Assembly: GCA_964248365.1 (NCBI GenBank)
Contig: CAXTYC010000001.1
Coordinates: forward strand, 96,001-160,000
Reading direction: 5' to 3'
From: an uncultured Chroococcidiopsis sp.
Lineage (GTDB): Bacteria > Cyanobacteriota > Cyanobacteriia > Cyanobacteriales > Chroococcidiopsidaceae
DNA: 64,000 nt
Notes under the pieces: model-generated
What the model was told of the DNA's origin: nothing
Database searches by the model: none
What the model saw: the letters and a program-made list of their open reading frames with translations, nothing else
Shown: positions 1 to 64,000 of the stretch, one piece after another
Position numbering within the stretch: position 1 is the first letter of the stretch
Layout: every line of letters starts with the position of its first letter
Made by a program: the position numbers and the translations under genes

Positions 1-310
1 AAACCACGAGTCCAACACAACTATAGTGCGATCGCTCCTCGCCCTGTCTTGCGATCGCTCTTTTTTGTAGAACTAAACCCAGCCTGAGCCTTCAGTACAA
101 AATGCACTCCCTTTTGACATATCAAACTCTACTATTGCGCTCCCTATATGGCACAATAAATAAAATCCTACGAGTGCTGCTGCCAGAATAGATACAATTT
201 AACCACTACTACCTTAAATCACCATCTCCCTTAACATAATTCTAAATCTTTTTACCAACCATAAATACTTTTTTAAAATTTGGCAACTATCCACTTACCG
301 AAGTGAAAAT

Positions 311-625
311 ATGAAAAGTAAATCCGAAGGTCTTCGCGTTGCTGCTACCGCAATCATCTGGGGTTTCGCTACGGGTATGCTGGTAATTTGTATTCCACTG
401 GTAGGTATGACTGGAACTCCAGTTCTTCCCCTAGCTGTGATTATAGGTGCTGCTGTTAGTACTGTTGTGGTTTGGCGTAGCTCTGAGCGCAAACCTCGAA
501 ATCAACCTTTTTTAACCAGTACCATGCAACAAATAGAGCAACGAGTAGGTAATTTGGAAACGATTGTTAGTAATCAAGAATTAGATCTAGATAATAAGAT
601 AAAAAGGTTAAATTCAAAGGATTAA
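311..625 (+). CDS. Small membrane protein (2 TM helices plus coiled-coil tail)
   Basis: Two hydrophobic segments followed by the heptad-like MQQIEQRVGNLETIVS. Confidence 0.7.
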   Translation: MKSKSEGLRVAATAIIWGFATGMLVICIPLVGMTGTPVLPLAVIIGAAVSTVVVWRSSERKPRNQPFLTSTMQQIEQRVGNLETIVSNQELDLDNKIKRLNSKD

Positions 626-900
626 ATAGAAACAATTATATTATCGTAATTTACGCTGTATTGACGTACACTTTTGCGTTTCTACAAACGTAATATCACA
701 TAATAAATAACTTATTTTAACATCATATCTAAAGAAATATACGTTTTATTTTACCATACTTTTTTTTAAAAAACAAATAATAAAGTTATCTGAGAATTTG
801 TAGTAAAACTACTTAATTACTTGCGGTATAAATCTAATGATAGATGACGGTATAACTTGTTACTTTTTTAATATAAATATAGTTGTTTTTCAGTAATTGG

Positions 901-1623
901 ATGCTTACATCAACGCAGCAGGTCAAAGATATCTTCTTTTGTCCAGAAGAATCTAGTTTTTATGCATATTGCTTAGAGACATTAGTGTTAAATCAGTGTA
1001 TTGACACAGAATCAATTATTGAATTTGGCTCAGGTGATGGTAGTCCGGTTATTCAATCTCTGCTTAGAGCAAATTTTAATGGTATAGTTCATGGTTTTGA
1101 GCTTAATAAGCTAGCTTGTGCAGAGGCAAATTCAAAAATAGAAGAATATGGATTAGGAAAAAAATACCTAATTCACAATCGCTCTTTCTTTGATTCAGGG
1201 CGACCGAAGGCTAAGTATCTAGTATCAAATCCTCCCTATTTACCTGCATTAGATAATAAACTATATCAACCTCTATTGCATGGTGGAAAAGATGGAATTA
1301 CAGTTACTCAAAAACTTTTAGCCTTAGATTATGAAAATGTCTTAGTGATGGTTTCTAGTTATTCTAATCCAGAGGGTTTGATTGATTACGCTATCACAAA
1401 AGGATACCACACTTCTAATTTTCTCGTCTCGCCTTTACAGTTTGGCTATTACAGTTCTGAGCCAAAGGTGATGGATAGAATTGGGGAAATGAAAAAACAT
1501 AACATGGCTTTTTGCACGAAAAATATCTATTTGTTAGCAGGTGTTTTGTTTAGCAAGCGACATCAAGCAGCATCTGATTTATCCAATGAACTATTGCAGA
1601 TAATGACATCACTTCATGAGTGA
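901..1623 (+). CDS. Class I SAM-dependent methyltransferase with NPPY motif
   Basis: Motif I IIEFGSGDG, GFELN after beta-2, and VSNPPYLP. ATG at 901 preferred over TTG at 883. Confidence 0.85.
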   Translation: MLTSTQQVKDIFFCPEESSFYAYCLETLVLNQCIDTESIIEFGSGDGSPVIQSLLRANFNGIVHGFELNKLACAEANSKIEEYGLGKKYLIHNRSFFDSGRPKAKYLVSNPPYLPALDNKLYQPLLHGGKDGITVTQKLLALDYENVLVMVSSYSNPEGLIDYAITKGYHTSNFLVSPLQFGYYSSEPKVMDRIGEMKKHNMAFCTKNIYLLAGVLFSKRHQAASDLSNELLQIMTSLHE

Positions 1624-1676
1624 TTAAGGTAAAGGGTGAATAAACAGACGTAACAGTGCTACGCCTGTACTGGTTG

Positions 1677-1709
1677 TTCTCATTCCCAGGCTCAGCCTGG
1701 GAATGAGAA
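1677..1709. terminator. Perfect inverted repeat between convergent genes (bidirectional terminator or REP-like element)
   Basis: TTCTCATTCCCAGGCT-C-AGCCTGGGAATGAGAA. A related copy lies at 20648-20680. Confidence 0.6.
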
Positions 1710-1721
1710 TTCTACTCATTA

Positions 1722-2807
1722 CTATTTGGCTGTCTGCTCTGCAAGACGTGCCTCGCGCACGATGGCTGCACCTGCGCGATCGCCCATTAGCTTTTCTTGG
1801 TCGTATCCTAGTACTAATTCCCAAGCATCATGGGGATATCGATCTGCTAGGGGTAATGCAACATCATCCAACATCCAACGTCCGTGTCGTTCGTCTTCTC
1901 TGATGTGCAGTTCCCAATATCCCATAGCAGCTGATGATAATCCCAGCCGTTGCGCTGCTGCTAAATAATTTCTATATGCCGCAGGTCCTGCGACTTCAAA
2001 ATATGTTAATCCTCCATTGTAGCGCAAGAAATAGCGTTTACGCTCGGTCAGGAGGAAATTATGATTAGCACTAGCTAAGACTTCCCAAGGAACTAGATCA
2101 AAGTATGCCTCTGGTTCGGTGTGCATCCCAAACTCAGACAGCATTTGAGCGAAATAGGTAGAATGCTTGCGCGACAAGCGACCGTTGCCGTATTCTTCTA
2201 GCAGTACTCGAAAGAGTGTTGCCTGTACTTCGTTGGCAGCACCACCAAGGATACTGCACATTCGGCTTCCTTCAACTAAGCCGTCGAAAGAACCGATAGC
2301 TAGCACTCGGCGGTATCCTGCTTGTGTCATCTGTTCGCGCAAATACCGACTATCCTCAGACAAAGGTGGAGCGAGATCCTTTTCGCCACGCTCAATTAAT
2401 GCTTGCTTGACTGATGTAACATCTAATTGTTGCAGCTGGGCTACGTCGAGGTGGGATAATTCCCACTCTTGCCAAGATGCTTCGATGCGATCGCGCACAC
2501 TATGTAAATATTCAGAACGCTCGTTGGTATAATGTCGTAAGTCGTCATACCAAAATAGTTTGAGGCGGTTGATGCGATAAAGTACCCGTTGCAAAAACAG
2601 GTGCGGGGCATCAGAACTGTTTTGTTCTGCGTATGCTTCTTTTATTGCCGATGCGAGCGCGATTTCAAATTGATTTGCAATTGCAGGATCTGCATTCAGT
2701 TTTTTGTCTAGATCCTCCAATTCGAGCAGTTGGATGAATTGCTGCTCGGCTTCATCGTAGTTAATTTGTGCTGTTTGCTCGGTTAAAGTAGCGATGTTGC
2801 TGGGCAT
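1722..2807 (-). CDS. Heme-oxygenase-like diiron oxidase (iron-containing redox enzyme family)
   Basis: Candidate diiron ligands LLEEYGNG...KH, YFE and ELHIREDERH; predicted all-helical. Confidence 0.85.
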   Translation of the reverse strand: MPSNIATLTEQTAQINYDEAEQQFIQLLELEDLDKKLNADPAIANQFEIALASAIKEAYAEQNSSDAPHLFLQRVLYRINRLKLFWYDDLRHYTNERSEYLHSVRDRIEASWQEWELSHLDVAQLQQLDVTSVKQALIERGEKDLAPPLSEDSRYLREQMTQAGYRRVLAIGSFDGLVEGSRMCSILGGAANEVQATLFRVLLEEYGNGRLSRKHSTYFAQMLSEFGMHTEPEAYFDLVPWEVLASANHNFLLTERKRYFLRYNGGLTYFEVAGPAAYRNYLAAAQRLGLSSAAMGYWELHIREDERHGRWMLDDVALPLADRYPHDAWELVLGYDQEKLMGDRAGAAIVREARLAEQTAK

Positions 2808-3025
2808 CTATATCTTGTTCATACTAGTATAACTCAATACTATTTTCGATGATCGCCACATTTGGTTACATCTACCAAAGTGGTAGTTTATAATTCTGTA
2901 AACAGAAAGATGTCTCCTTGTGCGATCGCACTGTGCAACTGCGGCTAGGCTGATCCAAACAAAAGATCAAGGGTGTTGCATACTATTGTGATGATCGTGT
3001 CACGCAAAGACGCAAAGGCGCAAAG

Positions 3026-3811
3026 GTGAGAAGAGAAGATTGCTTTTTTGTGCAACGCCAGGTAAGTTTGTTTTTTTCAGGCTGTGTCTTGGTTGTGCAA
3101 GTGTTTGTTTTCAGTATTGCTAATCCTGTTATAGCTAGTGTAAAAACTCAAACTCTATGCTACAATGCTAATTCCCAATTTCAACCAATTACAGATAAAA
3201 TTTCCTCGCAACCACGTATTGTAAAAGTGGTACAGCTATGGGTGGGAAAACCTGATCAAGGATTTCGTGCTGATGGCTTTGTACCCGAAGGTGCGATCGC
3301 CACAACTAATATAGCTTTAGATGGTTTAAACTCAAGTGTGCGTAGTCGCGCCACCAACCTCACAGCCTTAATTGCATTGGCTATGTTAGGCGAAGTTGAG
3401 CGAGCAGATTTAGCAATTTTTAATGCTGGTGCAATTCGGATTGATGGCTATATTCCACCTGGTTTAATTACCCAGAATGATATTATTCGTATTTTCCCAT
3501 TTGGTGGCAAAATATTAGCTGTAGAAATGAAGGGTAGTTTATTAGAAAGAGTGTTGGAACAAGGACGAGCTAACCGAGGCACAGGCGGTTATTTGCAAAC
3601 AGCTAATGTGAGTAAAAAACAGAATTTCACCACCTGGTTAATTGGAGGAGAACCTCTCGATCCAAGTCGTAATTATCGAGTGGCAATTAATGATTTTTTG
3701 ATGAGTGGTAAAGAGAAAGGTTTGGAATTTTTGAATTTTAATCAAAAGGGAGTGAAGTTAATTGCCCAAAGGCGTGATATTCGCTTGGCTGTGATTTCGC
3801 AGCTAAGATAA
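3026..3811 (+). CDS. 5'-nucleotidase C-terminal domain protein with signal-like N-terminus
   Basis: AIFNAGAIRID, DIIRIFPFGG, GGYLQ and YRVAINDFL motifs. No metallophosphatase domain. Start codon uncertain. Confidence 0.8.
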   Translation: MRREDCFFVQRQVSLFFSGCVLVVQVFVFSIANPVIASVKTQTLCYNANSQFQPITDKISSQPRIVKVVQLWVGKPDQGFRADGFVPEGAIATTNIALDGLNSSVRSRATNLTALIALAMLGEVERADLAIFNAGAIRIDGYIPPGLITQNDIIRIFPFGGKILAVEMKGSLLERVLEQGRANRGTGGYLQTANVSKKQNFTTWLIGGEPLDPSRNYRVAINDFLMSGKEKGLEFLNFNQKGVKLIAQRRDIRLAVISQLR

Positions 3812-3839
3812 GGTGGGCATGGGTTGCCTGCATTTACTT

Positions 3840-4208
3840 TTAAACTTTTCGCATATTATTGCTATTGGGATCAAAACCACGCGAAAACCTGGTAGTTTGG
3901 TCGTAGCAGGCTCCACTAAAATTAGCTCCATACAGCTTGGCATTGTTTAGTCTAGCTTGCCGAAGATTAGCGTCACTCAGTTTGGCTCCACACAAGTTGG
4001 CTCTAGTCAAGTTGGCTTTGACTAGGTTAGCGCCACATAAGTTGGCTCCCCATAGTTTTGCTCTAGCTAGGTTAGCACCCTCCAAGTTGGCTCCCCACAA
4101 GTTGACTCCCGCTAAGTTAACTCCAATTAGCCTAGCGTTGACTAGGTTAGCTCCCGTAAAGTCTCGTTCCCCCGCAGCATAACGCCGCTTTAGTTCCTCA
4201 GTATCCAT
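3840..4208 (-). CDS. Pentapeptide repeat protein
   Basis: RRYAAGERDF leader followed by tandem A(N/K)LxG repeats. Confidence 0.93.
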   Translation of the reverse strand: MDTEELKRRYAAGERDFTGANLVNARLIGVNLAGVNLWGANLEGANLARAKLWGANLCGANLVKANLTRANLCGAKLSDANLRQARLNNAKLYGANFSGACYDQTTRFSRGFDPNSNNMRKV

Positions 4209-4253
4209 AGTTGGTTTTTATAGTGCGATCGCAGCCTACTTTGATCTTGGCAT

Positions 4254-6485
4254 TTATAGCCAAAACTGGCGATCGCCTTCCAGCATTCCGCTGAAATTTA
4301 TTCCCTTTAGCCGTAAATAAGCAATGCTGTCAGCGCCATAGAGCGGCATTGGCAGACGAGGTGTTTGTAACGCTCCATGATGAAGTAATGTCAGTTTAAG
4401 TGTTGTTTCTAGAATATCTTCAATTGGTACTTGATATCCTTCCTCACGAACTGTCAAGCGCAAGGGACGAGCCAAACCTACTCTTTCAGAAACCTTGGTT
4501 GTCACTAAAACTGCTTCACGACATGAAAAGCGAAGCGCCAAACCTTTTTCTGGTGCTGATACAATTTTTTGATTCAGGTTATACAGTCGGGGATTATAAG
4601 ACTTGCGACACTCTACCAGAACAAACCTCGCTCCAATTGCTTTTGCCCATGCCTTTAAATTCTCCGCTTCCTTACCACGAAAAACTCCATCTCGATAAAT
4701 TAGAATAGTTTTACCTCTCAGTTGGGATTCTCCTAGCAATGTCTCTAAAAATTTTTGCGGAATTTCTTCGCCTTCAAGTGTCGAATCATCTTCCAACTGA
4801 TAGCGAATGAACTCTCCTTGTTTCCCATAAAGACGTACACTGGCACAAGCATTCCTAGTTCCAGGCAAACTTTGCTTAGCCTTTCTAGAAATATCCAAGC
4901 CAACAAAATAGTCAGCTATCTCTAACGGTTCAGCTAGAACAAAAGGCAAGTTACCCAGCTTTGCCAGCATCCCTGGAATTACTTGATTAAGAATTTGTCT
5001 ATGCTCAACACTACTCAATGTATCGGCATAAATAACTTGGCTAGCAATACCACGCCGCATTAGCTTTGAGTAGATACGATGATATAAACTGCCACCTTCT
5101 TCATTATCAGTATTGCGATCACTCTGAGGTAAAAATGTTAAAACAATATCAGTTGGAATCTCTATTGTTTCATTAATGGTTCTTTCTAACTCTGCTCTAG
5201 CATCAGCTCCTCTTAAGTTACTGATTACCACTGGCTTTTTAGTAACAACCTGACTATTAAACCCATAACTTCTCAAACGTTGTTGAACGCTATCTAAAAA
5301 AGGGTTAACAGTGAAGTCACAAATTTTCAAAGCCGCAATGCGAATCACGCTTGAGCGCTCGCGATAATGATCGTGACGGTAATAAACACCCCCACCATTT
5401 CGCTCAGATAATCCTTTAATAATTTCACCTCTCTTACCTATAAAACCTTTTCCAAAAAGTAGTGGTGTTTCATCAAGCTTGTGCGGTAATTGCCAAAATA
5501 ACGTTTTATAATCACGGCTGTTGATACTACGTTCTAACTGAAATCCATAAGTGGCTAGAGCAGTTTCAGCTTTTTGTCTATAAGAAGCTAAGAGGGCTGT
5601 TCGGTCTTTGTGGGAAATCTTGGTTGCCTTGAGTAACTTACCATAATCCACCTCGAAGCTGTCAGCAGTTTCAGCTGTAACCACAGGACGCAGTAGTACT
5701 AAGGGATAGTCACGCGATTCTCTATTTTTAAACTGTACAGTGACTAGGGGTTGGCTGTCAGGAGCAACTTTCAGTGCTTGTTTACTGATTTCACGAGTTG
5801 CCCTCTTGATTAGTCTTTCTCTGTGTTGTCCTACTGTTCCTACCCAGCGAGTGATAGTACCGTAACTATCTGTATCTATATCTCGAACATTTAAACCGTT
5901 TAAAAGCTCCTCTAAATTCTGCTTATTGGAATGATTTTGATAAAAATCTTCTAAATTACCTCGGTAAAGTACACTACTGTGAATTGTTAAAGCAAGAGCA
6001 GGCTGTAACTGTCCCTGTATTTCAATTGTTTCTGCCCAAAATTCAAGCTCGCGTCTCACATCAACCATGTTGTCAGATTCGACAGGTTTACTGGGAAGGA
6101 TTTTTGTTTTTCTTAAAACCTGGAAAGCCATCTGAGACAAAATATAAGGTGTTAATTGCCACTGACTTACTAATTCAACTGAGTAGTAGCGGTCACCAAA
6201 ATCAGTCAATTTTTCTTGAGTATTTTCGAGAGTATCCTGCCATTCTTTTTGTGTAGGCATGGAAATATTAGCCATCCCCAAGGCATAGAAATATTTATCA
6301 TGCTCCTGCCAAACAACAACCATTCCAGTTAAGTTACGACTGAGATGAAAACTCAAGCGATTGCCGTCTTCTTTACTAATTTCTGGAATTAGTCGAAAGC
6401 AGCACCAATTAGGTTGTAGAATGTTAAGCGGGAAAACTTCACTCAAAAATGTGGAAGCTTGGGAAACTGAAACAGTGCTTGTCAC
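4254..6485 (-). CDS. ago: Long prokaryotic Argonaute (PIWI domain), predicted catalytically active
   Basis: MID-like GIASQVIY...LAKLG. PIWI tetrad GLD / GEE / YRDG / YGAD (DEDD). PRLPMPLY and an aromatic C-terminus QFWL. 743 aa. The GTG start overlaps the upstream TGA (GTGA, 6482-6485). Confidence 0.95.
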
Positions 6486-7306
6486 GTACTAACCTCAGAA
6501 ACAGAAAATTCACAAATACGGCTAAATGGACAGAATTGACAACTGTAACCAGGATTAGGTGGAAAAATTCGTTTAAACTCTGCTGGTTTTTGTTTATAAC
6601 ATCGCAAATCTTTTTGATGCTGCCCAGAGATGCGTACTAATTCGATCTGGATAGCATTCAATTGAGCAGGTGTTGCAGTAATTCGCTCAGACCACTTACC
6701 AGTTTCTAAGTTGTAGAATGAGGCTATAGCTGGTTGCTGTGGGTAAAGATAGCTAGCTGCTAGTAGATAAACAAATCCCTGTCGCCGATCGAAGTCAGTT
6801 TTACCAGTCTTGAAGTCTAAAATATGTAGTGTGCCATCTTGTTCTTCAAAGATACAATCAATAGCAGCATATAAATTAAAGATGTAACTGCCCTGCTGAA
6901 TCAAAATTGGTTCTGGAAATCCTTCATCACCTCGGTTCAACTGTATAATGTTTTTTCCAAGAAGAATTGGATTATCGAAATAGTTTTTTAAGATTTTAAT
7001 TACTCGCTGCTGCACATTAGCTGGCTGTTCATTTAGTTGCAGAATCTGTGCAACTTGCTCCACACCATCCTTGCAGTAAAATACTTGACGGTTTTGATGA
7101 AATTCATAAATCCCTCTTTGAGCTAGATGACCAATTAACTGAGGTGTATTGTCTTGAGCCAATAATTCTGCTACTTGAGGTTCTTGTTTTCGAGCCTTAG
7201 TAAAGCCCCGCTTCATATCACAATGGCAACTTTCTTGCCCTATAGGTGGCCAAAATAATAACCAAAGATTATAACTTGCAAATGGTAGCCACATATTTGG
7301 TATCAA
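6482..7306 (-). CDS. Cas4-like PD-(D/E)XK nuclease with Fe-S cysteines (Argonaute-associated, ACE-like)
   Basis: AAIDC...HILDFKTG and Q...Y (RRQGFVY). N-terminal Cys (CHC) plus C-terminal CxxC-x5-C ([10 protein letters not shown]). Start is probably TTG 7306 or ATG 7294, not 7360. Confidence 0.88.
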
Positions 7307-7307
7307 T

Positions 7308-7889
7308 TTAAGCTTCAGTAATACATAGTTGGCAATCAGTTTGTTGCTGCTTCCAACCATGCTGTATTGCTACTCGCTTCAAAACTGACTTGATAGTTGT
7401 TGGAGAAGCAGAAGACATCATAATACTGGGATAAACTGCTCTACCCCATTCATGATGCTCTAGGGTACGGCAATTATTATGAACCATCGGCAACCCAAGT
7501 AAAGCTTTAACTACAGCACTATCGTCATGAGAAATTTGTCCTGAGCGCGAGAGTAGAGGATAGCCACTGCGGGAGTCGATCAAGTCTGTTAAAAATCCGC
7601 GCTCGCGCAGTTTAAACATCACTTCCAAGCCGAAGCGTTTAAACTTTTCCCGCAGTCGCTCTTTTTCCCTTTCGATATGAGGTGTAGTTTCTACTAGCTC
7701 ATATCGGGATTGCTGCAAGACAACTATAACCCACACAACAGGCAAATTCCAATCTGGTATAACTCGCTCTAAATTTTGGGCAATAAACCGACTGGGCAGA
7801 TGAATTGAAACCTGCACTGCCTGTCCTGTTTCTGTAACCAGGTAGATTGGAAAAGTTTGTGGTGACGTATATAGTTTTGAAGAGTTCAT
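7308..7889 (-). CDS. MMADHC/CblD-like protein (methylmalonic aciduria and homocystinuria type D family)
   Basis: Motifs [21 protein letters not shown] and [19 protein letters not shown] resemble the family as I recall it. Confidence 0.75.
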
Positions 7890-7977
7890 GAAGTTTTAGA
7901 AATTCCTTATTACCTCAAATTATTTCGTACATAATATCCTGCTAATCAAGCCCTAATTAAAGTTGATTTTTTCCTCA

Positions 7978-8019
7978 TGTTGCTTGTTTAATCAACACAA
8001 TCGTTCACTTGTTAGTGAA
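7978..8019. promoter_or_regulatory. Two inverted repeats in the divergent promoter (candidate XRE operators)
   Basis: TGTTGcTTgtttAAtCAACA at 7978-7997 and TTCACTtgttAGTGAA at 8004-8019. Confidence 0.5.
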
Positions 8020-8056
8020 GTTTAGAATGATTTGTGTCCAATAAAAAAAAATATAT

Positions 8057-8419
8057 ATGGAAGCAAGTTTTGGTCAACTTATACGTCAAGCGCGTAGGAA
8101 TAAAGGTTATAGCCAACGCCAACTTGCAGATCTAGTGCATTTAGATTTCACATACTTATCCAAATTAGAAAACAATCGTGCTGAACATCCTCCTAGTGAG
8201 GAAGCAATTCGATCACTGGCACAGCATTTAGATCTGCCAAATGAGGAAGAATTGATTTACCTTGCAGGTCGTATGCCTCAACGCGACCAAGAGCTTCTCA
8301 AGCCGAACTACAAATCTATGCCAGAACTATTTCGTAGGTTGCGAGAAGATCCTGAGTTTGCTCAAGAAATCCTTCGTCGGTCAGCTACACAGCCAGAAAG
8401 TGAGGACGAGCAAAGTTGA
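8057..8419 (+). CDS. XRE-family helix-turn-helix regulator
   Basis: FGQLIRQARRNKGYSQRQLA...TYLSKLENN...LAQHL. Confidence 0.93.
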   Translation: MEASFGQLIRQARRNKGYSQRQLADLVHLDFTYLSKLENNRAEHPPSEEAIRSLAQHLDLPNEEELIYLAGRMPQRDQELLKPNYKSMPELFRRLREDPEFAQEILRRSATQPESEDEQS

Positions 8420-9117
8420 ATATCTTTAAACCTTTTCGCTATCAAAAAAAACAAGAGATTGAGCGTCTAGCTAATGACCTTTTGGCGCAGATGCAAACAA
8501 CGCCTAAGTACACTCCTACATTACCTTTAGATGCTAGTCGTGTGGCTGACTTTCTGGATTTAGCTGTTGTTTGGGACAAAATTCCCGCTGACGATGAAGG
8601 GCTGATAGCAGCTAGAATTCTGCCATTAGAACGTTTAATTGAGATAAATGAAGACATTCCTCGACTAATTAACGACGCTGAAGGATTTGCAGCATCCACA
8701 ATTGCTCACGAAATTGGACACTGGGTACTTCACATCAACCAAGACGAAGTTGATAGATTTTTAAACCGACGAGTGCAAATTACACAGTCAACTGTACAGC
8801 CATTCTTGTGCCGTAGTACCAACAACCAGAAGGTAAGCAACTCAATTGAATGGCAAGCTCAGTATTTCGCTAGTTGCTTGCTGATGCCCCAATACATCCT
8901 AGAAGAAAAACGAGTAGGACGTGATTTGACCAACTGGCGCGATCTTTATGCAATGAAAGACGAGCTTGGTGTAACAATATCTAATCTGACAAATCGGCTA
9001 AAAGATCTTGGCTGGATTCACATTCCTTCAGGTTCTAAGCAAATATATTTAGGTGAGGCTGCACCTATTCGAAATAATGAGTGTTTGGATAGCGATCGCT
9101 TTTCCACCATTTCATGA
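8416..9117 (+). CDS. ImmA/IrrE-family Zn metallopeptidase
   Basis: AHEIGHW (HExxH) and EWQAQYFASCLLMP, with a C-terminal HTH-like segment. 4-bp TTGA overlap with the XRE gene. Confidence 0.92.
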   Translation: MNIFKPFRYQKKQEIERLANDLLAQMQTTPKYTPTLPLDASRVADFLDLAVVWDKIPADDEGLIAARILPLERLIEINEDIPRLINDAEGFAASTIAHEIGHWVLHINQDEVDRFLNRRVQITQSTVQPFLCRSTNNQKVSNSIEWQAQYFASCLLMPQYILEEKRVGRDLTNWRDLYAMKDELGVTISNLTNRLKDLGWIHIPSGSKQIYLGEAAPIRNNECLDSDRFSTIS

Positions 9118-9183
9118 GCGCGATCGCCCTCTCCTCCCATACCAAAGCTAAATTAAAGCATATGCCAATATTTAGGATTACCT

Positions 9184-9780
9184 ATGGAAACGGCTACAAT
9201 AACGCTCCCTCCTACCCTCAAATTGCATCTCGAATTGACGGATGAGCAATTTTTCCAGCTGTGTCAGCAAAACCAGGATTTGAGATTTGAACGCACAGCT
9301 AAAGGAGAAATACTAATTATGCCACCAACCGGAGGAGAAACTAGCAACTGTAACTTTGAAATCGCCGTGCAGCTTGGAATTTGGAACAAACAGAATAATT
9401 TAGGAGTTTGCTTTGACTCTAATGGTGGCTTTACACTGCCTAATGGTGCTGTTCGCGCACCTGATGTATCTTGGGTAAAGCGAGAGCGTTGGGAGGCTTT
9501 AACTACCCAACAGCAAGAGAAATTTGCTCCCTTATGTCCTGATTTTGTGGTTGAGTTACGCTCTGCTAGTGATTCGCTCAAGGAAACTCAGGAGAAAATG
9601 CAGGAGTATATAGATAATGGCGCACGTCTGGGTTGGTTAATCGACCGGAAAAACCAGCGCGTTGAAATATATCGCCCCCTTCAGGATGTGGAAATTTTGG
9701 AAAATCCTGCAACTGTGTCGGGGGAAGACGTGCTACCTGGGTTTGTCTTGGATCTCAGCCCGATCATGAGGATAGATTAA
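9184..9780 (+). CDS. Uma2-family endonuclease
   Basis: APDVSWV, PDFVVELRS, KMQEYIDNGARLGWLID, GEDVLPGF. Confidence 0.93.
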   Translation: METATITLPPTLKLHLELTDEQFFQLCQQNQDLRFERTAKGEILIMPPTGGETSNCNFEIAVQLGIWNKQNNLGVCFDSNGGFTLPNGAVRAPDVSWVKRERWEALTTQQQEKFAPLCPDFVVELRSASDSLKETQEKMQEYIDNGARLGWLIDRKNQRVEIYRPLQDVEILENPATVSGEDVLPGFVLDLSPIMRID

Positions 9781-10451
9781 GCAAGTGCCGCTACACGCTC
9801 TAACAACCCTTGAAATAACTTCAACCCATCTGTTCCACCCAACATCGGATCTGAGGCTCTTTCAGGATGGGGCATCATGCCCAATACGTTCCCCCCACGA
9901 TTACAAATCCCAGCAATATTGTTCACAGAGCCGTTGTGATTTTCGCCTTCGTAGCGAAATAGGACTTGACCGTTATCTTCAATTTGTTGTAAAGTCTCTT
10001 TGTTAGCGTAAAATTGACCTTCTCCGTGCGCGATTGGCAAAGTGATGATTTGTCTGGGGGAGTAAGATTGTGTCCAGGGTGAGTCAACACGTTCAACTTT
10101 TACCCACACGCGATCGCAGATAAAGTGTAAATCCCGATTTCGCATCAACGCGCCAGGTAATAACCCCGTTTCAGTCAACACCTGGAAGCCGTTGCAAATA
10201 CCCAGTACCAATTTACCTTGCTGTGCGTGTTTGACAACAGATTGCATGACGGGAGAGAAACGAGCGATCGCACCGCAGCGGAGATAATCGCCATAACTGA
10301 AACCGCCTGGAATAATTACGACATCCAAATCGTCAATATCGGTTTGTTCATGCCAAATCATGCGAGTCGGCTGCTGTAGCAAGTCGCGGGTGACATAAGC
10401 GACATCGCGATCGCAATTCGAGCCAGGAAAAACAACAACCCCAAATTTCAC
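9777..10451 (-). CDS. purQ: FGAM synthase glutamine amidotransferase subunit
   Basis: FPGSNCD, GGFSYGDYLR, GICNGFQ, MMPHPER. Confidence 0.97.
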   Translation of the reverse strand: MKFGVVVFPGSNCDRDVAYVTRDLLQQPTRMIWHEQTDIDDLDVVIIPGGFSYGDYLRCGAIARFSPVMQSVVKHAQQGKLVLGICNGFQVLTETGLLPGALMRNRDLHFICDRVWVKVERVDSPWTQSYSPRQIITLPIAHGEGQFYANKETLQQIEDNGQVLFRYEGENHNGSVNNIAGICNRGGNVLGMMPHPERASDPMLGGTDGLKLFQGLLERVAALA

Positions 10452-10729
10452 GCCGAAGCTCCCATCTCTACAGATACTTCTTTTAAGTCAAAGCGATAAT
10501 TTTCAATCACCGGATTCGCCAGCAAAGAATCGCACATCCGATCCACCTGTTCCCCTGCACTCTTCTGGTCATCTGCAATCAGGATAAGCTCAATATACTT
10601 ACCAATTCGTACCTGTTCAACGTTGTCATAACCCATGTGACTCAACCCAGCCTTGAGTGCTGTACCTGCTGGATCTAGCACAGAAGGGCGCAGGGTGACA
10701 AAAATACTAGCTCGATACTTGCGTAACAC
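10448..10729 (-). CDS. purS: FGAM synthase subunit PurS
   Basis: LRPSVLDPAG, VRIGKYIEL, LLANPVIE. Overlaps the purQ start. Confidence 0.96.
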   Translation of the reverse strand: MLRKYRASIFVTLRPSVLDPAGTALKAGLSHMGYDNVEQVRIGKYIELILIADDQKSAGEQVDRMCDSLLANPVIENYRFDLKEVSVEMGASA

Positions 10730-10849
10730 TTGACTTCTTTCTCAATCCAATAAACGCTATGGTAACGCGATCGATGGTTAGAAGAGTTGGGTATAGGCGA
10801 TCGCTTTAAGCTAGTTTAGAGAAAAGCAAAGATATTAATTTTAACTCCT

Positions 10850-11254
10850 ATGAAAGCTGGAAAAGCTGTACGTACTCGCTCTGGGGAGCGAATTTTCAAC
10901 CTACTTAAGAGTTTAAATCGAGCTATTTCTGCTCAAGATATTTATGTAGAACTGCGTAACCGCAACCAAACCGTTGGTCTAGCTACAGTCTACCGCGCTC
11001 TAGAAGCTTTAAAACTAGAAGGCGTAGTGCAAGTCCGAACACTAACTTCCGGCGAATCGCTGTATGGTTTAGTACAACAGGACAAACATCACCTAACTTG
11101 TCTTGTGTGTGGCAAATCTATTCCGATTCATCAATGCCCAGTTCATGAACTAGAAACCCAGCTAAACCAATCGCACAAATTCAAGATTTTTTACCACACA
11201 TTAGAGTTTTTTGGTTTGTGCAACCACTGTCAGTTGACTGAGGGGCTAGGCTAG
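10850..11254 (+). CDS. zur: Fur-family regulator, Zur/FurB type
   Basis: GLATVYRAL, HHLTCLVCG, CPVHELE, GLCNHC. Confidence 0.85.
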   Translation: MKAGKAVRTRSGERIFNLLKSLNRAISAQDIYVELRNRNQTVGLATVYRALEALKLEGVVQVRTLTSGESLYGLVQQDKHHLTCLVCGKSIPIHQCPVHELETQLNQSHKFKIFYHTLEFFGLCNHCQLTEGLG

Positions 11255-11422
11255 GAAATTATGAATGATGAATCAAATCAACATAGCCTGCGGTAGGTTC
11301 CTAAGCGTCTACTGCATTTGGTACTTTGCAGTAACAAATCGAAAGACGTTTTCATTAAGTCTAATAAAAAATCAGGTGGGCAATGCCCATCTTACTATCA
11401 AACCCTGGGGTTTGAATAAACT

Positions 11423-12079
11423 TTAACGGTGATTTTGTAATTGTCTCATTTCTTCTTGAACGCTAATAGCAATTTGTAATGCTTCATTGAGTAATTGTCC
11501 ATGTTCGCTGGCGCGATCGCTCACTTGCAATGCTTTTACAGCAGTTAAGTTGCTGGAAAACATATCCTGGTTGCTAGCAATAAAACTCTGATTTTCCCTG
11601 ATGATTTTTTCTGTCTTTAAAGCGCGAACTAAATCCTCTCTTGTCAGCTTTAGTGCTTCAATAACTTTTTCTCTATCTTGTACAGCAATTCCTATATTTC
11701 CAACTGATTCTAGTTGATCGTTAATATCTATTGCTTTGATAACTGCGTTGTACCTATCAACATCCTCAAGTAGGTCAACCAGAGACTTTTTACTATTATC
11801 TTTAAACTTTTTGTATCGCAAAGCTACAGCAGCAATCAAACTGACCCAAATGGTTATGAACCAGGGAAAATTTAAAATAGCTCCAATAAAAGTAACAGGT
11901 ACAAATATAATTAAAAAAGAGTAACCGAGTTCTCGCACTGTCTCGGATATAAAATCGGCTCGTTTTTTAGCGTCTTGCATAATCGCGGGTCTGTACACAT
12001 CATTCATATGTACACCCGTTAAATGTTTTAGTTCTCCCTTAGTAATCATTAAACCTTGTAAATCAGATTGCACAACCAC
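11423..12079 (-). CDS. Hypothetical membrane protein (2 TM plus long helical domain)
   Basis: 218-aa ORF preceded by an AAGGAG RBS, with two hydrophobic helices. Confidence 0.75.
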   Translation of the reverse strand: MVVQSDLQGLMITKGELKHLTGVHMNDVYRPAIMQDAKKRADFISETVRELGYSFLIIFVPVTFIGAILNFPWFITIWVSLIAAVALRYKKFKDNSKKSLVDLLEDVDRYNAVIKAIDINDQLESVGNIGIAVQDREKVIEALKLTREDLVRALKTEKIIRENQSFIASNQDMFSSNLTAVKALQVSDRASEHGQLLNEALQIAISVQEEMRQLQNHR

Positions 12080-12250
12080 TATACTCCTTTAATCTAACTA
12101 GCTATTTTGCTTTGTTTGTTTATAAATACTTACCCAGTCAAACTCCAAATAAAAACCGCAGATATACGTATAGCAACGCTAATATTATATCTGCAATGAA
12201 ATTTTATGAATTTGTATTGCCACCCATGCCCACCATAACCAACAAATTAA

Positions 12251-12446
12251 CTAAATTTTAAGCCGTCAAACCATTAATTGCCATCAATTGCGCTCTTTAT
12301 AGCTGTAGTCTCCCCACGCTTCCAAGCGAAGGTATCCCGCCTACAGTTACTTTGCAGCATAATCAGTTTTAGCATCCCCGTTGCACCTGCTTCCACACTA
12401 TTAAAGCATCACCACCAAACAACGCCTCGAAAGCTGCATTATTCAA
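12251..12446 (-). pseudogene. Decayed duplicate of the phosphoketolase gene 3' end
   Basis: AGCCGTCAAACCATTAATTGCCATCAATTG at 12261 matches 12986. Homology continues with indels to about 12446, corresponding to about 13171. Confidence 0.85.
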
Positions 12447-12527
12447 TACTCTAGTCCACTCCCCTATAGAGAGCAAACTTTTAGTGTTTTCCATTGCAGG
12501 CTAGACTATTGTTTAGGAGGAGTATTT

Positions 12528-12917
12528 GTGGAACCAAATGAAGTACAACTGCGCCGAATGTTTGAAGCTTTACGACAAGAATTAGCCCTACAATGGCGAG
12601 CAAGGTATACAGAAATATTACCAGGTAGAGAATTAGCATTAAGCTTCGAGCATTCTACAAATACCAGTTGGCGGTGTCTCTACATAATTAGAATTAATGG
12701 TGAATGGATTCGGAGAGAATTTATGTCTAAGCTTAACTATCAATTAATGACTGATGCAGAACTAACAGATCGACTGGAGAAAGGGGAAATGCTTTCAAAC
12801 CCAGATCTCTATGTAGAGTTTCTCAGGCGCATGGAGGAACACGGAACCAAATATCGCAATATGCCAGAAGATACTGCGCGATGGAAGGCTGACACGTTGA
12901 AATCAGTACACAAGTAA
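12528..12917 (+). CDS. Hypothetical protein, possibly a DUF6888-like plus DUF6887-like fusion
   Basis: AGGAGG RBS before the GTG. Internal GGAGAG precedes an in-frame ATG at 12723 (MSKLNYQLMTDAEL). Confidence 0.6.
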   Translation: MEPNEVQLRRMFEALRQELALQWRARYTEILPGRELALSFEHSTNTSWRCLYIIRINGEWIRREFMSKLNYQLMTDAELTDRLEKGEMLSNPDLYVEFLRRMEEHGTKYRNMPEDTARWKADTLKSVHK

Positions 12918-12938
12918 GGTGGACAATGCCCACCTTAC
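12914..12938. repeat. REP-like palindrome family GTA(G/A)GGTGG(G/A)CA(A/T)TGCCCACC(C/T)TAC
   Basis: Full or partial copies at 3812-3828, 11374-11395, 12218-12236, 12914-12938, 16859-16899, 33146-33170, 34976-35025 and 36701-36744, mostly just downstream of genes. Confidence 0.8.
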
Positions 12939-12946
12939 ATTTGTAA

Positions 12947-15160
12947 TTAACCAACCAACTCCAAAGCGCGTTTCACCAAATTCTCAGCCGTCAAACCATT
13001 AATTGCCATCAATTGGGCTGGACTAGCTGTAGTCTCCCCACGCTTCCAAGCAAAGGTATCCCGCCTAGAATTACTCCGCAGCATGACAGGTTCTAGCATC
13101 CCACTTGCACCCGCTGTAACACCAATCAAGGCATCGCCACCGAATAGCGCCTCAAATTTGGTATCATCTAAAAAGCCGCCATCGGACTGGGAACAGCTAT
13201 CCCAAGCAACATCGCTAGGACGATACAAGCGGCGGGGATTGATAATAGAAACAATCCTCACACCCATTTCTTGTGCCTCTAGGTAGGCAGCAGCTTCAAA
13301 TACTGGCATTAAAGCCATATCGCCAACTACGGCAAATACTACTGTTTTGCTGCCTTTGATTTCTTGGAGTGCGATCGCCCCCTCTTCAAGTGCTTTTCTA
13401 CCTTGTTCAAATGTTGTCCGAATCGGTAATGGTGACTTACTCGCAGTAATCACAATTCCCTTATTCTTCGTCGTCAATGCCCACTCATAGCAAACTTGAA
13501 TAGAGTTAGCATCGGGTGGGAACAAAGGAAACACATTACCATTACGCATCATTGAAGCAAAATAAGCTTCAACTTCTGGACGCTGGTGAGTCCAACCGTT
13601 ACGCCCTTGTTCTAATGCCCCTGCTGTGAATAGAGTAACAGTAGATGGAGTCGGACGACGCAATTCTGCCATCGCTTGCGTTACTGTTTGCCAAATTGGT
13701 AAACCGTTAATTGCAAAAGATTCGTAGGAACACCATAAGCTACGGCTACCCATCAACGCCGATCCCACCGCCAAACCAGCACAAGCATCTTCACTAAGCG
13801 GTTCGTAAACTTGTCCGGCTGGATTTTGATTGTATAAAGGATCTTCCGTTGGGTGGATGATTTTCAGCGCTGCGTTGATATTGGCAATACCAGAGGCTTC
13901 GTTACCATCGGCGTTGGTGACTAGGAAATTGCGATCCCACTCTCCCACTTTAGCCACCAAACTCCCCATCGTTGTCGTCGCAACTTTGGGATCGCCAGCA
14001 ACGGCAAATTCTTGTAAAGGTAATTCATCTAAATCAGCCAACGGTAACACTGATTCTGTTACTACTGTACGACTAGCCGAACCACCACCAGCACGTTCAC
14101 AGTTAGTACGTACCAATTCCCAAGCAGCAGCAGGTAAAGCACGAGTTTGCAGTGCCTTGATAATATCTGGGTTATCCAGAGTATGCATGGCATAGAGGTT
14201 GTGAGATTTAGCACCTCTTGCGTGTACTCCTGCGCCCTTTAGCTGTTTAATAATTAATGCTGTCAGCTTACCACTAAGAGCAGAACGAGCAGCTTCATCA
14301 ACTGCAATTAACACAGCCTTGGTAAAAGCTAACCTCTGCTCAAACGAAAAGGCAGTACTATCAACATAATCCCCTGGCTGCTCCTTGTCATCAAAATCCT
14401 TAGCATCCACTAATACCACTTCTTCAAACCCGTTTCCATGCCAATAAGCCATCATTCGCTCATTTGACTGGATAGAAACCATACTGTGATGTTCTTGACT
14501 GTAACCATTCCAAACCAGTATAGGTAGGAAATTAGTTACACCAGGATAGGCAGTGTGGAAGTGAGCCATACTGCTCATAACGTAGGGTTCACCTAACCCA
14601 CCATCACCAATCGTCACAGGGAACAGTTTATCAGGATGGAGACGGGCTGCTGCCATAGCAAAATGTTGCCCTTGACCAAGGGGACCTGCGGGGGCGAGAA
14701 TACCAGGAATAAAACCAGAAAGATGACCTAATAGCCCGTTATGTTCACGGAAGCGATCGCGCAACTGTTGTACAGTTGTAATCCCCATATCTTCCAACGA
14801 CCGATCCAAGAACATAGCACTATAAAAACCTGGAGCATGATGCCCAACTTCTGTAATGATGTTCTTGTAACCCAACATCACCAAAGCCGCATAAGCTTCA
14901 GCTTGACTGGCAAATCCGCCAGGGTGTCCAGAGGCTTTGCTGCCTGTAACTTGTAGGGTAAGATAACGTAGAGCATCAGCATATAGTAAAGTCTGGAATA
15001 CAGCCGCCCGATCTTCTGGATTGCTGATCGAGGTGCTACCTTCGGCGATCGCAGGTTCTATACCATAATTCTCAAATCCTGGCAGCATTTCGCCAAAATA
15101 CTGAATTCCTTGGCAAAAATCTGGAATTGCTAACTTTGCCTCTTGGGACAATGCCGTCAT
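12947..15160 (-). CDS. Phosphoketolase / transketolase-family TPP enzyme
   Basis: SGHPGG, GHHAPG, GPLGQG, TPP motif GDGGLGE...WNG, SEDAC, NGWTHQRP. Confidence 0.9.
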   Translation of the reverse strand: MTALSQEAKLAIPDFCQGIQYFGEMLPGFENYGIEPAIAEGSTSISNPEDRAAVFQTLLYADALRYLTLQVTGSKASGHPGGFASQAEAYAALVMLGYKNIITEVGHHAPGFYSAMFLDRSLEDMGITTVQQLRDRFREHNGLLGHLSGFIPGILAPAGPLGQGQHFAMAAARLHPDKLFPVTIGDGGLGEPYVMSSMAHFHTAYPGVTNFLPILVWNGYSQEHHSMVSIQSNERMMAYWHGNGFEEVVLVDAKDFDDKEQPGDYVDSTAFSFEQRLAFTKAVLIAVDEAARSALSGKLTALIIKQLKGAGVHARGAKSHNLYAMHTLDNPDIIKALQTRALPAAAWELVRTNCERAGGGSASRTVVTESVLPLADLDELPLQEFAVAGDPKVATTTMGSLVAKVGEWDRNFLVTNADGNEASGIANINAALKIIHPTEDPLYNQNPAGQVYEPLSEDACAGLAVGSALMGSRSLWCSYESFAINGLPIWQTVTQAMAELRRPTPSTVTLFTAGALEQGRNGWTHQRPEVEAYFASMMRNGNVFPLFPPDANSIQVCYEWALTTKNKGIVITASKSPLPIRTTFEQGRKALEEGAIALQEIKGSKTVVFAVVGDMALMPVFEAAAYLEAQEMGVRIVSIINPRRLYRPSDVAWDSCSQSDGGFLDDTKFEALFGGDALIGVTAGASGMLEPVMLRSNSRRDTFAWKRGETTASPAQLMAINGLTAENLVKRALELVG

Positions 15161-15479
15161 GCTGAATCCCTCTTTAAACGTACTATTTGAATATTTAAAT
15201 TATTTTACATTTAAATCTGACCATACATATTTACTTTTATTGTATGTATATATCAAGTAACTTGATTTCATCATCGCCATCATTTATAGCAACATTTTTT
15301 AGCCCTTTTATTTCTCCTACCTATAGAGCAACATCAATAAACAACAATAAGATTATCTATACCACTCCTAAAATCCCTCTCTATTTCTTACCTCTGCGCT
15401 CTCTGTGTCTGTGCGGTTCGTAAAAAAAGTACCTCTCACAAATCGAGAAAAATGACTATATATCTTAGTTAAAAAAGCA

Positions 15480-16850
15480 ATGATACTAGAGGAAACCAAA
15501 ACCCCAGCCTTACTACAAACTTTGCAATTAATTGCCAATCCAACCAAATTTTTAGCAAAGTATGCTAAGAGATATGGAGATACATTTACCCTAAGAGTTC
15601 TAGGTTTAAATTCACCACCAGTAGTATTTTTTAGCCAACCGCAAGCAATTAAAGAAATATTTGCCTTACCTGTAGAACAATTTGACTTTAAAAAGGCAAC
15701 TCATGTATTTAAACCCCTAATGGGCGAACAATCGCTAATATTACAAGAAGGAAAAAGCCACCAACGACAACGACAATTAATGTTACCTCCGTTTCATGGA
15801 GATCGCATGAAAGCGTATGGTAAAACAATATGCCAAATTACCCACCAAGTAATCGAGCAGTGGATACCAGGTAAATCAATTAGTATTAATCACTTCCTGC
15901 CAGATATTACCCTGCAAATTATTTTACAAGTTGTGTTTGGGATCAATCCTGGGGAGAGATACCAACAATTAAAAAAAATGCTCAGTTCGCTGCTGGAAGA
16001 TATTACTACTCCCTGGTACTCCAGCTTATTTTTTTTTCCACCACTGCAACAAGATTTAGGTGCATGGAGTCCTTGGGGACATTATATTAGGCGATTACAA
16101 CAAATTGATAATTTAATTTATGCCGAGATTGCCCAACGTCGGGTAGAAAATGATTTGTCGCGTACAGATATTCTTACCATGCTGATGTCAGCACGGGATG
16201 AAAACGGACAACAAATGACAGACATTGAGTTACGCGATCAGTTAGTTTCGCTGCTACTACTAGGTTACGAGACTACAGCCGCTGCTTTAGCGTGGGCGTT
16301 TTATTTAATTCACTCCCATGCACAGGTACTTGGTGAGCTAAGGTATGAAATAGACAGCCTTGGAGATCACCCACAACCAGAAGCGATCGCATCTCTACCA
16401 TATCTAACAGCAGTCTGTCAGGAATCTTTACGAATTCACCCGATTGCCTTGATTTGCACTCCTCGCATGGTAAAAGAGTCGGTGCAAGTAACAGGTTACA
16501 ACTTTCCAGCCGAAACAATCATCGTACCTTGTATTTATTTAGCTCATCGGCGGACAGAAACTTACCCACAACCAGAAAAATTTCAGCCAGAAAGATTTCT
16601 CAATCATAAATTTTCCCCTTTTGAGTATCTTCCCTTTGGTGGTGGTAGTCGTGGCTGTATCGGGGCAGCATTTTCCCTGTATGAAATGAAACTAGTGTTA
16701 GCCTCTGTTATGTCGCGTTTTGAGCTAGCACTAGCAAATCAACGTCCAGTGTATCCGGTACGGCGTGGCATTACCATTGTTCCTTCATCAAGTGGGGTGC
16801 AAATGGTTGTAAAAGCACATTTGCAGCAAAAAACCCCAGTTCAAATTTAG
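15480..16850 (+). CDS. Cytochrome P450 (CYP110-like)
   Basis: GYETT I-helix, ESLR, PERF and the heme motif PFGGGSRGCIG. Confidence 0.95.
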   Translation: MILEETKTPALLQTLQLIANPTKFLAKYAKRYGDTFTLRVLGLNSPPVVFFSQPQAIKEIFALPVEQFDFKKATHVFKPLMGEQSLILQEGKSHQRQRQLMLPPFHGDRMKAYGKTICQITHQVIEQWIPGKSISINHFLPDITLQIILQVVFGINPGERYQQLKKMLSSLLEDITTPWYSSLFFFPPLQQDLGAWSPWGHYIRRLQQIDNLIYAEIAQRRVENDLSRTDILTMLMSARDENGQQMTDIELRDQLVSLLLLGYETTAAALAWAFYLIHSHAQVLGELRYEIDSLGDHPQPEAIASLPYLTAVCQESLRIHPIALICTPRMVKESVQVTGYNFPAETIIVPCIYLAHRRTETYPQPEKFQPERFLNHKFSPFEYLPFGGGSRGCIGAAFSLYEMKLVLASVMSRFELALANQRPVYPVRRGITIVPSSSGVQMVVKAHLQQKTPVQI

Positions 16851-16995
16851 ATCTAGTTTGCCACCCATGCCCACCATTATTAAATTTGGTGGGCAATGCT
16901 ATAAATTTAAGCATTTTCCTTCTACCATCTGACAGATACAATCTCTTAAGCAAATTACCTAAATTGGGCTGTGATCGGGTAGTAGGAAAAGTAGC

Positions 16996-17724
16996 GTGAC
17001 GCAACCTGAAAAATCCAAATTTGGAGAACAAGCAATCAATAAAATAGCAGAAGTAGCGCTTGCCAGTCAACTTAAGCAAGTAGAAAAATTAGCAGTTCAA
17101 CTCAAAATTGATATTGGCAAACTTGCTCATGGAGAAGTTGATTCTATTAATATCAATATGAATGGTTTATTAATGCAGCAAGAGCTGATAGCGGAGGAAT
17201 TACAACTACAAGTTAATCGCGTTATTGTCAAACCTTTTAGTGCTATTTTAGGCAAAATTAAACTGACTCAACCCTGTAGGGGAACAATTCGCGTTGTCTT
17301 CAACGAAGACGATCTGACTCGTGCCTTCAACTCCCAATCTTTTCGTGAAAATCTGCTCCCAGGTAAACAAGTAAAAATTTATTTGCAACAGGTAAATTGT
17401 CATCTGCTAGCAGATGGTAATATAGCTTTCCAGTTAGATATAATTTTAACTGATACTGGACAAACTCAATCAGTTGCTTTTACAACTCCACCTCGAATCG
17501 GCAATGATGGACGAGAAATTTTACTTCAAGATGTGCATTATCTAGACTCAGAAGAACTCGCACCAGAATTAACAACAGCTTTGCTCGCACAGGTGGGAGA
17601 ATTTTTAAGCCTGCCTTGGTTTGAGCAAAAGGGAATGTCACTGCAATTTCAGCAGCTTGATGTTACGGCTGGCAAATTAACTATACAAGCCGCTGCCCAT
17701 ATTGAGCAATTTTCCTCCTCATGA
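16996..17724 (+). CDS. DUF2993 / LmeA-like lipid-binding protein
   Basis: Paralogue of 19733-20476 with the pattern GEVDSINI.MNGL...EDDLTRAFNS. Confidence 0.78.
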   Translation: MTQPEKSKFGEQAINKIAEVALASQLKQVEKLAVQLKIDIGKLAHGEVDSININMNGLLMQQELIAEELQLQVNRVIVKPFSAILGKIKLTQPCRGTIRVVFNEDDLTRAFNSQSFRENLLPGKQVKIYLQQVNCHLLADGNIAFQLDIILTDTGQTQSVAFTTPPRIGNDGREILLQDVHYLDSEELAPELTTALLAQVGEFLSLPWFEQKGMSLQFQQLDVTAGKLTIQAAAHIEQFSSS

Positions 17725-18306
17725 ACGAAAAAATGCAACTTTGACGCGCCTTAGATTAGTATTGAAAATAACATATCAACGTAACAATAATACTATTCTT
17801 TAGTTAGAAGTATAAACCAAGTAATACGATTTAATCTATTAGTTAATGACACAAAAAAGAGGGGAGCCACCTGGGAGTTTTAATACACAAAGTCAACAGG
17901 TTTATTTTTAGTCTGTTCTCCGTACCTGTTCTGGGCTTCGTGAAAACAGCTCCCAGTTTTATTAAACTTAGGTGGACCGGAAAACCTGACAATTACCTAG
18001 ATAAAAATTATTCTTTGTGTAACAAAATTTAAGTTTCAAATTCATTATTTTAGTTAAGCTATAGCATAAAAGGTTAATTAGTTTGGCTAAATTAATATTT
18101 CTTTATATTTAATCCTATGCAGAATTTAATCTGCTAATTGAATAGCGTTAGTAGAACTTTTAGTAGAGGCACTCGCAATTAATTTAAGGAAAAAATATAG
18201 AGTGCTGGCAAAAGACTTGCAGCAAAGCAAAGCAGTATTTCTTAGCAGCAAATATCCTTTGGCTGCAAAGGCAGCTTCGTTGTTGAACCTCTACCTTGGT
18301 TGACTT

Positions 18307-19623
18307 ATGACTCACTTTGGTATCGTTTGCCCGCCTTTCCCTGGTCATATTAACCCCCTGGCAGCCCTGGGACGAGAGTTACAACGGCGTGGTCATTGCG
18401 TTACCTTCCTACAAATTTCTGATTTAGAGCCGAAAGTGCGATCGGAAGGATTGAACTTTTGGGAGATCGGGCAGTCTACATATCAACCTGGCTTACTAGC
18501 ACAAACCTTTGAACAGCTTGGGAAATTGAGTGAGCTTGAAGCACTGCGTTATTCAGTCCAATTTTGCCAACTCCTAGCACAAATAGTTTGCCAGGATGCG
18601 CCAAAAGCGATCGCCCACTCAGGGATAGAAGCACTACTAGTCGATCAGCTCGAGCCTGCGGGGGAAACAGTCGCAGAATACCTGCGTATACCATATATTA
18701 CCGTATCCTGCGCTCAAGCTATCCACCGCTCTTGGGACGTTCCTCCCTTCTTCACGCCTTGGAGCTACCAAAATACCTGGTGGGCGCGTATTCGCAATTC
18801 TCTTGCCTATTATTTGTTAGATCACAATAGCAAACCGATTCTACAAGTCCTCAATCGATATCGCAAAAAGTGGAAGCTACCTCAGTATCGCCATTTATAT
18901 GCTTCTGCTGCTCGACTGGCACACATTAGCCAACAGCCAGCCGCTTTTGATTTTCCAGCAGCCAAAGTGCCAGCCAACTTCCATTATGTAGGACCGTTAC
19001 GTGATTCTCAGGGGCGAGTTGAGTTTCCCTTTGAACGATTGACTGGGCAACAGATGATATATGCTTCTCTGGGGAGTGTACAGAATACTAAACATAATGT
19101 TTTTCGCTGTATCGCCGCAGCTTGTCTAGAACTAGATGTGCAACTTGTGATTTCTCATGGCGGCGGAATGAACGCCGAAGCAGTGCAACAACTGCCTGGT
19201 TCTCCCCTAGTTGTAGAGTATGCACCTCAACTTGAAGTAATTTCTCAAGCTAGATTAACCGTTACTCACGGTGGACTTAATACAGTGCTTGATTCTCTTA
19301 GCAATGGAGTACCTCTAGTTGCCATTCCCATCACTTATGAGCAGCCAGGAACCGGAGCGCGAATAAGGTGGACAGGTACTGGGGAAGTAGTTCCTTTAAA
19401 TCAGCTAAGCATACCCCTTTTGCAAGCAAAGATCAGGCAAGTGCTAACAGAGGATTCTTACCTAAATAATGCCTTGAAGCTCAAGCAGGCTATCGGGGAA
19501 GCAGGGGGAGTTCGCTGTGCGGCTGACATTGTCGAGCGGGCAGTAGTGTCTGGGTGTCCAGTACGTAGGCGCTTAACGTCGAGTGGTACTAATTCAGTCA
19601 GACAGATCATTAAGTTTGGATAA
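18307..19623 (+). CDS. GT1/MGT-family UDP-glycosyltransferase (CrtX-like)
   Basis: GHINP, YASLGS and the PSPG-like box YAPQLEVI...THGGLNTVLDSL..GVPLVAIP..YEQ. Confidence 0.9.
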   Translation: MTHFGIVCPPFPGHINPLAALGRELQRRGHCVTFLQISDLEPKVRSEGLNFWEIGQSTYQPGLLAQTFEQLGKLSELEALRYSVQFCQLLAQIVCQDAPKAIAHSGIEALLVDQLEPAGETVAEYLRIPYITVSCAQAIHRSWDVPPFFTPWSYQNTWWARIRNSLAYYLLDHNSKPILQVLNRYRKKWKLPQYRHLYASAARLAHISQQPAAFDFPAAKVPANFHYVGPLRDSQGRVEFPFERLTGQQMIYASLGSVQNTKHNVFRCIAAACLELDVQLVISHGGGMNAEAVQQLPGSPLVVEYAPQLEVISQARLTVTHGGLNTVLDSLSNGVPLVAIPITYEQPGTGARIRWTGTGEVVPLNQLSIPLLQAKIRQVLTEDSYLNNALKLKQAIGEAGGVRCAADIVERAVVSGCPVRRRLTSSGTNSVRQIIKFG

Positions 19624-19732
19624 AATTTTTATTTTTACACTAGTCCACCAAATTACTTATTCCGTGCTATAGATTCGCTACGAACTACCAATGTGTCTAG
19701 ATTAACCAGTAGTAGGGATAAGAGGATAGGTT

Positions 19733-20476
19733 ATGACCCACGAAGAGCATAAGCTAGAGGAACAACTAGTTAGCAAAGCAGCAGAAATTACACTGTCTAG
19801 TCAGCTAGATGCAGCAGAGAAAATTGACGTAGATGTGCAAACTAATTTGTCAGAGGCAATTCAAGGAAACGCAGAAGAAGTAGTGATCTCTGGAGAAGGA
19901 TTGGTAATGCAAAAAGATATCCGTGTGCAAGAAATGGAACTGCATACGGATAAAGTTGATATCAATCCTTTGAGCGTTTTATTTGGGAAAGTTGAACTAA
20001 ATCAACCAATTGATGCCAATGGTCGAATTGTACTCACCGAACCAGATATTAACCGCGCTCTTAACTGTGATTACGTCTTGAGTAAGGCGCAAAAATTTGA
20101 TTTAGATGTAGAAGGTCAAACTGTAACAATGGCAATGCAGCAGATGGAATTAAAATTACCAGATGGTGACAAAATGGTATTTAGTGCTAAAGCTCTGCTG
20201 CACGAAATGGGTAAAACTCGGCGAATTGGTTTTACTGCCATTATGTACCCACGTAATAGGCAGCAACCATTACGGGTTGAAGGTTTCAACTGCCACGACG
20301 GACAGACTATTTCCCTAGAATTTGCTGCCGCATTAATGCAGAAGCTCAAAGAATTAACCCACTTACCTTATATTGAGATGGAGCAAATGAGGATACGTGT
20401 TGAGGAAATGGAGGTGCAAACTGGCACTATTACAATACAAGTACAAGCTCATATAAACCAACTTCCTTCTTCCTAA
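19733..20476 (+). CDS. DUF2993 / LmeA-like lipid-binding protein
   Basis: GEGLVMQKDIRVQEMEL, LTEPDINRALN; AGAGG RBS. Confidence 0.8.
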   Translation: MTHEEHKLEEQLVSKAAEITLSSQLDAAEKIDVDVQTNLSEAIQGNAEEVVISGEGLVMQKDIRVQEMELHTDKVDINPLSVLFGKVELNQPIDANGRIVLTEPDINRALNCDYVLSKAQKFDLDVEGQTVTMAMQQMELKLPDGDKMVFSAKALLHEMGKTRRIGFTAIMYPRNRQQPLRVEGFNCHDGQTISLEFAAALMQKLKELTHLPYIEMEQMRIRVEEMEVQTGTITIQVQAHINQLPSS

Positions 20477-20718
20477 AAACAGCCGCTTATTGTTGGGAGG
20501 GAAAAGGGAAAAGGGAAAAGGTAAATACGACAAGTTTAACTTTTAACTTAATACTATTACCCTTAGCAGCAAAAGAGACGAGTGCAAAAGGTCTATTAAA
20601 AAAATTCTCGTTAACGACAGGTGGTGGAGAAAAAATTTTAAAAAAATTCTCGTTCTCAGGTACTCAGCCTGGGAACGAGAGCAAGTGGAGGAATCAATTT
20701 AATGCCTTTTGCGCGTCG

Positions 20719-20895
20719 TTACTTAGAGAAATTCCAATTATTCCCTAAATACTTTTCTGAATGATGCCCATTATTGCGTAAAGCGGTGCGATACAGATTA
20801 ATCAAAGTGGGTGAGTAGCGAAACCAAGTAGCTAGTATGGCTACGAAAGAAACTGAGATAAAGCTGAAGGTGAAGAATTGTTCTAGGGGTGACAT
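20719..20895 (-). CDS. Possible small single-TM protein
   Basis: MSPLEQFFTFSFISVSFVAILATWF hydrophobic segment; ORF evidence only. Confidence 0.35.
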   Translation of the reverse strand: MSPLEQFFTFSFISVSFVAILATWFRYSPTLINLYRTALRNNGHHSEKYLGNNWNFSK

Positions 20896-21106
20896 AAGGC
20901 TTTCCAAAAGTAGAGGCAATTATTAGAAAAATCTTAAGAACTGAGTTGATCTTAGTTTTTATGCCTTATAGTATCGTCAGTATAACCACGGTTTTTTTCC
21001 GCTTAGAAAAGCTGTTGTTTAAGCATTTTTCCTGAGATTAGTATTTCCTAACGGGTTTTAAGTATTTGTAATTTCTACCCAATCAGAAGTTGTGGCGATC
21101 GCGCCT

Positions 21107-21295
21107 TCATCTGGTATAATTACCCTCCCCATAAAGCTCTTTGCTTCTACTATGTTGGGAAGAGTCATCCAATTGCGACAGAGGAAAAAGTTCCCACGAG
21201 GGCTTTAAGTGTGGAGGGTGTCCGGTTACTGATGAGTGTGTTGCGATTAGCTCCCCTTGTTCGCTCAATAGCACAAAAGCATATACCATTAGCAT
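21107..21295 (-). CDS. Possible small hypothetical protein divergent from cruF
   Basis: 62-aa ORF with protein-like composition (MVYAFVLLSEQGELIA); no function recognised. Confidence 0.4.
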   Translation of the reverse strand: MLMVYAFVLLSEQGELIATHSSVTGHPPHLKPSWELFPLSQLDDSSQHSRSKELYGEGNYTR

Positions 21296-21668
21296 AAAGC
21301 TTCACACAATTGCTCCATCGGGCAAGTGGATATTGGCTGACCTAATTAGACTCAATAGAGTAGTGCTGGCAGTAGTAGCAGAAAATTTCAGACAAACAGT
21401 GCCTTTTTTGCAACAGTGTGATGAAAACAGGAAAATTTTTGGTATGATTTACAAAAATTAATATGGTTTAACTTGACAAATAATCACGCTGACAAGTTAA
21501 AGACGTAAGTTACTAGTGCCATATATCTAAGTGTCTGTGGAGAATCACTTGCAACAACAAAGAGTTTAGCCAATAACAGGCAATACAATAAAAATCGCCG
21601 CAAAACTCAAATGATACTAGGCGTTTGGCAGCCGCTTTTAGTGTGTCAAATTCAATTAAGGAATTCTC

Positions 21669-22583
21669 ATGAAGCAACTTGTTAGAGCTGAGCGCTTGTG
21701 CTTGATTGGTCATATTGCGTCAAAAGCTTTTGGACTGGCAGGGTTGTTGCTAGTCGTTCCTCATGCTGATGTGATTTTAAATTTATTTGCGGCTGGGCAA
21801 ACCCTATTCCAGTGGAGTGTTGAAAAATCAATGGCTGGGGGTGGAGTGACTGATATCCTGTTTGGAACAGTAGCAGTATCCATATATGCCTACCGGACGT
21901 TGGGACTAAAACCCTGGCTAGGATTTATGCTGCCAGCTATGTTGATCTCGTTAGGAAGTGAATTATTGGGAACCAGTAGTGGCTTTCCATTTGGTGACTA
22001 TAGTTACCTGAGCGGCTTGGGATATAAAATTGCTGGGCTAGTACCTTTTACAATTCCCTTGTCGTGGTTTTATATGGGTTTGTCTTCCTACTTAATTTCT
22101 CGTGTAGCTTTAAATACGATTAAGCCCAACTGGTTGCGCCACATAGGAGCTATACTGCTGGGAGCGATGCTCTTTACTTCTTGGGATTTTGCCCTAGAGC
22201 CAGCTATGAGTCAGACAGCCTTTCCTTTTTGGTATTGGCATCAACCAGGAGCTTTCTTTGGCACACCGTATCAAAACTATGCTGGTTGGTTTGGTACTAG
22301 CGCCCTATTTATGAGTGTGGCAGCACTTTTGTGGGGCAATCTGCCACTGAAATTAGAGCGATCGCAACTAAGTATACCTCTAGTAGTTTATTTGAGTAAC
22401 ATTGCCTTCGCAGGTGGGATCAGCTTGGCTTCAGGATTCTGGCTACCCGTGTCTCTGGGCTTACTATTAGGCGTGGCTCCGATTTTAGTTTTGTGGTGGA
22501 TGGCTCCACCAAGTTCAGGCAACACCGTTGTCGAAGAAGCGAGTGGTATTGCCGAGCTTCCTGTCGAAGTTGCCTTAAAGTAA
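21669..22583 (+). CDS. cruF: Gamma-carotene 1'-hydroxylase CruF
   Basis: ELLGTSSGFPFGDYSY, VPFTIPLSWF, WDFALEPAM, PYQNYAGW; directly upstream of cruG. Confidence 0.9.
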   Translation: MKQLVRAERLCLIGHIASKAFGLAGLLLVVPHADVILNLFAAGQTLFQWSVEKSMAGGGVTDILFGTVAVSIYAYRTLGLKPWLGFMLPAMLISLGSELLGTSSGFPFGDYSYLSGLGYKIAGLVPFTIPLSWFYMGLSSYLISRVALNTIKPNWLRHIGAILLGAMLFTSWDFALEPAMSQTAFPFWYWHQPGAFFGTPYQNYAGWFGTSALFMSVAALLWGNLPLKLERSQLSIPLVVYLSNIAFAGGISLASGFWLPVSLGLLLGVAPILVLWWMAPPSSGNTVVEEASGIAELPVEVALK

Positions 22584-22601
22584 GCAAAGGCGATTAAAAC
22601 T

Positions 22602-23789
22602 GTGGCTGAATTGATATTAGCGAGTGCGTTCTCTCTAGGACTATTACTAATCCAATTACCAGCAACGGCGATTTTGCTATCGCGCTTGCTCAAAGGTCCT
22701 GGTCGTCATCCTCCGATTAAACCCGCCTCTCCCACTCCAGAACTGTTAGGTAGCGTTAGCGTTGTTGTTCCCACCTTGAATGAGGCACAGCGAATTAGCC
22801 CCTGCTTGGCTCTTTTAAGTCGGCAAAGCTATGAAGTTCGGGAAATCACCATCGTAGACAGCAATTCCCAAGATGGGACACCGGACTTGGTGAAAGCAGC
22901 AGGGCAGCAAGATCCCCGCTTTCGTGTAATTACAGATGATCCCCTACCACCTGGCTGGGTGGGGCGACCTTGGGCTTTGCATAACGGCTTTTTGCATAGC
23001 TCAGAACACAGTGAGTGGTTTCTGGGGATCGATGCAGATACCCAGCCACAGCTGGGGTTAGTTGCTGGTTTAGTCAAGACGGCTGAGGCTGAGGGATATG
23101 ATTTAGTGTCTCTCTCGCCTCAATTTATCCTCAAGTATCCTGGGGAGTGTTGGTTACAACCAGCACTGTTGATGACACTGCTGTATCGATTTGATAGTGC
23201 TGGTGTAGATACTCAGGTAGCAGAACGAGTAATGGCAAATGGGCAATGTTTTTTATGCCGACGCTCTGTTTTAGCTCATGTGGGTGGCTATAGCAGTGCT
23301 GCTCGTTCTTTCTGTGATGATGTCACTTTGGCTCGTAACATCGCCGCTAGTGGGTTCAAGGTAGGATTTTTGGATGGAGCTAAGGTACTAAAGGTACGAA
23401 TGTATGAGGGTGCATGGGAAACTTGGCAGGAATGGGGGCGAAGTCTCGACCTCAAAGATGCCTCTTCTTCTGCCCAACTGTGGGGCGATTTGTGGCTCCT
23501 ACTCTGTGTTCAAGCCCTCCCCCTCCCCATCCTACTCACCTACCTCTTTCTCCCTCAGCTTCCTCAGCCTCCTCAGCTCATCCTATTGGGACTAAATTCA
23601 TTCCTACTAGCGATCCGCTTTGCTCTACTGTTTGCGATCGCGCCGTCTTATGATCGTACTGGGGCGACAGGGGGCTGGTTGTTCTGGCTTTCCCCCCTAG
23701 CCGATTGTTTGGCAGTGCTACGGATTTTCTTGTCTGCTTTTCGTAAGCCTACTCAGTGGCGGGGTCGGAGTTATACTCAGGCAGGTTAA
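22602..23789 (+). CDS. cruG: Carotenoid 2'-O-glycosyltransferase CruG (GT2)
   Basis: VVVPTLNE, DSNSQDGT, GWVGRPWAL, DAD, NGQCFL, CDDV, WRGRSY. Confidence 0.9.
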   Translation: MAELILASAFSLGLLLIQLPATAILLSRLLKGPGRHPPIKPASPTPELLGSVSVVVPTLNEAQRISPCLALLSRQSYEVREITIVDSNSQDGTPDLVKAAGQQDPRFRVITDDPLPPGWVGRPWALHNGFLHSSEHSEWFLGIDADTQPQLGLVAGLVKTAEAEGYDLVSLSPQFILKYPGECWLQPALLMTLLYRFDSAGVDTQVAERVMANGQCFLCRRSVLAHVGGYSSAARSFCDDVTLARNIAASGFKVGFLDGAKVLKVRMYEGAWETWQEWGRSLDLKDASSSAQLWGDLWLLLCVQALPLPILLTYLFLPQLPQPPQLILLGLNSFLLAIRFALLFAIAPSYDRTGATGGWLFWLSPLADCLAVLRIFLSAFRKPTQWRGRSYTQAG

Positions 23790-24672
23790 GGGCATCTGTC
23801 CTTTCTAGTTCCCAGAGAATTTGATTACCTTCGCGGCGCACTCTTGACACAATCCAATTGCGCCAGCGCCACTCATCACCCCGACTGGTGACGGCGCTGG
23901 CGTGGACATCCATCAAGTCAGCTAGTTCTGAACTGGTGATCAAATAACCTTTGGCGGCAATTTCGTCAGCAATGTGGAGAGTTTCGAGCAAATTGCGGAG
24001 TTGAGCCACCCTGATTTCGCGGGGTAATTCTTCGCTAGCAACAGGGGAGGTATTAGGCGCATCCATCATGGTTGTATTTGAGACAGGGTGGCTATTTGGT
24101 GACGACTTGTTAATTATCATATAGCTGCTGTCAAAATCAGCTATTTCTGCTACAGGAAGAGAATTGTTTGACGAGGGGGCTTGATCGCCAATTGTGGGTA
24201 GTTGCTGTTGTAAATGCGGGGTTTTACCGCTAGCAAAGGTACGGGCGATCGCGTCACAGCGTTCGTTACCAAAATTACCTGCATGACCCCGCACGTACTG
24301 CCACTTTATCTGTTTGCTGTTGAGTTGATCTAGAGTTTCCCAGAGTTCTTGGTTGAGGACTGGTTTACCTTCGGCAGTTTTCCAGCCTTTCTTTTTCCAT
24401 CCTTTCACCCATTTGGTAACGCCGTTGATTAGATATTGGCTATCGGTGTAAAGGGTGATGAATTCTTGCTGTCCAGACTCTGCTAAGAATTGTAGGGCAG
24501 CTATAGCTGCTTGCATCTCCATGCGGTTATTGGTGGTTTGGGCTGCGCTACCACCAATTTCGTAAGCTGAGCCGTCGCTGAAGTAGACAACGACACCCCA
24601 GCCGCCAGGACCTGGGTTGCCCGTACAGGCTCCGTCGGTGTATATGCTTTGAATTGTGCGGGGGATAGTCAT
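23749..24672 (-). CDS. rnhA: Ribonuclease HI with cyanobacterial C-terminal extension
   Basis: YTDGACTGNPGPGGWG, TTNNRMEM, TDSQY, VRGHAG, NERCD. Confidence 0.95.
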   Translation of the reverse strand: MTIPRTIQSIYTDGACTGNPGPGGWGVVVYFSDGSAYEIGGSAAQTTNNRMEMQAAIAALQFLAESGQQEFITLYTDSQYLINGVTKWVKGWKKKGWKTAEGKPVLNQELWETLDQLNSKQIKWQYVRGHAGNFGNERCDAIARTFASGKTPHLQQQLPTIGDQAPSSNNSLPVAEIADFDSSYMIINKSSPNSHPVSNTTMMDAPNTSPVASEELPREIRVAQLRNLLETLHIADEIAAKGYLITSSELADLMDVHASAVTSRGDEWRWRNWIVSRVRREGNQILWELERTDALNLPEYNSDPATE

Positions 24673-24703
24673 GGTTAAGAGGAACGAACCGCAAAGACGC
24701 GAG

Positions 24704-24723
24704 CCTGGGGTTTAAACCCCAGG
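24704..24723. repeat. Perfect 20-bp palindrome
   Basis: CCTGGGGTTTAAACCCCAGG, between the helicase-HNH gene and rnhA. Confidence 0.7.
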
Positions 24724-24887
24724 GAAACGCGCTCGTAAGAGGGGAAGAAATAATAAGGGTAGCATAGTTGAGGGGCGATTATCGAAGCGTGAGCGAAGTT
24801 ATCTTGGGAATTTAAAGAAGCGATCGCCGCCTAAAACACTATCAATTTCAGTTGATTGTGCCACTCCTTACTTGTGTTTAATGAAAA

Positions 24888-27467
24888 TTAGACTTTGATG
24901 GGAGCTACAACATCAAAACCAGGCGCATTTATTATGATTGATTCTGGGCTGGAAAATCCAGCTTTTTTGCGCGCCTGTCGAATTTCAATAAATAAGTTTT
25001 TAAGATGTGATACTAGCCAACGCGGATCGTTACCAGCATGAAGGCAAATTTGCCATTGATAACAGTAATTTCGTTGTCCGACTTCAACAGATTTGACTGC
25101 ATCACACCCATAGAATAGATTAACGCTACGGCGAAAAAACTGTTGCCATTGGGCAATCCCATTCATGTAGCATGAATCTGGTAATTCTAATTTAGGTAAT
25201 TTTGATGGTGGAGCATTCAGAGGAGTTTGATGAATGCGGAAGTCAATTGTTTCTGTTCCTTTCAATGTGTTGCAAGTAATACAAAGAGTTTGCAAGTTTT
25301 CATGCGAATGATCCCCGCCGTGATATTTGGGCTTAACATGGTCAATTACTAATAGATTTTTCTTAATTTCTCCGCAACAAAGGCAACGAGATTTATCTCG
25401 TTTTTTAATCTCTGTTTTGACTTGCTCAGATGGCTCAAGTGGAGGAGTCGATTTTGATGTGAAAGTTGAGCCGTTAGATTCTGGAGTTCCGCGTTGACGT
25501 ATGATAGCTAAGAGCCTTTCAACACAAGCATTATACTGTGATTTAAATAACCCATAACTGTGGTAAATAATTTTCCAGTAGCGGTCTGACCGATTGAATT
25601 CTTCTATTAATTTATTATCTTCTTCCGAACGACTCAGATGAGAATCTATAAATCTTTGAGCTACATCATCAAGATTATGTTCTTGCCGTTCTTTAAAGTC
25701 AAACCAATCAGGTGATTCTCTGTCATTCTGTGCCATGTGACAGGTGACGTAAAACAAGTTTGTCAGCAAATCTCCACCTATATGCTGTCCAAAATTGGAA
25801 AAACTACCCTCCTGCAAACTTTCAACACGCTGCTGATGCTGTTTATCAAAGCTGATAGTTGGTTCAACAAATGTTTCTAGCTCTGATTCTTTACAATATT
25901 TAAGGCATTCAATATAATTCTCGTAACTTTCTTTTTCGTTTTCAAACACCATTACTAAACGTTGCACTATCTCAACATTTTCATTTCCCTCTGTCAGCGT
26001 TTCTAACTCAACTCGATACCAGCCTATCGGCATGAGTGTAAGAAATGGAACATCATTAATGTTGAATCCACTATCCATTTGACGGACTAACCGACGCACT
26101 AAATCAATAGAAATTAGTTGCATTGGTAGTGTTTCACCAACCTCACCATTACTATCGTTAATTCCTCCATCTTCTAACTCAAATTCAGCCCAGTTAATTA
26201 ATTGCTGCCAATTATCAATGAAAGAGACAATGTTAGCCTCATCTGTACCACCAAACTTAGAACCGCGTAAGGCTCTGCCAACCATTTGAGTTAGCAGAAT
26301 TTTACTGGTGGTTTGTCTGGTGAGGAAGACAGTATTGACATTAGGTACATCAGTGCCTTCAGTCAGCATCCGCACATTAATTAGTACATCTAACTGGTTG
26401 TTACGAAAAGCCTCTAAAGTTTTTGCATTTTCATCTTTATCTTGCTTATTTATGGCATCAGCACTGCCAGGGTATGCTTCGACGTGAGCGAACATTGTGC
26501 CTACTCTGATTCCTTTTTTCTGTTGTTCTAAAAATCCCCGCAACTGTTCGCATTGAAACCAGCGGTCTGCAAAGATAATTGTTTTTCCATAACGCTCTTT
26601 GTTATCAGCGTAGGTTTTAGCAATGAAGGCGTTACGCTCTTGATTTTCAGCTAATTTAGTGATAATTTCTTCTGGCAATTCTCGAAAGTCTCTCACCCAT
26701 TGTTGATACTTATACTCATCAAATTCAGGAGTAAAAGTTGTGTGAGATGTTTCAAAAATTGGCTTTGCCAGAATTCCATCAGCCATCAATTTTTCGGGAC
26801 TGATTTGGTAGAGAATTTCTTGTGGAAACAGCTTTTTTAACCAACCACGTTTATGCTTGTCTGTATAGGTGGGAGTAGCAGTTAGCCCTAACAAGTACAT
26901 TCCCGAAATGCGATCGCGCAGTTCCATAATGAATCTGCAATAACTAGGTGCTGGTGAGTGGTGCGCCTCATCAAATACAACAAAAAGTTTATTTCCTGCT
27001 GCTTTAATGAACTTCTCAAGCTGAGCAACTTTGTTTTGGTAGGCGCGAGTCACCGTTTGGAGAGTGCAAATCATCACATCATCACTAGCCTGAATGTGAC
27101 AGGGGCGAAAGTGTCCTGTTGTACCAGAAACGACACGCACGTTTAACTGCTGTTTGTTCCTAATTAGCTTGACTTCTGACTCAAGACTTAAAAATGCTTG
27201 ATCGAGCAGATGGTGAGTATGTGCTAGCCACAGCACCTTGTAGCCATTGGAAAGCGGCTCAGTACAGAGGAAACGAACAGCAGTGAAAGTTTTGCCGCCT
27301 CCTGTTGGTAAAACCAAAATGCCGCCAGCGTCAGAATGTTTCGCCTGAAACCATTTATGCAGCTTGTCTAATGCTTGGTACTGGTGGGCGGCTGGATCTT
27401 TCGGCTGTTTCTGTGGCTTTGTTAAGTCGTATGTACGAAAAAAGCCACTTTTTTGTTGCTCAGACAT
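24888..27467 (-). CDS. SF2 (ResIII/DEAH) helicase fused to a C-terminal HNH endonuclease
   Basis: LPTGGGKT, DEAHH, TAT, LTEGTD, QMVGRALR. HNH region CLCCG...DHVKP...GG...NLQTLCITCN. Confidence 0.92.
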   Translation of the reverse strand: MSEQQKSGFFRTYDLTKPQKQPKDPAAHQYQALDKLHKWFQAKHSDAGGILVLPTGGGKTFTAVRFLCTEPLSNGYKVLWLAHTHHLLDQAFLSLESEVKLIRNKQQLNVRVVSGTTGHFRPCHIQASDDVMICTLQTVTRAYQNKVAQLEKFIKAAGNKLFVVFDEAHHSPAPSYCRFIMELRDRISGMYLLGLTATPTYTDKHKRGWLKKLFPQEILYQISPEKLMADGILAKPIFETSHTTFTPEFDEYKYQQWVRDFRELPEEIITKLAENQERNAFIAKTYADNKERYGKTIIFADRWFQCEQLRGFLEQQKKGIRVGTMFAHVEAYPGSADAINKQDKDENAKTLEAFRNNQLDVLINVRMLTEGTDVPNVNTVFLTRQTTSKILLTQMVGRALRGSKFGGTDEANIVSFIDNWQQLINWAEFELEDGGINDSNGEVGETLPMQLISIDLVRRLVRQMDSGFNINDVPFLTLMPIGWYRVELETLTEGNENVEIVQRLVMVFENEKESYENYIECLKYCKESELETFVEPTISFDKQHQQRVESLQEGSFSNFGQHIGGDLLTNLFYVTCHMAQNDRESPDWFDFKERQEHNLDDVAQRFIDSHLSRSEEDNKLIEEFNRSDRYWKIIYHSYGLFKSQYNACVERLLAIIRQRGTPESNGSTFTSKSTPPLEPSEQVKTEIKKRDKSRCLCCGEIKKNLLVIDHVKPKYHGGDHSHENLQTLCITCNTLKGTETIDFRIHQTPLNAPPSKLPKLELPDSCYMNGIAQWQQFFRRSVNLFYGCDAVKSVEVGQRNYCYQWQICLHAGNDPRWLVSHLKNLFIEIRQARKKAGFSSPESIIINAPGFDVVAPIKV

Positions 27468-27614
27468 ATTTTTCTGGACTCCAAATTGCAGAGCGGTTTC
27501 TTTATGTAGTCTCCACTCGCTCTTGTACTTAGAGTTCCCAGAATATAAAGCACATCAACAACAGCTACTAGCCTGTAAACAAGCTAACAGGAAACTATAC
27601 CTCAAACAAAGCGA

Positions 27615-29588
27615 CTAAAGTTGCCTATTATCCCCTTGTCTCCTTGTCTCCTTGTCGGGTTGTCTCTTATCTCCTGTCTCTTGATTAGAACTGGGAGTTG
27701 CCATAACTCTAGGCTGAGTCGGCGGCATCCGGTCAAGTGAGATAATTGTACTCATGATTGACTTGGCAACTGGGGCAGCGACGGTGGAACCGAAAATTAA
27801 TTCTCCTTTCTTCCTTGGCTTCGGCTCGTCTACTACAACTAATACTACATATCGTGGGGATTCTACTGGCAGGATGCCAACAAAACTGGTAATGTAGGCA
27901 TCTTTATAGTAGCCACCCTTGGAACTAGCCTTTTGTGCCGTGCCAGTTTTTCCAGCTATGCGATAGCCAGAAATTTCTGCTGTTTTGCCTGAACCCTGCT
28001 TTACCACCGTTTCCATCATATCTAGCACGGTCTTTGTTGTCTGTGGCGAGAAGATCTGACGCGGTGCTGGTAGTGTGGGTTGTGAGTCAGGCTGACCTTT
28101 AGCGTCGAATAAGCCTCGTACTACATGAGGCGTGACGAGTTTACCGCCATTGGCTATAGCTGCGTGTAGTTGTACCAGTTGGATGGGCGTGAGAGAAAAT
28201 CCTTGCCCAAAGGATGCCGTTGCTGATTCTATGGGGTAAGTGACAAACTGCTTTTGACTTTTAATTTGACTTTTTGCCTCGAAAGGCAAATCTATATTTA
28301 CAGATTGCCCTAGTCCTAGCTTTTTCAACCAACTATAGTATTCGGCAGGTTGTAGTCTTTGCATGACTTGCACCATACCTACATTGCTAGAGCGTTGTAG
28401 AATCTGAGCTATAGAAAGCTGTGCTGGTTTATTGTGTTCAGCATTTGTGATGACTCGATCGCCTACTTTGATCATGCCAGGATCGGGGAATGTGGCAGTG
28501 GGTGTAATTGCTTTTGTTTCCAGTGCGATCGCTACGTTTAAAGGCTTGAATGTCGAACCTGGTTCATAAAGGTCTGACAATGCCCAATTTCTAAATAATC
28601 CCACCTTATACTTATAGTACTCATTCGGGTCAAAGGATGGTTCATCTGCCATAGCGAGTATGGAACCATCTTGCACATCCATCACAATTACGCTGCCACG
28701 CTTTGCCTGGAATTGTTGTAATTGCTGCTTGAGGGCTAAAGAGGCGGTTCGCTGTAGGCGACTGTCAAGAGTTAATTGTAACCGCAGGTCGTCAACATGG
28801 ACAAATCCCTTGGGTACGTAATAACTAATTATCCTTTTGTTGTTTGTTTGTCGTAACTGGGTTATTTTAATTGGGCGTTCCAGCCATTTCTGTTGGCTAA
28901 ACTCCACACCCGCCTGACCATGACGTTCAGTATCCACATAACCGACCACATCTGCAACTAAGTTGTGTTGAGGGTAGAAGCGAGAGTAGTGTTGCTCCCA
29001 TTCTAAGCAGTTGAGTTGCAATTGCTTGATAGAATTGGCAGTCTCCTCTGGGAGCGCCGAGCCAATTTTGATGCGTTTATCACTGGAGTTAAGTTGTTTT
29101 AGCAGTTCCTCGCGTGAACGATTGAGATAGTCAGCCAACTTGTATGCCTTGTTTTTATTCTCTTGGGCTTCTTTCTCTTTTTTGGTTGCTTGAAACACTT
29201 TGGGATAGGCGTACAGCGTAAAAATTGGTCGATCCATTGCTAATACACTGTTATTGCGATCCACAATTGGACGGCGAGGATTTAAGCTTCGTAAAGAAAC
29301 CATCTGCCTATTTTGTGCTTCCTTTAGTAGAGAGGAAGATTTAAGTACTTGCAGATCGTACAACTTCACAGCCATTGCCACACTAGCTACCACCAGCACA
29401 CCCCAAACACACAGTAGCCGAAATAAGGGCAATGGTGAGCCAGTTGACTGCCCCAGAGGTGGAATAGCCCCTTTTTGGCGACGACGCTGTGCCTGGGATG
29501 GTGTGTTTATCCGGCTAGCTGAGGCACGTCGTTTGCGATTAACACCAGAGGACGGAGGAACCGGAGTAGGCATCTTGAGATTTATCAA
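27615..29588 (-). CDS. ftsI: Class B penicillin-binding protein FtsI
   Basis: EPGSTFK, SSN and KTGT motifs, single N-terminal TM helix; follows an ftsL-like gene. Confidence 0.88.
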   Translation of the reverse strand: MINLKMPTPVPPSSGVNRKRRASASRINTPSQAQRRRQKGAIPPLGQSTGSPLPLFRLLCVWGVLVVASVAMAVKLYDLQVLKSSSLLKEAQNRQMVSLRSLNPRRPIVDRNNSVLAMDRPIFTLYAYPKVFQATKKEKEAQENKNKAYKLADYLNRSREELLKQLNSSDKRIKIGSALPEETANSIKQLQLNCLEWEQHYSRFYPQHNLVADVVGYVDTERHGQAGVEFSQQKWLERPIKITQLRQTNNKRIISYYVPKGFVHVDDLRLQLTLDSRLQRTASLALKQQLQQFQAKRGSVIVMDVQDGSILAMADEPSFDPNEYYKYKVGLFRNWALSDLYEPGSTFKPLNVAIALETKAITPTATFPDPGMIKVGDRVITNAEHNKPAQLSIAQILQRSSNVGMVQVMQRLQPAEYYSWLKKLGLGQSVNIDLPFEAKSQIKSQKQFVTYPIESATASFGQGFSLTPIQLVQLHAAIANGGKLVTPHVVRGLFDAKGQPDSQPTLPAPRQIFSPQTTKTVLDMMETVVKQGSGKTAEISGYRIAGKTGTAQKASSKGGYYKDAYITSFVGILPVESPRYVVLVVVDEPKPRKKGELIFGSTVAAPVAKSIMSTIISLDRMPPTQPRVMATPSSNQETGDKRQPDKETRRQGDNRQL

Positions 29589-29755
29589 GTGTGAAGGATG
29601 AAGTTATAAGGATGAAGTGTAAAGGATGAAGTGTGAAGTGTGAAGTGTGAAGTGTGAAGTATGAAGTATGAAATTTAATCTTTTTGCCTTTAGCCTTCAA
29701 CCTTCATCCTTTAACCTTTCCCTTTCCCCTTTTCCCTTTTCCCTTTTCCCTTTCT
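29589..29755. repeat. STRR heptamer tracts (GTGTGAA, TTCCCTT)
   Basis: Tandem GTGTGAA at 29631-29658 and CCCTTTT runs. Similar tracts near 30331-30368, 42090-42220, 55490-55625, 56022-56155 and 60366-60575. Confidence 0.85.
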
Positions 29756-30229
29756 TTAGTAGCCTAGTGGGAGCGAGGTTGATTGGGTATTTTGGGCAGA
29801 GGTGGCTGTAGCCAGATGAATTGATTTGTTAGCGCCCATAGGATGTCTAGTTACTGGCTGTAAGACAATGGCATCTGCCGGATTGGGCAGAACGAGTCCC
29901 ATATCTGGATGCCCAGCTTGCTGTGCTAGGTCGTCTTTGATTACTTCATTAGTTCTCATTAGCTGCCGTTCGTAGAGTTGCAAGTTTTCTAGCTTACTGT
30001 AAGCCTGACTCCACTTTTGTTGAGAATATACTGTCCAACCATACACCGTCAGCATTGCTATCACTAATAGCCAACTGACCGCACAAAAGCGTTGTTGCAA
30101 GTGAGATATACGTATCAGCCATAAAGGTAATGAGCGCGATCTTTGTGGAAACTGAACAGTTTGATTTTTCGCTTTCGGTGTAGTTTGTCGCTTGTGAGAA
30201 GAAGTCGGGGGTTTAGAAGCAACAGCCAT
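29756..30229 (-). CDS. FtsL-like cell division protein
   Basis: Single TM, then YGWTVYSQQKW and a coiled coil; directly upstream of ftsI. Confidence 0.7.
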   Translation of the reverse strand: MAVASKPPTSSHKRQTTPKAKNQTVQFPQRSRSLPLWLIRISHLQQRFCAVSWLLVIAMLTVYGWTVYSQQKWSQAYSKLENLQLYERQLMRTNEVIKDDLAQQAGHPDMGLVLPNPADAIVLQPVTRHPMGANKSIHLATATSAQNTQSTSLPLGY

Positions 30230-30918
30230 AATTAGTCACTCATAAATTGAGCAGGAGTTACCAGCCATTAGTTTATTACTTTTGGCATAATTGCGGGGCT
30301 AAAATTTGCTCCCCAGCCGATCGCCAGATTCAGTTATCAGTTTCCAGTTTCCAGTTATCAGTTACCCCCACTCAAAACTTCCACCTGAAGGTAAATAGAT
30401 AGTATAGTAGCTCAATACCTGTAAGCAATGACTCTTTACCCCCACTCTTGAGTAACACAAAAAGGTAAATATTCGGAAGTAAAAACAATAATTTTTGAAA
30501 CACAACAGCAGGTAACTGTGCGCCTGGAGACTGATAACTGGGAAAGACGTAGCACAAGCTCGTCTCTACTCGAAACTGGTAACTGATAACTGTTCACTAA
30601 TGGGGGTGGGGGTCACTCGACCTTGAGGATTTATTAAATTTATGTCTTTGGGAGGAAGATATTTCTACGTTATAGCGTATTTAATGACTCTAAACTTAGG
30701 GGAGACTGAGCGTTGTACTTGAGGTATAAGCTTTCGTGTAAAGCTATTCATCCCAAGTTAATCAAACTAAAAAATCGTCAAAACCCCCGCTCCAGGCTGT
30801 ATAGAAGCCGTAAAATCTAGCCGCATTAATTAAACTGATGTAAAAAAAGTCAACAAATGCGGTATCGTGATCAACGAGCGGCTCGTTCATTATTACCGCA
30901 TTTGGTGAAAGAGGAGTT

Positions 30919-31104
30919 ATGAACAAAAAAGTAGTTAGTTTAGCTCTAGCACTATTATTAGGTGGCGTTTTAGCAGCTTGCGAAGGAGGCGGTGGAGGTG
31001 GTACTGGTGGCGGCGGTGCAGGTAGCGGTGCAGGTGGTGGTGCAGGTGGTACTAGCCCTTCTCCAGCCGAATCCCCATCTCCAGCTACCTCACCTTCACC
31101 CTAG
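30919..31104 (+). CDS. Small Gly/Ser/Pro-rich lipoprotein
   Basis: GAGGAG RBS, signal peptide with lipobox LAAC, low-complexity mature region. Confidence 0.75.
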   Translation: MNKKVVSLALALLLGGVLAACEGGGGGGTGGGGAGSGAGGGAGGTSPSPAESPSPATSPSP

Positions 31105-31791
31105 TAGTTAAGCAAACGCTCGCTCCTCACAATCTTGCACCTGATCTCTCCTGCACCTCGCCAACCCCTAGCTATACTAGTTGAAATGGGCAAGTTTTAT
31201 CAGCCTTTCGCTACTATTGCATCAGGCATCACGGCAGGAGAGGTTTTTCTCAATTAGGGTAGCAAGATCGCACCCTAGTCGCTAATCTTCCTAATCTTCT
31301 CCATCCCTCCCATTTTCCTAATTCTCGCTCGCTGAGGGAAAATAATCGCCCCTCTTCTAGCCCATGTAAGGTATAAATCAAAATTATTCTTCCAGGGAGC
31401 GCCTTCAAATGGTTGTACTCCCGCTAGATATTTATCTTAACTAGGTGAAAAAATCTTCTTGAATTCATTTAAGACAAAGTTGATAACTTGCCTTGAATTT
31501 CTAGAATTGACTTGCCAAATTCCTATAGTTTAGCGTTGATAGACATCATGTTTTCTCCTTTGGTTGAGAAAGATGATTTAAGAAGTAGCAAATGAGCCTT
31601 GTAAAAGCCAGATTAAGTGCTCCTCCGACAGGAATGTTAACTATTTGCATGATCCCAATTTAATCGGTTATAGGTAGGGGAGGGTTTAACAAAAAACTCG
31701 CCTTGACAACAAATATTTTTCCTCCTAAGCGCCCCTGCAATATATTCGTGCAAGAGGTCTATTTTAACACCATCGGATTGCAAAAAAATTC

Positions 31792-32667
31792 ATGAAAGTT
31801 CGCAAGGCTGTGATTCCAGCGGCTGGTTTTGGTACTCGTTTGTTTCCAGCTACCAAAGCTATCAAAAAAGAATTTTTCCCGATTATTGACAATGATGGTA
31901 GGGCTAAGCCTGTAATTTTGGCAATTGTGGAAGAAGCGATTAGTGGGGGTATAGAAGAAATTGGGATTGTGGTGCAAAGGAGCGATCGCGCCCTATTTCA
32001 AGATTTCTTTAATTCTCCACCTATACCAGAACTTTTCCACAAATTATCACCACAAAACCAAGAATATAGCAAGTATCTCCAAGCTTTAGGCAACAAAATT
32101 ACAATTCTGACTCAGGATGAACAGGAAGGGTATGGTCATGCTGTATTCTGTACTAAAGAATGGGTAAAAAATGAGCCTTTTCTACTAATGCTGGGAGATC
32201 ACGTTTACTCATCTGACACTGCTCATTCTTGTGCCACTCAAGTTTTAGATATTTACAAACAAGTTAATCAAAGTGTTGTTAGCTTAACTACAATGCCAGC
32301 CGAAATTATTCAGAAAGCAGGCTGTGTTACAGGTAATTGGCAACAGCAATCGATTCTTTCGGTAACGCAACTTGAAGAAAAGCCTACTATTGACTATGCA
32401 CGTCAGCATCTGCGTGTAGAGGGAATGGCAGACGATCAATTTTTATGTATATTTGGTTTATATGTCCTCACGCCGAAAATTTTTGACTTTTTGGAAGAAA
32501 ATATCAGAAATAACATTCGAGAAAGAGGCGAATTTCAATTAACATCCGCTCTCGATAAATTGTGCCAAGCAGAGGGAATGACAGGATATATTGTGAAAGG
32601 AAAGTGTTTTGATATAGGAATGCCCGATGTTTATCGGCAGACGATGATTGATTTTAGGAATCCATAG
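31792..32667 (+). CDS. Sugar-phosphate nucleotidyltransferase (GalU-like)
   Basis: KAVIPAAGFGTRLFPATK, QEGYGHAV, LGDH, EKP, GEFQLT, FDIG. Confidence 0.88.
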   Translation: MKVRKAVIPAAGFGTRLFPATKAIKKEFFPIIDNDGRAKPVILAIVEEAISGGIEEIGIVVQRSDRALFQDFFNSPPIPELFHKLSPQNQEYSKYLQALGNKITILTQDEQEGYGHAVFCTKEWVKNEPFLLMLGDHVYSSDTAHSCATQVLDIYKQVNQSVVSLTTMPAEIIQKAGCVTGNWQQQSILSVTQLEEKPTIDYARQHLRVEGMADDQFLCIFGLYVLTPKIFDFLEENIRNNIRERGEFQLTSALDKLCQAEGMTGYIVKGKCFDIGMPDVYRQTMIDFRNP

Positions 32668-32679
32668 TATGCGATCGCT

Positions 32680-33137
32680 TTAAGGCATATTAATGATTTT
32701 CTCCCACCACAGAAGTGGTGGCGACATTTTATATGACTTTAATAAATATAGAAGCTCTACACTAGGGCGTGAAGTAAAGTAAAAGCCTTTTTCTTCCCAC
32801 GAAGGAGTTTTAGTATACCCATTTCATCAGCAACCTGAACAGCTTCGTGATAAGTTAAACCATAAGTAACTGTTTTACTTGGGTCGTTGAGATACCAAAC
32901 ATAAGCAATAATCAAATTTGGAAATTTTGCATATTTTTTGTGAATACCAAACGATTTATCTGAGGCTGCTTTCATTTGAATGGGACGAGCAATAAATGAA
33001 TTCACGTGCGTATCTAAGTCAGCAAAAGCAATTAAATCAATACCCCTATCACGCAGAGGTAATGCTACTTCCAAATTGGCTTGCAGCAATTCGTTAACAA
33101 GCCAATTTCTACCTCTTAGTTCAACTATCTATGACAT
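32680..33137 (-). pseudogene. Disrupted PD-(D/E)XK-like protein gene
   Basis: ATG-TCA-TAG at the 5' end, a DRGIDLIAF...PIQMK core, and an apparent frameshift near 32818 after which YTKTPSWEEKGFYFTSRPS...WWEKI continues to a stop at 32680. Confidence 0.65.
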
Positions 33138-33171
33138 AAGCAATTGTAGGGTGGACATTGCCCACCTTACT

Positions 33172-34713
33172 TTAATGCAAAAAGTGACGTACACCCGTAA
33201 ACGCCATCACTAACCCCAATTCATTCGCCGCCGCAATCGAATCTTTATCCCTTAAACTTCCGCCAGGTTGCACAATAGCTGTAATTCCCGCTGCTGCTGC
33301 TGTCTTTACAGAGTCATCGAAGGGGAAAAAACCATCACTAGCAAGAAATCCACCTTTGGCTTTCTCCCCAGCTTGTTCTAAAGCTATTTTGACCGATCCT
33401 ACGCGGTTCATTTGTCCTGCACCCACGCCGACAGTAGTGCGATCGCTTGTGACTACAATTGCATTAGACTTAACGTGCTTGCAGACTTTCCATGCAAACA
33501 ACAATTCTGCCAATTCCGAAGCATTAGGTTGACGTTGGGTAACAACTTGCCATTGATGAGTGTCAGCTACTATATCATCAGCTGCTTGTACGAGGAAACC
33601 CCCAGCAATTACCTTTATTGTTTCCTTTGCACCAGTTCGCAAATCTGGTAAGATCAAAACGCGCACCTTCGACTTAGCCGCCAAAATTTCTTGTGCTTGT
33701 GCATCACACCCTGGCGCTACCACACATTCTAAAAATGTCTGTGTTAAAGCCGTTGCTGTGGGTGCGTCTATAGGACGGTTTAGGGCAACAATACCACCAA
33801 AAGCTGACACCGAATCAGCATTGAAAGCCTTTTCGTAAGCTTGTGATATAGTGTCTCCCAATGCTGTACCACAGGGATTTGTATGCTTGATAATTGTTGC
33901 AGCTGGAGTATCTGTAAATTCAGCTATTATCCGCCGTGCTGCTTCCAAATCAACTAAATTATTATAACTGAGTTCTTTACCCTGGAGTTTAGTAGCAGCC
34001 GCCCAACCAGTTGGGGTACTTCCAGTTTGATACCAAGCTGCACTTTGATGCGGGTTTTCACCATAACGCAGAGATTGCAACTGTTCCCCAGAAAGCGTGA
34101 ACTGTTGGGGTAAAGCAGATTCTTTCTCCCTAGCCCCTAAATAAGTAGCGATCGCCCCATCATACTCAGATGTATGCAAAAATGCGATCGTCGCACACTC
34201 TTGACGAAACTCTAACGACACTTCCCCCTGATGTTGTCGCAACTGGTGCAAGTAATCTGCATACATAGAGGGTTGACATAAAACCGTCAGATGAGCGAAA
34301 TTCTTAGCAGATGCCCGTAGCATTGCTGGACCACCGATATCGATTTGCTCAATAGCCTCTGCTAATGTGACTGAGTCTTTAGCAATCGTTTCCTCGAACG
34401 GGTAAAGATTCACCACCACTAAATCAATCGGGCGGATGTTGTTAGCTTCCAAATCTGCTAAATCTTGCGGTACATCTCGCCGTGCTAGAATTCCGCCATG
34501 AATGCGAGGATGCAGTGTTTTAACTCTACCACCTAAGATTTCAGGAGAACCAGTATAATCAGCAACCTTAGTAACTGGTAAACCAGCCTCTTTGAGAGCT
34601 TTGGCTGTGCCACCACTGCTGATGATATCAAACCCAAATTCTTCTACAAGACTACGGGCAAAATCAATTAGTCCTGTTTTATCGGATACACTCAGCAGTG
34701 CCAAACGTGCCAT
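33172..34713 (-). CDS. purH: Bifunctional AICAR transformylase / IMP cyclohydrolase
   Basis: ALLSVSDKTG, GRVKTLHP, IDIGGP, LRYGENPHQ, FTGVRHFLH. Confidence 0.98.
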   Translation of the reverse strand: MARLALLSVSDKTGLIDFARSLVEEFGFDIISSGGTAKALKEAGLPVTKVADYTGSPEILGGRVKTLHPRIHGGILARRDVPQDLADLEANNIRPIDLVVVNLYPFEETIAKDSVTLAEAIEQIDIGGPAMLRASAKNFAHLTVLCQPSMYADYLHQLRQHQGEVSLEFRQECATIAFLHTSEYDGAIATYLGAREKESALPQQFTLSGEQLQSLRYGENPHQSAAWYQTGSTPTGWAAATKLQGKELSYNNLVDLEAARRIIAEFTDTPAATIIKHTNPCGTALGDTISQAYEKAFNADSVSAFGGIVALNRPIDAPTATALTQTFLECVVAPGCDAQAQEILAAKSKVRVLILPDLRTGAKETIKVIAGGFLVQAADDIVADTHQWQVVTQRQPNASELAELLFAWKVCKHVKSNAIVVTSDRTTVGVGAGQMNRVGSVKIALEQAGEKAKGGFLASDGFFPFDDSVKTAAAAGITAIVQPGGSLRDKDSIAAANELGLVMAFTGVRHFLH

Positions 34714-35200
34714 AGTTCCCAGTCCCCTGTTGTCTATAAAATTATTCAGGACAGAACCTTATTTTATAAACTACCTCGCGGTGTGCTGCAACCGCGTGAA
34801 AGAAAGAATTAGCGCGCATTATTACTCGACAAGCTTCATTAGCTAACACAGATTAGTACAATCTCCACATCTTACATCTCCAAATTGTTGAAACTTCTGT
34901 GTGCCTTGCCTCTTGCCCTGGGCAAGCATCTTGCCTGCCAATGTATAGCAATCCGCGCATCATTGGTGAACAGTATGCCACCCATGCCCACCATGAGCAG
35001 ATTTGGTGGGCAATGCCCACCCTACTATGAATTTCACTGTGATACCAATCCTGTGTCAAATAAATTGACAAAGGTGAGCATTTGCTTGAAATGGGCAACC
35101 ACTTGAATAGTTTCAAAAGATCGCAAAATTTGCTATTCCTATTGGCACACAATTGATTTAACAATACTCTCGACTGCAAATACAAATTCAGGAGAAGTAA

Positions 35201-36400
35201 ATGGCGATTGACGTTAGCCTCACCCAAGAACAAACACAGTTACAGCAAACAGCGCGTGACTTTGCGCTAGGCGAGATTCAGCCCCTTGTCAAGAAACTCG
35301 ACGAGTCTGATAGTCCCGATCTCTTTCCTTGGGAATTGTGTAAAGATGTGTTTTATCAGGGAGCAAAACTCGGATTTACGTCGTTGTTGCTACCACAAGA
35401 TCTGGGTGGTGGGGGTAAAAAATGTATAGACTTTGCCATAGTTCAGGAAGAACTTGGTGCTGTCGATGTTAGTATCGCCTGTAACTACTTCAGTCTGCCT
35501 ACCGTTATGCCGCTTCTGATTGCTAGGGCTGGAAGTAGCGAACAGCGCGCGAGGCTTTTATCGGATGTCAATTTTGGGAAACCACTTCTGTTTAGTGCTG
35601 CTGAGAGTGAGCCGAACGTAGCTTCCTCAGATTTGTTCTGTCCAAAGCCTGATTCTCAAATCGGGATGAAGACTCTTGCAGTGCGCGATGGTGATACATA
35701 CATCCTCAATGGTAAAAAGTCGGCATTGGTGACAAATGCTGGGATTGCAGATGCCTACTTTGTTATCGCACGTACATCTTTAGAGCAGCCGATGCAAGAT
35801 AGTATGTCAATTTTCTATATTGAAGCAGATACACCTGGTTTAACATTTGGCAAGCGAACCGAGATGATTGGCTGGAAAGCCTCTCATAATGCCGCAATTC
35901 ATCTTGACAACGTGCGAGTGAGAGCGGACAATCTGATCGGGCAAGAGGGGCAAGCAGCAGCTTTGTTAATGTTATTGCCTGAAGTAGCGATTGGACTTGC
36001 AGCATCTTACGTAGGTTTGGCTCGCGCGGCATACGAGTATGCCTTGAGCTATGCTAAAGTGCGCTTCAGCTGGGGTCGTCCCTTAATTGAACATCAAGCC
36101 GTTGCGTTAAAGCTAGCTGACATGATGGTGAATACGCAAGCAGCACGATTGATGGTGTGGGATGCAGCCTGTGCCGCCGACAGTTCTCCTCAACTTGCTG
36201 CGACAATTAAAGCACCAGCAGCTAAAACCTTTGCCGTTGATGTAGCAATCAAGAACGCGCAAACAGCAGTCGAGATTCTTGGTGGTATTGGAGTTACCAA
36301 GGAGTGCGAAGCAGGTAAGTTTCTTGCCGACGCTTGGATCGGATATTCGTGCGACTTTACACGAGATATCTTGCGGCTTGGTCTTGTCAATTTTATGTAG
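35201..36400 (+). CDS. Acyl-CoA dehydrogenase family protein
   Basis: ESEPNVASSD, YILNGKK, R..WGRPLIEHQAV, AVEILGGIG. Confidence 0.9.
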   Translation: MAIDVSLTQEQTQLQQTARDFALGEIQPLVKKLDESDSPDLFPWELCKDVFYQGAKLGFTSLLLPQDLGGGGKKCIDFAIVQEELGAVDVSIACNYFSLPTVMPLLIARAGSSEQRARLLSDVNFGKPLLFSAAESEPNVASSDLFCPKPDSQIGMKTLAVRDGDTYILNGKKSALVTNAGIADAYFVIARTSLEQPMQDSMSIFYIEADTPGLTFGKRTEMIGWKASHNAAIHLDNVRVRADNLIGQEGQAAALLMLLPEVAIGLAASYVGLARAAYEYALSYAKVRFSWGRPLIEHQAVALKLADMMVNTQAARLMVWDAACAADSSPQLAATIKAPAAKTFAVDVAIKNAQTAVEILGGIGVTKECEAGKFLADAWIGYSCDFTRDILRLGLVNFM

Positions 36401-37187
36401 CTTTGCGGTTGGGTTGTTTGTTGAATGCTTTACCGCAAAAAAATTGTTTAGCAAAACAAAGCAAGGCTATGGGTGTATCGCTCATCTATTAATCTAATTA
36501 TCCCCGCGATCGCCTTGCCAAACAACTACCCCAGTTTCATATCTTGTCAGGGTTGCCTTAATCTCGTATCTCTAACTATGAGTAGCCCAATGCAGTACGA
36601 ACACTATTTCACCAGACGGCGTTCAATAGTATTGGATAATAACTTTGAGAGTATGTACAAAAATTTCTGTATATAGCAATCCTAAAACATTCGTGAACAC
36701 CGCCCATGCCCACCAAATCTTATCATGGTGGGCATGGGTGGCATACTAGAAATTTCACTGCTATAAATAATCATTTTCATACTTTTTTCACAATATACTT
36801 GCCTATTTTTACGTGTTCTTCATCCAAAATATCATTTCACTAGTTAAGCTATGGATATATACGGACAATAACTATATTTAGCTATATCACTCAACAAATG
36901 AAACGCTTCTAAAGTAACTTTTAGAGGCGTTTCATCATAAAATAACTTCAACTAAATAATAAGAAGATAACCTGAGTAAATACGTAGATAAGTTAAAACA
37001 ATTAGCGGGGCTAAATATATAGGAAATACGTGAGTATTTGCTAACTCTTCATGCAGTTTTTCATGCTCTCTAAACCTTATATGCAATTACAAAAGCCAAT
37101 ATAAAAGAATTACTCTACTCCTTGCAGCACTACGGGTGCTTCCTAGAGTAGCAGTAAGGATAAACTCTGCTCGAAGGTTACTAGAAC

Positions 37188-38231
37188 GTGGATTTCATCA
37201 ATCAAGCTAAAAAGTTAGCAGATACAGTTAGAGACATTCAACAAGCGGCAACTAATGCAGGTAATAGTATTGATGAGGCAATAAATGGAGTGAAAAATAC
37301 TGCTGCTGAAATTACTGCTTCAGGCGTAGCTAAGGTTAATGAACTCAATAAGCTATCAACTACGGCGACACAGCAAGGTTTTGAAGCTATTCAAAATGCT
37401 AGTAAAGCCTTCGATGATGTAAAAGCCACTGCTGCTGGATTTGCTACTTCTGGGATGATCATTGGCGATGTGCTGAAAGATCTACCAAAAACAGCAGAGC
37501 AGTTAGCGAAAGAGATGCCAAAGATTGCCTACAGACTCAAACATGGCGCTGGGATTCGAGTAGGAGACCCACCTCGCTCCAATGCAGATATCATGAAGCT
37601 ATTCGAGAAAATTCCAGGCACATCGAAGCTGGGAGCTAGTGAGACAAACATCCGCCAGTTCTTGGCAGACAAGCATGGTAGCCACGTTATTCCTCGCTCC
37701 CAGGGAGGAACTAATGCCGCTAACAACATTCTTTGGGAGGTAGGCACTGATAACTTGCGTCGCGGGGCTAAAGCCATAACTGATGGAGAACAAGTTTACA
37801 TCCGAGTTTATAACGCCGTTGATTCTATCGTGAAGAACTCTACCACGATTGCCCAGCTTGGGGTGGTAGCTACTGGTACAGCCATCCTCACGCAAGCAGT
37901 TGTAATGGCAATTTCGTACTCTCTCGATCTCTACCGAGGAGACATTACGGTAGAGAAATATAGAGACTTAATTCTTGAAGAAGTAGTGAAAACGGGGATC
38001 GCGTCTCCCATCTTCTTTCTTATCTTTATAGCCGTCTTAGCGCTGTTTCCAGAGCTAACTATCATACTATCTGCTCCAGCAGTTATTGCAGGTTTTAATG
38101 CTTTATTTGGTATTAGCATCGCTCTACCAATTGTTCAATCAGTTATTCGCCACATTCAAGCTGGAGGCTTTGGTGAAGAAGTTGCTGAGGATTATGAAAA
38201 TTTAATCAGCGGTACACGAGATTTGCTATAA
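37188..38231 (+). CDS. Hypothetical protein: helical N-terminus, HNH-like motif, C-terminal TM helices
   Basis: SHVIPRSQGGTNAANNILWE...NLRRG, followed by a hydrophobic C-terminal third. Confidence 0.7.
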   Translation: MDFINQAKKLADTVRDIQQAATNAGNSIDEAINGVKNTAAEITASGVAKVNELNKLSTTATQQGFEAIQNASKAFDDVKATAAGFATSGMIIGDVLKDLPKTAEQLAKEMPKIAYRLKHGAGIRVGDPPRSNADIMKLFEKIPGTSKLGASETNIRQFLADKHGSHVIPRSQGGTNAANNILWEVGTDNLRRGAKAITDGEQVYIRVYNAVDSIVKNSTTIAQLGVVATGTAILTQAVVMAISYSLDLYRGDITVEKYRDLILEEVVKTGIASPIFFLIFIAVLALFPELTIILSAPAVIAGFNALFGISIALPIVQSVIRHIQAGGFGEEVAEDYENLISGTRDLL

Positions 38232-38261
38232 AATTCTCTGAATCAAATCGTCGGCTTTACT

Positions 38262-38423
38262 GAAATTTGTACTAGCCAAAACCCACCTTGAAATTAATTT
38301 CAAGGCTAATAGTGTAAGTCTACTAAAGTAGACTCAAAGCCGATTGCAGTCGGATTTATCCGAAGAAAGCTATTAACCTGTGAATTGATTCACAGGCTGT
38401 TGTTGTAATAGGTGCAAGATCTC
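38262..38423. mobile_element. Multi-hairpin MITE-like / dispersed repeat
   Basis: Hairpins CCTTGAAATTAATTTCAAGG, AGTCTACTAAAGTAGACT, TCGGATTTATCCGA and CCTGTGAATTGATTCACAGG. Right end GGTGCAAGAT; left end degenerate. Confidence 0.55.
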
Positions 38424-38653
38424 AAAATAGGATGAATGTACCACTGCCAAAAACGCAGCCCTCGATGAGGCGCACTACACGACTACTCAGGCTACAATCG
38501 ATGCTCTGGATTATATAGATGGGATATTAGCGGGTTTGGGCAGGATGCACAGGCTTATATTATACCATATATCACTAGTTTTTGCAAAATCTCCCCTTCG
38601 CCGAAGCATCGCCAGTTTTGGCAACACAACCCAAACCCATGCTGTACCTCGCC

Positions 38654-40642
38654 CTATTTTTGCAACACAACCAAATATCGTCCTAGGGCAGTTAGTGGGA
38701 AGTGTTGCCTATAGAGATGGTAATTCAAATAGAAATGACAGGGAAAGCCAGTTCCGGTGAATTCTGGCTCATCCCAACTACCATCTGGCTGCTGCGTTTT
38801 CAAGAGGTAGTCAATACCTCTCTCAATTGGCTCTATAGCAAATTTGTTTGTTGCTTCCCCTGCTGCCATTAGCCCAATCAGTGACCAGGCAGTTTGAGAT
38901 GGTGTACTCTTTCCTTGTCCTTTCAAGGTTGAGTTATAGTAACTCTGGCAGGTTTCACCCCAACCCCCGTCTGGATTTTGGCAGCTGACTAACCATGCTG
39001 CACCCCGTTCAATATTAGTGCGATAAGTCTGCGGCGCGATCGCGCTAAGAGCTGCCAAAACACCACTTGTACCATAGATGTAGTTCACACCCCAACGTCC
39101 AAACCAGCAGCCTTCTGGTTCTTGTTCGTGTTGGAGATAGTTAAGCGCTCGTTCTTGTGCCTGAGCATTGATAGATACATCAGGGTACAGGGATGCCCAG
39201 TCATAATTTTGGCTATTTGGCTGAATGCTTCCTGTTTGGTATTGACTACTTTTTCCTAGCCTGCCAAACATCTCTAACACTCGCGCCGTTACATCTGCTG
39301 TGTTGGGGTCAATCATGGCTTTGAGATCGCCGTAGGGAAGCCAGTTGAGCCACTCCTGGTTGTTGTCTAGGTCAAAGGCAGCCCATCCTCCCTGGCTGCA
39401 CTGCATAGAGGATATCCAGGCAACGGCACGGGCGATCGCCTGTTGCTTGTGCTTTTCATTGGGCAGTTTCACCCCATGAAGTGCCATGACGACAACAGCA
39501 GTATCATCTACATCGGGATAGAAACGGTTATCGAACTCAAACGCCCAAGCTCCTGGTTTACCTTTGCGGTTTTTGACTGCCCAATCGCCATAGTCCAGTA
39601 TCTGCTTTTGTAGCAACCACTCGCCAGCTTGCACTAGAACAGGATGATTGGGAGCTAGTCCAGAATCGACCAGCGATCGCATTACTAAGGCTGTATCCCA
39701 AACCGGAGAAACACACGGCTGTACTCGATAGGTATCTTCAGTTTCAATCGCAAAGTTATCGATTGCCTGTAACCCTTTTTGCACAATCGGATCAAATGTA
39801 TCGTATCCCAGGCTACGCAAGGCTAACATCGAGTTCAGCATCGCTGGAATAATGCCGCCCCAATCACCTGTAGCTTCCTGTCGCTCTAGAATCCATCGTT
39901 CTGCTGCTTTGATACCTTCTTCTCGAAAAGGAACTAAGTTCAAGTTTTCCGCCAGCTTAAAAGCATCATCCAGGGTGATAAATAAATCTGTCCAATCGCC
40001 AGAGCGGGGAAACTCATACTTTACTTGGTCAATGTCTTCGACATAAAGTTCATTCAGGGTGATGGTGGGGTTAGTCTGATAGACAGGCTTGCGATCGAAA
40101 ACAATCAGCAGTGGCACAGTGCTGCCCCTTGCCCAACTTGACATTTCGTAGATATTGAAGGGGAATTCGTTAGGCAGGAGCATCACCCAGGCAGGAATTG
40201 AAGGGATACCGCGCCAACTGTAGCAGCCAATCAAAGCTAGGTGAAACTTGGTAAAAACGCGGGTTTTGCTAATGCCGCCTCGTGACAGGATAAATGCCTT
40301 CGCCCGTAGCATGGCAGGATCTGAGGCAGGTACACCCAATAGCCGGAGAGCCATGTAAGCTTCAACCGAAGTGCTGAGTTCTCCCCCATCATCATAAAAC
40401 AGTTCCCAACCGCCATGCGATCGCTGTTGGGAACGCAAGTAAGCCTCGACTTTGTGCAGCGAACGAGTTTGGTCAGTACCCCAAATTTTATGCAACAGCA
40501 CCACCTCGGCGGTGATGGTAACGTTTGATTCCAGTTCTGCCCACCAATAGCCCTGTGGATTCTGGAGCGAGATCAGGTAGTTTTGACTACGGGCGATCGC
40601 CGCCTTTACATCCGATACCGTCACCTTGTCTTGCGTTTGCAT
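38654..40642 (-). CDS. shc: Squalene-hopene cyclase
   Basis: DVDDTA catalytic motif, QW repeats (QNPDGGWGE, QQPDGSW), WFGRWGVNYIYGT, FTGTGFP. Confidence 0.97.
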   Translation of the reverse strand: MQTQDKVTVSDVKAAIARSQNYLISLQNPQGYWWAELESNVTITAEVVLLHKIWGTDQTRSLHKVEAYLRSQQRSHGGWELFYDDGGELSTSVEAYMALRLLGVPASDPAMLRAKAFILSRGGISKTRVFTKFHLALIGCYSWRGIPSIPAWVMLLPNEFPFNIYEMSSWARGSTVPLLIVFDRKPVYQTNPTITLNELYVEDIDQVKYEFPRSGDWTDLFITLDDAFKLAENLNLVPFREEGIKAAERWILERQEATGDWGGIIPAMLNSMLALRSLGYDTFDPIVQKGLQAIDNFAIETEDTYRVQPCVSPVWDTALVMRSLVDSGLAPNHPVLVQAGEWLLQKQILDYGDWAVKNRKGKPGAWAFEFDNRFYPDVDDTAVVVMALHGVKLPNEKHKQQAIARAVAWISSMQCSQGGWAAFDLDNNQEWLNWLPYGDLKAMIDPNTADVTARVLEMFGRLGKSSQYQTGSIQPNSQNYDWASLYPDVSINAQAQERALNYLQHEQEPEGCWFGRWGVNYIYGTSGVLAALSAIAPQTYRTNIERGAAWLVSCQNPDGGWGETCQSYYNSTLKGQGKSTPSQTAWSLIGLMAAGEATNKFAIEPIERGIDYLLKTQQPDGSWDEPEFTGTGFPCHFYLNYHLYRQHFPLTALGRYLVVLQK

Positions 40643-40757
40643 ATTTACCCATCCTCACTATCAATATCTACCCTGAATGCCACTGAGGAAAATCCTTGTT
40701 TTATTCAATCGCAGACATTGTATTGTGCTTCGTAACACCCAGAATTTGCAAGAGGTT

Positions 40758-42080
40758 ATGAGTGAAATTGGTTTAGGGTTAACAGTCCTATCTTTAGTCA
40801 TTTGGATAGGCTTGCTTTGCTTTCGCGGTCAGTTCTGGAGAGCAGACGGGCAATTGGAAGCAGAAGGCACAAGGCAGCAAGATGAAAGTGAGGCGCTTCT
40901 ACCTGCAATTTGTGCAGTGATTCCTGCTCGTAACGAAGCAGAGTTATTGCCCAGGACGTTGCGATCGCTCCTCACTCAAGACTATCCCAGCTCTTTCACC
41001 GTCATTCTAGTAGACGATCGCAGCACCGACGGTACAACCCAGGTTGCTCAAACAACTGCCCTGTCATTAGGCAAACTCCAGCAGTTGCACGTTATCTATG
41101 CTAAACCTTTGCCTCCTGGTTGGACGGGTAAAGTCTGGGCAATGGAGCAGGGAATACAAACAGCCCAAACCTTGTCCCCTGACTACATCTTGCTCAGTGA
41201 TGCTGATATTGAACACGACCGAGCCAACCTGCGCCGACTGGCTGCCAAAGCTGCGGCTGAAGATTTAGATCTGGTTTCAGTAATGGTGCGACTGCGGTGC
41301 GAGAGCTTTTGGGAAAAATTGCTGATTCCAGCGTTTGTCTTTTTCTTTCAAAAGCTCTACCCTTTCCGCTGGGTGAATAATCCAACAAATACAACTGCCG
41401 CTGCTGCTGGAGGTTGCATTCTCATCCGTCGAGCAGCACTAGACCGAATTGGTGGGATGCAGGCGGTGCGAATGGCATTAATTGATGACTGTACCTTGGC
41501 TGGTGTGGTTAAGTCTAGTAGTAGGGGAGCTGAGGGAGCTGAGGGAGCTGGGGCAGCCCTGGAAGCTGAGGGAGATGCTTTAATCCAAAAGCCAAAATCT
41601 AAAATCCAAAATTCCCTAGCCCCTAGTCTCCAGCCCCTAGCCCCTCAAGAGTCGCCCCTCACCCCACATGGCAAAATTTGGCTTGGACTTAGTGACTTGA
41701 CTCGCAGCTTGCGTCCTTATTCGTCGCTCAAAAGTATTTGGGATATGGTGGCTCGGACTGCCTTTACCCAACTCAATTATTCCCCTCTACTGCTTGTGGG
41801 AACTCTGGTAGGAATGACGCTGATTTATATGGTTCCACCTGTGGCGGCTGTTCTGGGTTTAGTGGTGGGAAAAGAGGCGATCGCACTGGTAGGTTTGATT
41901 GCTTGGCTGCTGATGACGTTGGCTTACTTGCCCACAATTCGCTTCTACAATTGCTCTTTCTGGTTTGCCTTTTGCTTGCCTGCGATCGCCTTTCTCTATA
42001 CCTTAATGACCCTTGATTCAGCTATCCGCCACTGGCAAGGTCGCGGCGGAGCCTGGAAGGGACGAGTTTATCAAGGATAA
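40758..42080 (+). CDS. hpnB: Hopanoid-associated GT2 glycosyltransferase (HpnB-like)
   Basis: VIPARNE, DDRSTDGT, GWTGK, DAD, LIDDC, WKGRVY; divergent from shc. Probable start ATG 40758. Confidence 0.8.
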   Translation: MSEIGLGLTVLSLVIWIGLLCFRGQFWRADGQLEAEGTRQQDESEALLPAICAVIPARNEAELLPRTLRSLLTQDYPSSFTVILVDDRSTDGTTQVAQTTALSLGKLQQLHVIYAKPLPPGWTGKVWAMEQGIQTAQTLSPDYILLSDADIEHDRANLRRLAAKAAAEDLDLVSVMVRLRCESFWEKLLIPAFVFFFQKLYPFRWVNNPTNTTAAAAGGCILIRRAALDRIGGMQAVRMALIDDCTLAGVVKSSSRGAEGAEGAGAALEAEGDALIQKPKSKIQNSLAPSLQPLAPQESPLTPHGKIWLGLSDLTRSLRPYSSLKSIWDMVARTAFTQLNYSPLLLVGTLVGMTLIYMVPPVAAVLGLVVGKEAIALVGLIAWLLMTLAYLPTIRFYNCSFWFAFCLPAIAFLYTLMTLDSAIRHWQGRGGAWKGRVYQG

Positions 42081-42227
42081 AGTAAGAAAAAAGGATGAAG
42101 GATGAAGTATCAAGGATGAAGTGTGAAGTATCAAGGATGTATTGGTAACTGGTAAAGAGTAACTGATAACTGATAACTGATAACGGGTAACTGGTAACTG
42201 ATTTCCCTTTTCCCTTTTCGGTCAGAA

Positions 42228-42971
42228 TTAACCGTTCGATCCTTCAAACAGCAAGGTTGTTACTTGCTCTAGTACTTTTAGTCCCCGTAACGCACCTCTA
42301 ATCAACCGCATAGCACCAATCGGTTGTCGGATCATCCCCAGTGCTAATGGCAAAGGCTGCATCAAACCCTCTGGACTTAGTGCCGCCGTCAAATCCGGTA
42401 TGTCACGATCGCAATCGTCACTCACAACCCGCAGCATAGCGACTGCAACTCCAGCCCGACTCAGCACCTCTAGAACAGCAAAGCCTTCCATATCAACCAC
42501 ATCAGCGCCCAACGTCTGAGCTAGATGGCGCTTTTGGGTTGCAGTATGAATCAGGCGATCGCTCGTCAATCCCTTGACTAAATCAACATTTTGTTGTATT
42601 AACGAGTAAAGCAGATCGGTAAGGGGGCGATCGCATGATTGGCTCTTTGGTTCAGATCCCTCTAATGGATAAACACAATCCTGGTAGAGAACTGTTGCAC
42701 CAATTCGATAATGGGGATTCATACTGCCACACAGCCCCATCACTAACACACGCGGCGGCAAATGACTCAGAAGGTAATTGCTTTGCTGCTTTGATTGCAA
42801 ATACCCAATTACTGATTTTGTGCCAACAGGAATTGGCACAACTGCTGGCTTAGAACCAGCAGTGCGGCTTAAACCTCTGCAAACAGCCTTATACTCTGCT
42901 CCTTGAGGAACCAAAATTGCTTGGATAAAGGGGAAATTAGACACTCGATTCTCAATTATGAACAAGCACAA
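42228..42971 (-). CDS. Nucleoside phosphorylase family protein (HpnG-like)
   Basis: GLCGS, VVDMEG, LRVVSDD; hopanoid cluster context. Start is possibly GTG 42944. Confidence 0.78.
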   Translation of the reverse strand: MCLFIIENRVSNFPFIQAILVPQGAEYKAVCRGLSRTAGSKPAVVPIPVGTKSVIGYLQSKQQSNYLLSHLPPRVLVMGLCGSMNPHYRIGATVLYQDCVYPLEGSEPKSQSCDRPLTDLLYSLIQQNVDLVKGLTSDRLIHTATQKRHLAQTLGADVVDMEGFAVLEVLSRAGVAVAMLRVVSDDCDRDIPDLTAALSPEGLMQPLPLALGMIRQPIGAMRLIRGALRGLKVLEQVTTLLFEGSNG

Positions 42972-43177
42972 TTGCTTAAGATTTTCACTAAAGCAGGCTG
43001 TGATGAAATTTTAATCAGTTCAAATACTCACAGCCAATATTAAATAGAAAAATTAGACAACTTGAAAATAATACATATTCAAGGATTCAGGGTTCAACAG
43101 TACTAAACAAAAACCATACAAAATCAAACACCGAACGGTAAACTAAGTACTTATATGCCCTGAAGAATTGAATCCCT

Positions 43178-45856
43178 ATGGTAGAGCCAACACGCAAGCC
43201 CATCCTCAGAGAGCGCTTCAACATCTCTCGGTTGGCAATAAAGTATTACTGGCTCACCATTAGCTTTTGGATTGCTGTCGCTGTAGCAGGAATACTGGCA
43301 TTTAGTTCCCTCAAGTATGCCTTGTTTCCTGACATTACGTTTCCCACCGTAGTAGTAAATGCCTCTGCGCCCATTAGTAAGGCACTAGATACCGAGCAAA
43401 AGCTAACTAAACCGCTCGAACAACAACTCAAAGATCTGCCTGGACTAAATGACATCAACTCCATAACCTACCCACGTCAGTCGGTAGTTAGCTTGCACTT
43501 TCAGGTAGGGACTAAATTGGAGGATTCAAGTCGAACAGTGGAAGCAGCACTTAAGAACTTGAAGTTGCCTCCTGGGGCAACCTCTAAAATTATTCCCATC
43601 AACCTGAATGAAGCAGCGGTTGTTAGCTATGCAATTGAGAGTAAATTTCAAAATCTGCAAGAATTAACCAAGACAACTAAAGACGAGGTTTTGCCCGCGA
43701 TCGCTCGTCTGCCTGGTGTACTGAAAGTCAACCTATTAGGTGAACCAGTCCTCGTTGACTTTACCAAACTCGCTACTGGGGAACAGGGACTGACTGGGGG
43801 TGCAACGATTGTACGCTTCAATGGGCGGGAGGCGTTGGCGTTTCAGGTGGTGAAGCGAGCAAATGCCAACACCTTGGAGGTGGTGCAGGAGGTAGATAAG
43901 ACAGTCAAACAGCTACAGGCGAAGCTTCCCAACGTCAAGCTCACACAGGCAGCAACCCAAGCAAACTATATCCACGCCGCTACAGGGGAAACTATCAATG
44001 CCTTGGTAGAAGCGATCGTGCTATCAATTGTAGTAATTTATCCGTTTTTGTGGAATTGGCGGGCGACAATAATTTCAGCTCTAGCAATACCTATGTCGCT
44101 GCTAGGGACATTTATCGTCATGGCGATTTACGGGTTCAACCTAGAGACGATTACACTACTAGCGCTGGCAATGGTGATTGGTAGCATTGTTGATGATGCG
44201 ATCGTAGATGTGGAAAACATTTCTCGCCACCTAGAGAATGGCGAATCTCCCCGACAAGCAGCAATTTTGGCAACCAACGAGATTGGGTTGACTGTCACCG
44301 CTGCCACGATGACTGCTGTCGCAGTATTTCTGCCAGTAGGCACGATGGGAGGGGTGGTAGGACAGTTCTTCAAGCCCTTTGGCATCACAATCTCAGCGGC
44401 AATGCTCATGTCTCTTCTGGTAGCCCGTACCCTATCGCCGTTACTGGCGGCATACTGGCTCAAACCTGCGACTGTACAGCAAGACAAAAAGCCTACCCAG
44501 TCAGGCTTGCTTGGGCACTACCGTAATTTGTTGCGTTGGTCGCTAAAGCATCGGGGCATTGTAGTATGTATCGCTATATTGAGTTTTGCGATCGGTCTAG
44601 CCCTGATCCCGCTAATTCCCAAAGGTTTTATTCCCAAGCTCGATCGCGGCGAGTTTAATATTACCTACACAGTTGCCTTGTCTGGGGAGAGGGGCAGAGG
44701 GGCAGAGGGGCAAATTCAATCCCAAATCCAAAATCTAAAATCCCAAATCGCAAATCCCTTAGAGGAGTCGCTTAAGGTTGCTCAGAAGCTGGATGAGTTT
44801 GTGCGCCAATCGTCCCAGGTAGAAACTGTATTTACGATTGTGGGATCGCGTCAAGGTGAACCGAATAAAGGCACGATTTATGTGAAGTTGGAGCGCGATC
44901 GTGTCGATACTGCTATCATGCAAGACGAGTTCCGACAGTTGTTGCCTAAAATTCCTGGTGTTACTACCAGCGTTGAAGATATCCAGTTTGTGGATACGGG
45001 AGGCGAAAAACCTGTTCAGGTTAAGATTGTAGGAGACGATCTGGTCGCTCTCAACCGTGCCGCACAGAAGATCAAAGCCAGACTGCAGAAAATACCTGGC
45101 TTTGAGGATGTTTCCGCCACAGGAGAAGACAATCGTGAAAATGACATCTTCGAGATCGAGCGCTCTAATGGTCGTCGAGTTGCTGTCATTAGTGCCAACC
45201 TGGGTCAAGGTCTTCCTCTAGGAAAGGCAACTGATCGAGCAGTAGCAGAAGCTAAAGCCGTTTTGCCTGCTAACATTTCCTTGCAATTGGATGGAGATTC
45301 TGCCCGCGTCAATGAAATTCTCAGTAGTTTTGGCATAACTCTAGGGCTATCCGTCCTATGCATTATATTGGTCTTGTTTTTGCTCTTCAAGAGTTGGACG
45401 GATACCCTAGTAATCTTCTTCTCGCTACCGCTCTCTATTGTAGGGGCAATGCTGGGGCTGCTCGTTGTCCAAAGCGACTTCGGCATGATCTCGTTGATTG
45501 GCATTATCTTTCTGCTGGGACTGACTAACAAAAATGCCATCTTGATTGTGGACTACATTAAGCAATTGCGCCGCTCAGGCATGAGCCGCAATGCAGCTAT
45601 TCTCGAAGCCGTTCCAGTACGCTTGCGACCGATATTGATGACCACTGCTGCTACCATTTTGGGGATGCTGCCCCTTGCTTTGGGATTTGGCGCGGGGGCA
45701 GAATTACGCGCTCCTATGGCAGTTGCGATTATGGGCGGTCTAGTCACTTCAACTTTGCTGAGTTTAATTGTTGTTCCAGTAATCTATGACTTGTTGGATG
45801 ATTGGCGATCTCGGTTTAACTTAAACCGAGAGAAGCCCCGCTTAGGTAAGTATTAA
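43178..45856 (+). CDS. RND efflux permease (AcrB family)
   Basis: GSIVDDAIVDVEN, KNAILIVD, RLRPILMTT, RAPMAVAIMGG. Confidence 0.94.
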   Translation: MVEPTRKPILRERFNISRLAIKYYWLTISFWIAVAVAGILAFSSLKYALFPDITFPTVVVNASAPISKALDTEQKLTKPLEQQLKDLPGLNDINSITYPRQSVVSLHFQVGTKLEDSSRTVEAALKNLKLPPGATSKIIPINLNEAAVVSYAIESKFQNLQELTKTTKDEVLPAIARLPGVLKVNLLGEPVLVDFTKLATGEQGLTGGATIVRFNGREALAFQVVKRANANTLEVVQEVDKTVKQLQAKLPNVKLTQAATQANYIHAATGETINALVEAIVLSIVVIYPFLWNWRATIISALAIPMSLLGTFIVMAIYGFNLETITLLALAMVIGSIVDDAIVDVENISRHLENGESPRQAAILATNEIGLTVTAATMTAVAVFLPVGTMGGVVGQFFKPFGITISAAMLMSLLVARTLSPLLAAYWLKPATVQQDKKPTQSGLLGHYRNLLRWSLKHRGIVVCIAILSFAIGLALIPLIPKGFIPKLDRGEFNITYTVALSGERGRGAEGQIQSQIQNLKSQIANPLEESLKVAQKLDEFVRQSSQVETVFTIVGSRQGEPNKGTIYVKLERDRVDTAIMQDEFRQLLPKIPGVTTSVEDIQFVDTGGEKPVQVKIVGDDLVALNRAAQKIKARLQKIPGFEDVSATGEDNRENDIFEIERSNGRRVAVISANLGQGLPLGKATDRAVAEAKAVLPANISLQLDGDSARVNEILSSFGITLGLSVLCIILVLFLLFKSWTDTLVIFFSLPLSIVGAMLGLLVVQSDFGMISLIGIIFLLGLTNKNAILIVDYIKQLRRSGMSRNAAILEAVPVRLRPILMTTAATILGMLPLALGFGAGAELRAPMAVAIMGGLVTSTLLSLIVVPVIYDLLDDWRSRFNLNREKPRLGKY

Positions 45857-46299
45857 CAATTAATTTACATACCAACAAAAGCAGGTTTTGCTAAAAGTCA
45901 ATAGTTGCCAGTTCAAGTGTTATACCTGCGTAAAACCATTGGGTGAGTCGCTAAACTTTAAATGGCTAATCCACATTGAGCTAATCTCAATACGTCACAC
46001 TCGTTAGCTTCTTTCGTTGTGACCTCTCAACACAAAGGAACTCATTAGCGAATGGGGTGTTGAGAACTACTAGCCGTTCAAACTCAAGTACTTTACAGTT
46101 ATTTGGTCGATAAAATGGAAGTTTAAGAGTAAGCGCTAATTCTGTAATATCAAGACCGATCTTTTCTTGATGCTAATATTATATCCTACAGTCATTGTAG
46201 GACATAGGCAAGATAAACTTGCCTGTGCGTTTCATCCTCGGCGTTTATTGCACGAGGCTACGATCGCTAAATTTCTGTAGTTTCGTGCATTGGCTAACT

Positions 46300-47739
46300 A
46301 TGCAAATATCTCCCGAAAAAGCCAGCATTGAGGGTAGAGGTAGTGACAGTGAGGGTAGAGTTTTAGGCAGGATAATTGCTACTAGTAGTGTAATATTATT
46401 TGCCTGTAGCAGTTTACGACACGCACTGTTTCAGTCAGGAGCGTTCGATTTAGGAATTTTCGATCAAGCTGTCTACTTGATCGCTCAAGGCGAAGTGCCT
46501 ATCTCTTCTTTCCTTGGGTTTCACATTCTGGGCGATCACGCAGCTTTGGTTTTTTATCCCCTGGCGTTACTCTACAAAATCTATCCAGATGTACACTGGT
46601 TGTTAGGCGTGCAAGCGATCGCCCTCTCAATTGGTGCAATGCCAACTATGATGCTTGCGCGTCAGGCGGGGTTGAAGATGCAGCAAGCACTAGCAATCGC
46701 CTGGGCGTACTTGCTGTATCCATTGGTATTTAATCTCAATCTGTTCGATTTTCATCCTGAAGTCATTGCCCTACCAGCACTACTATGGGCAATATTGGCA
46801 GCGCGAGAGAATAAAATTATCTGGTTCTGTGTCGCCATCGTTACTGTTTTAGCTTGTAAAGCAGTACTAGCCCTAACTGTGGTAGCGATGGGGTTTTGGT
46901 TACTGATTTGGGACAAACGCCGTTTGTGCGGTACGATCGCCATCTGCGCTGGTATTGCTTGGTTTCTCATTGCTACCCAAGTAATTATCCCCGAATTTGG
47001 TAGTGCCGCTGATATAGAACGTCATTTACCGCGATATGGCTACCTAGGAAACTCCTTCGGGGAAATTATTAAAAATCTCTTCTTGCAGCCAAAACTAGTA
47101 ATAGGCAAGATTTTCTCATCAGCTACTCTGGAATACCTCAGCCTTTTGTTTTTACCAGTAATTTGTTTGCTCTCACCTAAGCACTTGACTCCAATGGTTG
47201 GTGCTATTCCTACTTTAGTGATGAATATTCTCTCTGAAGCTCCTGCCCAAAGGAACTTAGTACATCATTATTCTGCCCCTATACTGCCTTTCTTGTTAGT
47301 AGCAGCAATTTCCAGCCTTGCAAATGGTAGCAGGTGGTTGCAAAGTGGACGGGCGATCGCCTTATACTCTTTAGTGGCATTCCTGGCTTTAGCTAAATTT
47401 GGATATTTTGGCTCAAAATATCTCGAATCTATTGATACTTGGCAAGCCACAAGATGCGCGATCGCACAAGTACAAACGGATGGAGGAGTACTTACCACTC
47501 ATGAAATTGCCCCACACTTAACTCATAGAAAAAAAATTAAATTTACAGATGCCAATTCCCCACCAGCTAATTTGGCTGATTTTGATTATATATTGCTCAA
47601 TTTGCGCCATTGGGGCTGGAAGAGTAACCCTGAGTTTGCTGCTAGCTTGGTAAATCAAATCAAAAACGAGCATCAATTTACTCTCGGCTATCAGCGCGAC
47701 GATGTTTATTTGTTTAAAAACTTAACAAATAATTCGTAA
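46300..47739 (+). CDS. DUF2079 polytopic membrane protein
   Basis: AFDLGIFDQ, HILGDH, FDFHPE, HYS motifs; many TM segments. Probable start ATG 46300. Confidence 0.82.
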   Translation: MQISPEKASIEGRGSDSEGRVLGRIIATSSVILFACSSLRHALFQSGAFDLGIFDQAVYLIAQGEVPISSFLGFHILGDHAALVFYPLALLYKIYPDVHWLLGVQAIALSIGAMPTMMLARQAGLKMQQALAIAWAYLLYPLVFNLNLFDFHPEVIALPALLWAILAARENKIIWFCVAIVTVLACKAVLALTVVAMGFWLLIWDKRRLCGTIAICAGIAWFLIATQVIIPEFGSAADIERHLPRYGYLGNSFGEIIKNLFLQPKLVIGKIFSSATLEYLSLLFLPVICLLSPKHLTPMVGAIPTLVMNILSEAPAQRNLVHHYSAPILPFLLVAAISSLANGSRWLQSGRAIALYSLVAFLALAKFGYFGSKYLESIDTWQATRCAIAQVQTDGGVLTTHEIAPHLTHRKKIKFTDANSPPANLADFDYILLNLRHWGWKSNPEFAASLVNQIKNEHQFTLGYQRDDVYLFKNLTNNS

Positions 47740-47879
47740 TTCGTAATTAAACAACCACCAACTACCCTACAGGCGCACACAATTAGATCCGCTAAAAAGG
47801 GTTAGCTTTAATTTTTGGATAATTTTATCGTCCTAAAGTTAGATGTACTTCATGGCAGTTGGAGTAAATTAGGCGATAA

Positions 47880-48089
47880 GTGAAGATAAGCATAACTGCT
47901 ATGAAAAGTAAACAACCAGCAAACTCCTCACACAAATCTAACGACCTTTCCACCGTTCAAGATCAAGGTGATCAATTTGGGCTAAATCCTAAAACAAGCT
48001 TTCCTTACAAATTTACAGTAGGTATTTCACTGGCAATTTTTGCAATTCTCCTTGCTTATACAGCCTATTATTACGGGTTTTTCCGATGA
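47880..48089 (+). CDS. Small protein with a C-terminal TM helix
   Basis: Hydrophobic FTVGISLAIFAILLAYTAYYYG. Start is possibly ATG 47901. Confidence 0.55.
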   Translation: MKISITAMKSKQPANSSHKSNDLSTVQDQGDQFGLNPKTSFPYKFTVGISLAIFAILLAYTAYYYGFFR

Positions 48090-48599
48090 CGCTACTTTTT
48101 CAATAAGGTCATTAGAAGACAGGAGACAGAAGAGAGAAGACAGAAGAAAGTAGGGGAGGCTATCTAGGGCTATCTTTCATGAGTAATTAACTATTGTGTC
48201 TGTTTGAACTCCACAACTCCAGAACTCCTAAAGAAAAAGAGGAAGCCGCATTTAGGGGAGGAGTTGGATTAAATGAGTTGTTTGTGTTGTTTGAAGTTGG
48301 ACTCGTTTTCAGATTCTTAGCTCGTGATGAGCCTTATTTTCGGATACGTCTACTCTCCCCGCCGATCATTTACAAGTCAATTTTTCTTGGAACGTTCGAC
48401 AAACGATTTGCTACTCAAAATCTTTATCAACATTCAAAGGATGCACTTGCAGGGGTACGTCGGTTTCTCTGGGCTAACACTTTTTCAATGTTACCCTCAC
48501 CGACATCAAATGATAAAAGTAAGAACTCGCTTTGTTTGAGCGCTTGAGAGAGATTGCACTTTACCCACCTGGCATTGGATAAAGTCGAGCTAAGCACAT

Positions 48600-48648
48600 G
48601 ACGCAGAGCATGAAGGAAACTGCGGTTTCTTCTATGATTCTCTGCGTC
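48600..48648 (-). terminator. Stem-loop just downstream of leuS
   Basis: GACGCAGAG...GAAACtgcgGTTTC...CTCTGCGTC. Confidence 0.45.
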
Positions 48649-48657
48649 TAATAAACC

Positions 48658-51246
48658 TCACCCAACTACAAAATTCACTAACTTTCCTGGTACAACAATC
48701 ACCTTTTTAATCTCCTTACCCTCGATGTAACGCTGGGCGATATCTGATTCACGGGCGTACTGTTCCTGTGCTTGCTTATCTGCCCCAGCTGGAACTTGAA
48801 TCGCGCCCCTCGTTTTACCCATAATCTGAATTACCAGCGTCATTTCATCAGCCACTAATGCAGCTGGATCAAACTTGCACCAAGCTTGCGTGTGGACAGA
48901 ATCAGTGTTACCCAGCAAATGCCACAATTCATCTGCAATATGGGGCGCAAACGGAGCCATGAGCAGAATTAATGTTGAAATTCCTTCTGCATAAACAGGC
49001 GAGTCTTTACAGGTAGCTTCAGCCAAGGCATTGCTCAGCTTCATCAATTCTGAAACGCCCGTATTGAATTGATATTCGCCTTCCAAGTCTTCCGTAACTT
49101 CTTTAATAGCAGTATGAATCGCTCGGCGTAAATCCTTTTCGATTTTGGATTTTGGATTTTGGATTTTGGATTGTTCTATCGCTTTGGTAGAATGTCGAGA
49201 GGCAAACTCTGTAACTAAGCGCCAAACTCGATTCAAGAAACGGAATTGCCCCTCCACATCGGCTTCATCCCACTCTAGATCTTTTTCTGGCGGTGCTTTA
49301 AACAAGATGAACATCCGAGCTGTATCTACACCGTATTTGGCAATTACATCTTCAGGGGCTACGCCATTACCCTTTGATTTTGACATGGTGGCGTAAACCA
49401 GTTGTAAAGCTTCGCCTGTCTGCGGGTCGCGTGGGTCATCTGGATTGACAAGATGGTAGGGAACCCATTTATCTTTATCAGATTTGTTGGGATTAATGTA
49501 AGTTAAACCTTGCACCATGCCTTGAGTCAAGAGGCGAGAGAAGGGTTCGTCAAAGTTCAACAAGCCGCGATCGCGTAATACTTTAGTAAAGAACCGCGAG
49601 TACAATAAGTGCAAAATCGCGTGTTCAATTCCTCCCACATACTGATCCACAGGCATCCAGTCATTCGTTTTGGCTGGATCAAACACTTGCAGCGAGTTTC
49701 TGGCATCGGGATAGCGCAAGAAATACCACGATGAATCTATAAACGTGTCCATCGTGTCTGTCTCTCTTTTAGCCAATGTGCCACAAGTCGGACAAGGCAC
49801 ATTTACCCAGCTTGACAATTGAGCCAAGGGTGAACCGCCACGCCCTGTAAATTGTATATCTTCAGGCAACTGCACGGGCAAATCTGCATCCGGTACTGGT
49901 ACTATGCCACAGCTAGGACAGTGAATCACTGGTATTGGTGCGCCCCAATATCTTTGCCGCGAAATTAACCAATCCCGCAAGCGATATTGTACTCTTGCTT
50001 TACCCCAGCCTTGTTCTTCTGCATATTTGGTGATTGCTTCCTTAGCCTCTCCTGAAGCCATGCCATTAAAAGAACCAGAATTAATCATAATTCCTGGCTC
50101 TGTATATGCCGCTTGTAGCACAGGTGTCTCACCCCTAGTATCTTCTCCAGGCGGCACAATCACCACTTTGATGGGTAGATTCTGTTCCTTAGCAAACTTG
50201 AAATCCCGTACATCATGCGCCGGAACACCCATTACTGCCCCAGTACCATACTCATACAGCACATAGTCAGCAATCCAAATCGGAATTTCTTCACCTGTGA
50301 AGGGGTTAATCGCCTTACCTCCAGTTGGAATACCCCGCTTTGGTTTATCCTCAGCAGTACGTTCTAGCTCACTTTGATTGGAAACCTCTTGAATAAAAGC
50401 GGATACTGCTGCTTGCTGCTCTTTTGTTGTCACACGCTTTGTCAATTCATGTTCTGGCGCTAAGACAACGTAGGTAACACCGTAAACCGTATCTGGGCGG
50501 GTGGTGTAAACGCCTATTTTTTCATCTATCCCCAGAATAGGAAATTCCAAGTATGCCCCTGTTGATTTACCAATCCAGTTGGCTTGCATTAGCTTGACGC
50601 GATCGGGCCAGCCTGTCAACTTGTCGAGATCCTGAAGTAATTCTTCGGCGTAGTCGGTAATCTTCAAAAACCACTGTCGCAGTAGTTTGCGCTCAACAAT
50701 CGCCCCACTGCGCCAAGAGCGTCCTTCATTGTCAACTTGCTCGTTTGCCAGTACAGTTTGGTCTATTGGGTCCCAATTAACCGCCGCTTCTTTTTGGTAA
50801 GCCAGTCCCGCTTTCAAGAACTGCAAGAAAATCCACTGTGTCCATTTGTAATAGTCTGGTGAACAAGTGGCAACTTCACGACTCCAATCAATCGATAAAC
50901 CCAATCGCTGTAATTGCGATCGCATCTGGGCAATATTTTGATATGTCCACTTTGCTGGAGGAATACCCCGTTCAATTGCTGCGTTTTCTGCGGGTAATCC
51001 AAAAGCGTCCCAACCCATAGGATGTAGTACCCGATATCCTTGCATTCGCGCTTTGCGGGCAATTACATCTGTAATTACGTAGTTACGGACGTGACCCATA
51101 TGCAGGCTGCCCGATGGATAGGGAAACATGGATAAGGCGTAGAATTTCGGCTTATCTTTGTTTTCGTCTGTTTGTGCTAAGCCAAGTTCAGCCCAGACTT
51201 GTTGCCACTTTGACTCAATTGCTGCGGGGTTATAACGGGACTCCAC
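48658..51246 (-). CDS. leuS: Leucine--tRNA ligase
   Basis: [39 protein letters not shown]. Confidence 0.98.
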
Positions 51247-51372
51247 GCTTTGAGACTCCTAAGTATTGCGATCGCTTCTGTTTCGCTATTGTGGCATACT
51301 CTAGGGTTAAGAGTAGCGGCTTAATTCCTTCTCCAAACGCTGGTGTTTTCATATTTCTGTTTCTAATCACCT

Positions 51373-52505
51373 ATGGATATACTTAATTTCACTGGTTTTA
51401 TCAGAGATATTGTTTACACACCAGTTCTCATCCCTAAGATTTTTACTTATGACATCAATAATTTTGACATTAATCAAACCAAACCATTTGGAATCATAAC
51501 TTTAAATTCTTTGCAAAATAATATTGCCTTTTCCAAGTGGAAATCTCCTAAACGAACTAGAACCTATCCATTTGCTATAATTTACAACACTTACCACCTA
51601 AATTCTAAGAAAGTAACAGTAATTCCTGTAATTAAAGATGAGGGTGCTGGCTCAGGTAATAATGATAGAATAAATTTATTACAGCATCTTGGATGAATTT
51701 GTTAAATGTGTATATTGTCCTCGCTTGGTATGAACAAGCGGATGTAGTAGTCAATAGCACAGATAAAATTACAAATCAAAAATTGACTACTAATTATGTT
51801 AAACAGAAAATTTTAGATATTAGCCATTACCAGTTAACAGCTTTGCACTGGAATACTACCCATTTTGAAAAAGACTTTGAAAGTATATATTTAAATGCTG
51901 TCGATAACTATGAAAGAATAGCAACCACAAAAAATGTAAAGCTGCATTCTAAATTAAAACATCTTGAAGTACTTGATAACTTTAAACAAGATGGAAAATT
52001 TGCTCTGCAAAAATTTAAGGATTATACCTTGAATAGATCTTTAGCTGCTGCTCGTAGAGAATCAATGACTAGCCATAAACTAGAATACTTAGCTGATGGT
52101 TATAAGGGAATATTTTTTATATCGAATTATTTAGGAGGAGTTTATCATTTAACCGCTGATGAAGTTCATCAGCAAGATGATATATTTACTATACAAGAAT
52201 CAAAAAATGCTAGTCAGGGGCAAATGCCATCTGAAGAGGATATTAAAGATGGTTTATTCAAGCTGATACTTTTCAGTAATTTAGAATCTCTGTTTTTAGG
52301 TGATAAAAGAGTAGAGTTTAGTACTCGGTTAAAAATTACAGGAAGTCTTAAAGGATATTTATATTTACCAAATGACATTGCTACAGTAAAAGTATTTTGT
52401 CAAAATAATAACTTTAATATAAAGCGAACTCGACTAGTTGAGTCACTAAACCTGGAAACAATACAAAACCCTAAATTAACTATCATAATTACTCCTAATG
52501 TCTAA
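51373..52505 (+). pseudogene. Putative type II restriction endonuclease split by a frameshift
   Basis: ORFs 51373-51696 and 51693-52505 join as NNDRIN-FITASW-MNLLNV if one base is restored near 51676. E-x-K motif IQESKN. AT-rich and overlaps the MTase start. Confidence 0.72.
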
Positions 52506-53310
52506 ATTAATCAAGAGTCCACTGAGATACCCTGGAGGCAAATCAAAAGTCATTAATTGTATATTGCCTTATCTTCCTTTAGACATATTTGAATTTAGAG
52601 AACCTTTTGTAGGCGGTGGCTCGGTTTTTCTCGCCGTGAAAAGTGTTTTTCATAGATTAATAAACAAATATTGGATTAACGATATTAACTTTGATTTGTA
52701 TTTGTTTTGGAAATATGCAAGAGACGATATCAATGATTTAGTAGATTCAGTAACTAAATTTAAAGAACATTATAAAGATGGTAGAGACTTATATAAATAC
52801 TTAAAAAATCAAGATAATATATATTCTGAATTTGACAATGCTGTCCGGTTTTTTATTATGAATCGGATCACTTTTTCGGGAATAATGGATTCAGGCGGTT
52901 ATTCTCAGCAGTCGTTTGAGAAAAGATTTACTCAATCATCTATTGAAAGATTAAAAAACATATCTATTTATTTGTCAAACGTTGATATTACTTGTGAAGA
53001 TTACGAAAAAGTCTTGTTACAAAATGGGGAAAAGGTATTTTTATTTCTCGATCCGCCCTATTATCAAGCTGCAAAATCAAAACTTTATGGCGTTAAAGGT
53101 GACTTACATACAAACTTCGAGCATGAAAGATTCGCTCATACTCTAAAAAAATGTGAACACAAATGGTTGCTTACTTACGATGATTGTCCAGAAATTAGAA
53201 AGCTGTTCAGTTTTGCTGACATAACCGAATTACAGGTTCAGTATGGCATGAATAACTACAAACAAAAATAATGCCGCAAAGGGCAAAGAATTATTAATTA
53301 AAAACTACTC
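52498..53310 (+). pseudogene. Dam/D12-class DNA adenine methyltransferase, C-terminally frameshifted
   Basis: SPLRYPGGKS, EPFVGGGS, NDIN, DPPY. Stops at 53271 after an A5 run (53264-53268); the conserved tail KELLIKNY is in the shifted frame. Confidence 0.8.
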
Positions 53311-53317
53311 TTGTCTT

Positions 53318-53372
53318 GGAAAGTTGGGCGAGAGTCGGGGGAACCCCGACTCTATTAATACGCCCACTTTCC
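53318..53372. repeat. Nested inverted repeat (REP-like)
   Basis: GGAAAGTtGGGCG-[AGAGTCGGGG gaa CCCCGACTCT]-attaata-CGCCCACTTTCC. Confidence 0.7.
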
Positions 53373-53502
53373 GCTGCCCTTCACTAGACTTTAAACACAA
53401 AAAAACAGAGGAATTGAAATTAGAACATATGCAAAAGACGCATCAAATATCTAATGACTTATTTTCTACAATAAAAGAGCAGATAACTATTAAAGATTCT
53501 TA

Positions 53503-53898
53503 GTGGTAAAGGTCTTTGTCTACGGAACTCTCAAACCTGGGGAGTGCAATTATCAACTCTACTGTACTGGAAAAGTAGTGGAAACCAAAAGCGCGATCGC
53601 CAGGGGTCAACTTTTTTCGCTTCCGTTTGGCTATCCAGCCATGACACCAGGAAACTCGCCAATCCTGGGTTTTGTGCTTTCTTTTTCGACTTCTGAGATT
53701 TTACATCAGCTCGATTGGTTAGAAGATTATGACCCGCAAAGACCTGCTGACCAAAACGAATATTACCGACAACTAATCGAGATTTATGACACAGCCAGAG
53801 AGCCACTAGGAACAGCTTGGGCGTACTTAATGACCGTTGAACAAGTTGAAGCCAATGGTGGGGTTCTGCTTCCCAATGGCTTTTGGAGGGGCGTTTAA
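53503..53898 (+). CDS. Gamma-glutamylcyclotransferase family protein
   Basis: VFVYGTLKPG, GYPAM, LDWLE, AWAY. Confidence 0.9.
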   Translation: MVKVFVYGTLKPGECNYQLYCTGKVVETKSAIARGQLFSLPFGYPAMTPGNSPILGFVLSFSTSEILHQLDWLEDYDPQRPADQNEYYRQLIEIYDTAREPLGTAWAYLMTVEQVEANGGVLLPNGFWRGV

Positions 53899-54006
53899 GA
53901 GGGCTGGGGGAGCCTGGGGGAGCTGGGGGAGATTGAAAGAATTAAATATTCTGTCGTGGGTCGATCTTCGTGGGTCTCCTTTAACCTTTCCCCTTTTCCC
54001 CTCTTT

Positions 54007-54594
54007 TTAATTAAATTCCCGATTCTGCCCTTGGGGGGATGCCTGCGGCTGGTTCGGTTGTTGGGGAGATGGGAACCCTGCTTTGGGAATTTCTACAACT
54101 GGGTCATTGAGTGCCACCATGAGGGGTTCAATACGGGTGGGTGATTTGGCTATTTGTAGGAATTGTCCAGTTGGCAAGACGGTTGACACAGCACCAATCA
54201 CTACGGCTGCGATCGCGCTACCTCCCCAAACTACAGCCCGACGACGAGAGCGACGGTGCATTCGTTGATAAACTTGCTCGATGGTTTGTTCTACAGGTTG
54301 TGCTGCCCGCCCTGGTATTGTCTGCATACCCATCCGCAGCTTTAACAATCGCCCATACAATCGCTGGCTTTCTGGATCGTTTGCTAGCCAGTCCTCTACT
54401 TGCCTCCTCTCGGCAGCAGTAACTTCTCCATCTAGGTAAGCACTGAGTAACTCGAAGCGATCGCGCTTCAACATATCCATAGTACCGATTGATTGATTTA
54501 CTTCACCCGTATTGCCAGCTTGGAAATCGATTTTAAAATCTGGGGTTTTAAAATCTGGGTTTGTATTGATTTGATAATTCCTATCTGCCGTCAT
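54007..54594 (-). CDS. Transmembrane anti-sigma factor
   Basis: ELLSAYLDGE and a single TM helix; downstream of the ECF sigma factor. Confidence 0.88.
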   Translation of the reverse strand: MTADRNYQINTNPDFKTPDFKIDFQAGNTGEVNQSIGTMDMLKRDRFELLSAYLDGEVTAAERRQVEDWLANDPESQRLYGRLLKLRMGMQTIPGRAAQPVEQTIEQVYQRMHRRSRRRAVVWGGSAIAAVVIGAVSTVLPTGQFLQIAKSPTRIEPLMVALNDPVVEIPKAGFPSPQQPNQPQASPQGQNREFN

Positions 54595-54747
54595 TTTAAC
54601 ATTATTAAATTAATATTATTTAAACACAATCAGTAAATATCCCTAGTTCTTCATTACTTCTAATTCTGGTATAAATAAGAGTTTTCGGCGAGTTTTTAGA
54701 AAAAACACTCATTATTACTGTGCTTTCTCATTTTTACAGGAGCTAGC

Positions 54748-55407
54748 TTACTGACCGTCGAGATAACTTTGTAACTGGGATTGGAGTCTAGCTCTAGCTC
54801 TAGCGATCCGAGATTTGACAGTTCCTAAAGAAACGTTGGTAATTTCCGCAATCTCTTCGTAAGGCATCCCTTCGATTTCTCTAAGGACAATTGTGGTGCG
54901 AAACACTTCTGGTAAATCAGCGATCGCCTCGTGCAACTGCTCATAAAATTCTCGCGTTGTCAATTCCTCTTCTGGACTAGGATTATCTCCAGCGATTTCC
55001 CAATCCATCTCGCCATCTTCTGCGGTGCGGGGTGTATCAAGCGACAAAGGACTTTTCACCCGCTTGCGTTTACGCAATTCATCGTAAAATAAGTTCGTAG
55101 CAATGCGACTTAACCAGCCCCTAAACTTAACTGGCTCGTTTAACCGTTTAATATTGCGGTAAACCCGAATCCAAATTTCTTGAGCTAAATCGGCTCTGTC
55201 TTGCCAGTCAGGAGCCAAATGGTATAGTAGCCGCTCAACATGAGGCTGATAACGGCGCAGCAGTTCGGCAAACGCCGCTTTCTCTGGGCGCAGCCCAGCT
55301 TGACAGCGCAAAATTAAATCGTAATTAGACAGCTTGTCTAGTTGCACTGGTGCTGGAGTAACAGTTGCTTTAACTGTTGACCAGCATACAGGAATTGATT
55401 GACTCAT
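54748..55407 (-). CDS. sigG: ECF sigma factor (SigG/RpoE type)
   Basis: DLAQEIWIRVY, FRGWLSRIATN, YEEIAE...GTVKSRIARAR. Probable start ATG 55407. Confidence 0.88.
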   Translation of the reverse strand: MSQSIPVCWSTVKATVTPAPVQLDKLSNYDLILRCQAGLRPEKAAFAELLRRYQPHVERLLYHLAPDWQDRADLAQEIWIRVYRNIKRLNEPVKFRGWLSRIATNLFYDELRKRKRVKSPLSLDTPRTAEDGEMDWEIAGDNPSPEEELTTREFYEQLHEAIADLPEVFRTTIVLREIEGMPYEEIAEITNVSLGTVKSRIARARARLQSQLQSYLDGQ

Positions 55408-55624
55408 AAACGCCAATGGCTTTAAAACATCCCTTCTTTATTAGACACTGCTACTAAAGGGAAGTTCCCATCTTTCAGGTAGATATCTTAGGGATGAGGG
55501 GCTAGGGACTAGGGGGCAGGGGGAGAACAAGTATGAAGTGTGAAGGTAGAAGTATGAAATTTCAACCTTTATCCTTTATCCTTCAACCTTCAACCTTTAC
55601 CCTTTTCCCTGGTTCCTCTAGCCT

Positions 55625-55813
55625 CTAGTCATCGCCTCGTGATGACGGTAAATACTGTTGGGGCTGATCGGAGAATAACAATCTCAACAAAGGTGTTGGC
55701 GTTTCTACTAGCTGGTAGCGGGAAGTACTTGGGTTGGGAGACCCAAAACCTACGCCTAAAAGCAATTTGAGGCAAAAGGTGATTGTAACAGCTAACAAGA
55801 ATTTTTCCAGCAT
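55625..55813 (-). CDS. Small hypothetical exported or membrane protein
   Basis: MLEKFLLAVTITFCLKLLLG signal-like N-terminus. Confidence 0.5.
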   Translation of the reverse strand: MLEKFLLAVTITFCLKLLLGVGFGSPNPSTSRYQLVETPTPLLRLLFSDQPQQYLPSSRGDD

Positions 55814-56166
55814 TGCGATCGTCTCCCACAACCACGCTTACTATTGCTTCGCACCACTATTTCTAGCCAAAGGAGCCAAGGTTTATCCTTACACTAATAA
55901 ACGGCGCTCATCTTTAACTCTAGTGTGCCAACTTCTATCTAAAGATGGAAGCAAAAAAAATAATATTTTAATGATTTTTTGTTGATAATATTAAAATATA
56001 TTAAAGTTAAGCAAATAAGACAGTTACCAGTTACCAGTTACCAGTGAAAAGTAGATTGTATTTCAAAAATCAAAGTTTTTACTTTCTACTATTTACCTTA
56101 CCCGCGTAGGTCACTGGTAACTGGAAAGGTAACTGATAACTGATAACTGATAACTGGAGTAGTAGT

Positions 56167-56733
56167 TCACTCTCGATTAAAATCAGTATTGTTGGGAGTG
56201 GATTGTTCAAAGTCGGGGGCGTATGCCTGGAGTAAGGTGCTGACTTGCTTTAGCACTTCTTTACCACTACTTTTGCCCAATGCTTGCCGTTCTGGGAAGA
56301 ACTCTGGACGATCCAAATTGCGGGCGATCGCTTCGTCAATTTGCTGGGTTATCAAAGCTTCCAGTTCTTCTTTAGCACGTTGACGTTGGTAGTTGGCACC
56401 TTCTTCGGTAGTGGCATACAAAGGAGGGAGGCGATTTAGGGCATAAGCAGCGATATCTCCTACATCTAGGGTATGACCACTTGTTACCTTGATTTCTGCT
56501 ACCCTGGCAATTACTTCGGTTAGCACTAACTCCTCCATCACATTGATGAACTGTTTTCGCTGTACCGCCACTACTTCACCAGTTAACAGCGCTCCCATTA
56601 ACTTATCTAGCGCCATGTACTCTTCTATTGACAGTTCAGAAGCGGTGTCACAAATTCTTCCCACTTCTGTTTCCATAGCTGGTGTCAGATAGCCGTCTTG
56701 AAGGGCTTGTTCAACAATTTCTTGAATGCTCAT
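56167..56733 (-). CDS. cdgR: ComFB-family protein, CdgR-like c-di-GMP receptor
   Basis: NVMEELV and DIAAYALNRLPPLYAT; N-terminus IVEQALQDGYLTP. Confidence 0.8.
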   Translation of the reverse strand: MSIQEIVEQALQDGYLTPAMETEVGRICDTASELSIEEYMALDKLMGALLTGEVVAVQRKQFINVMEELVLTEVIARVAEIKVTSGHTLDVGDIAAYALNRLPPLYATTEEGANYQRQRAKEELEALITQQIDEAIARNLDRPEFFPERQALGKSSGKEVLKQVSTLLQAYAPDFEQSTPNNTDFNRE

Positions 56734-56835
56734 AATGCTTCTAGACCTATCCGGCTTGCTCCTTTAGTTACTTTAACTCTGGAATGATTTGCCCTACAAG
56801 AAAAAAAAAATTAGCAAAAAGCTCTCATTCAATTC

Positions 56836-57858
56836 TTAATTCAAGCCTCGATTCCAGGGAGTTGGATCGACACTTTCCCCTTGTACATATAATCCCCAAT
56901 GCAAATGCGGACCAGTCGATGCACCAGTTGAACCTACCGCGCCAATTACTTGCCCCGCTTTGACAAAATCTCCTTCTTTAACATTTATACGACTTAGGTG
57001 GAGGAAAACGCTGGTTACGCCTTGACCGTGATCGATGCCAATCATATTACCGTGAACGCGAAATCCTTGCGATACTAGTCCTACCAAAGCCACTCGTCCA
57101 GCAGCAGGGGCAACTACGGGCGAACCCGCAGCGCCAGCGTAGTCAACGCCGCGATGGTAATAGTCGAGGGCAAACTTGCCATTATAATACCGACGTACAC
57201 CGTAAATTGTTGTGATTCTACCTCGATTTGGTCTGATAAACGGTCCATTCCAGAATTTTTGTGGTGTCACCAGCTGTTTGAGGGCTGCTACGCGCTCCAG
57301 TTCATGTTTGGTCGCTCCTAGTCCAGCTTTACCAGGACGCAAATAAATGCGTTGGATGGGAAATTTGCGATCGCCCACCCATACAGCCAAGTTTCTCACC
57401 TGCCCATCTGGACTACTGACACGCAGAAGCCTTTTCCCTGGCTTTTCTAAAGGAGTTGTCGGTAGCAAAGCACGATATACATTAGGTGCGACGGCAAAGG
57501 TGGGGTAATTTTTCTGATTGAGTCTTACCGATATACTACTAGTCGTAGGTTGCTCCGGCTTAATCAACACTGATAATGTATCCCCCAAATGGGGTTTAGT
57601 TGGAGTCACTCGAACTTCCATTGCTTGCAATGGTGTCGCCAATGTGATAAAAGAAGCGACGCTCAACCCTAACGCCAAAGTGGCTTTTAAGAGGAGTGAG
57701 GGGCAAGAAGAGGATGACCCGATGAGGCGGTGAGGAGATGGGGGGGATTTCTCTCCATCTCCCCATCTTTCCATCTCCCCATCTCCCCCTCTCCCCCTCT
57801 CCCCTGCTTTAACTGGGCAAGAAAATCCAACTTGGCACGAATGGAATTGGCTATTCAT
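56836..57858 (-). CDS. M23 family metallopeptidase
   Basis: HRGVD, HL, GASTGPHLHW. Start codon uncertain. Confidence 0.9.
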   Translation of the reverse strand: MNSQFHSCQVGFSCPVKAGERGRGGDGEMERWGDGEKSPPSPHRLIGSSSSCPSLLLKATLALGLSVASFITLATPLQAMEVRVTPTKPHLGDTLSVLIKPEQPTTSSISVRLNQKNYPTFAVAPNVYRALLPTTPLEKPGKRLLRVSSPDGQVRNLAVWVGDRKFPIQRIYLRPGKAGLGATKHELERVAALKQLVTPQKFWNGPFIRPNRGRITTIYGVRRYYNGKFALDYYHRGVDYAGAAGSPVVAPAAGRVALVGLVSQGFRVHGNMIGIDHGQGVTSVFLHLSRINVKEGDFVKAGQVIGAVGSTGASTGPHLHWGLYVQGESVDPTPWNRGLN

Positions 57859-58034
57859 AAACTTCAAGAAATTCAAGGCTGATGCGGCAGCAATTAGATT
57901 AGCGTCAAAGATTATATTCTTTCCTTGTCTTAATCGTTTTATTCACACGATCAGATATTTTGTCAATGCTCCCTTTGAAAGTGAAATATCTGTATGCTGA
58001 AGTTTATACACCTTAATAATTCTTTTAAGAAATT

Positions 58035-60368
58035 GTGCAAGAAGATTTTAGGCTAATTGTTGATTTAGTTTTAGTACTAGCTGTCGCTGCTGGGGGCGGT
58101 TTATTGGCGGCGTTATGTCGTCAACCTGTTTTGCTGGGCTACCTACTTGGTGGAATGGTGGTTGGACCTGCGGGACTAGGGCTGATCAAAGAATTAATTC
58201 AAGTAGAAACTTTGGCTCAGTTTGGAGTTGCCTTTTTATTATTTGCTCTGGGTGTAGAATTTTCTTTTGCTGAACTTAAAAAAGTTCAATTAATCAGTTT
58301 AGGCGGCGGTGGACTACAAATCGCCCTAACTATCTTAGGAACAACCCTAGTATCTCTAGTATTTGGTTGGGTAAATTCTCCCCCTCAAGGCGTGTTTCTA
58401 GGAGCAATTTTATCTCTATCTTCGACAGCGGTTGTACTCAAGTGCTTGATGGAGCGCAACGAAACCGCTACACCTCACGGGCAGGTTATGTTGGGAATTT
58501 TGGTAGTCCAAGACCTAGCCTTGGGATTGATGCTAGCAGTACTACCAGCCCTCGATCAACCGCCGGAACTACTTGGTATAGCTATACTAACAGCACTGCT
58601 GCGGATCGGCTTATTTGCAGCTGGGGCAGTAGCGGCTGGCATTTGGCTGATCCCGCGATTGCTTAGAATATTGGCTCGGACAGAAAGCCGAGAGCTATTT
58701 TTACTAGGTGTAGTGGCTCTGTGTTTAGGTATTGCCCTGTTGACAGAATATTTAGGGCTTTCAATTGAAATGGGGGCATTTGTCGCCGGACTGATGATAT
58801 CAGAGGTGGAGTATGCCGATCAAACTTTGACTTATGTAGAGCCGCTACGAGATATCTTTGCTACGCTATTTTTTGCGGCAATTGGAATGCTGATCGATCC
58901 GCTATTTTTGTGGCAAAATCTGGAATTGATTTTAGGGCTGGTGGCGTTGGTATTGGTGGGCAAGTTTTTGATTGTGATGCCCTTGGTAAAAGCTTTCCGC
59001 TATCCTTTGAAAACAGCATTGCTCGTCGGGTTGGGGCTTGCCCAAATTGGAGAATTTTCGTTTGTCTTAGCCAGTGAAGGGCGAAGTCTCGGTTTAGTTT
59101 CTCGCCGAGTATATCTCTTAATTTTGGGAACTACAGCAGTTACCCTAGTCCTCACTCCTTTTATATTAAAAATAGTACCCAAGCTGTTGAATCTACCCCT
59201 GCTGAAGTCTTTAATCGATGAGCAGGATAAACCCCAGGAAATAGCCAACGATGCACCCAGGCAAGATCATGTAGTGGTTTGTGGCTATGGAAAAGTAGGT
59301 AGCAATTTGGTGCGACTGTTGCAGGAACATCAATATCCCGTCGTGGTGATCGATCAGTCGGAAAGCCGGATTCAGCAATTACGCGAGGCGGGTGTGCCTT
59401 ATGTATATGGTAATGCTGCTAGTTTACACGTATTAGAAAAAGCAGGAGTAGAGCAAGCGCGAAGTTTGGCGATCGCCCTACCCGATCCGATGAGTAGTCG
59501 CCTGTGTCTCAAACGCGCCCTAGAGTTATTACCCGAATTAGATGTAATAGTACTGGCAAACAAAGACAAAGATATCGAACTACTCTACCAACTAGGAGCA
59601 AAAGAGGTAATACAACCAGAGTTTGAAGCTAGTTTGGAACTAGCAAACCATTTATTAACTGGGATGGGTTTACCCTCAATTACCATCCAAAAACAAATGC
59701 AGCAAATTCGCAACCACCACTATCTAGAGTTGCGCCCAGAACTTACACCTGCCCAAATTTCCCGTCAATTACAACTAGCTGCCCAAGATCTCAATAGTCG
59801 CTGGTATGCTTTACCTGAGAAATCGCCTCTAATTGGGATGACTTTGGAAGAAGCAGACATCCGCTACTTAACAGGGGTAAGTTTAATGGCAATTCGGCGG
59901 GTAACGGGTGAGGAAGTTGACTATCCAAATGCAGAAACAATTTTACAAAAGGGCGATCGCCTGTTGCTAGTAGGAGAAGCATCAGAATTAGCAGCACTGC
60001 AAGAATTGGCGAAGGGTGAAGCATATGTGCCTGAAGCTGATGCCGCTTGTCATTGGCTAATGGTGTCAGCAAATAGCCCTTTTGTTAATCAAACCCTAGC
60101 CGAACTGGATATCCGTCACGGCTATGGGGTGCAGGTACAAGCCGTTCGCCGAGATGGTAAGTTGATCCGCTTTCCCGATTGCAGTATGCACTTACAAGCC
60201 GGAGATCAATTACTTTTATGTGGTGGCTACTCTTCCTTAAATCAACTGCAAAAGTTACTCGCCCCAACCAGCCCTAACCAGGTAGCAACTTCCTCAGTTC
60301 CTGTTGTGCAAGCGGTTGAGGCAGAAGGTTTGCGCGAGTTTTTGCCGCTGGATAAATGGCGAGAATAG
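58035..60368 (+). CDS. CPA2 cation:proton antiporter with TrkA-N and TrkA-C domains (KefB-like)
   Basis: SLSSTAVV, QDL, QIGEFSFVL, VVVCGYGKVG and two RCK-C repeats. Confidence 0.93.
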   Translation: MQEDFRLIVDLVLVLAVAAGGGLLAALCRQPVLLGYLLGGMVVGPAGLGLIKELIQVETLAQFGVAFLLFALGVEFSFAELKKVQLISLGGGGLQIALTILGTTLVSLVFGWVNSPPQGVFLGAILSLSSTAVVLKCLMERNETATPHGQVMLGILVVQDLALGLMLAVLPALDQPPELLGIAILTALLRIGLFAAGAVAAGIWLIPRLLRILARTESRELFLLGVVALCLGIALLTEYLGLSIEMGAFVAGLMISEVEYADQTLTYVEPLRDIFATLFFAAIGMLIDPLFLWQNLELILGLVALVLVGKFLIVMPLVKAFRYPLKTALLVGLGLAQIGEFSFVLASEGRSLGLVSRRVYLLILGTTAVTLVLTPFILKIVPKLLNLPLLKSLIDEQDKPQEIANDAPRQDHVVVCGYGKVGSNLVRLLQEHQYPVVVIDQSESRIQQLREAGVPYVYGNAASLHVLEKAGVEQARSLAIALPDPMSSRLCLKRALELLPELDVIVLANKDKDIELLYQLGAKEVIQPEFEASLELANHLLTGMGLPSITIQKQMQQIRNHHYLELRPELTPAQISRQLQLAAQDLNSRWYALPEKSPLIGMTLEEADIRYLTGVSLMAIRRVTGEEVDYPNAETILQKGDRLLLVGEASELAALQELAKGEAYVPEADAACHWLMVSANSPFVNQTLAELDIRHGYGVQVQAVRRDGKLIRFPDCSMHLQAGDQLLLCGGYSSLNQLQKLLAPTSPNQVATSSVPVVQAVEAEGLREFLPLDKWRE

Positions 60369-60415
60369 CTTTTAGCGATTAGCGATTAGCTTTTAGCTTT
60401 TTGTCCTTTGTCCAT

Positions 60416-60518
60416 TAGACTTCTTGCAAAAGTCTTTTTTTTGTTTCTCGCAAAGGCGCAAAGCCGCAAAGTAAGAACGCAAAAAGTCCTGCGCTGCGCT
60501 TTTTCTGCAAGAAGTCTA
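60416..60518. mobile_element. MITE-like element, 103 bp, 13-bp perfect TIRs
   Basis: TAGACTTCTTGCA...TGCAAGAAGTCTA, embedded in a TGTC(C/A)TT tract. Related solo ends at 31749-31761 and 20583-20595. Confidence 0.7.
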
Positions 60519-60578
60519 TTGTCATTTGTTCTTTGTTAATGACTAATGACTGCTAACCGCTAACCGCTAACCGCTTTC

Positions 60579-60794
60579 TTAGCTTTTTGGTTTCAGGTAG
60601 GCGATCGCGTGTCGCCAAACAGTGTTAGGTTGGTTGTTACCGTCGTAAAGACAGATGCAGTTGTGATCCTGCCAGCCTAGTTTTCCCGTTAGCAAATCGC
60701 CTGTTACAAGTTTCAACTCAACCACTGTTGTATCTTTAATCAGGGTTTGCACTTGCCGAATGCTTGGTAAAGCACTATCAAATTCGCTTGACAT
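60579..60794 (-). CDS. hfq: Cyanobacterial Hfq
   Basis: LPSIRQVQ, KLVTGD..G...WQD, WRHAIAY; divergent from dapF. Confidence 0.9.
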   Translation of the reverse strand: MSSEFDSALPSIRQVQTLIKDTTVVELKLVTGDLLTGKLGWQDHNCICLYDGNNQPNTVWRHAIAYLKPKS

Positions 60795-60870
60795 AATTAA
60801 TTTAATGTTGATTTCTATAATTAATAATTCCCCCGATTGAGCGATCTATTTTCATTACCTGTAAGGAGAT

Positions 60871-61728
60871 GTGATGTCTATCGAGTTTGCTAAGTATCAT
60901 GGACTGGGAAATGATTTTATTCTGATTGATAATCGCACGTCTAATGAACCTGTAATTACGCCAGAACAAGCTGTTAAGTTATGCGATCGCCATTTTGGGA
61001 TCGGTGCTGATGGGGTGATCTTTGCCTTACCTGGACAAGATGGCACTGATTATACTATGCGAATTTTCAACTCCGATGGCTCGGAACCTGAAATGTGCGG
61101 CAATGGTATTCGCTGTTTAGCCCGTTTTTTAGCCCAATTAGAAAGGGGCGAGCTAAGAGAGGCGAGAGGCGAGAGGAAGTATGATATTCATACTCTGGCT
61201 GGGGTTATGTCACCTCAATTAGTTGCTGATGGGATGGTTAAAGTTGATATGGGTTTGCCTCGTCTACTTGCAAGTGAAATTCCTACCACTCTCGCACCAG
61301 CTAATGAGAAAGTCATCAACCAACACCTAGAAGTAGCAGGCAAATCTTGGGCTGTTACTTGTGTTAGTATGGGCAACCCCCATTGCATCACGTTTGTCTC
61401 AGACGTGGCTGCTATTGATTTAGAAACAATTGGTTCGCAGTTTGAACATCACCCAGCTTTCCCCCAACGGACTAATACAGAATTTATTCAAGTTGTCAAG
61501 CCCGATTACCTAAAAATGCGAGTGTGGGAACGGGGTGCGGGGGCTACTTTAGCCTGTGGTACTGGTGCTTGCGCTGCAATGGTTGCTGGGGTTTTAACGG
61601 GGAGGTGCGATCGCGCTGCTACTATCGAACTTCCTGGCGGTTGTCTTGCGATTGAATGGTCACAATTAGACCAAAAGCTTTACATGACAGGAGCAGCACA
61701 GTTAGTTTTTACTGGCAAAATTGAGTAA
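60871..61728 (+). CDS. dapF: Diaminopimelate epimerase
   Basis: [34 protein letters not shown]. Confidence 0.97.
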
Positions 61729-61906
61729 TAAGTACTTGATCCGCGATCGCCTTTACTAAATACTTTCTTTTGTTAAATCAGGAATTATCTGCAAGTTATG
61801 ATATAATTCCTCAATTTTGTTAATTCCCTTTTGGTAAAGAACTCTTGCGATCGCAAATCTCCTTGTGTAATACGGGCATTGCCTTGCCATGCCCCTTGTT
61901 GTATTT

Positions 61907-64000
61907 TCAACGCTCTTCAACTAACTGCCGGAAGCGTTTATCATTTGCAATTTCCTCAAATTCTGGATCAGTTTTTGCCTCTTGTCGATACTTGGGATTA
62001 AATTTAATCGCCTGTTGCAGATTTTCAAGTGCTAATTTTACTTGACCTTGGAGAGCATAACAGATAGCTTTGTTGTAGTAGGCATTGGCGTAGTTCGGTT
62101 GAATCTTCAGCGCTTGATCGAAGCTTTCAAGCGCCTCGTCATCCCGTTCTAGTTGAACTAACAGATAACCTTTCGAGTTCCAAGCTTTATAGGAATTAGG
62201 ATTAAATTCAATTGCTTTGTCAAAAGAAGCGATCGCGTCTTCATATCGTTCTAACACTTCCAAAGCCATACCCCGATTTAACCAGGCGGTAGCATCATCT
62301 GGCTGAACTTGCACCGCTTTGTCAAACGATTGGAAAGCCTCTTGATGCTTTTGCATCTTCCCTAATACTACCCCTCGATCTACCCAAGCTTGACGGTAAT
62401 CTGGCTTGATCTCAAGTGCTTTGTCAAACGAGGCGATCGCGTCTGCATACCGTTTCATTCTCCCTAAAACAATACCACGCTGAAAATAGGCTTTGTAGTC
62501 ATTTGGATCAGTTTTAATCACACTATTAAAAGCAGCAAGCGCACCTTCATACCGTTGTAATTCTTTTAGTGCAAGTCCTCGGTGATACCAGCTACCAGAG
62601 TCATTCGGTTTGAATTCTAGCACTTTGTCAAACGAGGCGATCGCTTTCTCATACTGCTTTAATTCCCATAGTGCAATGCCATGCTGATACCAAATATCAG
62701 GGTTATTCGGCTGGAGTTCTAGTGCTTGATCGTAAGTAGCGATCGCTCGATCATAACGCCCTTGAGAAAATAAAGCATTTCCCTGTTTTATATATTCATT
62801 TGCACTCAAAAACAACTTGGGATTATTAGCTTTGAGGATTTCCAGTTGTTCCGATAGTTCTTGAATTTTCTGGGTAATCTCTGATAATGCAGAATCGGCG
62901 ATCGATGTGGGTGCAATCTCTGCCAATTGCTGCAAAATTTGCTCTTTCCTAGTTTGAGCATCCGATTGTACTTCATCCAGACAAGCCGCAAGCGTATTTT
63001 CCAATTTTTCTATATTTCCCAAAGTAATATCTTTGCGACTTTGAATTCCAGACTGTAATGCAGCAAGTTGGGATTTAATCTCAGTTTCTAATTTTTCCAA
63101 GTTCTCAATGGTCTTATCTTGCTGAGATTTAATTCCTGATTGTGAATTTGTAACGGTTGTTGCAAACTGTGCCTCTTGTTTTTTCAGTTGCTGGAGCTTC
63201 TCTTCTATTTCCCCTTGAATCTGCGACTGTGATTTCGTTAGCCCAACAGTAATTTCACTTTCTAATTGCTCCAACTTCTTAATTGCTAAATCCTTTTGCT
63301 GTTGAACTTTTTGGGCAGCATCTGTCTCAATTGCAGATAACCGCGGGGCAAAGTCAGACTCTAGGTTTTTCAGGTTTTGCAAAATTGAATCTTTTTGCTT
63401 TTGCGCCTCTTGCTGCTGCTGGCTCATTTGAGATTTAAACGCACTTTCTGCCTGTTTGATACTCTGTAATACTGCATCTTTCTGCACTTTAATTTCAGAT
63501 TGTATAGCTGACAGTCTGGTCACTAAATCTGTTTCTGATTGTTTTAAATTTTGCAAAACTGTATCTTTTTGTCCTTGCACATCTGCCAGAATTTTAGAAA
63601 TTTGAGGGGCTAGCTTAGAACCCAATTTATCTAAGTTTTGAATAATTAAACTCTGTCTGGTTTCTGCCTCTTGTTGCAGTTGAGATAGTCGAGCAGTTAA
63701 CCCATTTTCTAATAATTTTATATGATTTAAAACTACATCTTTTTGCCCTTGAACATTAGATTCTGATTCAGACACTTTAGCCACAAAATCAGTTTCTGCT
63801 TGTTTCAAGTTTTGCAAAAATGCATTTTTTTCTCCTTCTACATCCGCTTGAAGTCGAGATAGGTGAGGTGCAAACTCTAAACCGAGCTTTTCTAAATTTT
63901 CAAGAATTAAGTCTTGTTTGTTTTGAGCTTCTTGTTGCAATTGGGAAAGTCGAGTAGCAAACTCAGCTTCTGATTGTTTTAGATTAGTTAAAACTGCATC
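61907..64000 (-). CDS. Coiled-coil repeat plus C-terminal TPR protein (5' end outside the window)
   Basis: Frame stays open to the window edge. About 8 TPRs (A.ASFDKALE.KP) preceded by QKD.(V/I)LQNL repeats. Confidence 0.9.
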   Translation of the reverse strand, partial: DAVLTNLKQSEAEFATRLSQLQQEAQNKQDLILENLEKLGLEFAPHLSRLQADVEGEKNAFLQNLKQAETDFVAKVSESESNVQGQKDVVLNHIKLLENGLTARLSQLQQEAETRQSLIIQNLDKLGSKLAPQISKILADVQGQKDTVLQNLKQSETDLVTRLSAIQSEIKVQKDAVLQSIKQAESAFKSQMSQQQQEAQKQKDSILQNLKNLESDFAPRLSAIETDAAQKVQQQKDLAIKKLEQLESEITVGLTKSQSQIQGEIEEKLQQLKKQEAQFATTVTNSQSGIKSQQDKTIENLEKLETEIKSQLAALQSGIQSRKDITLGNIEKLENTLAACLDEVQSDAQTRKEQILQQLAEIAPTSIADSALSEITQKIQELSEQLEILKANNPKLFLSANEYIKQGNALFSQGRYDRAIATYDQALELQPNNPDIWYQHGIALWELKQYEKAIASFDKVLEFKPNDSGSWYHRGLALKELQRYEGALAAFNSVIKTDPNDYKAYFQRGIVLGRMKRYADAIASFDKALEIKPDYRQAWVDRGVVLGKMQKHQEAFQSFDKAVQVQPDDATAWLNRGMALEVLERYEDAIASFDKAIEFNPNSYKAWNSKGYLLVQLERDDEALESFDQALKIQPNYANAYYNKAICYALQGQVKLALENLQQAIKFNPKYRQEAKTDPEFEEIANDKRFRQLVEER

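Follow-up and report, generated by a model that had tools for sequence, protein, structure and literature searches.

Does a five-gene Argonaute locus encode one inducible immune system, or a known DNA-interference pair to which other genes have been added? The question is raised by positions 4254-9117 of a 64,000-nt stretch of DNA from an uncultured Chroococcidiopsis sp. (GCA_964248365.1, CAXTYC010000001.1:96001-160000; hereafter the window). An earlier note, made from the sequence alone, had described here an active prokaryotic Argonaute (pAgo), a Cas4-like nuclease and an MMADHC-like protein, divergent from a repressor and a peptidase.

Organization of the locus

We identified five intact ORFs by ORF calling and domain searches. 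Three tightly coupled minus-strand genes run in the order MMADHC-like, ACE1 and pAgo, and are divergent from a plus-strand pair that encodes an XRE protein and an M78 peptidase. Each of the five gene calls (Piwi, Cas4/PDDEXK_1, MMADHC, HTH_3 and Peptidase_M78) was confirmed by Pfam and/or PADLOC searches. The features are:

4254-6485, minus strand: long-A pAgo of the APACE1 clade, 743 aa, GTG start (PADLOC pAgo_II, Pfam Piwi and CtAgo match)
6482-7294, minus strand: ACE1, Argonaute-associated Cas4-family Fe-S ssDNA endonuclease, 270 aa (PADLOC Aga_Cas4-like_Nuc, CtACE1 and MaACE1 matches)
7308-7889, minus strand: MMADHC/CblD-family protein, 193 aa, the first gene of the operon (Pfam PF10229, 5CUZ profile and Foldseek)
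7890-8056, no strand: divergent control region, 167 bp (operator-like palindromes)
8057-8419, plus strand: predicted XRE-family HTH repressor, CapH/ImmR/DdrO-like, 120 aa (Pfam HTH and PADLOC capH)
8416-9117, plus strand: M78 zinc metallopeptidase, ImmA/IrrE/CapP-like, 233 aa, TTG start (Pfam Peptidase_M78 and PADLOC capP)

The sequence also bears out the junctions that had been reported: a GTGA overlap at 6482-6485 between the ACE1 stop and the pAgo GTG start, the 167-bp gap, and a 4-nt overlap between the XRE stop and the peptidase TTG start. Positions 4254-9077 are collinear with an Argonema locus (71.7% over 4,881 nt).

The locus is probably an APACE1 DNA-interference system under a dedicated repressor/protease switch, together with one optional extra gene. 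Its core is the published two-gene APACE1 system, the XRE/M78 pair is the commoner addition and the MMADHC-like gene is a minority accessory. In our neighbourhood survey, XRE/ImmA co-occurs with ACE1-pAgo and the five-gene layout that the earlier note had put forward does recur, but the four-gene layout is more general; the general architecture has four genes, with MMADHC as an optional extra. Literature searches found no description of an association of XRE/M78 or MMADHC with ACE1-pAgo, in agreement with the earlier impression that the five-gene architecture had not been described.

The ACE1-pAgo core

The pAgo matches PADLOC pAgo_II (1125 bits) and Pfam Piwi (67 bits), and its match to CtAgo is full-length (9IAD; residues 7-743, E 3.5e-260). 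The DEDD tetrad, already noted as kept, comprises D531/E573/D599/D719, which map onto CtAgo D533/E574/D600/D721; across 30 homologues, D531, E573 and D599 never vary, and D719 is kept in at least 90%. ACE1 matches PADLOC Aga_Cas4-like_Nuc (468 bits), Pfam PDDEXK_1 (42 bits), CtACE1 (9IAB; E 8.6e-108) and MaACE1 (9IAC; E 5.5e-100). The DxK motif and four Fe-S-type cysteines that had been seen in the nuclease are D160 with K162 and Cys25/252/255/261; these residues and D146, which completes the D-DxK motif, are all invariant among 30 homologues.

The ACE1 frame is open over 6482-7360, up to ATG 7360, and TTG 7306 (7304-7306) is an alternative start. Because Met23 of this long ORF is where both the homologues and the PADLOC profile start, the likely start is ATG 7294, 13 nt past the MMADHC stop (TAA, 7308-7310). 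The tight coupling of the two genes therefore stands, as do the positions of the stop and of the TTG, but the one-base spacing once proposed gives way to the 13-nt spacing.

In an APACE1 system, the nuclease should be a Cas4-family member of the ACE1 clade, about 278 aa long, that has D-DxK, one N-terminal and three C-terminal cysteines. The window combines a long-A pAgo from the ACE1-associated cyanobacterial clade, its DEDX tetrad intact, with an ACE1 of 270 aa, encoded by adjacent genes in the same orientation. In orthologous systems, ACE1 is a 4Fe-4S ssDNA endonuclease that forms a heterodimer with pAgo, and the pAgo cuts plasmid and phage DNA using 5′-phosphorylated small DNA guides; the evidence for the heterodimer and for siDNA-guided plasmid and phage interference comes from the Ct and Ma orthologues only (PMC12094033). 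The pairing of cyanobacterial long-A pAgos with ACE nucleases in DNA interference, which the earlier note mentioned as known, is this published system. The APACE1 systems of Chroococcidiopsis thermalis and Microcystis aeruginosa (Mol Cell 2025, PMC12094033; PDB 9IAD, 9IAB and 9IAC) consist of the same two families at full length, and they share with the window the gene order, tight coupling, DEDD tetrad, D-DxK motif and four Fe-S cysteines. APACE1 was published as a two-gene system and assayed through expression in E. coli, whereas the window adds an MMADHC-family cistron and a facing repressor/peptidase pair. The words MMADHC, XRE and HTH are absent from the main text and three supplementary files of that paper, repressor and peptidase are absent from its main text, and ImmA and M78 from its supplements.

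The MMADHC-like first cistron

The first cistron matches Pfam PF10229 at 36.2 bits (gathering cut-off 27), and its family profile matches human MMADHC (5CUZ) with an E-value of 1.4e-16. Its structural model has a pLDDT of 81, and the top eight Foldseek matches are all CblD/MMADHC proteins (E 7e-10). Compared with human MMADHC/CblD, a cobalamin-trafficking chaperone (PDB 5CUZ, 6X8Z and 9MRS), the window protein has the fold of the C-terminal domain (TM 0.63-0.81) and, at about 190 aa, does not have the N-terminal extension. The C-x4-H-x2-WG loop is conserved between the human protein and the window's family, whose invariant Cys140 aligns with human C262, beside C261; the family also has an invariant H121-D122-D123, where the human chain differs in the alignment. 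The partner MMACHC/CblC (PF16690) has no match in this genome, nor in 14 control genomes, so the search had no positive control. We know of no experimental test of MMADHC function in bacteria.

We take the MMADHC-like protein to be an optional, selected accessory that belongs to a mobile version of the module with five genes, rather than a core subunit. The five-gene layout is found in 10 loci including the window, spread over at least six flanking or chromosomal contexts and several families; in the other nine the MMADHC-like gene occupies the same slot and XRE and ImmA are present in divergent orientation. One further locus (L253) carries a 20-aa MMADHC remnant. The gene is under purifying selection (dN/dS of 0.11-0.32), and when the same pairs of genomes are compared, its dN/dS and dS resemble the values for ACE1 and pAgo. 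Of the 11 genomes in one family, three have this pAgo locus, and MMADHC is confined to those three, once as a 20-aa remnant; therefore, in that family, it is cargo of the module and not a resident gene.

The alternative is that one ancestral module picked up an ordinary cyanobacterial gene, which came to lie between ACE1 and the regulated promoter and has since been carried along and often lost, so that the functional system has four genes and the captured one has no role in interference. We regard this explanation as a serious contender that falls somewhat short of an even chance. The claim that a third protein is packaged with the core is upheld by the 10 five-gene loci, but MMADHC is absent from all 29 other APACE1 loci that were reached without anchoring on MMADHC, which favors capture. 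In the pAgo tree, five-gene and four-gene loci are interleaved in one clade with 97% support, and this interleaving, together with the L253 remnant, implies repeated loss. The pAgo-linked copies have no residues specific to them when compared to unlinked copies, and the linked gene is the sole copy in all seven genomes checked, as fits an ordinary gene that was merely relocated.

In two MMADHC profile scans, 152 of the 160 loci kept, many of them short contigs, are without ACE1, pAgo, XRE and ImmA. The 73 of these that come from the genome-contig scan mostly lie in a recurring housekeeping synteny (RsmH, ExbB-like, MMADHC and K+ channel), distant relatives have varied metabolic neighbours, and among metagenomic relatives whose upstream DNA is visible, the closest (78% identity) has no XRE there. 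Set against simple capture are the persistence of an intact gene, under purifying selection and in the same slot, through transfer into so many contexts and families, and its restriction to genomes with the pAgo locus in the family of 11. Moreover, faster decay would be expected of the first cistron in a tightly repressed operon if it were of no use.

Returning to the gene as a selected accessory, there is close to an even chance that its product contributes to or tunes the defence response, as a small Cys/His-loop adaptor that binds a cofactor or partner. It is unlikely to serve as a functional third part of an inducible, Argonaute-based immune module, co-produced with ACE1 and pAgo upon protease-triggered de-repression, with its Cys/His loop acting on a corrinoid, another metal cofactor or a partner. 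If this were nonetheless true, MMADHC might keep B12 away from replication enzymes and so delay the invader or the cell during guide production, or alternatively it might support or gate the Fe-S nuclease. The result would be a link between cofactor handling and DNA-guided immunity; no Argonaute system is known to have one.

The divergent repressor and peptidase

A divergent upstream XRE and M78 pair is present at 17 of 29 other cyanobacterial ACE1-pAgo loci, with remnants in four more. These loci comprise a sample of relatives, where XRE and ImmA are divergent in 8 of 13 loci and the four remnants are found, and 400 genomes sampled evenly across the class, where they are divergent in 9 of 16. 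On a mobilizable Nostoc plasmid, the annotated genes are ImmA/IrrE and HTH on one side and PD-(D/E)XK and Piwi on the other. XRE/M78 co-occurs with ACE1-pAgo far beyond chance. The separate XRE/ImmA pair is missing from 7 of the 16 class-sample APACE1 loci and two relatives have an intact ACE1-pAgo beside a decayed XRE, and consequently the switch is dispensable. The repressor/protease cassette is also not exclusive to pAgo, as some genomes that lack pAgo have the same XRE/M78 subfamily and the same operator ahead of an unrelated pair of coiled-coil genes.

The XRE protein matches Pfam HTH_19/HTH_31/HTH_3 and PADLOC capH (1e-11), and a C-terminal MPxLFRR stretch is conserved in an alignment of 20 homologues. 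The peptidase matches Pfam Peptidase_M78 (32 bits) and PADLOC capP (2.7e-16), and its ImmA subfamily is single-copy in the window's genome. Its residues H98/E99/H102 (HExxH), C132 and E145 are invariant among 19 homologues. By sequence, the peptidase has no match in the PDB and its similarity to CapP is weak; by structure, its model (pLDDT 85) best matches Thauera CapP 7T5T (1.2e-5) and IrrE 3DTI.

The control region contains candidate operators in the form of two palindromes (7962-7979 and 7979-7997) and a variant palindrome (8004-8019); the sites are degenerate, and only one of the three fits the regular expression of the motif TTGRY-N6-7-RTCAA. This motif, defined post hoc from the same sequences in which it was counted, has 40 matches in 4,279 nt of homologous intergenic sequence, with hits in 24 of the 25 regions, or about 100 times its genome-wide rate of 0.08 per kb. 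In 20 of the 24 loci with regular-expression hits, the proximal operator ends 34-40 nt 5′ of the XRE start, directly before a TATGAT/TATAAT-like box. In the window, the variant site stops 36 nt short of the XRE start, and a -10-like TAGAAT lies at 8023-8028, ahead of the XRE gene. In CapH/CapP-type pairs, the repressor occupies palindromes within the common promoter region and its cleavage relieves repression; XRE may act likewise on the conserved palindrome, whose spacing is fixed.

The closest known arrangement is CapH/CapP (Lau et al. 2022, bioRxiv 10.1101/2022.04.27.489752; Calloji et al. 2026, bioRxiv 10.64898/2026.05.16.725639). It has the same layout, in which a repressor and a zinc metallopeptidase are encoded upstream of the regulated operon and opposite to it in strand. 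The palindromic operators of CapH/CapP and the candidate ones of the window are both located in the promoter region that the divergent genes share, and both cassettes are portable among cargo operons. DdrO/IrrE and ImmR/ImmA are relatives of CapH/CapP, and the window pair shares the ImmR/ImmA-type design. The cargo here is a pAgo system, and neither of the CapH/CapP papers contains the word Argonaute or pAgo. The CapP active site is H97/E98/H101, C114 and E128 (bioRxiv 10.64898/2026.05.16.725639), so that the HExxH, Cys and Glu follow in the same order in the two peptidases. The window's C132 (FLCR) lies between HExxH and E145, in the interval expected for a cysteine-switch loop, which is not universal in CapP; the residues that follow C132 are modelled with low confidence (pLDDT block means of 66 and 59 over 121-140, and below 50 at 136-140).

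The two peptidases differ in their sensing domain. CapP has 288 aa, with a GAF domain at 182-288 that forms half of the ssDNA-sensing groove of CapP/IrrE (bioRxiv 10.64898/2026.05.16.725639). We found no GAF domain in the 233-aa window peptidase, whose model has helices to residue 197, followed by two short strands and a disordered tail. The groove is therefore incomplete here, and the CapP trigger is not simply transferable.

One could instead regard XRE/M78 as an autonomous two-gene unit, either an addiction or type II toxin-antitoxin-like Xre-COG2856 pair or a mobile-element immunity switch, that travels with defence islands and regulates only itself. Xre-COG2856 pairs are counted among toxin-antitoxin-like modules in the accessible part of PMC2701414, and the cassette is found with other cargo and beside a TnpB gene. 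The regulators have also been swapped independently of the effectors: between L176 and its relatives, dS is 1.2-3.8 for XRE/ImmA, compared to 0.26-0.63 for MMADHC, ACE1 and pAgo. We nevertheless consider self-regulation alone quite improbable. In every locus the pair keeps the same orientation and lies next to the first operon gene, and the two or three candidate operators extend across the gap toward the divergent gene, beyond the xre promoter. The flanks of the locus are housekeeping genes by Pfam searches and neighbourhoods (purQ/purS and a pentapeptide gene), with no integrase or phage genes found near the locus within the window. CapH/CapP is a direct precedent for the control of a neighbouring operon (bioRxiv 10.1101/2022.04.27.489752).

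For a switch that controls the neighbouring operon, the anatomy and the likeness to CapH/CapP suggest an inducible, protease-switched system. XRE would bind two or three palindromic operators within the 167-bp gap, of which one would cover the -35 region of the xre promoter and the others would lie toward the divergent promoter, and it would keep down the transcription of both xre-immA and MMADHC-ACE1-pAgo. The M78 zinc peptidase would then be activated by a stress signal tied to foreign DNA or DNA damage, perhaps via release of the invariant Cys132 as in the CapP cysteine switch. The activated peptidase would cleave XRE in its conserved C-terminal part and the operon would be expressed, with the MMADHC-like protein as the first cistron of the same regulated transcript.

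Finally, it is highly improbable that the locus is a decaying or silent remnant without present function: several relatives do have a split pAgo or ACE1, or XRE pseudogenes (L027, L028, L036, L037 and L040), and the window's operators are partly degenerate, but all catalytic and metal-binding residues are present in its five intact ORFs, and for each of the five genes, dN/dS falls well below 1 in all comparisons that allowed dS to be estimated.

The locus and its APACE1 core

The coordinates of all five open reading frames agree with those of the earlier note, and the domains expected there were all matched by Pfam: Piwi, PDDEXK_1, MMADHC (36 bits against a cut-off of 27), HTH_19/HTH_3 and Peptidase_M78. 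PADLOC returned matches to pAgo_II (1125 bits), Aga_Cas4-like_Nuc (468 bits), capH (1e-11) and capP (2.7e-16), and none for the MMADHC-like protein. Read directly, the sequence has a start and a stop codon overlapping as GTGA at 6482-6485, and a TAA stop at 7308-7310. The TTG that had been proposed as the start of ACE1 is not favoured; because the homologues and the PADLOC profile begin at Met23 of the long reading frame, the start is most likely ATG 7294, which lies 13 nt past the MMADHC stop. A terminator-like site at 7610-7597, inside the MMADHC gene, was regarded as chance (three found versus 4.8 expected). Ordinary genes flank the locus:

3840-4208, pentapeptide protein
9184-9780, Uma2
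purQ/purS

Full-length PDB matches identify the core, which the earlier note took to be a cyanobacterial long-A pAgo paired with an ACE nuclease, as APACE1. The pAgo was aligned over residues 7-743 with CtAgo of Chroococcidiopsis thermalis (PDB 9IAD, E 3.5e-260), and ACE1 matched CtACE1 (9IAB, E 8.6e-108) and MaACE1 of Microcystis aeruginosa (9IAC, E 5.5e-100). Using the catalytic residues described for CtAgo (D533/E574/D600/D721) and CtACE1 (D148/D162) (PMC12094033), the DEDD tetrad of the window pAgo maps from CtAgo to D531/E573/D599/D719. Translation confirmed this tetrad, together with the D-DxK motif (D146/D160/K162) and four cysteines (C25/C252/C255/C261) of ACE1, and the pAgo tetrad and the ACE1 catalytic residues and cysteines vary little or not at all among 30 homologues.

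According to PMC12094033, ACE1 is an Fe-S ssDNA endonuclease that forms a heterodimer with pAgo, and APACE1, which was characterised under forced expression in E. coli, interferes there with plasmids and phages. The published system consists of two genes, whereas the window locus has an MMADHC-like gene and an XRE/M78 pair besides. The words MMADHC, XRE and HTH are absent from the main text and three supplementary files of PMC12094033, repressor and peptidase from its main text, and ImmA and M78 from its supplements. By PDB identity, neither the published Ct locus nor the Ma locus was matched among the surveyed loci.

The divergent XRE/M78 pair recurs at APACE1 loci

We sampled about 450 cyanobacterial genomes in all, and the co-occurrence of XRE and ImmA with pAgo-Cas4 on which the earlier note depended was seen in both samples. 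Around the pAgo matches of 40 relatives of the window genome we fetched 15 stretches, 13 of which contained ACE1, pAgo and upstream DNA. XRE and ImmA are divergent from ACE1 in 8 of these 13 (L026, L029-L035), with one ImmA containing a stop and another cut by a contig end; four (L027, L028, L036, L037) have regulator fragments only, and one distant locus, L038, has no XRE/ImmA. Most loci of this sample share the chromosomal site of the window, from the pentapeptide gene to Uma2/purQS. An even draw of 400 genomes of the class yielded 33 further ACE1 stretches, comprising 16 with an adjacent pAgo, 16 solo ACE1 genes and one fragment. The divergent pair was present at 9 of the 16 ACE1-pAgo loci and absent at 7.

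The four-gene form, which is the same layout without MMADHC, was also located on the 44-kb mobilizable (MOBF) plasmid pCENA543b of Nostoc sp. CENA543 (NZ_CP023282.1, 29626-33952; L263). Its genes are annotated ImmA/IrrE, HTH, PD-(D/E)XK and Piwi, and the locus lies near a tyrosine recombinase and an IS701 transposase. Therefore, the module is plasmid-borne in at least one strain.

One APACE1 subclade (L139:3359-7103, L140-L142 and L138:5262-8945) is without a separate XRE/ImmA pair. The divergent block opposite encodes DUF6932, an HTH_3 protein, DUF4186 and a radical-SAM protein, and the HTH_3 protein (492 aa) has an HExxH and a sub-threshold M78 match. At L138, genes for a 5-hmdU DNA kinase and a MazG_C protein precede ACE1. 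Decay is visible at L027, L028, L036, L037 and L040, as a split pAgo or ACE1 or as XRE fragments beside an intact ACE1-pAgo.

A shared palindrome in the control region

The 25 intergenic regions compared have in common a palindrome, TTGRY-N6-7-RTCAA, exemplified by TTGATTTTTTCGTCAA. We counted 40 matches in 4,279 nt, with at least one in 24 of the 25 regions, against a genome background of 445 in 5.59 Mb (0.08 per kb), an enrichment that is descriptive because the motif was defined post hoc from these same sequences. The motif persists across loci whose proteins are at just 50-60% identity. Its XRE-proximal copy ends 34-40 nt ahead of the XRE start in 20 of 24 pattern-fitting loci, and a TATGAT/TATAAT-like box lies directly 3' of that copy. 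The window control region contains the following sites:

7962-7979, operator-like site
7979-7997, operator-like site
8004-8019, symmetric variant palindrome TTCACT..AGTGAA in the proximal position, ending by its coordinates 36 nt before the XRE ATG
8023-8028, TAGAAT, 3' of the variant palindrome

The variant departs from the motif by a G-to-C and a C-to-G change, one on each arm. Judged from sequence, the sites are arranged as expected for a repressor that regulates its own gene and would also cover the divergent promoter, and a putative dedicated repressor/protease switch with a recognisable operator fronts more than half of the surveyed native cyanobacterial loci. At L253:4160-4640, in genome G448, roughly 190 nt of the control region, with the operators and a CACCATATATA box, are tandemly duplicated.

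The regulators resemble CapH/CapP and form a portable cassette

The peptidase residues H98-E99-x-x-H102, C132 and E145 are kept in 19 of 19 homologues. The same order of HExxH, Cys and Glu is described for CapP, the zinc metallopeptidase of the CapH/CapP pair (H97/E98/H101, cysteine-switch C114, E128), whose partner CapH is cleaved at F82-R83 (Calloji et al. 2026, bioRxiv 10.64898/2026.05.16.725639). The C-terminal stretch MPxLFRR of the window repressor is conserved and, by analogy with the CapH cut, our guess would place a cut in XRE near residues 91-94. The peptidase model (pLDDT 85) has Thauera CapP 7T5T as its best structural match (E 1.2e-5), followed by IrrE; unlike these proteins, it stops after a helical domain and lacks the GAF domain. 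Therefore, the window peptidase is not a full CapP/IrrE, and an ssDNA trigger is not to be assumed. Many defence operons are reported to have capH/capP upstream on the opposite strand, in a preprint that makes no mention of Argonaute (Lau et al. 2022, bioRxiv 10.1101/2022.04.27.489752).

The ImmA subfamily is single-copy in the window genome, and the regulator subfamily is also found in five relatives' genomes without a match to the window pAgo. A coiled-coil gene pair faces XRE/ImmA at three loci:

L255:6104-8244, minus strand, coiled-coil pair
L256:2997-5171, minus strand, coiled-coil pair
L259:10089-12163, plus strand, coiled-coil pair

The two proteins are highly charged and conserved (about 330 aa and 357-379 aa, with between-loci identities of 70% and 53%, respectively) and have no Pfam or PADLOC match above threshold. 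A regular expression detected the TTGATTTTTTCGTCAA operator between the divergent genes at two of these three loci. In another of the five genomes the XRE/ImmA subfamily faces a TnpB gene. With such neighbours, XRE/ImmA is therefore a portable regulator cassette, and it marks the two coiled-coil genes as candidates for a stress or defence module.

At L176, where two ImmA copies stand in tandem (492-1880), dS relative to related loci is 1.2-3.8 for XRE/ImmA, far above the 0.26-0.63 for MMADHC, ACE1 and pAgo, which suggests that its regulators were swapped.

An MMADHC-like cistron within one pAgo clade

The third protein is a clear homologue of human MMADHC/CblD, both by family profile (E 1.4e-16) and by Foldseek (E 7e-10) with a model of pLDDT 81. 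The counterpart of the family-invariant C140-x4-H145-x2-W148-G149 in the alignment is the human CC..H..WG loop, with C140 on C262; on the title of 6X8Z, human C261 is taken to be the cobalt ligand. The five-gene layout that the earlier note proposed recurs in nine further loci, but its MMADHC gene is present in 0 of 29 other APACE1 loci that were not anchored on MMADHC. Searching from the MMADHC side required the family alignment, as a single-protein query gave no match. The exact layout, ImmA-XRE divergent from MMADHC-ACE1-pAgo, occurs in 7 of the best 80 genome loci (Argonema, two Floridaenema, two Microcoleus, Phorm 6 and one MAG), in 1 of 80 metagenome loci and in genome G443, for a total of 10 including the window, and there are at least six flanking contexts among the eight compared. 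The locus in G448 (L253) is of the four-gene form, and a 20-aa remnant of MMADHC persists immediately upstream of its ACE1.

Window positions 4254-9077 align collinearly with the Argonema locus over 4,881 nt at 71.7% identity, compared with about 66% for same-genus relatives. The dN/dS values are 0.11-0.32 for linked MMADHC copies, 0.10-0.25 for ACE1 and 0.11-0.29 for pAgo, and dS is alike for the three genes within each genome pair. In a quick pAgo tree, all nine included five-gene pAgos fall in one 19-row clade (97% support) with four-gene loci interleaved, the five-gene label requires three changes, and the window is sister to Argonema (100% support). An equally quick tree of MMADHC groups the linked copies, with two changes; no rows were dropped from either tree. 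Capture of MMADHC once, followed by repeated loss, would fit these sequence comparisons best, and a single origin of the linked copies is possible.

Alternatively, MMADHC could have no special role at the APACE1 locus. The gene lies mostly in a recurring housekeeping synteny in the remaining 73 of the best 80 genome loci (presumably RsmH, ExbB-like protein, MMADHC, K+ channel and ArgD, as named from printed sequences), and all 7 genomes checked have no copy besides the linked one. The linked copies have no group-specific residues, their differences tracking Nostocales versus Oscillatoriales, and no XRE lies upstream of the gene in its closest metagenomic relative, at 78% identity. Among the 11 genomes of G437's family, MMADHC or its remnant is confined to the three with this pAgo, which speaks for MMADHC there being cargo of the module rather than a resident gene. 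The neighbours of 23 distant relatives (MsrB, MoaC, MTHFR, ABC transporters and others) include no consistent partner and nothing defence-like, and an MMACHC search of the window genome gave no match, as did its controls. The locus is APACE1 and a CapH/CapP-like cassette, both of known kinds, with an unexplained accessory. To our knowledge, the bacterial MMADHC family is known only through the human B12-trafficking disease gene, and the recurrent cistron is a first context-based lead to its function.

A proposed mechanism

We propose that XRE would repress both divergent promoters through the palindromes, until a signal tied to foreign DNA or DNA damage activates the peptidase and the activated peptidase cuts XRE. 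A single transcript would then yield MMADHC, ACE1 and pAgo; ACE1 would produce small DNA guides and pAgo would cut matching DNA, two steps shown experimentally for orthologues only. Long-A pAgos are generally treated as stand-alone systems. If the switch works in this way, the timing and signal of Argonaute immunity in real hosts become a concrete question, and the tolerance of a nuclease pair able to attack its own host's DNA would be explained. Controlled expression in cyanobacteria could also draw on the operator and on the small pair of regulators as parts.

In the literature searches, no paper connected Argonaute to ImmA or XRE in prokaryotes; MMADHC came up with Argonaute only in eukaryotic work, and with cyanobacteria only in unrelated work. 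HTH, XRE, DUF955, M78 and MMADHC are all absent from the main text of Ryazansky et al. 2018.

Other genes in the window genome

A low-GC stretch of the window (about 31-34% GC) contains a 246-aa reading frame (883-1623, plus strand) with no Pfam match and a weak PADLOC match to mad2 (1.5e-6). Elsewhere in the genome, a second, shorter pAgo-like gene on contig C10 (L024:655-2418, plus strand) encodes 587 aa with 27% identity to the window pAgo and a PADLOC PprPIWI match of 281 bits. Contig C7 has a solo ACE1 (L158:8983-9804, minus strand) with 56% identity to the window ACE1 and no pAgo within 9 kb, and one sister family had solo ACE1 genes in 14 of its 17 sampled genomes.

Follow-up and report, generated by a model that had tools for sequence, protein, structure and literature searches.

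Long-A prokaryotic Argonautes (pAgos) cluster with Cas4-like genes, as described in passages of two reports (Ryazansky et al. 2018, PMC6299218; Taton et al. 2023, PMC10653904). In Synechococcus elongatus, according to passages of the second report, RSF1010 is limited by the Argonaute SeAgo together with a Cas4-like nuclease (Taton et al. 2023, PMC10653904). Little is understood about the accessory proteins of long pAgos or about how their expression is controlled. In other defence settings, CapH/CapP pairs provide induction upon DNA damage, the repressor being cleaved by the protease. Eukaryotic MMADHC (CblD) is a B12 trafficking protein with a nitroreductase fold.

The locus described here combines members of all these groups. 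It lies in a stretch of 64,000 nucleotides from the genome of an uncultured Chroococcidiopsis sp. (hereafter the window), where M78 peptidase and HTH regulator genes diverge from an operon in the order MMADHC, nuclease, pAgo. The MMADHC/CblD-family gene (7308..7889, minus strand) is the first of the operon and an intact reading frame of 193 aa in the ORF list of the window, with an ATG start. It is followed by the gene of a Cas4-like PD-(D/E)XK nuclease (6482..7294, minus strand; 270 aa from the ATG at 7294), identified by PADLOC (Aga_Cas4-like_Nuc, E 1.5e-141) and Pfam (PDDEXK_1, E 1.3e-10). Among 26 nuclease homologues the four cysteine ligands C25, C252, C255, and C261 and the catalytic residues D146, D160, and K162 were invariant. 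The third gene encodes a long pAgo of the SeAgo type (4254..6485, minus strand; 743 aa; PADLOC pAgo_II, 1124.8 bits; Pfam Piwi, E 1.7e-18), which matched PDB entry 9iad_A (“Protein argonaute”) over residues 7-743 with E 3.5e-260; the start of this gene and the stop of the nuclease gene share 4 nt. On the other side of MMADHC, a divergent regulatory region of 167 nt (7890..8056) leads to the gene of a CapH-like HTH (XRE-type) regulator (8057..8419, plus strand; Pfam HTH_19, E 2.1e-12; PADLOC capH, E 1.1e-11), which shares a 4-nt overlap with that of a CapP-like M78 (IrrE-type) peptidase (8416..9117, plus strand; Pfam Peptidase_M78, E 8.8e-8; PADLOC capP, E 2.7e-16). A gene for a putative endonuclease of the Uma2 family (9184..9780, plus strand; Pfam Uma2, E 7.3e-50) flanks the regulator pair, and purQ/purS lie beyond it.

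An earlier reading of this DNA, made from the sequence only, had placed MMADHC as the first ORF after a promoter. This was borne out by the divergent region and by the strongest promoter-like site found between 3700 and 8200 (minus strand, 8077-8050, TTGACC-16-TATATT, 10 of 12), which faces the gene. The spacing of one base between MMADHC and the nuclease, proposed in the same reading, holds for an alternative in-frame TTG at 7306, 1 nt from the MMADHC stop codon (7310-7308), in a nuclease frame whose maximal ORF reaches 7360. The ATG at 7294, which is 13 nt beyond the stop, is nevertheless the more likely start, because the PADLOC profile (its match begins at residue 23 of the maximal ORF) and the N-termini of 25 homologues begin there; with either start the two genes are tightly packed on the same strand. 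A terminator-like site inside the MMADHC ORF (7610-7597, minus strand) was rejected as a terminator, since such sites were no commoner than in shuffles (2 found vs 3.5 expected). The GC content of the cassette (0.38-0.41) differs from that of the neighboring purQ (0.45-0.47) by too little to call a genomic island from base composition.

Several observations were made on the surroundings of the cassette. A pentapeptide-repeat protein (3840-4208, minus strand; Pfam E 2.7e-44) is encoded directly downstream of pAgo; no counterpart was found next to any of the remaining cassettes examined. Uma2 homologues with 66-73% identity also adjoin the cassette in loci L082, L087, and L091, so that Uma2 is a frequent neighbor rather than an established member of the module. 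Together with purS-purQ it adjoins the cassette both in the window (9184-10729) and in genome G050 (L087, 66-4038), where the cassette has neither HTH/M78 nor MMADHC; these common surroundings may reflect a chromosomal location common to both genomes or a hotspot of integration. The genome of the window also encodes, outside the window, a second nuclease paralogue with 56% identity (G000:C7:89473-90261), which is solo, with no pAgo adjoining. Nuclease homologues were found in 39/45 genomes of one cyanobacterial family (f5), and a pAgo match in only 5 of those 45.

The assignment of the first gene to the MMADHC/CblD family, already proposed in the sequence-only reading, is secure by Pfam, PDB profile search, and predicted fold. 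The protein matched Pfam MMADHC (PF10229) with E 7.1e-9 and 36.2 bits, exceeding the cut-off of 27, and a scan of the whole genome with PF10229 returned this one locus (35.5 bits). Residues 24-163 were aligned to positions 123-263 of the 272-position profile. Its N-terminal half is not represented, the first ~120 positions being missing, and the protein corresponds only to the C-terminal nitroreductase-like domain of the family. A homologue search retrieved 257 proteins at E<=1e-3 out of 309 candidates scored. Among the matches listed, PF10229 was present in 120/120 homologues, and those named by their source were called MMADHC and came from filamentous cyanobacteria. Searching the PDB with a profile of 36 homologues led to the human and mouse MMADHC chains (E 1.6e-16, query residues 23-164). 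An AlphaFold2 model calculated on the homologue alignment had a mean pLDDT of 81.7 and a pTM of 0.79. When it was compared to the PDB with Foldseek, all 8 matches at E<=0.001 were CblD/MMADHC chains (E 1.7e-8 to 2e-6, target TM 0.74-0.80), and the next-best match had an E of 0.11. The family alignment contained 35 invariant columns, including a single cysteine (C140) and the motif C-x4-H-x2-W-G. Fused or longer forms of the protein were not found among 420 candidates scored, a weak test, and no model in NCBIfam or PADLOC matched it.

A phylum sample of 401 genomes was searched for MMADHC, pAgo, and nuclease, with a threshold of E below 1e-100 for pAgo orthologues. The MMADHC family was detected in 67/401 genomes and was single-copy in all but one; pAgo orthologues were present in 20, and in 20/20 the nuclease directly adjoined. 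MMADHC adjoined pAgo/nuclease in one of the 67 MMADHC-bearing genomes, that of the window. Among the other 19 pAgo genomes, MMADHC was on another contig or far away in 9 (in 2 of these 9 under the Pfam cut-off) and missing in 10. Further loci were collected by profile scans of genomes (one per species) and of metagenome contigs; scans with the single protein had given none from either. Seven of the 80 MMADHC loci in the genome scan showed the linked five-gene order, namely L009 in Argonema, L010 and L012 in Floridaenema, L018 and L025 in Microcoleus, L032 in “Phorm 6”, and L023 in an uncultured organism, as did one of 80 loci in the metagenome scan (L106). At least 3 kb of downstream sequence was available in 75/80 genome loci, so the absence of the cassette from the unlinked loci is real. 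In the host family of L018, to which genome G403 belongs, 9/71 genomes carried MMADHC, and it was linked only in that of L018. Including the window, the linked arrangement was thus found in 9 loci and at least five named genera; linkage of MMADHC to the pAgo cassette is rare but recurrent.

Counted by cassette, MMADHC was present in 9/28 examined and absent in 19/28, and 10 of the cassette-bearing genomes had no MMADHC anywhere. MMADHC is an optional component of the cassette and does not belong to its core, and these 19 cassettes and 10 genomes mean that the gene is not a general requirement of nuclease and pAgo. The sequence-only reading had counted mostly unlinked orthologues as half of one case against its own proposal of a role in the operon, and this half is what the counts show, linked copies making up 1/67, 7/80, 1/80, and 1/9 of those in the four samples, in addition to the 19/28 cassettes devoid of the gene. 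A genome-wide association of pAgo with MMADHC was considered, since MMADHC was found anywhere in the genome in 10/20 pAgo genomes vs 67/401 overall, but was rejected: host phylogeny explains it, as family f5 carries the gene in 44/45 genomes. The same host background covers the finding that MMADHC was encoded somewhere in 14/16 hosts in the part of the pAgo tree with linked cassettes vs 3/11 in the other clade. The closest metagenomic relative of the MMADHC of the window, L102 (78% protein and 80% DNA identity), lies on a contig that ends 2 nt after the match; upstream it has a truncated Uma2-like remnant (1283-1486, minus strand) where the window has HTH/M78/Uma2, and no HTH.

The core cassette consists of four genes, CapP-like M78, CapH-like HTH, nuclease, and pAgo, with operator-like palindromes; the slot that MMADHC fills has the operator region on one side and the nuclease on the other. 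An HTH gene adjoins each of the 9 MMADHC-bearing cassettes, that of the window included, and 15/18 complete cassettes without MMADHC; in these 15, HTH and M78 were directly divergent from the nuclease. Of the remaining three complete loci, one had HTH remnants only and two had neither HTH nor M78. The 19th locus without MMADHC, that of G284, is split over two short contigs and has an operator-like palindrome ~170 nt before the nuclease. Palindromes of the type TTGA-N8-10-(T/C)CAA were present in 20/22 non-empty intergenic regions of related cassettes, whether the next gene was the nuclease or MMADHC, while by chance only 0.2-10% of shuffles per region reached one match. The copies in the window itself are degenerate, with no match to the strict pattern. 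Because HTH and the same palindromes directly precede the nuclease in cassettes without MMADHC, the gene must be regarded as lying inside the module and not beside it.

At the junction of MMADHC and nuclease the ORF calls ranged from overlapping to a few bases apart in six loci, with 13 nt between them in the window and ~140 nt in L023. In L106 a 73-aa ORF (3221-3442, plus strand) is found between the two genes. This ORF, which has no Pfam match, fills the same slot in L086 (5248-5469, minus strand), L088, L089, and L091, and hence in 5/28 cassettes, L106 alone of those named having both genes. Among 8 linked loci compared, flanking ORFs were common only within the pairs L010/L012 and L018/L032, and the five genes therefore form a conserved unit. 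Conserved and under selection, this arrangement also moves as a single unit.

Further variation was observed around the regulators. Palindromes of the TTGAC-N7-8-GTCAA type occur within the promoter region common to HTH and cassette genes. L106 encodes a fusion of the HTH and M78 domains in an ORF of 364 aa (492-2297, minus strand), followed by a second M78 gene, and two M78 genes are also present in L088 and L091. Beside the M78 gene, L018 (2382-5738, minus strand) and L032 (2385-5738, minus strand) have an ORF of ~1118 aa that is only 68% identical between the two vs 84-98% for the neighboring genes; this rapidly evolving neighbor is possibly a further defence gene.

A tree of 81 MMADHC proteins included 8 linked copies, all of which (8/8) fell within one 21-row non-Nostocales clade with a support of 100. 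The linked label required 2 changes on this tree, and 0/500 shuffles were as low. A single clade of linked copies was not rejected (AU p 0.44), so the suggestion from the sequence alone that pAgo-linked copies might form a clade apart from solo copies is compatible with the tree. Linked copies were placed outside the clade of solo copies even within the same named families, e.g., Floridaenema vs Microseira. The pAgo tree gave a different picture: one clade of MMADHC-bearing cassettes was rejected (AU p 5e-117), the cassette of L082, which has no MMADHC, was sister to those of Floridaenema (support 100), and a clade of 11 rows (support 95) was devoid of any cassette with MMADHC. Repeated loss, gain, or recombination is therefore needed, the simplest history being a single capture with later losses, or else recombination among cassettes. 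Linked MMADHC copies are under purifying selection. Their dN/dS values of 0.10-0.34 were similar to those of nuclease and pAgo of the same loci, and their median of 0.157 compares to 0.118 and 0.164 for solo copies. Between the window and L009, dS was also similar for MMADHC, nuclease, and pAgo (1.5, 1.3, and 1.1). Linked copies vary in 18 columns in which conservation among solo copies reaches 90% or more, but all family-invariant residues are kept.

A working accessory, i.e., a thiol-dependent adaptor for the Fe-S nuclease, is favored by the place of MMADHC within the module, its long co-inheritance, its retention in host groups that are often without the family, and the existence of a second slot gene; we put this reading first, tentatively and somewhat short of calling it probable. 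In such a scenario, one sublineage of SeAgo-type pAgo cassettes would have acquired a CblD/MMADHC gene in a variable accessory slot, with the Cas4-like nuclease on one side and, on the other, a promoter region that bears the operator and is under the control of a CapH-like repressor and a CapP-like protease. The gene would be transcribed together with nuclease and pAgo, would be passed on with them as a unit of five genes, and would be expressed whenever the repressor is relieved. As a small adaptor that depends on a thiol, its product might then act on the Fe-S nuclease or in concert with it, possibly by cofactor handling or by redox gating via the hairpin that carries Cys140, and presumably not as a B12 chaperone of the human type. 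A prediction of the complex of MMADHC and nuclease, with both proteins entered as alignments, gave scores of 0.28 and 0.01, the mark being 0.32, and counts neither for nor against binding. In a wider version, MMADHC would be a working component of a sublineage of SeAgo-type systems, a thiol- and cofactor-dependent adaptor that gates or matures the Fe-S nuclease or acts in pAgo loading, either in cis or in trans from a solo copy; this we consider doubtful.

The strongest alternative is that MMADHC is a passenger or relocated housekeeping gene with an ordinary, pAgo-independent job, kept by linkage and by its usefulness to the host, with no role in defence. We regard such cargo as a serious possibility, although not quite a probable one, and much of the case for it comes from the solo copies. 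In family f5 the MMADHC family is near-universal, single-copy, and syntenic, and in 6/6 linked genomes tested (that of the window and five others) the linked copy was the only PF10229 match, as expected for one copy per genome. Solo MMADHC genes have a TrkA-type channel, a class-III aminotransferase, RsmH, and a MotA/ExbB-like gene in their neighborhood; a ~70-aa ORF with no Pfam match lies upstream in 83/160 loci (e.g., L005, 1447-1668, plus strand) and the TrkA-type channel downstream in 52/160. This usual site is empty in two linked genomes, that of the window (G000, L184) and G404 (L185). In both of them the 70-aa gene (in the window’s genome at L184 1483-1713, plus strand, on G000:C10) adjoins the TrkA-type channel gene, and neither MMADHC nor a remnant of it was detectable between the two. 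The other four linked genomes also have the 70-aa gene, without MMADHC beside it. Cassettes without MMADHC whose hosts own a copy (G368, G284, G050, G234) point in the same direction; so does the cassette of L082, whose host has a solo copy elsewhere, a situation that fits simple redundancy. The ten cassette-bearing genomes without any MMADHC, and the match of linked and solo copies in invariant residues and dN/dS, are likewise what cargo would predict.

Against cargo, however, speaks the position of MMADHC, which has the operator region on one side and the effectors on the other instead of lying at the edge of the module. The arrangement has also persisted over saturated synonymous divergence with flanks common only within two close pairs, and the linked copies group apart from the solo clade even in the same named families. 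Moreover, host relatives are often devoid of the family, which was present in 0/2 relatives in the window’s own family and in 8/70 other genomes of the family of G403; retention of MMADHC is therefore not explained by core status in the hosts, and no host need is obvious. The working-accessory and cargo readings are close.

Around solo copies of the Nostoc type we also observed a gene similar to the alpha subunit of haem-dependent oxidative N-demethylase (PF11927), directly downstream of MMADHC and on the same strand in 15/160 loci (e.g., L047, 2221-3243, plus strand, E 2.7e-50), with a median gap of 93 nt. It is a possible operon partner of solo MMADHC, pointing to tetrapyrrole chemistry.

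The gene product might, alternatively, serve as a genuine cobalamin (corrinoid) chaperone like the human protein, loading or holding B12 via a Co-S bond, for instance for methionine synthase, so that the operon would tie cofactor supply to the response to DNA damage or infection. The strong match of fold and profile to human CblD would suit such a function, and the genome of the window does encode a B12-dependent methionine synthase (MetH; 1196-aa frame, PF02965, E 5.8e-37). The invariant cysteine, too, lies in the hairpin that bears Cys-261 and Cys-262 in the human protein, where, according to passages of the source, these form a vicinal pair in a beta-hairpin with Cys-261 ligating cobalt and Cys-262 proposed to release it (PMC12501144). 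C140 was aligned by HMM to Cys-262, the neighbor of the cobalt ligand; the residue before it, however, was never a cysteine across 36 aligned homologues, leaving a single cysteine where the human protein has its ligation/release pair, and the N-terminal half of the Pfam profile is missing as well. No match to MMACHC/CblC (PF16690) was found in the genome of the window, which is 99.97% complete, a weak argument as none was found in any of 14 control genomes either. In addition, the Synechococcus elongatus control has MetH and no PF10229 match. With vicinal cysteines, N-terminal region, and a detectable CblC all missing, a human-type B12 chaperone is the less likely reading and in our view an improbable one. 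A link to B12-dependent ribonucleotide reductase was dropped, as the genome of the window had no match to NrdJ_Z.

Chance adjacency or a mis-called ORF without biological meaning, which the rarity of linkage in random samples might suggest (1/67 and 1/9 MMADHC-bearing genomes, each the seed genome), is hardly conceivable for an intact ORF with hundreds of homologues and under purifying selection, and is contradicted by the recurrence of the identical five-gene order in 9 loci.

The five-gene cassette is a real, rare variant of the known pAgo cassette, and the present work defines this SeAgo-type variant and its variable slot between the repressor-controlled promoter and the nuclease, in which a CblD-family member has been kept across several genera. 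Should MMADHC act with nuclease or pAgo, it would offer a handle on the switching or maturation of these systems. If the wider adaptor reading is true, the CblD fold would gain its first role other than in B12 trafficking, and a tetrapyrrole-cofactor chaperone family would be tied to prokaryotic immunity for the first time; were the gene mere cargo, its linked and solo copies would still open a simple genetic route to the function of bacterial CblD.

Among the openly accessible papers searched, none combined Argonaute and MMADHC in prokaryotes. Publications naming both were biomedical by their titles and the openings of their abstracts, and no paper searched paired “prokaryotic Argonaute” with “methylmalonic aciduria”. 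The text passages and searchable supplements of Ryazansky et al. (2018, PMC6299218) name Cas4 and neither MMADHC nor Peptidase_M78, and passages of Taton et al. (2023, PMC10653904) contain no mention of a CblD-family gene ahead of the nuclease. A publication joining CapH, CapP, and Argonaute was not found in the literature search either.

The closest described system is the SeAgo-type long-A pAgo system, which has the same pAgo (pAgo_II; 9iad_A) and adjoining Cas4-like nuclease (Aga_Cas4-like_Nuc) as the window; the variant in the window differs from it by the extra CblD-family gene ahead of the nuclease. With the CapH/CapP pair of CBASS and other defence systems the cassette shares the divergent HTH and M78 genes and the palindromes in their common promoter region. 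Unlike in CBASS, the pair here flanks a pAgo cassette, where induction by DNA damage with cleavage of the repressor would be a predicted property. The C-terminal domain of human and mouse MMADHC (PDB 5CV0, 5A4R, 6X8Z, 9MRS) has the same fold as the cyanobacterial protein, and human MMADHC shares with it the motif C-x4-H-x2-W-G, in the hairpin that carries the cobalt-ligating cysteine. Compared to human CblD, however, the cyanobacterial protein is only ~190 aa long, lacks the N-terminal 120 profile positions, and has a single cysteine instead of the Cys-261/Cys-262 pair; and unlike human MMADHC, the cyanobacterial homologue is encoded in a defence operon here and as a solo gene in most cyanobacteria.
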